Assembly (NCBI GenBank): GCA_963815215.1
Contig: CAWFFU010000002.1
Coordinates: 1-43,412, forward strand
DNA from: an uncultured Trueperaceae bacterium
GTDB lineage: Bacteria > Deinococcota > Deinococci > Deinococcales > Trueperaceae
Direction: 5' to 3'
DNA: 43,412 bases
In this document: positions 1 through 43,412 of the stretch, in pieces
How the letters are laid out: each line of letters begins with the position of its first letter
How positions within the stretch are numbered: position 1 is the first letter of the stretch
Position numbers and translations under genes: made by a program
Notes under the pieces: generated by a model
What the model saw: only the letters and a program-made list of their open reading frames with translations
The model's database searches: none
Told to the model about the DNA's origin: nothing

Positions 1-36
1 GCGGCTGCGGCCGCCCGAACCGCTACCATGGAGGCC

Positions 37-806
37 GTGACCATCGACCTGAACAGCGACCTCGGCGAGTCGTTCGGACGCTGGCAACTCGGCGACGACG
101 CCGCCCTGCTGCGGCTGGTGAGCTCCGCCAACGTGGCGTGCGGCTTCCATGCCGGCTATCCGCAGGGTCTGCGCCGCACCTTGCATGCCGCCCGCGAGGC
201 CGGCACCGCCGTCGGCGCCCACCCCGGCTACTGGGATCTGCGCGGCTTCGGGCGCGTCCCCATGGAGCTCCCGACCGACGTGGTGCGCGACGACGTGCTC
301 TACCAGATCGGCGCCCTGGCGGCGCTGGCACGGGCCGAGGCCCTGCAGCTGGCGCACGTCAAGCCGCACGGCGCCTGGAGAACGCCATGGCGAAGAGTTC
401 CGAGCTGGCGCTGGCGGTGGCCGAGGCCGTCGCCGCCTTCGACCCGCGGCTGCCCATCATGGTGCTGGCCGGCTTCGCCGCCGAGCGGGCCCTGGTCGGT
501 GCCGGCGTGCCGGTGCTGCGTGAAGGGTTCCTGGACCGCGCCTACCTCGCCGACGGCACGCTGGCGCCGCGCGGCACCCCCGGGGCGGTGCGCACCGATC
601 CCGAACGGGTGGTCGAGCAGGCGCTGACGCTCGCCACCCAAGGGCGCGTCCGCGCCGTCGACGGCAGCGAGCTCCGGCTGAGCGTCGACACCCTTTGCCT
701 TCACGGCGACACCGCGGCGGCCGTCGCCCTCGCGCGCCGCGTCCGCGCCGCGCTCGAGGACGCGGGCGTGAGCGTCGCCCGACCGGACACGCAAGCGGGC
801 GCGTGA
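37..806 (+). pseudogene. pxpA: 5-oxoprolinase subunit A (LamB/YcsF family), split by a 1-nt frameshift at ~374 (possibly a sequencing error)
   Basis: N-half in ORF 28..627 ([33 protein letters not shown]) and C-half in ORF 138..806 ([16 protein letters not shown]). One extra C in GGCGCC|TGGAG restores KPHGALENA. GTG37 lies 7 nt after TACCAT. Confidence 0.9.
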
Positions 807-2386
807 GGATCCGCAGCGCCGGGCCGGCCGCCTGGTACGTCGACGTCGCCGACGCCCCCTCCCCCGAGACGGCGCTACGCCTGGGCGCGCTGCAGCGCGC
901 GCTGTTGGCGAGCGCACCCGCGACGGTGCGCGACGTGGTCCCGGGCTACACCAGCCTGCTGGTGGAGTTCCGCCCCGGCACCTCGCCGGCACGGCTACAG
1001 CGCTGGCTGGAGACGGTCGACGACCGGCTCGAGCACGACGCGCCGGCGGCGACCCGCCGCCGCGTCGAGGTGCGCTACGGCGCGGACGCCGACAGCGCCG
1101 ACCTCACGGAGCGGCTGGGGCTCCCCTGGGAGCGCATCGTGGCGCTCCATGCAGGAGCGCTCTACACCGTCGCCTTCCTGGGCTTCACCCCCGGCTTCCC
1201 CTACCTGCTGGGGCTGCCCCGGGCGCTGGTCACGCCGCGCCGGGAGACCCCCAGGATGCGCGTGCCCGCCGGCTCGGTGGCGATCGCCGGCGACCATGCC
1301 GGCATCTACCCCAGCGCCAGCCCCGGTGGCTGGTGGATCGTGGGACGTACCGATGAGCCGCTGTTCGACCCGCACCCCTGGCCCCCCCGCGCCTGGGCGC
1401 CCGGGGACGAGGTGCGCTTCGTCGCCGCCGAGCCCGAGCCCGACACGCCTGCCGACGGAAGGCCGCCCACCCAGGATCCGGCGCGTGGGACCGAGCGCAC
1501 CTCGCTGGGCGACGCCGCTTCACCGGCCGTCCTCGAGGTGATCGAGGCCTGGGCGCCCTCGGCGACCCTCCAAGCAGGACCGCGCTGGCGCGTCGGGCAC
1601 CTGGGCATGGCGCAGGCGGGCGCCCTCGACCCGCTGGCGTTGGAGCTCGCCAACGCCGCGGCGGGCAACGCCGCCGACGCCCCCGCGTTGGAGCTGCTGG
1701 CCCATCCGCTGACGCTGCGCGCCCTGGAGCCCGTCACCGCGGCCATGATCTGCGGCGGTCACCGGGCGCGGCTGAACGGGCGTCCGCAGGCGACGGGCGA
1801 GCCCTTCGCGTGGCCGGCGGGCGCCGTGCTCGAGCTCGTGCCCGGAGGCCGTGCCCACGGTCGCGCCAGCTACCTGGCGCTGGCCGGCGGCCTCGCCGCC
1901 GAGCGCTACGGCGACTCGGCCAGCACCGACCTGCGCGCCGGCGTCGGCGGCGGCCGGCGCGCGCTACGGCCGGGGGACCTGCTCGGCGCGGGCTCGGCGC
2001 GCGGCGGCCCCGCCGCGGGCCCGAGCGCGTACCGTCCGCGCTACCCCGAGCGGCTGCTGCTGAGCGTCCACCGAGGGCCGCAGTACGACCCGGAGACGTT
2101 CGCGCGCCTGACCTCCTCCCGCTTCCGGGTGGCCGGCTTCGACCGCACCGGCGTCCGCCTGGAAGGGCCGCCTCTGCCCCAGAGCGCACCCGACGTGCGC
2201 AGCGAGGGCTCCCCCTGGGGTGCGCTGCAGCTCCCGGCCGACGGCCACCCCATCGTGCTGCTGGCCGACCGCGGCCGCACCGGCGGCTACGCCAAGCCCG
2301 CGGTGGTCGACGTGCGCGAGCTGTGGCGGCTGGCGCAGGCCCCGCTCGGCACGGTGGTGGAGTTCGCCGCCGCCGATGCCGCCTGA
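803..2386 (+). CDS. pxpBC: Fused 5-oxoprolinase subunits B/C (allophanate hydrolase subunit 1/2-like)
   Basis: Motifs DVVPGYTSLLV, FLGFTPGFPYL, GIYPSASPGGW, GALD, PIVLLADRGRTGGYAK. GTG803 overlaps the pxpA stop (GTGA). Confidence 0.88.
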   Translation: MRIRSAGPAAWYVDVADAPSPETALRLGALQRALLASAPATVRDVVPGYTSLLVEFRPGTSPARLQRWLETVDDRLEHDAPAATRRRVEVRYGADADSADLTERLGLPWERIVALHAGALYTVAFLGFTPGFPYLLGLPRALVTPRRETPRMRVPAGSVAIAGDHAGIYPSASPGGWWIVGRTDEPLFDPHPWPPRAWAPGDEVRFVAAEPEPDTPADGRPPTQDPARGTERTSLGDAASPAVLEVIEAWAPSATLQAGPRWRVGHLGMAQAGALDPLALELANAAAGNAADAPALELLAHPLTLRALEPVTAAMICGGHRARLNGRPQATGEPFAWPAGAVLELVPGGRAHGRASYLALAGGLAAERYGDSASTDLRAGVGGGRRALRPGDLLGAGSARGGPAAGPSAYRPRYPERLLLSVHRGPQYDPETFARLTSSRFRVAGFDRTGVRLEGPPLPQSAPDVRSEGSPWGALQLPADGHPIVLLADRGRTGGYAKPAVVDVRELWRLAQAPLGTVVEFAAADAA

Positions 2387-2436
2387 CCCGAACGGCAGGC
2401 ACGCGCTCCTCGGCCCGCAGCCACTACACTGGACAC

Positions 2437-2841
2437 ATGAAGTCCGTTGCGCTGATCGCGCACGACAAGAAGAAGCTCGATCTGGCGATCTTCGCCCGCG
2501 AGCACGCCGACATCCTGCGACGCTTCCCCCTCATCGCCACCAGCACCACCGGCACGGTGCTGGAGAGCAAGACGGGACTGAGCGTCGAGCGTCTGCGCTC
2601 CGGCCCGGAGGGCGGCGACCTGCAGGTCGGCGCCCGCATCGCCGAGGACCGGGTGAAGGCCGTCGTCTTCTTCCGTGACCCGCTCACCGCCCAGCCCCAC
2701 GAACCCGATGTTTCCGCGCTGCTGCGTATCTGCGACGTTCACAACGTCCCGCTGGCGACCAACCTCGGCACGGCCGAGGCCATCATCGCCTGGCTCGAGG
2801 AGCAGCTGGCGCTCGCCGAGGACGCCTCGAGCGCAGGTTAG
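2437..2841 (+). CDS. mgsA: Methylglyoxal synthase
   Basis: ALIAHDKKK, SGPEGGDLQVG, FFRDPLTAQPHEPDVSALLRICDVHNVPLATN. TACACT lies 6 nt before ATG2437. Confidence 0.96.
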   Translation: MKSVALIAHDKKKLDLAIFAREHADILRRFPLIATSTTGTVLESKTGLSVERLRSGPEGGDLQVGARIAEDRVKAVVFFRDPLTAQPHEPDVSALLRICDVHNVPLATNLGTAEAIIAWLEEQLALAEDASSAG

Positions 2842-2864
2842 CGCGAGGCACGAGAGGACGCCCC

Positions 2865-3116
2865 ATGAGCAAGGAGACGATCCGCGCGTTCCTGGACGAG
2901 ATGCGCAAGAACTACCGGGAGGAGATCGACGCCGTCGCGCTCCCCGAGGGGATCCACGAGTACGTCGAGGAGCGCATCGCGCAGGACGACTTCGACACCC
3001 TCCTGTTCATGCTCAAGCTCGGCTACCTGATGGGGTTGCAGACCGGCTTCGCGGCCGGTCGGGAGGGCGGCGACCGGCCTGCCGCCAGCGACATCCCGGG
3101 CCCTCTGCAGGCCTAG
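2865..3116 (+). CDS. Small conserved protein resembling Deinococcus DdrH
   Basis: 83 aa with a GAGGA RBS. The pattern LPEG..E..........LFMLKL...G.Q.GFAAG resembles DdrH-family proteins as I recall them; not searched. Confidence 0.6.
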   Translation: MSKETIRAFLDEMRKNYREEIDAVALPEGIHEYVEERIAQDDFDTLLFMLKLGYLMGLQTGFAAGREGGDRPAASDIPGPLQA

Positions 3117-3129
3117 CTCCGCGGCCGCC

Positions 3130-5304
3130 TCAGCCCGCCAGGCGACGCCGCTCGGACAGCTCCAGCAGCCGCTGCTGGGCGTCCAACCGGTGCTGGCCGG
3201 GCGCGCGCCGCGCCGACCGGTAGACACCGTCGGAACCGAGCTCGCGCGCCTTGATGTTGTCGCGCAGCAGCAGCTCGAGCACCTGGTGGACCTTGCGCTG
3301 GAGGCGCTCGTCCTCCACCGGGAACACCACCTCGATGCGGCGATCGAGGTTGCGCTGCATCCAATCGGCACTCCCCAGGTAGAGGTCGTCGGCGCCGCCG
3401 TGACGGAAGAAGTAGATGCGGGAGTGCTCCAGGAAACGCCCCACCACGCTCCGCACGCGGATGTTCTCGCTGACGCCCGGCACCCCGGGTCGCAGGCAGC
3501 ACGTCCCCCGCACGATCAGATCGATCTCCACGCCGGCCTGCGAGGCGCGGTACAGCGCCCGGATGACCTCGGGGTCCACCAACGCGTTCATCTTGGCGAT
3601 GATGCGGCCCTTCTCGCCCTGCACCGCCAGCGCACGCTCGCGTTCGATGGCCTCCAGGACCCGCTCGCGCAACCCCTCGGGAGCCACCCACAGCTTCCTC
3701 CAGGTGCGCTGCTTGCTGTAGCCGGTGAGGTAGTTGAACAGGTCGCTGACGTCGGCTCCGAGCGCCTCGTCGCGGCTCATGAGCGCCAGGTCGGTGTAGA
3801 CGTCGGCGGTGGAGGGGTTGTAGTTGCCGGTGCCGAGGTGGACGTAGCGCCGCGTCAACTCCCGTCCGCCCTCGCCCTGCTCGCGCCGCACGACGAGCAG
3901 CGCCTTGCAGTGGGTCTTGAGCCCGACGAAGCCATAGACGACGTGCACGCCCGCGCGCTCCAGCTCGCGCGCCCACTCGATGTTGTTCTCCTCGTCGAAG
4001 CGCGCCTTGAGCTCCACCAGGGCGGTGACCAGCTTGCCGTTCCCCGCCGCGCGGGCCAGCGCCGCCACCACCGGTGACGCCAGCCCCACGCGGTAGAGCG
4101 TCATCTTGATCGCCAGCACGCGCGGGTCGTCGGCGGCCTCGTCGACCAGCATCTGCACCGCATCGAAGGCGTGGAAGGGGTGGTGGACGAGCACGTCGCC
4201 TGCCGCCACGGTGTCCAGCGCCCCGTCATGATCGCGATACTCGGTGGGCAAGCGGGCGGCGAAGGGCGGGTCGCACAGGTCCGGCAGGTCGAGCCGCGTC
4301 AGCTCCAGGAAGTCGCTGGCGTTGAGGTGGTTGGGGATGGTGTAGACGTCCTCGGGCTCGAGCTCGAGCGTCCGGCGCAGGCGCTCGCGCCAGGCCGCGG
4401 GCATGGTCCCGTCCACCTCCAGGCGGGCCGCGTCGCCCCAGCGGCGGCGGCGCACCTCGTCCTCGATGGCGTGCAGCAGATCGTCGGCCTCGTCCTCGGC
4501 GATCTCGATATCGGCGTTGCGGGTGATGCGGAAGCCGTGCGCGCGCCGCACCACGTGCCCGGGGAACAGCTCCCCGATACGCGCCAGGATGATGTCCTCC
4601 AGCATCACGAAGTCGTGCCCGACGCCCGGCAGGCGCAGGAAGCGAGGCAACACGCTCGGCACCTGCACCACGGCGCCGCGCACCGCCCCCGTGACCTCGT
4701 CGGCCACGTCCAGCAGCAGCGAGAAGCTGAGGTTGGGCAGCCTCGGGAAGGGGTGGCTGCTGTCGACCGCCAGCGGCGTGAGGACCGGGTAGAGCTCCTC
4801 GTCGAAGAAGGCGTGCACGGCGTCCCGCCCGGCGTCGTCGAGCTCGGCCACGGTGCGGATGCGCACGCCGCGCTCGGCCAGCGCCGGCAGCACGCTGTCG
4901 CGAAGGGTACGCCGGTGGCGATCCACCAGGCTGTGCAGCCGCTCCGCGATGGCGCGTACCTGCTCGGCGGGCGTCATCCCGTCGGGCGTGCGGCGCGTCA
5001 CGCCCGCCGCGAGCTGCTCCTTGAGACCGGCGTAGCGGATCATGATGAACTCGTCGAGGTTGGACCCGAAGATGGCCAGGAACTTCAGGCGCTCCAGCAG
5101 CGCCGCATCCTGGTTCTCGGCCTCTTCCAGGACCCGCTCGTTGAACGCCAGCCAGGACAGCTCGCGGTTGAAGTAGAGCGCGGGGTCGTACAGGTCGATC
5201 GCCGGGGCCGCGGCGACGGGGAGCGGGAGGCCGGCGGCGGGCACCGCCGCCTCGACCGCCGGCCCGGCGGTCGGCGCCGGTGATCGGGGGAGCGGCTCAG
5301 CCAC
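3130..5304 (-). CDS. ppk1: Polyphosphate kinase 1
   Basis: YFNRELSWLAFNERVL, SNLDEF, HPFP, HHPF, ELKARFDEENN, KTHCK, HLGTGNYN, GRFLEHSRI, GSADWMQRNLDRRIE. Confidence 0.97.
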   Translation of the reverse strand: MAEPLPRSPAPTAGPAVEAAVPAAGLPLPVAAAPAIDLYDPALYFNRELSWLAFNERVLEEAENQDAALLERLKFLAIFGSNLDEFIMIRYAGLKEQLAAGVTRRTPDGMTPAEQVRAIAERLHSLVDRHRRTLRDSVLPALAERGVRIRTVAELDDAGRDAVHAFFDEELYPVLTPLAVDSSHPFPRLPNLSFSLLLDVADEVTGAVRGAVVQVPSVLPRFLRLPGVGHDFVMLEDIILARIGELFPGHVVRRAHGFRITRNADIEIAEDEADDLLHAIEDEVRRRRWGDAARLEVDGTMPAAWRERLRRTLELEPEDVYTIPNHLNASDFLELTRLDLPDLCDPPFAARLPTEYRDHDGALDTVAAGDVLVHHPFHAFDAVQMLVDEAADDPRVLAIKMTLYRVGLASPVVAALARAAGNGKLVTALVELKARFDEENNIEWARELERAGVHVVYGFVGLKTHCKALLVVRREQGEGGRELTRRYVHLGTGNYNPSTADVYTDLALMSRDEALGADVSDLFNYLTGYSKQRTWRKLWVAPEGLRERVLEAIERERALAVQGEKGRIIAKMNALVDPEVIRALYRASQAGVEIDLIVRGTCCLRPGVPGVSENIRVRSVVGRFLEHSRIYFFRHGGADDLYLGSADWMQRNLDRRIEVVFPVEDERLQRKVHQVLELLLRDNIKARELGSDGVYRSARRAPGQHRLDAQQRLLELSERRRLAG

Positions 5305-5734
5305 TCGCGACGGCGGTTTCCTGCTCGTGCTCGAGCACGACCTCGTAGTCGATGGACGCGTTCAAGCTCGCCGACACCGAGCAGTACTTGGTCATGCCCA
5401 ACCCCACGAAGCGCTTCGCCAGGCGCTCGTCGAGCCCAGGCACGTCGAAGACGTGGCGGGCGTGGATGCGGGTGTAGGGGCTCGGGGTCTCGTCCGCGCG
5501 CTCGCCGGTGAGCTCGACGCGATACGAGCGCACCTCCAGCTTGCGCTTGGCGAGCATCTCGACGATGTCGTAGGCGGCGCACGACCCCAGCGCGTTGAGG
5601 AGCAGCTGCATGGGCCGCATGCCGGTCTGTGCCGCGTTCTCGCCATCGATCATCACGCGCTGCTGGTCGGGGGTGACACCCACGAAGCGCTTGCCGACGA
5701 GATGATGGACGGTCGTGGTCTGAGTCTTGGCCAT
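5297..5734 (-). CDS. OsmC/YhfA-family protein
   Basis: GMRPMQLLLNALGSC and KYCSVSASL, the two conserved Cys. Overlaps the ppk1 start by 8 nt. Confidence 0.9.
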   Translation of the reverse strand: MAKTQTTTVHHLVGKRFVGVTPDQQRVMIDGENAAQTGMRPMQLLLNALGSCAAYDIVEMLAKRKLEVRSYRVELTGERADETPSPYTRIHARHVFDVPGLDERLAKRFVGLGMTKYCSVSASLNASIDYEVVLEHEQETAVASG

Positions 5735-5831
5735 GCTGTCAGTATGCTGAATCCGGCGCTCGCCGGGGCGTCGTCAGGCGCACACGGCGAGCCGGCGCGC
5801 CCTCGCCCGGGCGGCGGTAGACTCGCGTGTC

Positions 5832-6458
5832 GTGCCCGACCCCGCCCCCCTCCCGGCCCCTCCGGCGCCGGACGCGCCGAAGACGTCCTGGCGCGCCTGG
5901 GCGCGGGCGACCCGGCGGCTGCTGGCGACCCGGGAGCGCAACCGCGCGGTGGTCGAGGCGCTCGCCGCCTGGCCGGTCTACCGGAGCGCCGGCACCGTCC
6001 TGCTGTATCTGGCGTTCGGCAGCGAGGTGGATCTGGGATCGCTCGCGAGCGATCCCGCCCGACGCGTGCTGGTCCCCCGGACCCGCCAGACGCCGGCCCC
6101 CGAGCTCAGCGTCCACCGCCTGCGCGAGGCCGACCTCGAGCCGACCTCGTTCGGTCCGCGACAGCCTCGCGCCGGGACGGCGCCCGTCGACCCGGCAACG
6201 ATCGAGCTGGCGCTGGTGCCGGGGCTGTGCTTCGATGAGGCGGGCACCCGCCTGGGCTACGGCCGCGGCTACTTCGACCGCTTCCTGGACCGCCTGCCGG
6301 TGGGCGTGCCGCGCGTCGGCGTCGGCTACGACGAGCTGGTGGTGGCGCGCTTGCCGCGCGAGGCGCACGACCGGGCCATGACGCACCTGGTCACCGAGTC
6401 GGGCGTCCGTCCGGTCACAGCGCGGCCACCCGCGCCGCCAGCTCCGCCATCGAGGTGA
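5832..6458 (+). CDS. 5-formyltetrahydrofolate cyclo-ligase
   Basis: YLAFGSEVDL and LVPGLCFDEAGTRLGYGRGYFDRFL...HD. Confidence 0.93.
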   Translation: MPDPAPLPAPPAPDAPKTSWRAWARATRRLLATRERNRAVVEALAAWPVYRSAGTVLLYLAFGSEVDLGSLASDPARRVLVPRTRQTPAPELSVHRLREADLEPTSFGPRQPRAGTAPVDPATIELALVPGLCFDEAGTRLGYGRGYFDRFLDRLPVGVPRVGVGYDELVVARLPREAHDRAMTHLVTESGVRPVTARPPAPPAPPSR

Positions 6459-7053
6459 AGGGCACCGCACCCTCCGCCGCCAGCGCCTCGGCACCGACGC
6501 TGCCGGCGTAGCCGAGCACCGGCATGCCGGCGGCCACCGCCGCACGCACGCCGGCGGGGGAATCCTCGATGACCAGGCAGCGTTCGGCGGACACGCCCAG
6601 GCTGGCGGCGGCGTGCAGGAACAGGTCGGGCGCGGGCTTGCCGCGCGCGACCTCGGTGGCGCTGAAGACGCGCTCGAAGCTCCCCCACAGCCCCGCCGCC
6701 CCCAACACCTCGCGCAGGTAGCCGGGACCGCTGCTGGAGGCCACGCAGCGCCGCCACGGCAGCGTCTCGAGCGCATCGCGCACGCCCGCGACCACCCGCG
6801 GCTCGGCCACGAAGGCGTCGATCACGCGCCGATAGAGGCGCTCGCTGAAGGCGGGCGAGAGCGGGCGCCCGAGTTCCTCCTCGACCTCACGCACCGTCTC
6901 AGGGACGGGCCTGCCGATGAAGCGCTCCACGCACGTCGGCGGGTCGATCGGATAGCCTTCGGCCGTCAGCATGTCGGCGAGCGCACGGTTCGCGATAGGC
7001 TCAGTGTCGACGAGAACGCCGTCGCAGTCGTAGATGATGAGATCGGGAGTCAT
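6415..7053 (-). CDS. HAD-superfamily hydrolase (subfamily IA)
   Basis: DCDGVLVDTE, VASSS, GKPAPDLF, VIEDSPAG. Start trimmed to ATG7053, downstream of TAGCAT. Confidence 0.9.
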   Translation of the reverse strand: MTPDLIIYDCDGVLVDTEPIANRALADMLTAEGYPIDPPTCVERFIGRPVPETVREVEEELGRPLSPAFSERLYRRVIDAFVAEPRVVAGVRDALETLPWRRCVASSSGPGYLREVLGAAGLWGSFERVFSATEVARGKPAPDLFLHAAASLGVSAERCLVIEDSPAGVRAAVAAGMPVLGYAGSVGAEALAAEGAVPFTSMAELAARVAAL

Positions 7054-7136
7054 TCCGATGGCCATGCTAGCAGGGCCGTCGCACGCACGACCACCGCGGT
7101 CTGACGTCCGCGCGGGAGCGCACCCCGCTGCGGACC

Positions 7137-7985
7137 TCAGCCCTTGACGCCGGTGAGCACCACGCCCTCGATGATCTGCCGTTGGAAGATGAAGAACACC
7201 AGCAGCACCGGCACGATCGCCAGCGCCGAGGCGGCCATGATCAGGTTCCACTGGGTGCTGGCCTCGCCCGAGAACAGCGCCATCCCTACCGGCACCGTGC
7301 GCATGGAGGGGGACTTGGCGATGATCAGCGGCCACAGGAAGGCGTTCCAGTTGCCCACGAAGTTGAAGATGCCGAGCGCGGCCAGGCCGGGCCGCACCAG
7401 GGGCAGGCCGACGCGCCAGAACAGCCCGAACTCGCTGACGCCGTCGACGCGGCCGGCGTCGAACAGATCGCGTGGCAGCGTCTGGAAGAACTGCCGCATC
7501 AGGAACACTCCGAACGCCGGGATGAGGCCGGGGAAGGCCAGGCCCCAGTAGGTGTTGACCCAGTGGTACTGGGTCGACATCACGTACCAGGGGATGACCA
7601 GCATCTCGGTGGGGACCATCAACGTCGACAGGATGATCACGAACAGCACGCTGCGCCCGGGGAAGCGCAGCCTCGTCAGGGTGTAGCCCACCAGCGAGCA
7701 GAAGAACAGCACGCTCACCGTCGAGATGCCCGCCACCACCAGGCTGTTGAGGAACCAGCGCGGGAAGGCGGTGTGGAAGAGCACCTGCTGGAAGTTGGCG
7801 AGCGTCCAGGTGTGCGGGAACACGGTGAGCTGGAAGATCTCGCGCAGCGGTTTGAACGCCGACAGCAGCATCCACACGAACGGGAAGAACATCGCCACGC
7901 TGCCCACCGAGAGCAGCACGTAGGCGATGACGGTGCCGACGCTGGTGCGGGGGCGCGACTCGCCGAAGGTCTCCATCTCCATCAT
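7137..7985 (-). CDS. Carbohydrate (CUT1) ABC transporter permease, MalG-type
   Basis: Six TM-like segments, EAA loop FFQTLPRDLFDAGRVDG, WNAFLWP. Confidence 0.93.
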   Translation of the reverse strand: MMEMETFGESRPRTSVGTVIAYVLLSVGSVAMFFPFVWMLLSAFKPLREIFQLTVFPHTWTLANFQQVLFHTAFPRWFLNSLVVAGISTVSVLFFCSLVGYTLTRLRFPGRSVLFVIILSTLMVPTEMLVIPWYVMSTQYHWVNTYWGLAFPGLIPAFGVFLMRQFFQTLPRDLFDAGRVDGVSEFGLFWRVGLPLVRPGLAALGIFNFVGNWNAFLWPLIIAKSPSMRTVPVGMALFSGEASTQWNLIMAASALAIVPVLLVFFIFQRQIIEGVVLTGVKG

Positions 7986-7986
7986 C

Positions 7987-8967
7987 TCAGTACTCCACTC
8001 GGCGCTGCAGCAGCCGCAGCTGCACCAGCGTCACGATCAGGATGAGCACGAACAGCAACACCGTCACCGCCGAGGCGTAGCCGATCTGGAAGCGCGAGAA
8101 GGCGACCTGGTACATGTACACCGCGATGCTCAAGGTGGCGCCGAGTGGGCCGCCCTGGTCCGTGAAGTTGATGTTCACCACCTGATCGAAGAGCTGTAGC
8201 GTGGCGATGGTCGAGATGATGACGCTGAACACCATCACCGGGTTCAACAGCGGCAGCGTGATGTGGCGGAAGCGCTGCACCGCGCCGGCGCCGTCGATGG
8301 CGGCGGCGTCGTAGAAGATTCGCGGGATGCCCTGCAATCCCGCGAGGAAGATGACGACCTGGAAGCCGAGCTGCTGCCACACCACCACCGCCGCCACCGC
8401 CGGCAGCGCCTGGCGCGGGTCGTTGAGGAACAGCTGGGTAGGGATGGACAGCCACGGCAGACCCAGCTTGCTCACGAAGTCGCTCCAGGCCACCAGAGCG
8501 CTGTTGAAGATACCGAAGTTGACCGAATACATCCATCCCCACACCCACGCAACGGCAGCGGCGGGCGTGACGTAGGGCGAGAAATAGATGGCTCGGAAGA
8601 GCGGTCGGAGCCGCCGCACCGCGTTGAGAAGCACCGCGATGGTGAGACCCAGCACCAGTTGCGCCGGCACCACGATGGCGGCATACAGCAGCGTGTTCCT
8701 CAGCGCCTGGTGGAGCCTGGGGTCCGTGAGCATCTCCCGGTAATAGGTGAGGCCAAGATAGGTGCGCTGCGCCGGGTCCACGTGCCACTTGTGCAAGGAC
8801 AGGTTGAACGACTGGATCGCCGGATAGATGCGCAGGAAGCCGTAGAACGCCAGCGGTATCAGCAGGAAGGCGTACGCCCACAGCGCCTCGCGCGTGGTCA
8901 GGCTGAGGCGCCGCCGCCGACGCCGGGGCATCTCGGGTGGCTCCACGTCGGTTGCGGTCGGTCGCAT
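7987..8967 (-). CDS. Carbohydrate (CUT1) ABC transporter permease, MalF-type
   Basis: LAGLQGIPRIFYDAAAIDGAG...FRHITLPLL and GGP motifs. Confidence 0.93.
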   Translation of the reverse strand: MRPTATDVEPPEMPRRRRRRLSLTTREALWAYAFLLIPLAFYGFLRIYPAIQSFNLSLHKWHVDPAQRTYLGLTYYREMLTDPRLHQALRNTLLYAAIVVPAQLVLGLTIAVLLNAVRRLRPLFRAIYFSPYVTPAAAVAWVWGWMYSVNFGIFNSALVAWSDFVSKLGLPWLSIPTQLFLNDPRQALPAVAAVVVWQQLGFQVVIFLAGLQGIPRIFYDAAAIDGAGAVQRFRHITLPLLNPVMVFSVIISTIATLQLFDQVVNINFTDQGGPLGATLSIAVYMYQVAFSRFQIGYASAVTVLLFVLILIVTLVQLRLLQRRVEY

Positions 8968-9046
8968 GGCGTCTCCGGGGGTGCAGCTGGGGGTGGGGGA
9001 TCGTGGCGGGGGATCGGGGGATCGGGAGGGACCGGTCGGACGGCGC

Positions 9047-9078
9047 GCGGGCGGGACGTCGTGACACGTCCCGCCCGC
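9047..9078 (-). other. Intercistronic stem-loop after the solute-binding protein gene (probable mRNA-stabilising hairpin)
   Basis: Perfect 13-bp inverted repeat GCGGGCGGGACGT-N6-ACGTCCCGCCCGC with no U-tract, directly downstream of the SBP stop. Confidence 0.6.
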
Positions 9079-9091
9079 TCACCCGAGCCGT

Positions 9092-10357
9092 CTACATGCC
9101 GTGGGCCTTGTTGAGGATGGCCTGCTCCTCCTTCGCGGCCTGCGACCAGGACGTGGCCGGGTCCTGGTTCTGCAGGACCACACGGTTCACGGCGTCCATG
9201 AACACCTGGCGCTGGGCGCTCTCGTCCACGAACTGGGTGGCGTGCGAGTAGGCCAGCGACTTGATGAACGGGCCGTACACCGGGTCCGAGGAGAGCGTGG
9301 GGTCGTCGACCAGGCTGGCGCGGGCCGGCAGCTCACCCACCGTGTTCAGCCACAGCTTCATGGCACTCTCGCTGGTGACGAACTCGAGGAACTTCGAGGC
9401 GGCCTCGAGCTTGGCCGGGTCCTTGAAGGCGTTGGGGGTGAGGCCGTTCATCCAGAACGAGCCGAAGTCCGACCGCACGCCGTTGGCCAGCGTAGGCAGC
9501 TCGGCGACGCCCCAATCGAACTTGGCAGCGGCCTTGACCGAACCGATGGCGAAGCTGCCGTCGACGATCATCGCGATGTTCCCGATCTGATCGAATCCGT
9601 CCCGGTAACCGTTGTTGCCGGGCACGAAGTTCAGCTGGGCGACCTTGTCCTTGGTCACCAGGCCGGTGTAGAACTCGAAGGCCTTCAGCCCGGCTTCGCT
9701 GTCGTAGGCGACCTTGGTGCCGTCGGCCGAGTAGGGCTGGCCGCCGTACTGACGGATCAGCACCTCGCGCAGCAGGTTGTGGCCCTGACCGTCCGGGGCG
9801 ATGCCGTACCCCTCCTGGGTCATCCGCGAGCCGCTGCTCTTGGTGAGCGCCTTGGCGTCCTGGACGAGCTCGTCCCAGGTCTTGGGAGGGGACTGGATGC
9901 CGGCGGCCTTGAACATGTCCTTGTTGTAGAAGAGCGCCAGACTGCGCACGGCGGTCGGCAGGCCGTAGTACTCGCCGTTGCGCTTGGCCGCCTGCACCAT
10001 GGGGATGAATTCCTTGTCGAGCGCGGCCGTGTCGAAGTACTGACTCGGCAACGGCTTCACGTAGCCAGCGTTCATCCAGGTGTCCAGCCAGCCGTAGTAG
10101 AGCTGCACCACGTCGGCGCCCTGGCCTGCGGGCAGCGAGGCCGCGACCTGCTGCTGGTAGCCGTCGTAGGGGAACGTCTCCTGCTTGACGGTGATGTCCG
10201 GGTTGGCCTGCTCGAACTGCTTGATGAGCTCGGTCATCGCGTTCACGCGGGTGTCGTAGGCGTACTGCCAGTAGGTGATGGTGACCTTCTGGGCGAAGGC
10301 CACGCCGAGCATCGCCACCAGGGCCAGTCCGAGGATCGCTCTCTTCAAACCACTCAT
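9092..10357 (-). CDS. ABC transporter extracellular solute-binding protein (family 1, sugar-type)
   Basis: Sec signal ending AFA|Q, LFYNKDMFKAAG..PPKTWDEL, strong GAAGGAGGA RBS. Confidence 0.93.
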   Translation of the reverse strand: MSGLKRAILGLALVAMLGVAFAQKVTITYWQYAYDTRVNAMTELIKQFEQANPDITVKQETFPYDGYQQQVAASLPAGQGADVVQLYYGWLDTWMNAGYVKPLPSQYFDTAALDKEFIPMVQAAKRNGEYYGLPTAVRSLALFYNKDMFKAAGIQSPPKTWDELVQDAKALTKSSGSRMTQEGYGIAPDGQGHNLLREVLIRQYGGQPYSADGTKVAYDSEAGLKAFEFYTGLVTKDKVAQLNFVPGNNGYRDGFDQIGNIAMIVDGSFAIGSVKAAAKFDWGVAELPTLANGVRSDFGSFWMNGLTPNAFKDPAKLEAASKFLEFVTSESAMKLWLNTVGELPARASLVDDPTLSSDPVYGPFIKSLAYSHATQFVDESAQRQVFMDAVNRVVLQNQDPATSWSQAAKEEQAILNKAHGM

Positions 10358-10414
10358 ACGATCTTCCTCCTTCGATGGGCGGCCGCCCCCTGCGGGCGGA
10401 CCGATGTCGCTACG

Positions 10415-11845
10415 TCAACGGGCGCGCAGATCTTCGCGCGCGTGGGAGAGCGCTCGCCTCCTTCCGAGCAAGGCTTCGCCGTCGAGCGCGGCGCGACGGC
10501 GCGCCCGCTCGAGCTGCTCCTTCACGGCGTCCGGGGCGGGGCCTCCCCCGCCGCGGCGCCGGACGAACGCCTCGGGATCGAGCGCTGCGTGCAGCGCCTC
10601 GGGCGTGAGCTCGGGCCCGCCGAGCTCCGCCACGTCCCGTACCGTGGCCTGCGTCAAGGGCCGGCCGTCGGCCTGCAGCTTCACCACCAGCCTACCGACC
10701 AGCGCGTGCGCCTCCGGGAACGACAGGCGCCCCTCGCGCACCAGCTCGTCGGCGAGCTCGGTGGCGGTGGTGTCGGTCGCGGCGGCGGCGGCGCGCAGAC
10801 GCTGAACGTCGAAATCGCCGCCCTCCAGGCAGGCGAGCAGCAGCTCCACACCACCGGCGAGCTGCACGTGCTGCATCTGCAGCGCGCCCTGCACATCCGG
10901 CCCGAAATCGTTCAGGTCGGCGTAGGGGATGTTGTGGCTCGAGTACAGCACCATCTGCGCGGCGCCCAGCGCCCGGCTGAAGCGCGTTCTGGCGTGCTCC
11001 AACGCCACCGGGTTGCGCTTCTGCGGCATGATCGAGCTGCCCTGCACCAGCCCCTCGTCCAGCCGGTACCAGCCGGCCGCCGCCCACGACAGCAGGTCGC
11101 ACACGAAGCGGCTGAGGTTCAAAGCGACGCTCTGCGCCACGCTCACCACCTCCGCCTCCCAATCCGAGGAAGCGACCGCGTCGTAGGTGTTCTCCACCGG
11201 CCCTTCGAAGCCGAGCAGCGCAGCCGTGAGCTCCCGGTCCAGCGGATGGCTGCTGCCCGCCAGCGCCGCGGCGCCCAACGGGCAGCGGTTCAAGCGCCCG
11301 TACGCGCCCAGCAGGCGCTCGCTGTCGCGCGACAGCAGCGCCTCCACCGCCGCCAGGTAGTGCGCCACCGTGGTCGGCTGGCCCGGCTGGTGATGCGTCT
11401 GAGCGATCAGCACCGTCTCCAGGTGCGCGTCCGCCTTGGCGAGCACCGCGCGCCGCAGCGTCAGCAGCTGCTCGCCGGTGGCCAGCAGCAACTCGCGCGC
11501 GCGCATCCGGTACACCGTCATGTCCAGATCGTTGCGGCTCAGGCCGATGCGCACCCAGCTCACCGCGTGCGCGCCCAGCGCCTGCTCCAGCTCGCTCTGG
11601 ATGGCGAAGTAGGCGTCCGGCACGTCCGGCCCCTGCGCCGGCAGGGGGGTCGTCTCGAGCCCCTCCAACGCCCGGTGCAGAGCCTGGATCTCGCGCTGCG
11701 CCTCGGGCCCCTGCGCCACCGGCAACCGCGCCACCGCCTGCAGATGCGCGCACAACGCACGCACGAAGTGCGGCAGCAGATGCCGCGACGCGAACAGATA
11801 ATCCGGCTCCAGGACCCTACCGCGATAACTCGGATGCCAGGGCAT
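10415..11845 (-). CDS. Argininosuccinate lyase-like C-N lyase (aspartase/fumarase superfamily), probably not biosynthetic ArgH
   Basis: GLSRNDL, THHQPGQP, signature GSSIMPQKRNP. Lies in a transport operon with no arg genes nearby. Confidence 0.85.
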   Translation of the reverse strand: MPWHPSYRGRVLEPDYLFASRHLLPHFVRALCAHLQAVARLPVAQGPEAQREIQALHRALEGLETTPLPAQGPDVPDAYFAIQSELEQALGAHAVSWVRIGLSRNDLDMTVYRMRARELLLATGEQLLTLRRAVLAKADAHLETVLIAQTHHQPGQPTTVAHYLAAVEALLSRDSERLLGAYGRLNRCPLGAAALAGSSHPLDRELTAALLGFEGPVENTYDAVASSDWEAEVVSVAQSVALNLSRFVCDLLSWAAAGWYRLDEGLVQGSSIMPQKRNPVALEHARTRFSRALGAAQMVLYSSHNIPYADLNDFGPDVQGALQMQHVQLAGGVELLLACLEGGDFDVQRLRAAAAATDTTATELADELVREGRLSFPEAHALVGRLVVKLQADGRPLTQATVRDVAELGGPELTPEALHAALDPEAFVRRRGGGGPAPDAVKEQLERARRRAALDGEALLGRRRALSHAREDLRAR

Positions 11846-11929
11846 ACGCTCCCCCCTCGGTGAGCTGGGCCGGGTGCTGGCCCGTGAACTGGGCAGGGCG
11901 CGCGCCCGGGCGGCCCGTCCGAACGTCGC

Positions 11930-12892
11930 TCACGAGCCCCCGCCCCCCACCGCCGCGGCGTCGCCGTCGAGGTGGAGTAGGCGCGCGGCGTTGCCGCCGA
12001 AGATGAGCCGGACGGCGTCGTCGGGCACGTTCAGGGTGTAGCAGGCGCGGAGCTGGTCGAGCAGATAGCGCTCGGAGAAGCCCCGCGGGAAGCTGCTGGA
12101 ATCGCTGCCGAACACGATGCGCTCGGGCCCCACCGTCTCCAGCGCCTTGCGGTAGAGGTCCTCCAGGGTGAGCGGATAGGGCATCCACCGCATCCACTGG
12201 TTGGAGCCGGAGGTGTCGATGTAGATGTTGGGAAGACTCCAGCACAGCGCCAGCAGCTCACGGAAGTACCCCGCTCCGAAGTGCGGGATCACGAAGGGGA
12301 TCTCGGGGAAGTCGCGGGCCACCTCGAACAGCGACAGCGGGTCGATGCGCGGATGCTTGACCACGCCCCCGCCGCGCCCCAGGAAGCCGAAGTGGATGAG
12401 CGCCGGCAGCCGCCGCTCGGCCAGGAACTCCCACACGCCCCGCAGCTCGGGGGCCTCGAACGGGTAGTCGGTGAGGGGGCCGAGCAGCTTGTAGCCGCGC
12501 AGGCCCAGAACGTCGACGGCACGCCGCAGCTCGGCGTCCGCTCCGGGCTCGAGCCGGTGGTGCGCCAGCCCCAGGAAGCGCTCGGGGTGGCGCCGAACGA
12601 TGCCCGCCAGCCGATCGTTGGTGCCGGCGCTGACGAACACCACCCGCCGGAGCCGGTGACCATCGACCTCGCCGATCCAGCGCTCGAGCGCCGCCTCGAT
12701 CTCGTCGTCGGTCCGCGCCGGCGGCTCGGCCGGCTCGGTGTTCCACTCGCGCGCCATGCGCTCGCCACGCTCGCGCGCATAGGCCTGCAGCTCGGGGTGC
12801 TGCGGCGGCCGCTTGGCCTCGGGCGTGCCCATGGTGTTCTCCACCGGGAAGTGGACGTGGAAGTCGATGACCCCTAGGTCGTGGTAGCTCAT
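11930..12892 (-). CDS. Amidohydrolase-2 family metalloenzyme
   Basis: IDFHVH, GLRGYKL, LIHFG, IPHFG, IYIDTSG, FGSDS, GGNAARL. Confidence 0.88.
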   Translation of the reverse strand: MSYHDLGVIDFHVHFPVENTMGTPEAKRPPQHPELQAYARERGERMAREWNTEPAEPPARTDDEIEAALERWIGEVDGHRLRRVVFVSAGTNDRLAGIVRRHPERFLGLAHHRLEPGADAELRRAVDVLGLRGYKLLGPLTDYPFEAPELRGVWEFLAERRLPALIHFGFLGRGGGVVKHPRIDPLSLFEVARDFPEIPFVIPHFGAGYFRELLALCWSLPNIYIDTSGSNQWMRWMPYPLTLEDLYRKALETVGPERIVFGSDSSSFPRGFSERYLLDQLRACYTLNVPDDAVRLIFGGNAARLLHLDGDAAAVGGGGS

Positions 12893-13013
12893 GCCCCTTC
12901 CGCCCCTCCGAACCGGCGACGCTACCCCGTGCCCGACGCGGGCGACAATACCTCTGCGCGCGAGCGTGGCCGGCGCGGGGAGTCGTATGTCGCCCCGGCG
13001 CGAGGATGCCAGG

Positions 13014-13027
13014 GTGAACCGGTTGCA
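13014..13027. promoter_or_regulatory. LacI/GalR-type operator overlapping the predicted transcription start of the amidohydrolase-lyase-ABC operon
   Basis: GTGAACCGGTTGCA has a palindromic AACCGGTT core and a TGCAACCG half-site matching the LacI-family pattern. Confidence 0.65.
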
Positions 13028-13030
13028 TCA

Positions 13031-13059
13031 AGGCTAGGCCGGGCTTCCCGGCCCGTCAA
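13031..13059 (-). promoter_or_regulatory. Sigma-A promoter of the amidohydrolase-lyase-ABC operon
   Basis: Minus strand TTGACG (13059-13054), 17-nt spacer, TAGCCT (13036-13031). Confidence 0.7.
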
Positions 13060-13129
13060 GGGGCGACGGCACGGGGCGGGGACTCACACGGCCCCACACG
13101 GCCGGGTTCCGGCACGCCGGAGCGGGACC

Positions 13130-14494
13130 TCAGCGCCAGGGGAAGCCGGTGCGGCGCCAGCCGGTGCGCATCTCGCGCAACAGGTCGCGGGTGCGCCAGG
13201 CCTCCGCCTCCTGGACCGGTCGCAACAGCCGCCATGCCTGGCTGCGCCCCAGTCCGGAGATCAGGAACAGCGAGTGGTAGCCCGTCCAGGTCATCCCGAA
13301 CAGGTGCAGCGGGGCGGTCTGCAGCAGCGTCAGCAGCGGGCCGGAGAGGACGCCGCCGATGAAGCCCGCCAACCCTGCCACCAGCGAGTACATGGCGATG
13401 AAGGCCACCCGACCTTCGCGCGGCGCCGACACCAGCGCCAGGTTGAACAGGGCCGGCGTGGCGGCGCCCCACGCCAGGGCGTCGCAGAAGCCGGCGATCC
13501 AGATCCAGTAGACGTGGCCGGTGAAGCCCGCCAGGATCCAGGTGGCCGGCAGCAGGGTCCCCGCCAGGAAGGCGCCGAGCGCCAGCACCGACTTGTTGCC
13601 CACGCGGTCGGCCACCCGCCCCCACAGACTGCTGGTGAGCAGCGCCGTGACCGCGGCGATGCCGCTCCAGATGGCGATCTCCGTGAAGCTGAGCTTGAGC
13701 TGCTCCAGGAAGTACGGGATCACGAAGGGCGCGGCCAGGAGCACCACGAACTGCCAGTAGGCGGCGAAGACCAGGAAGCGCCGGAAGTTGGCGTCGCGTA
13801 GCGGCGTGACCAGCACGTCGCGCAGCGCAGCCCGGCGGCGCGGGCTGGGCGGGTCGTACTGCCGGAAGTACAGCGCGACGCCCACACCGGCGCTCAGGAT
13901 CGCGACCATGATGACCACCTGGAAACCGATCGGGGCGGCAACGCGGTCGAGGAACCAGCCGGCCGCGAGGTTCGCCAGCATGCCCACCACACCCACCACG
14001 CCGGCCCGGAAGCCGAAGTAGCGGCCGCGCTGCTTCTCCGGCACCACGTCGCCCATCCAGGCGCTCCAGAGCGTGCCGTTCGACGCCTGGAAGACCGCGG
14101 ACACCAGCACCAGCAGCACCAGCAGGCCGGGAAGCTCGGCGGCGGGAAGGCCCAGGCTCGGGAGCAGCGCGGCGAGCACCCACACGCCGCGGCCCAGCAC
14201 CGCCACCAGCGCCGTCAGCAGGCGCCGGCGCCCCAGCAGGTCGGCCGCCAGAGCGGCCAGCGGGCTGGCGGCCTGGGCCAGGAGCGGCACGCTCGACACC
14301 AGGGCGATCTCGGTGGCGCCCGCGCCGAGGTGGAGCATGAACCCGATCAGCACGGCGCCCGAGGTCCAGTTGAGGAAGACCTGGGTGGCGCTCCCCTCCA
14401 GCACCGACACGCGCATGGTGCGGCGCACCAGCTCGGAGACCGGAGGGGAAGGATCCTGAACGGGCGGGGGTGGGGGGATGGGGGTCGCTTGCAT
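13130..14494 (-). CDS. MFS transporter
   Basis: About 12 hydrophobic segments, WMGDVVPEKQRGRYFG, LWGRVADRVGNK. Confidence 0.88.
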   Translation of the reverse strand: MQATPIPPPPPVQDPSPPVSELVRRTMRVSVLEGSATQVFLNWTSGAVLIGFMLHLGAGATEIALVSSVPLLAQAASPLAALAADLLGRRRLLTALVAVLGRGVWVLAALLPSLGLPAAELPGLLVLLVLVSAVFQASNGTLWSAWMGDVVPEKQRGRYFGFRAGVVGVVGMLANLAAGWFLDRVAAPIGFQVVIMVAILSAGVGVALYFRQYDPPSPRRRAALRDVLVTPLRDANFRRFLVFAAYWQFVVLLAAPFVIPYFLEQLKLSFTEIAIWSGIAAVTALLTSSLWGRVADRVGNKSVLALGAFLAGTLLPATWILAGFTGHVYWIWIAGFCDALAWGAATPALFNLALVSAPREGRVAFIAMYSLVAGLAGFIGGVLSGPLLTLLQTAPLHLFGMTWTGYHSLFLISGLGRSQAWRLLRPVQEAEAWRTRDLLREMRTGWRRTGFPWR

Positions 14495-14689
14495 GGCTGG
14501 GGGCGTGCGTGCTGCGGGGCTCGGCGTGGCGGCGCCCCGGCCGCGATCGGCGCCCCCCGATGTCGGCCGGGGCGCCTCGGGCGAACGTCAGTGTACGGCA
14601 CCGGACAACGCGTTCGCGAGGGTCCTCGGCACCGGCGGCCGGACGCCGACGGGTAGACTGCGTCGTCGCGTCTTCCTGGCACAGGCGCG

Positions 14690-14717
14690 GCATCCGTTTC
14701 GGCGGGCGCCGCGTAGG
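14690..14717 (+). promoter_or_regulatory. Putative ECF sigma autoregulatory promoter
   Basis: GCATCCG-N14-GCGTAGG just upstream of the ECF gene. The same motif and spacing recur at 29758-29785. Confidence 0.65.
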
Positions 14718-14726
14718 AGAGGGTAG

Positions 14727-15290
14727 GTGTACGACACGGTGGAACAGACACCGAGCGACGCCGAGCTGGTCGCGCTGGTCGCGCGGGGCGATGAAGACGC
14801 CCTGCAAGCGCTGTACCGGCGCCACGGTGGAGCGGTCACCGCGCTCGCGCACCGCATGCTGGGGGACCGACAGGAGGCTGAGGAGATCCTTCAAGACACC
14901 TTTCTCCGGCTCCACCGTCACGCTGCCAGCTTCGACCACCGGCGCGCGGCGCTCCGGACCTACCTCTTCGCGATCGCCCGGAACCTGTGCCTGTCGCGTC
15001 TGCGGGCCCGCTCGAGCCGTCCCCGCAAGGCCGCCGACGCCGACCCGCACGACGTCGCCTTCCAGGCGGCGGTGGGCTCGTACGACGACCCGCTGCCCGG
15101 CATCGTGGTCCGTGGCGCGCTGGCGCGGCTGGAGAGCGACGAGCGCTCGATGCTGGAAGCGGCCTTCTACCAGGGCTTCAGCCACAGCGAGTTGGCGGAG
15201 CTGACCGACCTGCCACTGGGCACCGTGAAGAGCCGCCTGCGCCGCGCACTCGCCAGACTCCGCACGATGCTGGAAGGGGGCGCCGCGTGA
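14727..15290 (+). CDS. ECF RNA polymerase sigma factor (SigK-like)
   Basis: DAELVALVARGDEDALQALYRRH, AEEILQDTF, YQGFSHSELA...LPLGTVKSRLRRA. Confidence 0.93.
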   Translation: MYDTVEQTPSDAELVALVARGDEDALQALYRRHGGAVTALAHRMLGDRQEAEEILQDTFLRLHRHAASFDHRRAALRTYLFAIARNLCLSRLRARSSRPRKAADADPHDVAFQAAVGSYDDPLPGIVVRGALARLESDERSMLEAAFYQGFSHSELAELTDLPLGTVKSRLRRALARLRTMLEGGAA

Positions 15291-16024
15291 ACGCCGAGCC
15301 GACGCTCCGCGAGCTGCTGCCCGACTACCTGCTCGGGTTGCTGGCGCCGGAGGAGGCCACCCGGGTGGGCGAGGCACTGGCACGCTCGACGGAGCTGCGT
15401 GCCGAGGCCGACGCCCTGAGGGCCGCCCTGTTCGCACTGCCCGAAGCGCTCGAGCCCGAAGCCCCGGCTCCCGGCTCCTGGGAGACGCTGCTGGCACGCG
15501 TCCGTGGCGAGCGCTCCGAGCCGCCGCGGGAGCCCGCGCCCAGCGCGCCGCCTGCGGCGCCGCAGGCCGTGCCGGCGCCGGTCCCCGGCCGCCCCGGGGG
15601 CCCGCCGCACGCCCGGCGCCCCGTCCTGGCCGTGGCGCTCGCCATCGCCCTGACGCTGCTCGTCGGCACCGCGGGCTGGGGCGCCCTGCAGCAGCGCCGC
15701 GCCGACCTCGCCGCGCACGAGGAAGCGGTGATCGCCTACTGGATGCGCATCCCCGAGTTGAAGATCGTCCCGCTCGAGGCCGTGCGGGGCGGCCACCCCG
15801 GCGTGGCCTGCGTGCTCCCCGACGGGCGCGCCATGGTGCTCCAGCCCCACGCTCCCGGCGCGGGTCGTTCCTACGTGCTGTACGGGTTGACCGGCACCGG
15901 CCGGGTCGAGCTGGGCCGGACCCGCGGCCGCCTCCTGCTGTTCCGCGCCGACGGCCTGAAGGGCGTCGAGCTGGCCGTCGGCGGTCCGTCCGGCGGGGTG
16001 GTCGCCCGGGCCGGCTTGAACTAG
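15287..16024 (+). CDS. Membrane-anchored anti-sigma factor (RskA-like)
   Basis: GTG overlaps the sigma stop. N-terminal ELLPDYLLGLLAPEE anti-sigma domain without the HxxxCxxC zinc ligands, Pro-rich linker, one TM helix, extracytoplasmic C-domain. Confidence 0.82.
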   Translation: MNAEPTLRELLPDYLLGLLAPEEATRVGEALARSTELRAEADALRAALFALPEALEPEAPAPGSWETLLARVRGERSEPPREPAPSAPPAAPQAVPAPVPGRPGGPPHARRPVLAVALAIALTLLVGTAGWGALQQRRADLAAHEEAVIAYWMRIPELKIVPLEAVRGGHPGVACVLPDGRAMVLQPHAPGAGRSYVLYGLTGTGRVELGRTRGRLLLFRADGLKGVELAVGGPSGGVVARAGLN

Positions 16025-16058
16025 CGGCCGGCCGCGGCGGCCCGCACCCCGGTCCGAG

Positions 16059-17348
16059 CTAGGAGGCCACGCCGCACCACGCCAGCGTCGCGCGGGCCAG
16101 CACCTTGGTGACGCTGCGCACGCTGGGGAGATCGACCCACTCGTCGGGCGCGTGCAGGTTGGCGCCGACGGGACCGTAGCAGGTCGCGGGGATGCCGTGG
16201 TGGTGCGCGAAGAAGCGCACGTCGGTGGTGGCGGTGCTGACGTAGGGCAGGGCGTCGTCGCCCATCACCACGCGGTGGGCGCTGCGCAGCCCCTCGAACA
16301 GCGGCGTCGTGGTGTCGATCAGACAACCCTCGGCCTTGAAGCCGTAGAACTCGATCTCCGGCGGATGCTCGGCCAGCCAGGGGTCCTGGGCCGCGAACGC
16401 CAGCAGGTCCCGCCGGAAGTTGGCCTGCGCCGCATCCAGGTCCGCTCCCGGGTAGGCCGAGAAGCGCACCTCCAGGACGCACTCCGAAGGCACCGAGGAG
16501 GGCCAGTCGCCGCCGCGCACCACGCCCACGTTGTAGTTGAGCGGGTGCGCCACCTCGCGGTAGGCCGGGTGGCGGGCGCCGGGCTCGTTGGCCGCGGCCT
16601 CCAGCGCCCGGATCCCCTGCATCAGGAAGGCGGCCTTGTCGTTGGCGTTGACCGCCCGGTCCGCGCCCAGCACGTGCGCGCCCGCGCCCAGCACGGTGAT
16701 GCGCGCCCACAGCACCCCGATCTGGGCGGTGAGCAGCGTCTGGTTGAAGGGCTCGGGGATGATCGCGGCGTCGGCACGCCCGCCGGCGGCGAGGTCGGTC
16801 ACGGCCGCCAGGCTACCGTTGCCGGTGCACTCCTCCTCGATCACGGTCTGCAGCAGCACGTCCCCGGCCAGCGCCACGCCGGCGCGGCGGATGGCGGCGA
16901 CGGCGTAGAGCATGGCGGCGATACCGGCCTTCATGTCGGCCGCGCCCCGCCCGTACATCCGCTCCCCGACGATCTCGGCACCCCACGGGTCGACGCTCCA
17001 CAGCCGCTCGGGGGTGGCCGGCACCACGTCGATGTGGCCGTTGAGCACCAGTGAGCGTCCGCCCGTGTGCTCGCCGGTGTGCTCGCCGGTGTGTCCGGCG
17101 AGTCGGGCGGCCACGTTGGGCCGGTCGCGGTAGGCCCAGTCGGCGGGCGAGTAGCCCGGGAGCCGGGCGATGGCGGCGTGGTCGACGTCCTTCGCGGTGG
17201 CCTCCAGGCCCACGGCGCGGAGCTCCTCGATCACCCGCTCCTGCGCGGCGCGCTCGTCACCCAGCGTGCTGGGCCGTCGCACCAGCTCCCCGAGGAAGGC
17301 GACCTCGGCGTCCCAGGCGCGGTCGACCTGCCGCTCGACCTCCCCCAC
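16059..17348 (-). CDS. M20 ArgE/DapE-family deacylase
   Basis: LNGHIDVV, GRGAADMK, IEEE, IPEP, LHAPDE. Confidence 0.92.
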   Translation of the reverse strand: MGEVERQVDRAWDAEVAFLGELVRRPSTLGDERAAQERVIEELRAVGLEATAKDVDHAAIARLPGYSPADWAYRDRPNVAARLAGHTGEHTGEHTGGRSLVLNGHIDVVPATPERLWSVDPWGAEIVGERMYGRGAADMKAGIAAMLYAVAAIRRAGVALAGDVLLQTVIEEECTGNGSLAAVTDLAAGGRADAAIIPEPFNQTLLTAQIGVLWARITVLGAGAHVLGADRAVNANDKAAFLMQGIRALEAAANEPGARHPAYREVAHPLNYNVGVVRGGDWPSSVPSECVLEVRFSAYPGADLDAAQANFRRDLLAFAAQDPWLAEHPPEIEFYGFKAEGCLIDTTTPLFEGLRSAHRVVMGDDALPYVSTATTDVRFFAHHHGIPATCYGPVGANLHAPDEWVDLPSVRSVTKVLARATLAWCGVAS

Positions 17349-17367
17349 GCGTCGTCGAGCACGGCGC

Positions 17368-18111
17368 TCATGCCCGTCCTCCCGGCGTCGTGCGGCCCTC
17401 GTCCCGCGCCGCCCGTTCCATCGCCTCTTCCATCGCTCGTTCCATCGCCTGTTCCATCGCGTCCTCCATGACCGCCACCGGCCCCCGCGTCACGACCCGG
17501 ACCGGGGTGGCGGCCCTCACGTCCTCGACCGACACCTCGCGAGCGCGTTCCCTGAGCCGTAGGCCGTCGTCGGTGACCTCGAACAGCCCCAGCTCGGTCA
17601 CGATCAGGCCGGCGGCGCGCGGCGCCGTCAGGGGGAGATCGCAGCGCTCCACGATCTTGGGCTCGCCCGAGCGGGTGCGGTGGCGCGTCAGCACGATGGT
17701 GCGGCGCGCCTTGGCCGCCAGCTCCATGCTGCCGCCCATGCCGGGGCTGGGGCCGCCCGGCGCCTTCCAGCTCGCGATGTCGCCGCGGCCGCTCACCTGC
17801 ATGGTGCCGAGCACCGCCGTGCCGAGGCGCCCGCTGCGCACCAGCGCGAAGGCCAGGGCGCTGTCGAAGACGGCGGTCTCCGGTGCGCGCGAGATCGGTT
17901 CGCCGCCGGCGTTGATGAGGTCGACGTCCACCTCGCCTGCGGGAGGGCGCGGTCCGATGCCGGCGATGCCGTCCTCGGCGAACAGCACCACCCGCCGCCC
18001 CGGCGGGATGTGGTTGCCGACCAGGGTGGGCAGCCCGATGCCGAGGGCGACCAGCTCGCCGTCCTCGAGCAGCAACGCCGCGCGCCGCGCGATCAGCTGA
18101 CGTGGGTCCAC
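17368..18111 (-). CDS. Family I CoA-transferase subunit B
   Basis: IARRAA..L.DG..V.LGIGLPT, catalytic Glu in FAEDG, PGMGGSMEL. GAGGAGG RBS before GTG18111. Confidence 0.88.
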   Translation of the reverse strand: MDPRQLIARRAALLLEDGELVALGIGLPTLVGNHIPPGRRVVLFAEDGIAGIGPRPPAGEVDVDLINAGGEPISRAPETAVFDSALAFALVRSGRLGTAVLGTMQVSGRGDIASWKAPGGPSPGMGGSMELAAKARRTIVLTRHRTRSGEPKIVERCDLPLTAPRAAGLIVTELGLFEVTDDGLRLRERAREVSVEDVRAATPVRVVTRGPVAVMEDAMEQAMERAMEEAMERAARDEGRTTPGGRA

Positions 18112-18142
18112 GACGGAGCCTCCTCTCCGGTACGCGCCCGGC

Positions 18143-18859
18143 TCATGTCTTGGGCGCCGGGATGCCGGCCGGGACCGGGCTCCCCGGCACCAGGTAGTCG
18201 ACGAACGCCCCCGGGATGTGGACGGCGTCGGGGTCGAGCTCTCCCGCCGGCACCAACGTGCGCACCTCGGCGACGACCACGTCCGCCGCCATCGCCACCA
18301 GCGGGTTGAAGTTGCGGGCCGTGCCGCGGAACACGAGGTTGCCGTAGGCGTCGCCGACGTCGGCCAGCACGATGCCCAGCGGCGCGCGCAGAGCGGGCTC
18401 GAGCAGGTAGGCACGGCCGTCGACCTCGACGAGGCGCTTGCCCTGTTCGACCTCGGTCCCCAGACCCACGTCCACCAGCACGCCCCCCAGGCCCGCGCCG
18501 CCGGCGCGGATGCGTTCGGCCAGCGTGCCCTGCGGCACGAAGGTCACGTGCAGACGGCCCTCGTTCATCTGCTCGATGGCGATCGGGTTGGAGCCGATGT
18601 GCGACACCACGGCACGCTCCACCTGCCCGGCGCGGATCAGCTTGCCCACGCCGTGGGAGGGGTAGCCGGCGTCGTTGCCGATGATGCTCAGCCGCCCGAA
18701 GCCGGCGGCCACCAGGGCGTCGACGAGCAGCGGCGGCGTACCGATGCTGCCGAAACCCCCGAACAGGAAGGTGGCGCCGTCGGAGAACAGCGCCATGGCG
18801 GCCTCGGCGTCGATGACCTTGCCGTAGCTCCCGCTCCCCTGCAGCTTCGCGCCGTTCAT
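18143..18859 (-). CDS. Family I CoA-transferase subunit A (YodS/AtoD-like)
   Basis: FGGFG..GTP, SHIGSNP, PQGTLAERIRAGGAG, ARNFNP. Confidence 0.92.
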   Translation of the reverse strand: MNGAKLQGSGSYGKVIDAEAAMALFSDGATFLFGGFGSIGTPPLLVDALVAAGFGRLSIIGNDAGYPSHGVGKLIRAGQVERAVVSHIGSNPIAIEQMNEGRLHVTFVPQGTLAERIRAGGAGLGGVLVDVGLGTEVEQGKRLVEVDGRAYLLEPALRAPLGIVLADVGDAYGNLVFRGTARNFNPLVAMAADVVVAEVRTLVPAGELDPDAVHIPGAFVDYLVPGSPVPAGIPAPKT

Positions 18860-18862
18860 GCG

Positions 18863-20365
18863 CTACGCGTCCTCCTCGATCACCAGGCGATCGTACGCGT
18901 CACGCCACGGCCGGGCGCGTTCGAACGCGGCGCTGGCGGCGAGCACGCGGGCGTCCTCGAAGCGGCGGCCGATCAGCTGCAGGCCCACGGGCAGGCCGTC
19001 GGACGTGAACCCGGCGGGGATCGACGCCGCCGGGTGGCCGGTGAAGTTGATGGGGTAGGTGAGGCACCAGCCGATGAAGGGATCGACGGCCTGCCCCTCG
19101 ACCTCCGACGGACCGCGCGTGGTGCCGTCGCCGGCGTTGTCGATGCCGGCCACCGAGAGGGTGGGGGTCACCACCAGATCGAAGCGGTCGAAGACGTCCT
19201 GGAGGCGGTCGAAGACCTCGGTCCGGAGCACGTCGTCGAGCCGGTAGTCGACCGCCATTTGCTCGCGCCCGAGCTCCAGCTTGTGGCGGTAGTCGGGGTC
19301 GAGCTGGTCGGCGAGCTCGCCCAGCAGGTCGATGCCGGCCCGCGCCATGGACACCGCGGACTCGACCGCCCGCACCGCGCTGGTGCGCGTCCACATGTCG
19401 GCCAGCTCCTGGTGGGGGCGGGTCCAGGCGAGGTCGATGCGCTCGACGTGCATACCGAGCTCCTCCAGCGCGCTTAGCGCGCGCTCGACCGCGTCGCGCA
19501 CCTGCGGCTCGACCGGGAAGCCCCCGAAGTCGGGGCTGTAGGCGACCCGCAACCCCGCCACCGGCGCGCGCGTGGCAGCGACCAGGTCGTCGCCCAGCTC
19601 CGGCAGGCACAACGGGTCGCGGGGATCGGGACCGACCATCGCCTGCAGCATGAGCGCGGCGTCCTCCACCGTGCGGGTCAGCGGGCCGCTGTGGGCGTAA
19701 GGGGTGTGCAGCAAGAAGGCGTCCGGGCGGGCCGCCACCGGCACCCGGCCGAAGGTCGCTTTGAAGCCGTAGACGCCGCACAGGGCCGCCGGGATGCGGA
19801 TGGAGCCGCCGCCGTCGGAGCCCTCGCCCAGCGGCGCCAGCCCGGCGGCCACCGCGGCGGCGCTGCCGCCCGAGGAGCCCCCCGCGTTCTTGCCGGGCGC
19901 GAACGGGGTGCTGGTCGGTCCGAACAGCCGGTTGTCGGTGGTCCCCTTGTAGCCGAACTCGGGGGTGTTGGTCTTGCCGATGGCGATGGCCCCGGCCGCC
20001 TCCAGCCGCGCCACCGGCGTGGAGGTCTGGCTCGCGACGTGATCCCGGAAGGGGAGCGAGCCGTAGGTGGTGCGCACCCCGGCCTTGGTCTCGAACAGGT
20101 CCTTGAGGGCGAAGGGCACGCCGTGGAGCGGGCCCAGCGGCCCGCCGGCCATGACCGCGCGCTCGGCCTCGCGTGCGGCGTCCAGCGCCGCCTCGGCGAG
20201 GACGGTGACGAACGCGTTGAGCGCGCCGTTGTGGCGGTCGATGCGGTGCAGGTGCGCCTGAACGACCTCGACGGGCGAGATCCGGCGGGTGCGGATGAGG
20301 CGCGCCAGCTCGCTGGCGGAGAGGGTGACGGGCGATCGTTCCAAGGGTGGGTCTCCTGGGTTCAC
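18863..20365 (-). CDS. Amidase-signature family amidase
   Basis: GPLHGVPFALKD, GKTNTPEFG, GGSSGGSAAAV, GSDGGGSIRIPA. Confidence 0.94.
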   Translation of the reverse strand: MNPGDPPLERSPVTLSASELARLIRTRRISPVEVVQAHLHRIDRHNGALNAFVTVLAEAALDAAREAERAVMAGGPLGPLHGVPFALKDLFETKAGVRTTYGSLPFRDHVASQTSTPVARLEAAGAIAIGKTNTPEFGYKGTTDNRLFGPTSTPFAPGKNAGGSSGGSAAAVAAGLAPLGEGSDGGGSIRIPAALCGVYGFKATFGRVPVAARPDAFLLHTPYAHSGPLTRTVEDAALMLQAMVGPDPRDPLCLPELGDDLVAATRAPVAGLRVAYSPDFGGFPVEPQVRDAVERALSALEELGMHVERIDLAWTRPHQELADMWTRTSAVRAVESAVSMARAGIDLLGELADQLDPDYRHKLELGREQMAVDYRLDDVLRTEVFDRLQDVFDRFDLVVTPTLSVAGIDNAGDGTTRGPSEVEGQAVDPFIGWCLTYPINFTGHPAASIPAGFTSDGLPVGLQLIGRRFEDARVLAASAAFERARPWRDAYDRLVIEEDA

Positions 20366-20415
20366 ACCCGCGGCTGCGGGGCGGTCCGGACCGGCCGGCG
20401 GCCCGGCAGGCGCGG

Positions 20416-20466
20416 TGCCGGTGGGGTGGATGCCGGTGGGGTGGATGCCGGTGGGGTGGGTGCCGG
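20416..20466. repeat. 15-nt tandem repeat x3.4, intergenic
   Basis: TGCCGGTGGGGTGG(A/G) at 20416, 20431, 20446 plus a partial copy at 20461. Confidence 0.9.
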
Positions 20467-20486
20467 CGGCATCCGATGCGGTGAGA

Positions 20487-21232
<746 letters not shown>

Positions 21233-21236
<4 letters not shown>

Positions 21237-21997
21237 GGGCTCCCCTCATCATCGACCGACGCGAGCCGCGTCAGCCGCCGGCCGCGCCGACGATGGATGG
21301 GATCGGCGACGCGCTCGAAATAGACGAACAGGAAACTGGCAACCATCGACAGCACAAGATAGATGACCGCTGCGGCGGCCCACATCATCGCCGGCTGGTA
21401 GTTGTAGGCGATGCCCCGTTCGGTCGCGAGGGTGAGCTCCACCACGCTGATGGTCGAGGCCAGCGAGGAGTCCTTGAGCAGCGCCAGGGCGTAGTTGCCG
21501 AACGGCGGGATCATGATGCGCACGGCCGGCGGGATGACCACGAAGCGCATGATGTCGTTGCTGCCCAGCCCCAGGCTGGCGGCGGCCTCGACCTGCCCCT
21601 TGTGGATCGACTCGATGCCCGCGCGGATGACCTCCGCCAGATAGGCGCCGTACCCGAGCGAGAGCGCGGTCACGGCGGCGGCGAAGGGGCTGAGGTGGGG
21701 AGGGAGCATGACGCTCCCTCCACTCAGCGGTCCGAAGACGAACCTGTTCAACCAGGTGAAGATCTGCGGCGTCGCGAAGTAGGCGAAGAAGATCTGCACC
21801 AACGCCGGCGTGCCGCGGAAGAGCTCGATGTAGAACCTCGCCAGGCCCCGCACGACCACGACACGGGAGCGCCGCATCAACGCCGCGATCAGGCCGAACA
21901 GCAGCGCCAGGACGTAGGTGAGGACCGACAGCTCCACGCTGAGCACGGCGCCGCGCAGCAGCGCGTGGACGATGGCGGGGGTGAGGATCTGGCTCAT
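21233..21997 (-). CDS. Polar amino-acid ABC transporter permease
   Basis: [42 protein letters not shown]. Confidence 0.95.
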
Positions 21998-22021
21998 GTC
22001 ACCGGTCGAACGACGTCATGG

Positions 22022-22822
22022 CTACTTGGTGGTGATCGGCATGTTGAAGCAGCGGGACACGATGTCCTGGTTGAACCACTTCATGCTGATCTGCTTGAGC
22101 GTGCCGTCGTTGTAGAGCGCCACGAGCGCCTTGTTGAGCGCCGCCTTGAGCTCGGGGTTGTCCTTGGAGACGGTGACGTTGGCCAGGTCGACGTAGAGCA
22201 GGTCGCCGACCGGCTTCAGCGGGGCGCCCTGGCTGATGGCGTACGAGCCCACCGCGAGGTCGGTCACGAGGCCGCCGACGATGCCCGACTGCACGGCCTG
22301 GATGCCGGTGGGGTCGTCCTTGTAGGTCTTGAAGGCGATGCCCTGCTTGGTGAGGTACTGCTCGTAGGTGGTGCCGAGCGCCACGGCCACCGGCTGCTTG
22401 AGCTGGGTGATGTCGGTGACGGTGGAGTCCTTGGGCACGAAGAGCTGGGCCCCGCCGCAGTGGTAGGGGTGGTCGAGATAGTCGACGGCGGCGGCGCGCT
22501 GCGGCGTGTACGCCTGGCTGGCCACGGCGACGTCGAAGATGCCGGACTGGACGCCCTGCACGATGGTGGCGAACTCGGCGGCGTCGACGCGGGCGGCGAC
22601 CCCGAGCTGCTTGGCCAGCGCCTTGGCGACGTCGGCGTCGTAGCCGACGAGCTGCTGGTCGGCGTTGAAGAGGCTGAACGGCGGGTAGCCGCCGGACATG
22701 ACCTCGATCATGTAGCCGCGCTTCTGGATCGTGGCCAGGTCCGCCGCACTGGCGATGCCACCTACCAGGAGCACCGCCGCCAGCACGGCTCCGATGACGA
22801 ATTTCAAGCGTGCACGTGTCAT
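22022..22822 (-). CDS. Polar amino-acid ABC substrate-binding protein (family 3)
   Basis: Signal peptide, YPPFS..N...LVGYDADVAKALA, GTTYE, GTLKQISMKWF. GGAGGT RBS before ATG22822. Confidence 0.92.
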   Translation of the reverse strand: MTRARLKFVIGAVLAAVLLVGGIASAADLATIQKRGYMIEVMSGGYPPFSLFNADQQLVGYDADVAKALAKQLGVAARVDAAEFATIVQGVQSGIFDVAVASQAYTPQRAAAVDYLDHPYHCGGAQLFVPKDSTVTDITQLKQPVAVALGTTYEQYLTKQGIAFKTYKDDPTGIQAVQSGIVGGLVTDLAVGSYAISQGAPLKPVGDLLYVDLANVTVSKDNPELKAALNKALVALYNDGTLKQISMKWFNQDIVSRCFNMPITTK

Positions 22823-22880
22823 TCCTACCTCCATACCGGAGCCTTGCTCTCCAGCATTGCTCCCACGAACGGGTGGCCGG

Positions 22881-24248
22881 TCAGGCGGGTTCCGGCGCGG
22901 GCATGCCGAGCTCGCGCTCGAGCGCGCTCACAGCGCCGTCCACCATGCCGACCAGGGCGTCGACCTCCGCCGCACCGATGGTGAGGGGAGGAGCGATCAT
23001 CACGGCGTCGCCGGCGCCCTCCAGGGCGCCGGAGGCCGGGTAGATGAGGAGCCCCCGCTCGAACGCCTGGCGCACCAGGCGCCCGGTGACGTTCGTCTCG
23101 GGGGCGAAGGAAGCGAGCGACCCGTCGGTCACGAGCTCGAGCCCGACCAGCAGGCCGAGGCCGCGCACGTCGCCGAGGACGGGGTGGCGCGCCGCGAGGG
23201 TCTTCAGGGCGTTCATGAGCTGAGCGCCGCGCTCGCGCGCATTCCTGACCAGGTCGTGCTTCTCGACGTAGTCGAGGACGGCCAGCGCGGTGGCGGCGGA
23301 CAGCGGGTTGAAGCTCAGGGTATGGCCGTAGAGGACGGCGCCGGAGCCCTGCCGGATCGGCTCCATCAGCGCGTCGCTGGCCAGCACCGCGGCGATCGGG
23401 GTATAGCCGGCGCCGAGACCCTTGCCGAGCACCAGCAGGTCCGGCACGACACCGTAGTGCTCGACGGCGAACATGGCGCCGGTGCGGCCCACGCCCGTCA
23501 TCACCTCGTCGGCGATGAACAGCACGTCGTTGGCGTCGCAGATGGCGCGGATGCGTGCGTAGTACTCGTGCGGCGGCGTGATGGCGGCGCCGCTGGCGCC
23601 CACCACCGGCTCTGCGATGAAGGCGGCGACGTTGTCCGCGCCCAGCGCGTCGATGTGCGTCTGCAGGTCGTCGGCGCAGGCGAGCTCGCACGACGGGTAG
23701 GCGAGCGACAGCGGGCAGCGCAGGCAGTACGGGGTGGCGACACCGGCGTCCTTGGCCAGCAGCGCCTCGAAGCGCGAGCGCCGGAGGACGTGGCCCGACA
23801 TCGACAGCGCGCCCAGGGTGATGCCGTGGTAGCTGATGCGCCGCGACAGCACGTGGGTCTTCTCGGGCCGGCCGCGCTCCTGCCAGTGCTGCAGGGCCAT
23901 CTTCGCGGCCAGCTCGGTAGCCTCGCTGCCGCTGTTGACCAGGAACAACCAGCGCAGGTCGCCCGGCGCCAGAGCGCCGAGGCGCTCGGCCAGCGCATCC
24001 GCCGGCCGGTTGCCGAACTGCGAGCGGAACGCGAAGGTGAGCCTCTGGGCCTGCGCGTGCATGGCCTCGAGCACCTCCGGCACGCCGTGCCCGATGTTGG
24101 AGCAGACGGCGCCGGAGCAGCCGTCGAGGTAGCGCCGTCCCTCCTCGTCGTAGAGGTAGAGCCCCTCGCCCCGCACCGCGGTGGGCGGGACGTGGTCGAG
24201 CCACGGGTGGATGACGTGACCGGTGCGACCCGGAGCGTCGTCGCTCAC
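22881..24248 (-). CDS. Class III PLP aminotransferase (YodT-like)
   Basis: YLDGCSGAVCSNIGHG, NSGSEATE, SYHG.T, FIAEPVVG, ADEVMTG.GRTG, PLP lysine in LGKGLGAGY. Confidence 0.9.
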   Translation of the reverse strand: MSDDAPGRTGHVIHPWLDHVPPTAVRGEGLYLYDEEGRRYLDGCSGAVCSNIGHGVPEVLEAMHAQAQRLTFAFRSQFGNRPADALAERLGALAPGDLRWLFLVNSGSEATELAAKMALQHWQERGRPEKTHVLSRRISYHGITLGALSMSGHVLRRSRFEALLAKDAGVATPYCLRCPLSLAYPSCELACADDLQTHIDALGADNVAAFIAEPVVGASGAAITPPHEYYARIRAICDANDVLFIADEVMTGVGRTGAMFAVEHYGVVPDLLVLGKGLGAGYTPIAAVLASDALMEPIRQGSGAVLYGHTLSFNPLSAATALAVLDYVEKHDLVRNARERGAQLMNALKTLAARHPVLGDVRGLGLLVGLELVTDGSLASFAPETNVTGRLVRQAFERGLLIYPASGALEGAGDAVMIAPPLTIGAAEVDALVGMVDGAVSALERELGMPAPEPA

Positions 24249-24252
24249 GCCC

Positions 24253-25563
24253 TCACCCCCCGATCCCTTCGGCCCGTACCGCGGCGAACGCCTCGCCCAG
24301 GATGGCGAAGGCGCGCGCCAGCTCGTCGTCCTCGACCGTGAGCGGCACCAGCACGCGCACCACGTTGCCGTCCCGGCCCGCCTTGAGCAGCAGCAGGCCG
24401 CGCCGGCGCGCCTCGGCGATGATGCGCTCGACCTGCCGTGCGCCGCGGCGCACGCCGTCCTCGCCGGGTTCGATCAGCTCCGCGGCCACCATGGCGCCGA
24501 GGCCGCGCACCTCCGCGATGACGTCGTGTTCGGACTGCAGCGCCTCGAAGCGCTCGAACAGCGCGGCGCCGACGGCGCCGGCGCGCTCCAGCAGTCCGGT
24601 CTCCTCGAACACGTCGAGCACCGCCAGCGCCGCGGCGCACGCCAGCGGGTTGCCGCCGTAGGTGCCGCCGAGACCGCCCGGATCGGGGGCGTCCATGACG
24701 TCGGCGCGCCCGATCACTCCCGACAGCGGCAACCCGCCGGCGAGGCTCTTGGCCACCGTGATGAGGTCGGGCACGACGCCGCTGTGTTCGATCGCGAAGA
24801 GGCTGCCGGTGCGCCCGAAGCCGCTCTGGATCTCGTCGACGATCAACAGCATGCCGTGGCGCTCGGTGAGCTCCCGCAGGGCGCGCAGGAACGCGAACGG
24901 GGCGGGCACGAAGCCGCCCTCGCCGAGCACCGGCTCGATGAGCACCGCGGCCACCCGCTCGGGCGCCACCTGGCTGGCGAAGACGTCGTCCAGCGCGCGC
25001 AGCACGTCGTCGACGCTCCAACCCCGCAGGGGGTAGGGGAAGGGCGCGTGGTACACGTCCGGCGCGAACGGCCCGAACGTCTGCTGATAGGGGTCCGTCT
25101 TCCCGGTCAGGGTCATGCCGAGCAGGGTGCGCCCGTGGAAGCTGCCGCTGAAGGCGACGATGCCGGGCCGGCCGGTGGCGGCCCGGGCGATCTTGACGGC
25201 GTTCTCGACGGCTTCGACGCCGGTGGTGAGCAGCAGCGTCTTCTTGGGCGCCTCGCCCGGCGCCAGCGCGTTGAGGCGCTCGGCCAGCCTCACGTAGGGC
25301 TCGTACATGGCGACCTGCGCCGAGGTGTGGCTGAAGCGCTCGAGCTGCGCCTGTACGGCGTTGGTCACGCGCTCGTTGGCGTGCCCGATGTTCATGACGC
25401 CGATACCGCCGGTGAAGTCGATGTACTCGGCGCCGTCGACGTCCCACAAGCGCGCGCCCTTGGCGCGCGCCGGGAAGATGGGATGGGCCGTCGCCAGCCC
25501 CCGCGGGACGTTGGCGTCCCGGACCCGGCCCAGCAGTACGTTTCGGGCTTCTGTCGACTCCAC
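24253..25563 (-). CDS. gabT: 4-aminobutyrate/5-aminovalerate aminotransferase
   Basis: YIDFTGGIGVMNIGH, TTGVEAVENAVK, EPVLGEGGF, DEIQSGFGRTG, AKSLAGG, GGLGGTYGGNP. Confidence 0.85.
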   Translation of the reverse strand: MESTEARNVLLGRVRDANVPRGLATAHPIFPARAKGARLWDVDGAEYIDFTGGIGVMNIGHANERVTNAVQAQLERFSHTSAQVAMYEPYVRLAERLNALAPGEAPKKTLLLTTGVEAVENAVKIARAATGRPGIVAFSGSFHGRTLLGMTLTGKTDPYQQTFGPFAPDVYHAPFPYPLRGWSVDDVLRALDDVFASQVAPERVAAVLIEPVLGEGGFVPAPFAFLRALRELTERHGMLLIVDEIQSGFGRTGSLFAIEHSGVVPDLITVAKSLAGGLPLSGVIGRADVMDAPDPGGLGGTYGGNPLACAAALAVLDVFEETGLLERAGAVGAALFERFEALQSEHDVIAEVRGLGAMVAAELIEPGEDGVRRGARQVERIIAEARRRGLLLLKAGRDGNVVRVLVPLTVEDDELARAFAILGEAFAAVRAEGIGG

Positions 25564-25648
25564 CTCAGCCCAGCGCTCCCTTCGTTGTTGAACGGGCCAC
25601 CCTACCCCACGATGCGGCGACGCGCTACGGCTGCGGAGTACAAATGCG

Positions 25649-27283
25649 CTATGCGGTTTTGTCGTTCAACGACAACAGCTCGCCGGCGAGCTGCAGTTTG
25701 AAGCGCACGCCGGGGTCGGCCAGGTCGGCGTGAAGCGCCTGCGACACGCGCTCCAAACGGTAGCGCACGGTATTGACGTGTACGCCCATGCTCTGTGCCG
25801 TGCGCTTCGCCTCGAAACCGGCCCGCGCCCAGGCGACGACGGTGGCGACCAGCCGCTCGCCGCCACGGAGCGCGCGTACGGGCCCGAAGGCCTCGTCCAG
25901 CAGGGCGGCGCGCGCATCGGTGTCACCCAGCAGCACGCGCGGCACCAGCCAGGCGTCGTAGACGAGCACGCGCCGTGGAGCCAGCTGCGGCAGCAGCGAG
26001 CGCGCCTCGCGGAAGCTGAGCTCGATGCCCTCCACGCCGCTGCGGGCCCGGCCCCACACCATCCCCACCGCCTCGTCGACGCGCCCGACCTCCAGGGCAC
26101 GCGGATCGATGCCGTCCTCGAGCAGGACGCTCACCTCGTTGAGCGACACCGACAGGAAGGGCGTGCCCCCCAGATCGGCGATGCGCCGCCCCAGGCGGTC
26201 GGCCAGCCGCTCGCGGCGCAGGAACCCCTCGCGCGAGAGCGGCAGCGGCACGTCGTGCAGCACCGCGATCCCGACGCGATAGCCGCGCCCCCACTCGAAG
26301 CCGAGCAGGCGGGCGCGCTCCAGGTTCTGGGGGGTGGGCTCGAGCCGGCCCTCCAACAGCGAGTCGAGGAAGGCGTAGCCCAGCCGCGACTCGAGCTGCG
26401 CCAGCGTCTGCTGGTGGGTGATGTGCAGCGCCACCACGGTGGCGGCGTGCTCGGCGGCGCGCAGGTCCAACTCCCCGACCGGACTGTCGCCCTCGAGGAC
26501 CCACACCAGCCCCACCAGCTCGCCGCTCACCCGGATGGGGCAGGCGACGCGCGCCGACAGCTCGAGCTCGGGCAGCGCCGGCACACGCACCGGATCCTTC
26601 TGGCTGCGCAACCGCTGGAGGTAGCCCAGCCGCTCCAGCTCGGCCATCACGTCGGGGGGCGTGACCCCGTCGTGGAGGGTGGTGGTCCGCACCCGGTCAC
26701 GCTCGAGCCCCGGCCCCGTCGCGTCGGCGTCGGCCGGCAGATAGGAGGCGGCGAAGAGCTGCCCGGTCGGGCTCTCGAAGGTCACGTCGCGGCGGATGAG
26801 CTCACTGAGCACGTTGGCGATCTGCTGCAGGCTGGAGGCCTGCACCGCGGCCTGCGTCAGCGCCCGGTGGATGGCCTCGGAGCGCTCGATCACGCGGTGC
26901 TGTTCGGTCAGCAGCGCACGCTGCGCCTCCTCGGTGATGCGCGCGAAGGGGATCTCCCAGGGCACCTCCAGCACCGGCAGCCCCACCGCATCGGCCTCCT
27001 CCACCACCGCCGGCGGAACCTCGCTGAAGAACTGCGGCACCGCCAGCGCCAGCGCCGCCAGCCCGCGCTCCTCCAACGAGCGCACGAACCGGCGCTGCCC
27101 CGCCTCGTCGCGCGGCCAGGCGTAGCCGGTACTCAGCAGGAGCTGCCCCGGCTGCAGCCACTGGTGCGGGTCGGGGATGTCGACCACGCCGCTCCAGGAC
27201 ACCTCACGGCCGATCCCGGCGCGCCCGGCCACGAGCCGGGCACGGCCCAGCAGCGGCAGCGTCAGCAGCTCGGACACGCGCAC
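25649..27283 (-). CDS. PucR-family transcriptional regulator (PucR-N, GAF-like, degenerate GGDEF, HTH)
   Basis: N-terminal LVAG..G..REV......DIPDP..WLQPGQLLLSTG and C-terminal HTH VHVNTVRYRL. Confidence 0.93.
   Translation of the reverse strand: MRVSELLTLPLLGRARLVAGRAGIGREVSWSGVVDIPDPHQWLQPGQLLLSTGYAWPRDEAGQRRFVRSLEERGLAALALAVPQFFSEVPPAVVEEADAVGLPVLEVPWEIPFARITEEAQRALLTEQHRVIERSEAIHRALTQAAVQASSLQQIANVLSELIRRDVTFESPTGQLFAASYLPADADATGPGLERDRVRTTTLHDGVTPPDVMAELERLGYLQRLRSQKDPVRVPALPELELSARVACPIRVSGELVGLVWVLEGDSPVGELDLRAAEHAATVVALHITHQQTLAQLESRLGYAFLDSLLEGRLEPTPQNLERARLLGFEWGRGYRVGIAVLHDVPLPLSREGFLRRERLADRLGRRIADLGGTPFLSVSLNEVSVLLEDGIDPRALEVGRVDEAVGMVWGRARSGVEGIELSFREARSLLPQLAPRRVLVYDAWLVPRVLLGDTDARAALLDEAFGPVRALRGGERLVATVVAWARAGFEAKRTAQSMGVHVNTVRYRLERVSQALHADLADPGVRFKLQLAGELLSLNDKTA
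25659..25675. promoter_or_regulatory. Perfect palindrome, probable PucR-family operator for the gabT operon
   Basis: TTGTCGTT-C-AACGACAA inside the last codons of the regulator gene, ~95 nt upstream of the gabT start. Confidence 0.6.
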
Positions 27284-27418
27284 GATGGCGCCAGCCTACC
27301 CCCGGCGGTCCCCCGAGCGGCCGCTCTGCGCCGGGGGACGTTCTTCCCTTCGGCGCTCCGGGCGTTTACCGTAGCGTCGGAGCCGGAGAACGGCCGGAGA
27401 GGTCGGGTCGGGAGCATC

Positions 27419-28696
27419 ATGCGCATCGTCACCGCAGAACAGGCCGTCGAGGTCGTCCACTCGCGCGACCGCGTGTTCGTCCACAGCGTGGCCGCCGCCC
27501 CGCAGCGCCTGCTCGCGGCGCTCACGGCTCGCTGGCGCGAGTTGCAGGGCGTCGAGATGATCCACCTGCACACCGAGGGACCCGCACCCTACGCCGACGC
27601 GGCGTACGCCAGGAGCTTCCACACCAGCGCGCTGTTCGTCGGACCCAACGTACGAGCGGCGGTCGAGCAGGGACAGGCGGACTACATCCCCATCTTCCTG
27701 AGCGAGGTGCCGGACCTGTTCCGCAGCGGCGCCATGCCGCTCGACGTGGCACTGGTGCAGGTCTCGCCGCCGGACCGTCACGGCTACTGCTCGCTCGGCG
27801 TGTCCGTCGACGCCACCCGAGCCGCCGTGCACGCGGCCCGAACGGTGGTCGCGCAGGTCAACCCGAACATGCCCCGCACGCACGGCGACGGCCTGCTGCA
27901 CGTCTCGAACATCGACCTGGCGGTGGACGTGGACGATCCCATCCCCGAGGTGCCCCCCGCTCCGGCGGGCCCGGAGGCGCGCGCCATCGGCCTCCACTGC
28001 GCCGCCCTGATCGAGGACGGCGCCACCCTGCAGATGGGCATCGGCGCCATCCCCGACGCGGTGCTGGCCTCCCTCGGCGACCACCGCGACCTCGGCATCC
28101 ACACCGAGATGTTCTCCGACGGCGCCATCGACCTGATCGAGAGGGGCATCATCACCGGCGAACGGAAGGTCAGCCACCCCGGCAAGGTGGTCGCGAGCTT
28201 CGTGATGGGCACGCGCCGGCTCTACGACTTCGTCGACGACAACCCGCTGCTGGCGCTGCTCGATGCCGGCTACGTCAACGACACCGCCGTCATCCGGCGC
28301 AACCCGCGGGTGACCGCCATCAACAGCGCCGTCGAGGTCGACCTCACGGGCCAGGTGTGCGCCGACTCCATCGGCACCCGTCAGTACTCCGGCGTCGGCG
28401 GCCAGATGGACTTCATACGCGGCGCCTCGCTCTCCGAGGGCGGCAAGCCGATCATCGCCCTGCCCTCGACCACCCACGACGGGGCGAGCCGGATCGTGCC
28501 GTTCCTGAAGCAGGGGGCGGGCGTGGTCACCACCCGCGCCCACGTCCACTTCGTGGTGACCGAGTACGGCGTGGCCAGCCTCTACGGCAAGGCGCTGCGC
28601 CAACGCGCGCGGGCGCTCATCGGCATCGCCCACCCCGACCATCGCGAGGCGCTGGAACGCGCGGCCTTCGAGCGCTTCCAGCGGATGCCCGCCTGA
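27419..28696 (+). CDS. Acetyl-CoA hydrolase/transferase family (4-hydroxybutyrate CoA-transferase-like)
   Basis: SPPDRHGYCSLG, LQMGIGAIPDAV, GIHTEMFSDG, SGVGGQMDFIRGA, VTEYG, IAHPDHRE. True start is ATG27419. Confidence 0.93.
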   Translation: MRIVTAEQAVEVVHSRDRVFVHSVAAAPQRLLAALTARWRELQGVEMIHLHTEGPAPYADAAYARSFHTSALFVGPNVRAAVEQGQADYIPIFLSEVPDLFRSGAMPLDVALVQVSPPDRHGYCSLGVSVDATRAAVHAARTVVAQVNPNMPRTHGDGLLHVSNIDLAVDVDDPIPEVPPAPAGPEARAIGLHCAALIEDGATLQMGIGAIPDAVLASLGDHRDLGIHTEMFSDGAIDLIERGIITGERKVSHPGKVVASFVMGTRRLYDFVDDNPLLALLDAGYVNDTAVIRRNPRVTAINSAVEVDLTGQVCADSIGTRQYSGVGGQMDFIRGASLSEGGKPIIALPSTTHDGASRIVPFLKQGAGVVTTRAHVHFVVTEYGVASLYGKALRQRARALIGIAHPDHREALERAAFERFQRMPA

Positions 28697-28796
28697 CGCC
28701 GCCGCCGAGACTGCCGCGGCGGCCGCCGCCGAAGCACAAGCGCGCGGCGCCCGCTGCCTGAGGCAGCGGGCGCCGCGATCCAGCCCTGAAGGCGAT

Positions 28797-29006
28797 TCAG
28801 GCGCGTTTACGTGGCTTCGTGCTGGCGCCGAACAGGGTGTACAGCGGGCAGAAGCCCACCGCCCCGGTGAGCAGCAGGATCGCTCCGACGATGGCGAAGA
28901 CAACCATCCATACGCCGGAGAGCCAACCGAACACCCACGCGGAGAGCAGAACGAGCCCGGCGATGACCCGGATGACCCGATCGGTAGTGCTTTCGTTGAT
29001 CGTCAT
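28797..29006 (-). CDS. DUF2892 / YgaP-type small membrane protein
   Basis: 69 aa, NESTTDRVIRVIAG...LLLTGAVGFCPLYTLFG, GAGGAGG RBS. Confidence 0.92.
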   Translation of the reverse strand: MTINESTTDRVIRVIAGLVLLSAWVFGWLSGVWMVVFAIVGAILLLTGAVGFCPLYTLFGASTKPRKRA

Positions 29007-29073
29007 GGCCTTGCCTCCTCGGACTGCAGCATAGCGCACTATTGGCGCCATAGGAATGGTAGAAATAGGAACA

Positions 29074-29715
29074 ATGTCGAGCCGCGACGAACTCCTGCGC
29101 CACCTCAAGATCCGCGGGCCCAGCACCGTCCGCCAGCTCGCCGAGGCCACCGGCCTGTCCGACAACGCGGTGCGCCACCACCTGGCGCGGCTGCGCCAGC
29201 AGGGCTTCGTCGACGAGCACGCCCTGCGCGAGGGGGTGGGCCGGCCGGCGCACCGCTACGCCCTCACCGCTCAGGCCGAAGGCGCCTTCCCCAAGCGCTA
29301 CGTCGACCTGCTGGAGGCCGTGCTCGAGAGCGCCGCCGCGCGGGGCCTGCTCGACACGCTGCTCGACGACGTGGCGGCCGCGCTCGCCGCGCGCGTCAAG
29401 GACGAGCTCGAGCCGCTCCCGCCGCGCGCACGGCTGCTCAAGCTGATGCAGCAGCTCGACTACGGCGAGATGCTGGGGCGCCTCGCCAATACGCCGGGAG
29501 GCTGGGAGTTCGAGGCCTACAACTGCGTCTACCGCGCCACCGGAGAACGCTTCGTCGGCGTCTGCGACCTGCTGCCGAAGGTCGTCGTGGACGCCACCGG
29601 GATGGATGCAGAACGCGTGCGCTGCCAGCGCGACGGCAACCACACCTGCCACTTCGCAGGTAGCTACGGGACGGGCAGCGGGACGGGGCGAAGGACGGCA
29701 GCGACGGCTCGGTAG
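29074..29715 (+). CDS. COG2345 / SufR-like helix-turn-helix regulator with C-terminal Cys cluster
   Basis: HTH LAEATGLSDNAVRHHL, GVGRPAHRYALT, FPKRY; Cys pattern CX12CX19CX7C. Confidence 0.85.
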   Translation: MSSRDELLRHLKIRGPSTVRQLAEATGLSDNAVRHHLARLRQQGFVDEHALREGVGRPAHRYALTAQAEGAFPKRYVDLLEAVLESAAARGLLDTLLDDVAAALAARVKDELEPLPPRARLLKLMQQLDYGEMLGRLANTPGGWEFEAYNCVYRATGERFVGVCDLLPKVVVDATGMDAERVRCQRDGNHTCHFAGSYGTGSGTGRRTAATAR

Positions 29716-29757
29716 GGCGACCGACCCGCACGAGGCACCGAGCCCGCCCGAGCGCCT

Positions 29758-29785
29758 GCATCCGGACGCCCTCCCCGTGCGTAGG
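29758..29785 (+). promoter_or_regulatory. Putative ECF sigma-dependent promoter
   Basis: GCATCCG-N14-GCGTAGG, identical to the motif in front of the ECF gene at 14690. Confidence 0.65.
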
Positions 29786-29804
29786 GGTGGATGGAGGTAC
29801 TCCC

Positions 29805-30632
29805 ATGCACGTAAGGCAGGCGCTCGTCCACAAGCGACAGGCTCGGCACCGGCGCACCCTCGGGAAGTGGGCCCCGGCAGGTCCGCTCGCCACCCGCATG
29901 CTCGCCGCCCTCGCGCTCACCGCCCTCGCACTGGGCGGCGCCGCGTTGGCGCAGGCGGTGAGCCCGACCGTCCAGGTCCGCTACGACGCCAAGCTGGGCT
30001 ACTTCCTGACCGACGCCCAGGGCATGACGCTGTACCTCTATGCCAAGGACACCCCCGGCAAGAGCGCCTGCAACGGCGCCTGCGCTCAGGCCTGGCCGCC
30101 GCTGCTGGCCGACAGCGCCACCGTTGCGCCGCTGAACCTGCCGGGCGCGTTCAGCGTCGTCACCCGCGATGACGGCAGCAAGCAGATCGCCTACCACGGC
30201 CTCCCCCTGTACACCTGGCAGGGCGACAAGAAGCCCGGCGACACCAGCGGCCAGGCCTTCAAGGACGTCTGGTGGGTGGCCAACCTCGAGCCCGCGGTGC
30301 AGACGCTGGCGACCGCCAACGGCACCCTGCTGGTCGGCCCGACCGGCATGACGCTCTACACCTTCGGCAAGGACGGCCCCAACCAGTCCGCGTGCAGCGG
30401 GACCTGCGCCGCCAACTGGCCGCCGCTGGTCGGCGGCTACGACGTCGCCCACGGCAACGCGCCCACAGCCGGCAACGGCGTCAAGGGAACGCTCGGCGTC
30501 ATCGCGCGCCCGGACGGTTCCAGCCAGCTGACGCTGGACGGCAAGCCGCTGTACTACTTCCGCGGCGACCGCTCCCCCGGCCAGGCGACCGGCGACGGCC
30601 TTCTCGGCGAGTGGGCGAAGGTCACGCAATGA
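29805..30632 (+). CDS. Secreted COG4315-type (Lipoprotein_15 repeat) protein with two tandem domains
   Basis: Two copies of GMTLY....D....SAC.G.CA..WPPL and G.PLY...GD..PG...G. Signal peptide ends ALA|Q with no lipobox Cys. GGAGGT RBS. Confidence 0.88.
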   Translation: MHVRQALVHKRQARHRRTLGKWAPAGPLATRMLAALALTALALGGAALAQAVSPTVQVRYDAKLGYFLTDAQGMTLYLYAKDTPGKSACNGACAQAWPPLLADSATVAPLNLPGAFSVVTRDDGSKQIAYHGLPLYTWQGDKKPGDTSGQAFKDVWWVANLEPAVQTLATANGTLLVGPTGMTLYTFGKDGPNQSACSGTCAANWPPLVGGYDVAHGNAPTAGNGVKGTLGVIARPDGSSQLTLDGKPLYYFRGDRSPGQATGDGLLGEWAKVTQ

Positions 30633-30715
30633 CCGCCAGCGCCTCCCGGACGCAGGCGCGGGCGCACCCCTAGACCCATCCTCCGGAGGCCCTGGGCAGG
30701 CCTCCATCAACTCGG

Positions 30716-30759
30716 CGAGGACCGCATCCACCCCCGGGCATGCGGTCCTCGGTTCTTCC
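30716..30759 (+). terminator. Hairpin between convergent genes, probable terminator
   Basis: 12-bp inverted repeat CGAGGACCGCAT...ATGCGGTCCTCG followed by GTTCTTCC. A second hairpin lies at 30685-30705. Confidence 0.55.
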
Positions 30760-30816
30760 TGGCCCGAGCCAGGCGGGCCGTCCGGTCGGGCCGTCCGGTC
30801 GGGCCGTCCGCTGCGC

Positions 30817-32139
30817 TCAGGCCGACGCTTCGCGTCCGCGGAACATCAGCGGCACCGCCGGGATGCCCAGCAGGGCTACCAGCGCGGCGACCAGGAAGGC
30901 GCGCTCGAGCCCGGCGCCGTCGGCGAGCAGGCCGATGGTGTAGATGCCGGCGGCGCGCACCAGGAAGTTCATCGCCAGGAAGGTGCCGTTGGCGAGCGCC
31001 CGGTTCTCCGGGAAGGCGTCCTGGACCGTGGCCAGCAGGACCGGCGTCCCGCTCACCGCCGACAGGCCGAGCAGGATCAGCAGCGGGAACGCCAGCGCCG
31101 TCGGCGCGTAGAGGAACGCGATCATCACCAGCGGCGCGGAGATGGCCAGGGTGAGCAGCACGCTCCCGCGACCCAGGCGGTCGGACACGGTGCCGGCCGA
31201 CAGCGCGCCGACCACGCCCGCAGCCTCCAGGATGGTGAGCGAGGCCCCGGCGAGCCACAGACCGGTACCCATCACGTCCTTCATGAACAGCGGCAGGTAG
31301 ATGGTGGCCGCCACCAGTAGCATCACGCGGGTCGCGATCAGCAACCCGATCGCCGGGAACACCCGCCGCGCCGTGGACCACGGCAGGAAGCCCGATCGAC
31401 CGCCGGCGCCCTGCGCCGAGACATTGCGCAGCCGGAAGTAGAGGATCACGCTGACTGCCCAGCCGATGAAGGCGAGCCGCCACAGCCCTTCCAGGCCGAA
31501 CCAGCCGACCGCCGCCACCGCCAACAGCGGGCCCAGCGAGCGCCCGAGCTCACCGCCGGCCATGAAGATGCTCATGCCGGCACCGACCCGACGCCCGGAC
31601 ACGTGCGCCACCATCGCCGGGGCGGGCGAGTGGAACGACGCCACGCTGACGCCCGCGGCCAGCAGCAAGAACACGATGGAGAGGTAGTTCGGCGCGCGTC
31701 CCAGCAGGGTGATGAACGTCGCCGTCACGGCCGGCGCCAGGATCACGAAGTAGCGCAGGCTGACCTTGTCGGCCATGTAGCCGATGACCGGGTTGAGCAG
31801 GCTGGGGAGCTGCAGGAAGACGGCCAGGCCGCCGGTCATGGTGTAGTCGGTGTTGAGCTTCTGCTGCAGGACCGGGAGCAGCGGCGCCACGAAGGCCGTG
31901 AAGCTGTCGTGCGCGAAGTGCCCGCCGGCGATGGTGGCGACGTCGGCCGTGTGGAAGCGCTCGTCGAAGGGCGCAGCGACCCCGGCCTCGCCGGACCGTG
32001 ACGCGGCGCCGGCCGCTCCGGCGACAGCACCGGGCGCAGCACCGGGCGCAGCACCGGGCGCAGCCTCGGCCGCGGCGTCGGACGCCGCCGGCCCGGCTAC
32101 GCCGCCGACGGGTGCCTGGTGGACGTCGTCTCGATCCAT
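30817..32139 (-). CDS. MFS transporter (Fsr, fosmidomycin-resistance-like)
   Basis: HFAHDSF...VAPLLP, GYMADK, SFHSPA, GMSIFMAGGELG, GTVSDRLGR. TATGCT lies 7 nt before ATG32139. Confidence 0.88.
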   Translation of the reverse strand: MDRDDVHQAPVGGVAGPAASDAAAEAAPGAAPGAAPGAVAGAAGAASRSGEAGVAAPFDERFHTADVATIAGGHFAHDSFTAFVAPLLPVLQQKLNTDYTMTGGLAVFLQLPSLLNPVIGYMADKVSLRYFVILAPAVTATFITLLGRAPNYLSIVFLLLAAGVSVASFHSPAPAMVAHVSGRRVGAGMSIFMAGGELGRSLGPLLAVAAVGWFGLEGLWRLAFIGWAVSVILYFRLRNVSAQGAGGRSGFLPWSTARRVFPAIGLLIATRVMLLVAATIYLPLFMKDVMGTGLWLAGASLTILEAAGVVGALSAGTVSDRLGRGSVLLTLAISAPLVMIAFLYAPTALAFPLLILLGLSAVSGTPVLLATVQDAFPENRALANGTFLAMNFLVRAAGIYTIGLLADGAGLERAFLVAALVALLGIPAVPLMFRGREASA

Positions 32140-32319
32140 GCGGACCAGCATAGCCCGCGTTCCCCGCGCGGCGAGACATCCGGGCGGCGCGTACCGCGGC
32201 ACTCGACGGCACGCGGGACGCAGCGCCGGGTGCAGCGCCGGGCGAGAGCCGGGTGCGGAGCCGGGCGCAGAGCCGGGCGCAGAGCCCGGTACAGGTCCTC
32301 GTGCGGGGCCGGGCAGCGC

Positions 32320-33339
32320 TCAGCGGCTGACCAGCAGCAGGAAGCGGTCCATCCAGCGGTCGGGCAGGAAGCGCGTCAGCACGCCCACCACGTGCGCGTC
32401 CAGCCCCACCCGATAACGCGTGCGCGCGCGCGGCGCGGTGAGCGCGTGCAGCACCGCACGCGCCACGCCGTCGGGCGCGATGCCGCCCGCATCGACGTCG
32501 GTCACGCCGCGGGAGATGGAGCGGATGGCGGCCTCGTAGAGCTCCCCCGCCGCTTCGGGCATGCGCGAAAGGCGCGCCTCGCCGGCGCCCTTCGTCTTGC
32601 CCCAGATGGGGGTGCGCACGCGGCCGGGCTCCACGATCGAGACCTGCAGGCCCCAGGGACTGAGCTCGAGCCGGTAGACGTCGCCGAGCGCCTCGATGGC
32701 GAACTTGGACGCCGCGTAGGCGCCCAGCAGCCGCGACGACACCAGCCCGGAGATGGATCCGACGAACACCACGCGACCGTGGCTTCCTCGGACCGGCGAG
32801 CGGCCGGCGCCCAGCGACCCGTCGATGCCGGCCGGAGCGGTCGATGCCCGCACCCCGAAGGCGCGGCGCTGCCCTTCCGCCGCCAGCTGGACCTCACGCG
32901 CCCGCCGCAGCATCGGCAGCATCGCCTGCGTCACCGCGACCTGGCCGAGCACGTTGACCTCGAGCTGAAGCCGCAGGTCCTCGAGCGGCAGGAACTCCAT
33001 GGGCCCCGCCACGACCATGCCGGCGTTGTTCACCACGCCGTGCAGGCCGCGCGCGCCGGTGCGCTCGTCGACGACGGCGGCCGCCCGCGCGATGCCCTCG
33101 GCGTCGGTGATGTCGAACAGCAGCGGCGTGATGCTACCGGTGGCGTCGTCCGGGGCTGCGTCCCGGCGCGCCTCCCGGCCTTCCTGCTCCAAGCACGCGG
33201 CGGACTCCTCGCGCCGCACGCCCGCGAAGACCTCGAAGCCGCGGCGAGCGAGCAGACCGGCGACCGCGCGACCGATCCCGGTCGACGCGCCGGTCACCAG
33301 AACGGCTGGCGGCGTGTCCCCCTCCGAAGCGACATGCAC
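32320..33339 (-). CDS. Short-chain dehydrogenase/reductase
   Basis: TGASTGIG, VNNAG, YAASK, VEPG. TAAGAT lies 6 nt before the GTG start. Confidence 0.93.
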   Translation of the reverse strand: MHVASEGDTPPAVLVTGASTGIGRAVAGLLARRGFEVFAGVRREESAACLEQEGREARRDAAPDDATGSITPLLFDITDAEGIARAAAVVDERTGARGLHGVVNNAGMVVAGPMEFLPLEDLRLQLEVNVLGQVAVTQAMLPMLRRAREVQLAAEGQRRAFGVRASTAPAGIDGSLGAGRSPVRGSHGRVVFVGSISGLVSSRLLGAYAASKFAIEALGDVYRLELSPWGLQVSIVEPGRVRTPIWGKTKGAGEARLSRMPEAAGELYEAAIRSISRGVTDVDAGGIAPDGVARAVLHALTAPRARTRYRVGLDAHVVGVLTRFLPDRWMDRFLLLVSR

Positions 33340-33408
33340 GCAGCCATCTTAACGGTGTCGGGTCGGCGACGTTCTCCGGGCCCGCGATCGCGCGGGGGAT
33401 CTCCTCCC

Positions 33409-33442
33409 AAAACGCAACCCGCGGGGAGGATTCCCCGCGGGT
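33409..33442 (-). terminator. Intrinsic terminator
   Basis: Perfect 11-bp stem ACCCGCGGGGA-ATCC-TCCCCGCGGGT followed by TGCGTTTT on the minus strand. Confidence 0.8.
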
Positions 33443-33636
33443 CACCGGCCGAAGGCCGTGAAGGAGAGAGTTGTGCTTCCGGAGCCCCAACGCCGGGACG
33501 GTCCCGGCTACAGCACGTTCACCCTAACTCGTTTGCCTCATTTGAGGCCCGGAAGCACGTGCACCGGCGTCTCGGCGCCATTTCAGTCCTTGTCGGTCTC
33601 GTGGAGCGGCCTACTCAGCGCCTGCCCACCGGTGCA
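33409..33636 (-). ncRNA. Putative ~230-nt structured non-coding RNA of unrecognised family
   Basis: TAGCAT -10 box at 33647-33642. Two adjacent closed domains (33636-33560 and 33558-33473) whose wobble pairs are G-U only on the minus strand. Then a CU-rich linker, a small hairpin and the terminator. No credible long ORF. Confidence 0.7.
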
Positions 33637-33732
33637 ACGTAATGCTAGGCGGCCGCATTGTCCGGTGACAGGGACACATGTCCTGCTGCACCCGGGACGG
33701 CCGGCACCGGGCCGGCTTGCGCTCGGTCCGGA

Positions 33733-33802
33733 GCGCTCAGCTCGGTGCGCTCAGCTCGCGGCGCTCAGCTCGGGGCGCTCAGCTCGGGGCGCTCAGCTCG
33801 CG
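33733..33802. repeat. 14-nt tandem repeat x5 covering the thioesterase stop codon
   Basis: GCGCTCAGCTCGnn at 33733, 33747, 33761, 33775 and 33789. Confidence 0.93.
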
Positions 33803-34233
33803 GGCGCCGACCCCGCCAACAGCGTGGACCGTACGGCGTCCGGCACCGGCACGGGCCGTTGCGCGTCGTAGTCGAACCAGACCACCACCGATTCGATGGT
33901 GGCCGCCCGTACCCCGTCGGCCCGCACCTCCTGGTGCAGGGCGATGCTGCTGCGCCCGATGCGCGCCACCTCGGTGGCGAGCACCACCCGGCTGCCCAGA
34001 CGCACCTGGGCGTGGAAGTCGATGGCGATGCGCGCCAGGATGGGGCCGCCGCCGTCCCAGCTCACACGCCGCATCAGGGCGATGCGGCCGAGCTCGGCGT
34101 AGCTGGAGTACGCCGCGTTGTTGACGTGCCCAAGCGCATCGGTATCGCCGAAGCGCACCTGGATCTCGAGTTCGTGTGGGCCCGGCGCGGCGACGTCGGG
34201 GGTGTGGCTGGCGGCGGGATCCTCCGGGGTCAT
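33793..34233 (-). CDS. Acyl-CoA thioesterase (4HBT/YbgC hot-dog family)
   Basis: VRFGDTDALGHVNNAAY, RIGRSS. GGGAGGAG RBS. Confidence 0.93.
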   Translation of the reverse strand: MTPEDPAASHTPDVAAPGPHELEIQVRFGDTDALGHVNNAAYSSYAELGRIALMRRVSWDGGGPILARIAIDFHAQVRLGSRVVLATEVARIGRSSIALHQEVRADGVRAATIESVVVWFDYDAQRPVPVPDAVRSTLLAGSAPAS

Positions 34234-34416
34234 CAGGCAGGCTCCTCCCGAAATGGGGTGGCCTCGGCGGACGGCGCCGCGGCGGACGTCAGCCTACCGC
34301 GCGCCGCGCCGGTACACGGCGCGCGCGGGGCGCCGTCCGTGTGGTGGCGGGCGCGGCACTCTGAGCGCTATCGTGGACGCACAGTACGCACCCATTTGCC
34401 CGCGATGGAGGGCAAC

Positions 34417-36823
34417 ATGCGGTTTCTGCGTGGTCTGCTCGTGCTCGTGTTGGTGGCCGCATCGGCCACGGCCTGCGCACCCGGTGTGGACGTGGGTTCC
34501 GTGCGTCTGCCCAGCGACGTTCCCGGCACCCTGTCCGATGCCGACGCCGTCCTGCTCGACCCGGTCGGCGCTCTCGTGGGGCGCGACCCGCCCCTGAGCA
34601 CCGACATCTACGACGCCACCTTCGACGCGCCCGAGCTCGACGGCTACACGCCCACCACGCCGGTGCCCTTGGAGGCGATGCCCCGCGCCTTCGACGGCAG
34701 CTACTACCTGGCGCCCGGCGACTACGAGATCACGGCCTGGGGGTTCTGCGCTCACGCCGGCACCTACGAGCCCGCCGTGGGGGGGCCGGGATACGTCTAT
34801 GCGCCGCTGAAGGGCTCGCTCGCGGATGTCATGACGCGCCTGCTCGAGGCCTCCTACCGCCACCCGGAGGTGTCGCAACGGTCCATCCAGGTCCTGTTGT
34901 GGGCCATCCTCGCGCGCACGCCGCTCCCCGACATGCCGCCCGAGTTGCAGGACACCTCGCGGCGCCTGCTCGACGCCGACGACCTCGCGCGCCTGCGTGC
35001 GAACACCCCCAACGACGTCGGTCGAACCCTGTTCGAGCGCGCCCTGCAGCAACTACCTCCCGAGCTCCGCGAGGTGGCCCGCGCCGAGGACCGCATCCGC
35101 ACGCTGCTCCGCGGCGACAGCGTCGCCTACGCGGCGCTCGAGCGAGCCGCCGTCCTCACGGGCAACCCACCTCCGGGCCTGACCGTGCGCGCCATCCCCC
35201 AGGGCCGGTGGTCACACCACCCCGACGGCTACGACATCCGATACGCGCCCTCCGGGTACTCGGTGGTGCGCATCCAGATCCACGTGCCCGGGGCCGTCGG
35301 CGCCCGGCCCGACCCGGGCGTGATCAGCGCCCAGGGCTCGAGCGGCTCCCAGGGCGGTGACGGCATGGTCAACGCCGACGTGAGCGACGGCGCGGCGCTG
35401 TCCGGCAACACCTCCCGGCAGCGGCTCCTGAGCAACGGCACGAGCGCCGACGACAACGTCCTCGAACGGGCCAAGGACGCGGTCGGGTGGATGAAGCTCT
35501 TCGCCAACCTGCTGCCGTTCTTCGGTGGCCAGAGCCTCGAGCAGGGGGCGGTCCAGGGCTTCTCGGAACTCACCGCGGGAGCCTCGATGCTCTCCCCCGC
35601 AGCGATGGCGGGGTACCTGCTGGACTTCATCTTCAGCGCCGGCGCCGACATCATCAACGCCACCGCCGGCTACGAGGGGGGCGGGACAGGGGGCGGGGCA
35701 GGGTCCGACAACCGGGGCCCGCCATCGACGGGTGGCTCCTCCTCGGCGGGCTCCAGCGGCTCCCCGACGTGGAACGCGCACCCAGGATCGTCCGGCGGGT
35801 CCGGTGCGGGCGACAGCGGGACGGCCGGCGGAACGAGCAGCGGTACGAGCAGCGGCACGAGCAGCGGCACGAGCGGCTACCAGGACGGTAGCAGCGGCGG
35901 CACGCGGCGCCAGCGGCGGCACCAGCGGCGCCGGCGACACCAGCACCGGCACCGGCACCGGCACCGCCGGCGATACGACCGGGGACACCGGCACCAGCGG
36001 CGACACCAGTGGCGAAACGACCGGCGAAACGACCGGCGACACGACCGGCGACACGAGCAGCGGCGCGTCCGATGCCGGCGGCACCGGGACGAGCGAGGCC
36101 GGGGCGAGCGAGACCGGGACGAGCGAGACCGGGGCGAGCGAGACCGGCACCGACGCGAGCGGCACCAGCGCCGGCGGCGGCACCACCGACAGCACCAACG
36201 ACGGCACGACCGACGGCACGACCGACGGCACGACCACCGCCCCGGGCGGCGCCAGTAGCGGCGCCGGCACGAGCGGCTCCAGCGGCGCGCTGACCTTCCC
36301 CGAGGGCCTCCCCGACGACCTGCGGCGGGCGGTCGAGTACCTCGTGACCACGGCCGGCGAGCTGTTGCGCGACCTGCAGCTCTACCAGGACTCCGCCGTG
36401 CGGCTCGACAGCGTCAGTCACGGTGACGCCGACGCGGGGTACGCGCTGGCCGCGCAGACGCTCGAACGCAAACGCAGCGCCGGAATCTCCATGTTGCGCA
36501 CCTCGGCTGCGCTCGACCACCTCGGAGCCGTGCTCGATGCGCATCACCTGGGCAGTATCCCGCTCGGGGCGGACGCGGTGCGGGCCTTCCAACAACGGCT
36601 GCGGGACGAGGGCGTCCCCGAGGCACTGCGCGCGGAGCTGCGTCGCGCGGGCATGACCGACGCCGACATCGATCGATTGGCCCGGCGCTACCTGGAGCTC
36701 GACGCCGACGAGGTTGCGGCCGGCTTCCGGCGCTCCCTGACCCGCACGGCCGCCGCCCTGCGCTCGCTGGGCACGATCTGGGCCGGCCTGCCCTCGATCC
36801 TGGCCGGCAGCACGGTCCACTGA
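34417..36823 (+). CDS. Putative ~800-aa lipoprotein (TED-like domain, Gly/Ser/Thr/Asp-rich stalk, helical C-domain) interrupted by a frameshift at ~35905
   Basis: GGAGG RBS, signal MRFLRGLLVLVLVAASATA|C. Motifs FCAH, IQVLLW, RQRLLS. The G/S/T-rich tract runs from the frame of ORF 33658..36258 into the frame of ORF 35525..36823 at ACG-C-GGC. Confidence 0.75.
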
Positions 36824-36866
36824 CCGGCGCGCGCGCCAGTCGGGGGCACGCGGTGCGCGGGCCGCC

Positions 36867-37688
36867 CTACCGGCGCCGGCGTTGACAGCGCGCGCAGTAG
36901 ACGGTGCCGCGCTGCCCCACCACGATCCGCCGGAGCGGCGCGCCGCAGCGCGGACAGGGCTCTTCGGCGTGACCGTAGGCGGCGAGTTGCTCGAGGTAGG
37001 CGCCGACCTCGCCGTTGACGGTGCGGTAGTCGTTGAGGGTGGTGCCCTGCGCCTCCAGGCTGGCGGCCAGCACCTCGACGATGGCGTGGTGCAGCCGCGC
37101 CGCCGCGGCCGCCGAGACGCGGCGCGCCGGCGACAGCGGGTGCACGCGGGCACGCCACAGGGCCTCGTCGGCGTAGATGTTGCCGACCCCGGCGACGGGG
37201 CGCTGACTGAGCAGGTAGGTCTTGACGGCGGTGTCCGAACGCAGCAACGCGCGCCGGAAGCCGGTCACGGTGAACGCCGGGGACAGCGGCTCGGGGCCCA
37301 TCCCGGCCAGCGTCGGCAGGCTCCGGTAGTCCCCCGCGGCCACCACAAGGAACCTCCCGAAGCGCCGGGGGTCGCGGAAGTACAGCGTGTCGGGCTCGCC
37401 CCCCGACAGGCGCAACCGCACCCGCAGATGGCCCTCGTTCTCCGGCGCCCGGTGCGACACCACACCGGTCATGCCCAGGTGGAGGATCAGCTCGTCGCCA
37501 CCGGAGAGCGGCATCACCAGGAACTTGCCGCGCCGCGTGACGGCGCGCAGCGTCTGGCCGACGGCACGGGGCAGGTCGCGATACTTGGGGCCCGGCGGCG
37601 CCAACCGTTCGGCAGCCAGGATGGTGCGGCCCTCCAGCCAGGGGGCCAGCTCGCGACGCACGGTCTCCACCTCGGGTAGCTCGGGCAC
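36867..37688 (-). CDS. mutM: Formamidopyrimidine-DNA glycosylase / AP lyase
   Basis: PELPEVET, RRGKFL, HLGMTG, DPRRFG, GVGNIYADE, C-terminal CPRC...CARCQ zinc finger. Confidence 0.97.
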   Translation of the reverse strand: MPELPEVETVRRELAPWLEGRTILAAERLAPPGPKYRDLPRAVGQTLRAVTRRGKFLVMPLSGGDELILHLGMTGVVSHRAPENEGHLRVRLRLSGGEPDTLYFRDPRRFGRFLVVAAGDYRSLPTLAGMGPEPLSPAFTVTGFRRALLRSDTAVKTYLLSQRPVAGVGNIYADEALWRARVHPLSPARRVSAAAAARLHHAIVEVLAASLEAQGTTLNDYRTVNGEVGAYLEQLAAYGHAEEPCPRCGAPLRRIVVGQRGTVYCARCQRRRR

Positions 37689-37718
37689 GGTTGCATTTCG
37701 CTCGCGTGAACGGCGCGC

Positions 37719-38420
37719 TCAGGCCGGGCGCGGGTAGGTGATCGCTCCCTCGTACAGGGCGCGGCCCACGATGGCGCCGTCCAGCCCGAGGCGCTGGTAG
37801 AGATCCAGGTCGATGTCGGCGCCTACGCCGCCGCCGGCCACCAGCCGGTGAGGGAAGGCGGCGCGCATGCGGGCCACCGGCTCCTCATCGACGCCGCGCA
37901 GGGTGCCGTCGCGGCTGATGTCGGTGTAGATCAGGTGCCGCACGCCCTGGCCGGCCACCCGGCGAGCCAGCTCGGCGGCGTCGACGTCGGTGACCTCGGC
38001 CCAGCCGCGTACGGCCACCCGTCCCTCGCGGGCATCGATGGAGACCACCACCCGGTCGGGCCCGAACTCGGCCAGCAACGCGTCGACCACCTCGGGCTCG
38101 TGGATGGCGACGGTGCCGAGCACCACCCGGTCGACGTGCTCGAGCCAGTCGGTGGCGGCCTCGACGCTGCGCACGCCCCCGCCGATCTCCAGCCGCGCGC
38201 CTGCCTCCGCGGCCAGCGCGCGGATCAGTGCGCCGTTGTCGCTGCGCCCGAGCGCGGCGTCGAGGTCGACCACGTGGAGCCAGGGCGCTCCCAGCCCGAC
38301 CCAGTGCCGCGCCGCCTCCAAGGGTGAGTCGAAGTACACGGTCTCGCGCGCCGGATCGCCCTCGTAGAGCCGCACGGCCCGTCCCTGTTGGATGTCCACT
38401 GCCGGGATCACGTCGAACAT
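37719..38420 (-). CDS. hisA: ProFAR isomerase (histidine biosynthesis)
   Basis: IPAVDIQQGRAVRL..G, LHVVDLDAA, GGGVR, YTDISRDGTL.G, GAIVGRALY. Confidence 0.95.
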   Translation of the reverse strand: MFDVIPAVDIQQGRAVRLYEGDPARETVYFDSPLEAARHWVGLGAPWLHVVDLDAALGRSDNGALIRALAAEAGARLEIGGGVRSVEAATDWLEHVDRVVLGTVAIHEPEVVDALLAEFGPDRVVVSIDAREGRVAVRGWAEVTDVDAAELARRVAGQGVRHLIYTDISRDGTLRGVDEEPVARMRAAFPHRLVAGGGVGADIDLDLYQRLGLDGAIVGRALYEGAITYPRPA

Positions 38421-38496
38421 GGCACCGCGAGCATAGCGCGTGTCGCCGCCGGTGCCGCAGCGCCACCGGACAGCCGGCGCGCGGGACGACGGTCCG

Positions 38497-39474
<978 letters not shown>

Positions 39475-39646
39475 GCCTCGCTCCCCGGACGCGCCGCCAT
39501 CTTCGCTGGACTACCCCGAGCATAGCTGCCATGATAGTCGCGTCGCAGGCGGGGGACGATAAAACTTCACACGTTTCCGACGCCGTCCGTCCGCCTGCCC
39601 GGAGCCGTCCCGAGCGCGCGGCGCAGGGGCGCCGTCACCCCCCGCC

Positions 39647-39674
39647 TTGACAGGCTGCGACCGTCACCTATACT
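39647..39674 (+). promoter_or_regulatory. Near-consensus sigma-A promoter of the DUF177-rpmF-fab region
   Basis: TTGACA (39647-39652), 16-nt spacer, TATACT (39669-39674), 8 nt before ATG39683. Confidence 0.8.
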
Positions 39675-39682
39675 TTTAAGGG

Positions 39683-40258
39683 ATGGTTTCTCGCCGGGAC
39701 GCTCTGCTCAACCTGGCTCCCCTCCTCAACCGTGCCCCAGGATCCGCCGATGAGGTGGTGGGGACCGGTCTGCTGGAGCCCGAGCCGGCGCTGCTCGAGG
39801 CCGACGGTCTGGTCCTCGGCGGGCCGCTCGAGTGGGGGGTCACGGTCCGCAATGTGGGCGGCGACGACGACTTCATCGTCGACGGCTGGGTGAGCGGTCA
39901 CGCGGTTCAGGAGTGCCGCCGCTGCCTCACCAAGGTCGTGACCGGGGCGCGGGCGACGTTCGTGATGCCGATGCTCTACCTCGCTCGCGAGGCGGGCCTG
40001 CGGCTCGACGAGGTCTCCGAAGACGACGAGGAACGTCTCGTCTTCGGCCGGCCCGAGGTGGACTTCGCACCGATGCTGGCGCAGCTGTTCGCCATCGAGC
40101 TGCCGCTCACCGCGCTGTGTCGGGAGGACTGCAAGGGGTTGTCGCTCGACGGCGTCAACCTCAACGAACACCCTGAGCTCGAGGCGGAGGACCGCGTCCG
40201 GCGCGACGCCGCCTCCCCGTTCGAAGTCTTGAAGGACATCGACCTGACGTCGCAGTGA
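39683..40258 (+). CDS. DUF177 / YceD family protein
   Basis: ECRRCL, LP...LCREDCKGL...GVNLN; classic position upstream of rpmF. Confidence 0.92.
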   Translation: MVSRRDALLNLAPLLNRAPGSADEVVGTGLLEPEPALLEADGLVLGGPLEWGVTVRNVGGDDDFIVDGWVSGHAVQECRRCLTKVVTGARATFVMPMLYLAREAGLRLDEVSEDDEERLVFGRPEVDFAPMLAQLFAIELPLTALCREDCKGLSLDGVNLNEHPELEAEDRVRRDAASPFEVLKDIDLTSQ

Positions 40259-40295
40259 GGCGGCGTCACGACCGACGAAGGAGTGAGTCTGCACC

Positions 40296-40481
40296 ATGGC
40301 CAAACACCCTGTTCCCAAGAAGCGCACGTCCGCCTCGAGGCGCGACCAGCGCCGCAGCCACCACGCGCTCACCGCGCCCAACCTGGTCGAGTGCCCCGAG
40401 TGCAAGGCCATGAAGCCGCAGCACGTGGTATGCCCGGAGTGCGGAAGCTATGCCGGTCGGCAAGTGGTCGAGGAGGCCTGA
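40296..40481 (+). CDS. rpmF: 50S ribosomal protein L32 (zinc-binding form)
   Basis: MAKHPVPKKRTS..RRDQRRSH, CPEC...HVVCPECGSY. AAGGAG RBS. Confidence 0.98.
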   Translation: MAKHPVPKKRTSASRRDQRRSHHALTAPNLVECPECKAMKPQHVVCPECGSYAGRQVVEEA

Positions 40482-40583
40482 GGGCCTTCCGTACCAACTA
40501 ACGGGTAGTTAGCGGATCGCGAGCCGTCGCCCACCGGGCGCAGATGCCCCCGCGTGCGGCGACGGGGACGGAGTTCGGGTGGC

Positions 40584-41579
40584 GTGAATCAGAGCGGTAG
40601 CCAGCGTGCCGGTGTCACGGCGCTGGGCGCGTACGCGCCTGCGCGCATCCTGACCAACCAGGACCTCGAGGCGATGATGGACACCTCGGACGAGTGGATC
40701 ACCACCCGGACCGGGATCAAGCGTCGTCACATCGCCGCGGAGAACGAGTTCACCACCGACCTGGCCTTCAGCGCCGTGGAGGACCTGCTGGCCCGCCACG
40801 GCGACGATGCCCTGGCCGGCGTGGACATGGTGATCGTGGCGACCAACACGCCCGACGCCCTGTTCCCGTCGACGGCGGCGATGGTACAGGACCGCTTCCG
40901 GCTCCGCGCCGGCGGCTTCGACATGCTGGCGGGTTGCCCCGGCTGGATCTACTCGCTGGGCATGGCCAAGTCGCTGGTGGAGTCGGGTCAGTGCCGGCGT
41001 GTGCTGGCGATCGGGGCCGAGGCGCTCACCAAGATCACCAACTGGGACGACCGCTCCACCGCCGTGCTGTTCGGCGACGGCGCCGGCGCGGTGGTGGTGG
41101 AGGCGGTCGACGAGCCCTACGGCCTGCGGTCGGTGGTGCTCGGCGCCGACGGCTCGGGCGCGCACCACCTGCACAAACGCTCGGTCGCCCACTCCCTGCC
41201 CAACGGCGACCCGCTCTCCGAGACGCTCTACATGAACGGCCGCGAGGTCTTCAAGTTCGCCGTCAGGGTGATGAACACCGCCACCATCGAGGCGGTCGAG
41301 AAGGCCGGCCTGCACATCGACGACATCAGCCTGTTCGTGCCGCATCAGGCGAACCTGCGCATCATCGAGGCCGCCCGCGAGCGGCTGGGGCTGCCACGCG
41401 AGCGCGTGGTCGTCACGGTCGACGAGTACGGCAACAACTCCACGGCCAGCATCCCGCTGGCGCTGCACACCGCCCTCGACGGCGGCCGCATCGAGCCCGG
41501 CGACAACCTGCTGCTGGTCAGCTTCGGCGCCGGCCTCACCTGGGCCGCGACCGTGCTCACCTGGGGTGGTGGGGCGTGA
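40584..41579 (+). CDS. fabH: Beta-ketoacyl-ACP synthase III
   Basis: DTSDEWITTRTGI, catalytic Cys in AGCPG, LFGDGAGA, PHQANLRI, GNNSTAS, FGAGLTW. Confidence 0.96.
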   Translation: MNQSGSQRAGVTALGAYAPARILTNQDLEAMMDTSDEWITTRTGIKRRHIAAENEFTTDLAFSAVEDLLARHGDDALAGVDMVIVATNTPDALFPSTAAMVQDRFRLRAGGFDMLAGCPGWIYSLGMAKSLVESGQCRRVLAIGAEALTKITNWDDRSTAVLFGDGAGAVVVEAVDEPYGLRSVVLGADGSGAHHLHKRSVAHSLPNGDPLSETLYMNGREVFKFAVRVMNTATIEAVEKAGLHIDDISLFVPHQANLRIIEAARERLGLPRERVVVTVDEYGNNSTASIPLALHTALDGGRIEPGDNLLLVSFGAGLTWAATVLTWGGGA

Positions 41580-42520
41580 GCCCGGCCCCGACCCGCGGCG
41601 ACGCCGGGCTCGCGGTGGTCTTCCCCGGCCAGGGCTCGCAGTCGGTCGGCATGGCCCGGAGCTTCTACGAGCGCAGCCCCGCGGCCCGCGCGGTACTGGA
41701 CGAGGCCGAGGCGGCCCTCCCGGGCCTGCTGACGCTGATGTGGGAGGGCCCGGCCGAGATCCTGCAGCTCACCGCCAACCAGCAGCCCGCGCTGGTCGCC
41801 GCCGGCGCAGCCGCCTACGCCGCCTGGCGCGAGGCCGGCGGGGCCGAGCCGCGTTACGCCGCCGGGCACAGCCTGGGGGAGTACACCGCTCACGTCGCCG
41901 CGGGCTCGCTCACGGTGGCCGAAGCGGTCTCGCTGGTGCGCGCCCGCGGAACGTACATGCAGGAGGCCGTGCCCGAGGGTGAAGGCGCCATGGCGGCGGT
42001 CATGAAGCTCGACGCCGCCGCCATCCGCAACGCCTGCCGGCACGTCGACGGGGTGGCGGAGGTGGCCAACCTCAATGCGCCCGGACAGACCGTCATCTCG
42101 GGCGACGCCGCCGCCGTGGCGGCCGCCTCGGAGCGCCTCAAGGCCGACGGCGGGCGGGTGGTGCCGCTGAAGGTGTCCGCCCCCTTCCACTGCAGCCTGA
42201 TGCAACCCGCCGCCGACCGGCTGGCCCAGGACCTGAGCCGCGTGCGCTTCCGGGACCCGGCCTTCGGCATCGTCTGCAACGTCACCGCCGACCTGCTGCC
42301 CGGGCCCGCGCAGGCGCCGGACCTACTCACCCGGCAGGTGACCTCGCCGGTGCGCTGGGTGGAATCGGTCAAGCACCTGCAGGCGCTGGGCGCGCGACGC
42401 TTCCTGGAGCTCGGCGCGGGCAAGGTCCTCAGCGGCCTGATCGGCCGCATCCTGGACGGCGCCGACGCGGTGAGCGTGCCCGACATGGACGCCCTGCACG
42501 CGGCGCTGGAGGCGGCGTGA
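41576..42520 (+). CDS. fabD: Malonyl-CoA:ACP transacylase
   Basis: FPGQGSQ, GHSLGEY, SAPFHC, PVRW. GTG overlaps the fabH stop. Confidence 0.96.
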   Translation: MSPAPTRGDAGLAVVFPGQGSQSVGMARSFYERSPAARAVLDEAEAALPGLLTLMWEGPAEILQLTANQQPALVAAGAAAYAAWREAGGAEPRYAAGHSLGEYTAHVAAGSLTVAEAVSLVRARGTYMQEAVPEGEGAMAAVMKLDAAAIRNACRHVDGVAEVANLNAPGQTVISGDAAAVAAASERLKADGGRVVPLKVSAPFHCSLMQPAADRLAQDLSRVRFRDPAFGIVCNVTADLLPGPAQAPDLLTRQVTSPVRWVESVKHLQALGARRFLELGAGKVLSGLIGRILDGADAVSVPDMDALHAALEAA

Positions 42521-43275
42521 GCGGCGAACCCCGCGCGGCGGCGCGCAACGCGCTGGTCACCGGCTCGAGTCGCGGCCTGGGCCGCGCCATCGCGCTGGAG
42601 CTGGGACGGCGCGGCTACCGGGTGGCGGTGCACTACGTGCGCAGCGAGGCCCCGGCCCGCGAGGTCGCCGACGCCATCAGCGCGGCGGGCGGCGTGGCCG
42701 AGGTGTTCAGTGCCGACGTCGCCGACCCGGCGGCCTGTCAGCAGCTGGTGAAGGACGTGACGAACAGCCTCGGCAGCCTGGAGGTGCTGGTGAACAACGC
42801 CGGCATCACCCGCGACACGCTGGCGCTGCGCATGAAGCCCGACGATTGGCAGAGCGTGCTCGACACCAACCTGTCGAGCGCCTTCCACCTCTCCAAGACC
42901 GCGCTGCGAGGCATGCTGCGCGAGGGCTTCGGGCGCATCGTCAACATCGCCTCGATCGTGGGCATCCGCGGCAACGTCGGCCAGGCCAACTACGTCGCCG
43001 CCAAGGCCGGCCTGATCGGCCTCACCAAGGCGCTGGCGCGCGAGTACGGATCGCGCGGCGTGACGGTGAACGCCGTGGCGCCGGGCTTCATCGAGTCCGA
43101 CATGACCGACGCGCTGCCGGACGAGCTCAAGCAGGCTTACCTGCAGGAGATCCCCGCAGGACGCTTCGGGCGCCCCGAGGACGTCGCCGCGGCGGTGGCG
43201 TTCCTGGCGAGCGAGGAGGCCGCCTACATCAACGGGCAGACGCTGCCGGTTGACGGTGGCATGGTCATGCCGTAA
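42517..43275 (+). CDS. fabG: 3-oxoacyl-ACP reductase
   Basis: TGSSRGLG, NNAGITRD, GQANYVAAKAG, PGFIESDMT, INGQTLPVDGGM. Confidence 0.97.
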   Translation: MSGEPRAAARNALVTGSSRGLGRAIALELGRRGYRVAVHYVRSEAPAREVADAISAAGGVAEVFSADVADPAACQQLVKDVTNSLGSLEVLVNNAGITRDTLALRMKPDDWQSVLDTNLSSAFHLSKTALRGMLREGFGRIVNIASIVGIRGNVGQANYVAAKAGLIGLTKALAREYGSRGVTVNAVAPGFIESDMTDALPDELKQAYLQEIPAGRFGRPEDVAAAVAFLASEEAAYINGQTLPVDGGMVMP

Positions 43276-43412
43276 TGTTTTCGAGGCTCCGGCTCCGTGT
43301 CGGCGGCTCAGCGCATGTGCGCGGCGCCGCACCCACAGCCGGGAAGGCCGGATCGGCCGCGAGTCGGAGCGCCGGGAACCGCCCCGCAACCAGTTCCGAG
43401 AAGCCACTTCAG

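Follow-up and report, generated by a model that had tools for sequence, protein, structure and literature searches.

A structured RNA gene lies between a thioesterase gene and an SDR gene

We analysed a stretch of 43,412 nt from an uncultured Trueperaceae bacterium (the window; its genome is G000). On the minus strand of the window, a structured RNA gene of ~230 nt (33407-33636) lies directly downstream of a gene for a 4HBT-fold thioesterase (33793-34233; Pfam 4HBT_2, E = 2e-21) and directly upstream of a gene for an SDR-family oxidoreductase (32320-33339; Pfam adh_short, E = 8e-35), which matched only generic SDR models in NCBIfam. The predicted 5' end of the RNA was taken from its -10 box and the predicted 3' end from its terminator. 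The gene is present as a single copy in G000, and our model R1 aligned to it over its full length with 268 bits. A first-pass annotation had proposed a stand-alone structured RNA here, and all of the elements that it described were found on the minus strand where it had placed them.

All parts of the RNA are given in minus-strand direction. Domain 1 (33560-33636) has an outer 10-bp helix, UGCACCGGUG/CGCCGGUGCA, in which 33636-33627 is paired with 33569-33560, followed by a 4x4 internal loop (GGCA/GAGA), a 6-bp helix (GGCGCU/GGCGCC) and a large loop with ~35 almost invariant nt, GUAGGCCGCUCCACGAGACCGACAAGGAC. Domain 2 (33473-33558) is a 17-bp stem with a single bulged U, closing a junction that contains GAGGCAA, a small hairpin with the loop AGGGUGAA and the hairpin GCCGGGA-N3-UCCCGGC. 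The competing hairpin GCCUC-AAAU-GAGGC, noted in the first pass, is also present in the domain 2 sequence of the window. The two domains are followed by a CU-rich single strand, AACUCUCUCCUUCAC (33458-33472), which is complementary to purine-rich Shine-Dalgarno sequences, by a small hairpin, CGGCC-UUC-GGCCG (33446-33458; helix 8 of the covariation model), and by an intrinsic terminator (33409-33445) with a 14-bp stem (33445-33414), a loop of 4-5 nt and the U-rich tail UUGCGUUUU. A simple terminator scan did not call this terminator, the T run of which is interrupted.

Folding of the window's RNA with ViennaRNA recovered the same two domains, and the minimum free energy was -119.8 kcal/mol, compared with -102.1 ± 5.8 kcal/mol in shuffled sequences (z = -3.06; 3 of 200 shuffles equalled it). 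The GC content was 0.64 over 33400-33699 and 0.74-0.76 in the flanks, in agreement with the drop that had been remarked on earlier. GC3 periodicity was flat over 33325-33700 and reached at least 0.9 in one phase in either flank.

We also considered that the locus might not be an RNA gene but a plus-strand protein-coding gene or an element acting at the DNA level. A plus-strand ORF covers 33458-33871, in which the Shine-Dalgarno-like GAAGGAGAGAG followed by GTG opens a frame of 132 aa, and the frame is open behind such a motif in 9 of 11 homologues. However, the start codon is missing in two homologues (L007 and L008), a frameshift occurs in another (L010), ORF lengths range from 59 to 205 aa, and the spacing between the Shine-Dalgarno-like motif and the start is just 1-2 nt. 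The region gave no Pfam match and no GC3 periodicity, and its stems carry compensatory substitutions. The antisense ORF was rejected because it is not conserved among the homologues, and we regard a coding or DNA-level explanation as very improbable.

The two-domain fold is conserved and supported by covariation

Base pairs with changes on both sides were counted in 12 distinct full-length homologues. In this test, which favours the structure because the alignment was fitted to the model, 17 of the 68 base pairs were compensated and 96.8% of the alignment cells paired. Shuffling gave 6.0 ± 1.4 compensated pairs, and 17 was reached in none of 500 shuffles; when the 3' partners were slid by 1-3 columns, the number dropped to 1-7. 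An independent MAFFT/RNAalifold alignment of 8 sequences still contained 13 compensated pairs out of 68. Compensated pairs were found in helix 1 (6 of 9), in the stem of domain 2 (4 of 17 within the window's type) and in helix 9, the terminator (5 of 14, with 98.8% of cells paired). Helix 8 has 5 pairs, with 98.3% of cells paired and one-sided variation at one pair.

The single-stranded parts were also conserved. The loop of domain 1 was invariant across the 12 sequences apart from single changes, and the invariant loops measure about 35 and 30 nt. The CU-rich core, CUCUCUCCUUCAC, was invariant in 12/12 full-length homologues, which come from three genera, and the adjacent stems vary. The pairing counts indicate that the conserved fold exceeds chance. 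The first-pass annotation had named conservation and covariation in relatives as a check on its two-domain RNA, and both were found; of the promoter and terminator that it had assigned to the RNA, TANNNT recurs in relatives at the place of the -10 hexamer TAGCAT, and the terminator stem has compensated pairs in the full-length homologues.

Domain 2 is the core of a family found in Trueperaceae

The domain-2 model R2 matched 25 of the 25 loci collected. With this model, 19 of the 128 Trueperaceae genomes (Deinococcota) searched gave a match to the RNA, and none of the 94 genomes from the four sister families did. These comparisons identify domain 2 as the family-wide core, with domain 1 and the 3' tail differing between genera. 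In other genera, domain 1 is swapped for a different one that begins RGCGG-WA-GGGG, and the upper stem of domain 2 changes between types from CAA/UUG to CGU/ACG and other pairs. Conservation across genera covers the junction of domain 2 and the beginning of domain 1, without any shared single-stranded tail. The CU-rich stretch is limited to three genera and is not conserved in the other variants; even inside one genus (g37) the tail varies. In one lineage (L024, L032, L040 and L231), domain 2 is followed by the SDR promoter without an intervening terminator.

Five of 17 pattern matches in genome contigs (Nocardia, Streptomyces, Streptosporangiaceae, Acidimicrobiales and Longimicrobiaceae) did not match the model and were set aside as chance. 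In a pattern scan of metagenomes, 70 of the 80 loci compared failed the model, many of them from human-gut contigs; 34 further matches were left out of this comparison.

The RNA differs from known RNA families

Searches of Rfam 15 at gathering scores gave 0 matches, both for the window in its full length and for 7 variant loci, in line with the novelty claimed for the RNA in the first pass. At E ≤ 10, the window gave only 4 weak matches, all in the terminator region and scoring 10-20 bits against cut-offs of 63-233, and a permissive search with the large-domain-1 variant gave only 3 weak matches. Resemblances of short motifs to T-box, hammerhead and RNase P RNAs were noticed by eye only and dropped; they received no score from any Rfam model.

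Bacterial Y RNAs (Deinococcus Yrn1, YrlA) are structured non-coding RNAs with a long stem and a bulge. They share the phylum and the long bulged stem with the window's RNA, but here there is no Rfam match and no tRNA-like module. Y RNAs are found together with a Ro (TROVE-domain) gene and usually lie beside it. A search for the TROVE domain (PF05731) found no such gene in G000, which is 97% complete, and found the Deinococcus radiodurans control. A Ro/Rsr partner, as suggested in the first-pass annotation, is therefore unlikely.

Like the Ms1 RNA of S. coelicolor, the window's RNA is ~230 nt long, stand-alone and intergenic, and lies beside an oxidoreductase gene. Ms1 is described as a long hairpin with a central bubble (PMC4191392) and as an actinobacterial RNA flanked by an HAD-IB hydrolase (or 'inhibition of morphological differentiation') gene and an oxidoreductase gene (PMC9130861). 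The window's RNA instead forms two tandem domains in both the single-sequence and the consensus fold, unlike the long hairpins with a central bubble of Ms1 and 6S, and it lies in Deinococcota with 4HBT thioesterase and SDR genes as its neighbours, so that only the oxidoreductase side agrees. Identity with Ms1 was rejected because of structure, gene neighbourhood and phylum. By eye, the loop of domain 1 shares a 7-mer and a 6-mer with the 5' end of S. coelicolor Ms1 as given in the PMC9130861 supplement; this match is probably due to chance (rough p about 0.01 for one comparison, uncorrected). Four short motifs of the window had 0 occurrences in that supplement.

These comparisons bear on a second explanation, in which the stand-alone RNA sequesters or guides a protein or senses a small ligand through its folds, without pairing to mRNA (compare 6S, Ms1, CsrB, Y RNAs and riboswitch-containing small RNAs). 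Cross-genus conservation that lies in the junction of domain 2 and the first part of domain 1, and not in a single-stranded tail, speaks for it, as do the long invariant loops, and no 6S RNA (RF00013) was detected in G000. The architecture, however, is unlike that of 6S or Ms1, neither a Ro/TROVE gene nor any partner gene linked to the locus was found, and the CU-rich tail is clearly constrained in the window's lineage. This explanation appears unlikely to us.

Taken by its conservation and covariation, the RNA represents a well-supported new family with an unusually elaborate and strongly conserved fold, a candidate suited to Rfam. To our knowledge, few non-coding RNAs have been described in Deinococcota outside Deinococcus and Thermus, and our literature search on Truepera RNAs found nothing. 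A narrow distribution limits the general importance of the RNA: among the genomes searched, it occurs in 5 of 36 genera of a single bacterial family.

The gene order is fixed, and the SDR gene has its own predicted promoter

The order thioesterase-RNA-SDR, in one orientation, is kept in all lineages, though the proteins fall to 44-56% identity. The thioesterase gene is upstream of the RNA wherever the locus is long enough to show it, and the SDR gene is downstream in every locus but that of G019, where it has decayed to a remnant with an internal deletion. The RNA of G019 nevertheless scores 212 bits and retains the upstream palindrome described below, and the MFS gene is still downstream. This fixed order, the palindrome and the lineage-specific domain 1 and CU-rich tail are features beyond those that had been annotated in the first pass.

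The SDR gene is preceded by a -10 hexamer, TAAGAT (33346-33351, minus strand), only 6 nt before its GTG start, and its mRNA is therefore predicted to be leaderless. The arrangement TANNNT, 6-7 nt and GTG was found before the SDR gene in nine variant sequences and three more, covering every lineage examined, so that the separate -10 box claimed for this gene was recovered throughout; as a promoter it is inferred from sequence.

Given the lineage without a terminator and the constant co-orientation upstream of the SDR gene, there is room for action in cis. The palindrome promoter could be a second, condition-specific promoter of the SDR-MFS genes, with the RNA as a riboswitch-like or protein-dependent sensor that decides between termination and read-through, or its transcription could interfere with the leaderless SDR promoter. 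The conserved order despite divergent proteins fits such a role, as does the MFS gene still downstream in G019, and transcripts of the terminator-less lineage must run into the SDR promoter and gene. Internal loops that are this large and invariant are typical of aptamers, and in 20 of 25 domain-2 sequences the stem GCCU can alternatively pair with AGGC of the junction, a change that leaves the terminator untouched. On the other hand, every lineage has a separate -10 box for the SDR gene and no Shine-Dalgarno sequence before it, so read-through transcripts would offer an internal GTG without a ribosome-binding site. The sole antiterminator candidate (GCCGGUG, which occurs twice in the window) is missing, as judged by eye, from L005, which has a different outer helix. 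The terminator is also conserved and includes compensated pairs, and the RNA is intact where the SDR gene has decayed.

EutX/Rli55 and SreA are known examples of small RNAs that contain riboswitches. Like a riboswitch, the window's RNA has folded domains with highly conserved junction nucleotides, an intrinsic terminator after them, and metabolic genes downstream in the same orientation. It differs from a terminator riboswitch in the putative leaderless promoter between the RNA and the SDR gene, seen in all lineages, and its generic SDR, thioesterase and MFS neighbours hint at no ligand. Inspection of the homologue alignments by eye revealed no conserved terminator/antiterminator switch. Overall, a cis-acting leader or attenuator seems improbable to us.

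Candidate targets of the CU-rich stretch

We then compared the CU-rich stretch with the genomes of its carriers. In G000, 36 sites matched an 11-mer of the stretch with at most 1 mismatch, and 15 of them lie before an ORF. The best genomic complement was the ribosome-binding site of pnp (14 nt). Genera that lack the RNA conserve this site with just as many purines, and the match is thus that of a generic strong Shine-Dalgarno sequence, which gives no specific support. In five other carriers, exact 13-mers were found only in the RNA gene itself. The only recurring candidates were pnp and one DUF-like membrane protein, within the genus only, and a scan of two distant genera gave no recurring candidate. 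No family-wide seed is evident, because the CU stretch is absent from other lineages and the tail varies within g37.

The promoter of the RNA carries a candidate operator shared with respiratory genes

The RNA gene is preceded by the -10 hexamer TAGCAT (33642-33647, minus strand) without a -35 hexamer, and a sigma-70 scan requiring both hexamers did not call this promoter. At the same place, homologues have TANNNT variants (TAGCCT, TATCCT, TACGAT and others), and the spacer sequence is not conserved. An operator-like palindrome, AGGAC-ATGT-GTCCC (33671-33684, minus strand), lies 23 nt upstream of the -10 hexamer. Its centre, at about -42 from the predicted start, is at the position of a class-II activator. 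The arrangement RGGAC-N4-GTCCC, 22-25 nt and TANNNT was present in 23 of 24 homologous loci, with the length of the spacer fixed but not its sequence.

The same palindrome lies 22-24 nt before the -10 of a leaderless hemN gene in five genomes from 4 genera (G000, G006, G019, G033 and G070). Counts of the palindrome exceeded those of a backwards control in G019 (20 vs 2), G033 (18 vs 5) and G070 (12 vs 1), and two RNA carriers had few palindromes (G020, 2 vs 4; G114, 4 vs 1). In G000, the count of 14 did not stand out above one of two controls for composition (11) or the number expected from composition (16.8). At 11 of these 14 exact sites, codon periodicity is below 0.23, as it is at only 16% of random positions, so that for G000 the case for a predicted regulon rests on site placement and not on site number.

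Genes adjoining the sampled palindromes encode HemN, CtaA, a GlpA-like DAO+BFD protein, P-type ATPases, cytochrome bd subunit I, cytochromes c, NosD, two molybdopterin oxidoreductases and MoaA, and one palindrome lies beside a gene for a NirK-like multicopper protein that is divergent from an Rrf2 gene. According to a study of Thermus, promoters for nitrite/NO respiration have a palindrome with the same GAC-N4-GTC core, overlapping the DnrT footprint (PMC5748679). The palindrome is a candidate operator, and it could be a repressor site rather than an activator site. The promoter places the RNA in a predicted regulon that covers haem synthesis, terminal oxidases and the respiration of nitrogen oxides, which offers a concrete candidate condition for its expression, and GGGAC-N4-GTCCC becomes a candidate operator motif of a low-oxygen regulator in Trueperaceae. 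The Trueperaceae concerned are mostly uncultured and halotolerant.

A proposed role as a trans-acting small RNA

With somewhat better than even confidence, we propose that this structured small RNA stands alone, acts in trans and belongs to a low-oxygen or denitrification-type regulon in a subclade of Trueperaceae. A regulator of the CRP/FNR type or the Rrf2/NsrR type would bind RGGAC-N4-GTCCC near -42 and turn on the -35-less promoter under oxygen shortage or during respiration of nitrogen oxides. About ten CRP/FNR-type proteins and the Rrf2 proteins are candidates for this role. RNA polymerase would start at the first base of helix 1 and stop at the terminator. In the window's lineage, the invariant single-stranded CUCUCUCCUUC would then pair with purine-rich ribosome-binding sites and block translation, as FnrS and RoxS do. 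This pairing is a possible but tentative candidate for the effector step. The two domains with their invariant loops may provide stability or hold a protein or ligand partner; partner binding could coexist with pairing, and as the main function it seems to us somewhat unlikely.

A further variant, to which we give little weight, departs from the usual base-pairing small RNA: the RNA may be a complex-folded effector of an anaerobic/denitrification switch, and its conserved three-way junction would be the binding site of a protein, for example RNA polymerase, the ribosome or a regulator of respiration, or of a small molecule. If this were true, a phylum without a recognisable 6S RNA would have a novel type of global regulatory RNA or a new RNA fold that senses a ligand.

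The trans-acting small RNA proposed here has parallels in other bacteria. FnrS of Escherichia coli and AniS of Neisseria are small RNAs activated by FNR, and RoxS/RsaE are small RNAs of Bacillus and Staphylococcus. With FnrS, AniS and RoxS, the window's RNA shares the stand-alone arrangement with its own terminator and a C/U-rich single strand complementary to ribosome-binding sites. It also shares with this group a promoter with a 5-4-5 palindrome at class-II distance that is common to anaerobic-respiration genes; as judged from sequence alone, the site near -41.5 is that expected of an FNR/DNR-type small RNA. It differs from FnrS, AniS and RoxS in that there is no sequence or Rfam relationship, in being about twice as long, in its two elaborate domains with invariant internal loops, and in having the CU stretch in three genera. 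The half-site here is GGGAC and not TTGAT.

Structure and conservation of the RNA gene

On the sequence evidence, the RNA is a real and well-supported new family with a narrow distribution and a testable regulatory context. All elements listed in the first-pass annotation were found when the minus strand of the window was read. These were the -10 box TAGCAT (33647-33642), the 10-bp outer helix of domain 1 (33636-33627 paired with 33569-33560), and the domain 1 interior, a GGCA/GAGA internal loop followed by a 6-bp helix closing a large loop. Domain 2 (33558-33473) begins one base later; its 17-bp stem is interrupted by one bulge and encloses the hairpin GCCGGGA/UCCCGGC. The stretch AACUCUCUCCUUCAC (33472-33458) lies directly 3' of it, followed by a small hairpin and a terminator with a 14-bp stem and a U-rich tail ending near 33409. 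ViennaRNA recovered both domains with a minimum free energy of -119.8 kcal/mol, compared with -102.1 +/- 5.8 for shuffled sequences (z = -3.06), and 3 of 200 shuffles folded as stably. The GC content was 0.64, against 0.74-0.76 in the flanks. A simple consensus scan called neither a promoter nor a terminator in the region, which fits a -35-less promoter and an interrupted T run.

BLASTN showed that the region is single-copy in the window's own genome (G000) and present in 9 of 61 related genomes, G000 included; the matches covered six of its nine congeneric genomes and, at 79-81% identity, members of two more genera. A covariance model of the full-length RNA (R1), built on eight sequences, was searched against genomes and metagenomes and gathered 12 distinct full-length homologues, in which 96.8% of cells were paired. 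The first-pass annotation had proposed a covariation check. In the 12-sequence alignment, which was fitted to R1, 17 of 68 pairs changed on both sides, compared with 6.0 +/- 1.4 in 500 shuffles, none of which reached 17. Sliding the partners by 1-3 columns left only 1-7 compensated pairs. Most of the compensated pairs fell in three helices, namely the outer one of domain 1 (6/9), the long stem of domain 2 (4/17) and the terminator (5/14), and the loops were near-invariant. An earlier plain MAFFT/RNAalifold run on eight sequences gave 13 compensated pairs.

Third-codon-position GC was flat over 33325-33700 (0.54-0.76 in all phases) and at least 0.9 in one phase in both flanking genes. A 132-aa frame on the plus strand stands behind the Shine-Dalgarno-like GAAGGAGAGAG, its start just 1-2 nt past that motif. 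It was rejected as a gene: it is not conserved, the start codon is absent from 2 of 11 homologues and a third has a frameshift, it ranges in length between 59 and 205 aa, and Pfam gave no match. That the region is a coding or DNA-level element instead of an RNA gene is thus most improbable, and these comparisons indicate that it is a conserved, non-coding RNA.

Relation to known RNAs

The first-pass annotation knew of no matching family, and Rfam 15 at gathering scores likewise returned no match for the window or seven variant loci. At E <= 10, the window gave only four weak matches (10-20 bits against cut-offs of 63-233), all on the terminator region, and three of similar kind turned up when the largest variant was scanned permissively. 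A literature search on Truepera RNAs found none. Identity with Ms1 or 6S was rejected on the fold and, for Ms1, also on gene neighbours and phylum. The Trueperaceae RNA has two tandem domains, whereas Ms1 and 6S form a hairpin with a central bubble (PMC4191392); its neighbour is a thioesterase gene, whereas that of Ms1 is a HAD-IB hydrolase gene (PMC9130861); and the phyla differ. By eye, the domain 1 loop matches the Streptomyces Ms1 5' end over a short stretch, probably by chance. Identity with a Y RNA was rejected because a Ro gene was not found in G000, which also argues against Ro/Rsr, a partner proposed earlier.

Distribution and structural variants

We scanned one genome per species with a pattern of the domain 2 stem and inner hairpin and obtained 17 loci, 12 of which matched R1. 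The other five lacked a match to R1 and came from Actinomycetota and other phyla. Among the contigs matching R1, those with a taxon in the title were labelled Trueperaceae, Truepera, Deinococcales, Deinococcaceae or Deinococcota, with one exception labelled Thiobacillus; the phylum guessed in the first-pass annotation agrees with these titles. The exception, a contig titled uncultured Thiobacillus (locus L039), carries a thioesterase-RNA-SDR (short-chain dehydrogenase) locus near-identical to a Deinococcaceae-titled one (compared with L037 and L024) and is probably mis-binned.

In three genomes of genus g37 and several of genus g12, R1 matched domain 2 alone. The gene layout of these variants was unchanged and domain 1 was different, 85 to 165 nt long with the 5' start RGCGG-WA-GGGGY; its closing pair, judged by eye, was changed from C-G to U-A in one type, and the 3' tails likewise differed. 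A model of domain 2 alone (R2), built from 20 distinct sequences and searched with stricter Infernal filters that may miss weak members, matched 19 of 128 genomes of the family in 5 of 36 genera (g1, 5/9; g11, 1/1; g25, 1/1; g37, 3/3; g12, 8/18), with one copy each and two in G003. With these filters no R2 match was obtained among 94 genomes of the four sister families. Because R2 finds domain 2 where domain 1 and the tails differ, these matches identify domain 2 as the family-wide core.

This core comprises the long stem, a junction with RAGGCMAA, a small variable hairpin and the hairpin GCCGGGA-N3-CCCGGC. Its upper stem changes between types from CAA/UUG to CGU/ACG, along with other pairs, and from U-G to U-A, supporting the closed form of domain 2. 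An alternative pairing of GCCU in the stem with AGGC in the junction is possible in 20 of 25 sequences; covariation is uninformative on it because both partners are invariant.

The genome G003 carries the whole thioesterase-RNA-SDR-MFS locus twice (C10:34515-34770 and C3:34043-34285; L002 and L010). Over 256 nt one copy matches the window at 100% identity, the other copy is 90% identical, and the pair reflects either duplication or a mixed-strain assembly. In the g37 genome G071, three direct copies of a ~28-nt unit (GCGAGCGCACGGATG.ACCGAGCGAGCG) follow the RNA terminator (L019 ~1380-1470, minus strand).

Gene neighbourhood and the putative SDR promoter

Pfam and tblastn showed a constant order on one strand: a 4HBT-fold thioesterase, the RNA, an SDR-family oxidoreductase and an MFS transporter. 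This order was kept though the neighbouring proteins drop to 44-56% identity. The SDR gene in every lineage showed TANNNT, 6-7 nt and then GTG, without a Shine-Dalgarno sequence; on the minus strand of the window, we read the hexamer TAAGAT at 33351-33346 and the GTG at 33339. The arrangement is, by its motifs, the signature of a leaderless SDR mRNA, and leaderless mRNAs are common in Deinococcus. The SDR gene therefore appears to have its own promoter, as first proposed from the window alone.

The putative SDR promoter argues against the RNA being a cis-acting leader or attenuator of SDR-MFS. The invariant RNA-SDR adjacency would favour such a role, as would one lineage (L024, L032, L040, L231) without a terminator between domain 2 and the SDR promoter. 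However, inspection of the alignments showed no conserved antiterminator, and in G019 (L007 1790-2040) the RNA is intact (212 bits, upstream palindrome retained) beside an internally deleted SDR remnant of ~75 codons, with the N-terminal TGASTGIG fused to the C-terminal end. We consider a cis-acting role unlikely.

A 14-nt tandem repeat (33729-33807; 5.6 copies, 92% matches) covers the thioesterase stop codon and the spacer up to the RNA promoter in the window and is absent from the homologous loci examined. On the plus strand at ~34450-36800, two stretches are strongly periodic in third-position GC, following the frames of ORFs 33658-36258 and 35525-36823. Pfam and NCBIfam gave no match for either, and the stretches are probably genes for proteins of unknown family.

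A palindrome upstream of the predicted RNA promoter

The palindrome RGGAC-N4-GTCCC was present in 23 of 24 loci, ending 22-25 nt before the -10 hexamer, with a non-conserved spacer. The window site (33684-33671, minus strand) ends 23 nt from the hexamer, placing its centre at about -42, which is where activators of the FNR type sit at class-II promoters.

In G000, exact GGGAC-N4-GTCCC occurred at 14 sites (for example C13:4669, C10:303498, C3:1159010, C1:7562, C11:671276 and C8:217105), which is no more than the 16.8 expected by composition and compares with 4 and 11 for control patterns. Codon periodicity fell below 0.23 at 11 of the 14, as it does at only 16% of random positions. One of the sites precedes a leaderless HemN gene and has TAGACT 22 nt behind it; others precede genes for CtaA/COX15, a GlpA-like DAO+BFD oxidoreductase, a P-type ATPase, an SPFH protein, DeoC aldolase and a lipoprotein. 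The hemN site, a palindrome that the RNA gene shares, was kept 22-24 nt from the -10 hexamer in G000, G006, G019, G033 and G070, missing in four more distant, lower-GC genomes and altered in two others. Compared with a backwards control, the site was in large excess in three other carriers (20 vs 2 in G019, 18 vs 5 in G033, 12 vs 1 in G070) and showed no clear excess in two g12 genomes (2 vs 4 and 4 vs 1). In G000, G019, G033 and G070 the sites were mostly non-coding, often 20-24 nt before a -10 hexamer and beside genes of haem synthesis, terminal oxidases and nitrogen-oxide respiration.

We sampled 15 sites from other carrier genomes. Their neighbours included cytochrome bd subunit I, a pyridine-nucleotide oxidoreductase, cytochromes c, two molybdopterin oxidoreductases, MoaA, a P-type ATPase, NosD and a NirK-like multicopper protein divergent from an Rrf2 regulator gene, together with unrelated genes (Mur ligase, solute-binding protein, epimerase). 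A palindrome with the same GAC-N4-GTC core occurs in Thermus thermophilus promoters for nitrite/NO respiration (PMC5748679); an NsrR-type protein binds it, and it overlaps with the footprint of DnrT. About ten HTH proteins of the CRP/FNR type are encoded in G000. In these Trueperaceae, a low-oxygen or denitrification regulator may use GGGAC-N4-GTCCC as its operator.

Proposed mode of action

In the reading that we modestly favour, a CRP/FNR-type or Rrf2-type regulator would switch on the -35-less promoter under oxygen scarcity or nitrogen-oxide respiration, and a transcript of ~230 nt, starting at helix 1 and stopping at the terminator, would act in trans. In its working the RNA would be most like FNR-activated small RNAs, although its sequence is unrelated and it is far more elaborate.

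In the window's lineage, all 12 sequences, which represent three genera, carry CUCUCUCCUUCAC unchanged. Its complementarity to purine-rich ribosome-binding sites suggests translational repression of the FnrS/RoxS kind. The stretch was missing from other lineages; target scans for CUCUCUCCUUCAC gave no specific candidate, and distant carriers shared no recurring targets. The junction of domain 2, conserved family-wide, argues rather for a protein or ligand as the partner. Of the stand-alone readings, action by pairing is a tentative option and partner binding a slightly less likely one, the two being compatible with each other; a purely protein- or ligand-binding RNA, which the conserved junction would favour, is rather unlikely.

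The pnp ribosome-binding site was rejected as a target: its 14-nt match is a strong Shine-Dalgarno sequence of generic type, which genera lacking the RNA conserve as well. This site, downstream of rpsO, reads GAAGGAGAGAG or near it in many genera of the family, and its purine tract is unusually long and conserved (L185 2385-2410; pnp loci L187-L216).
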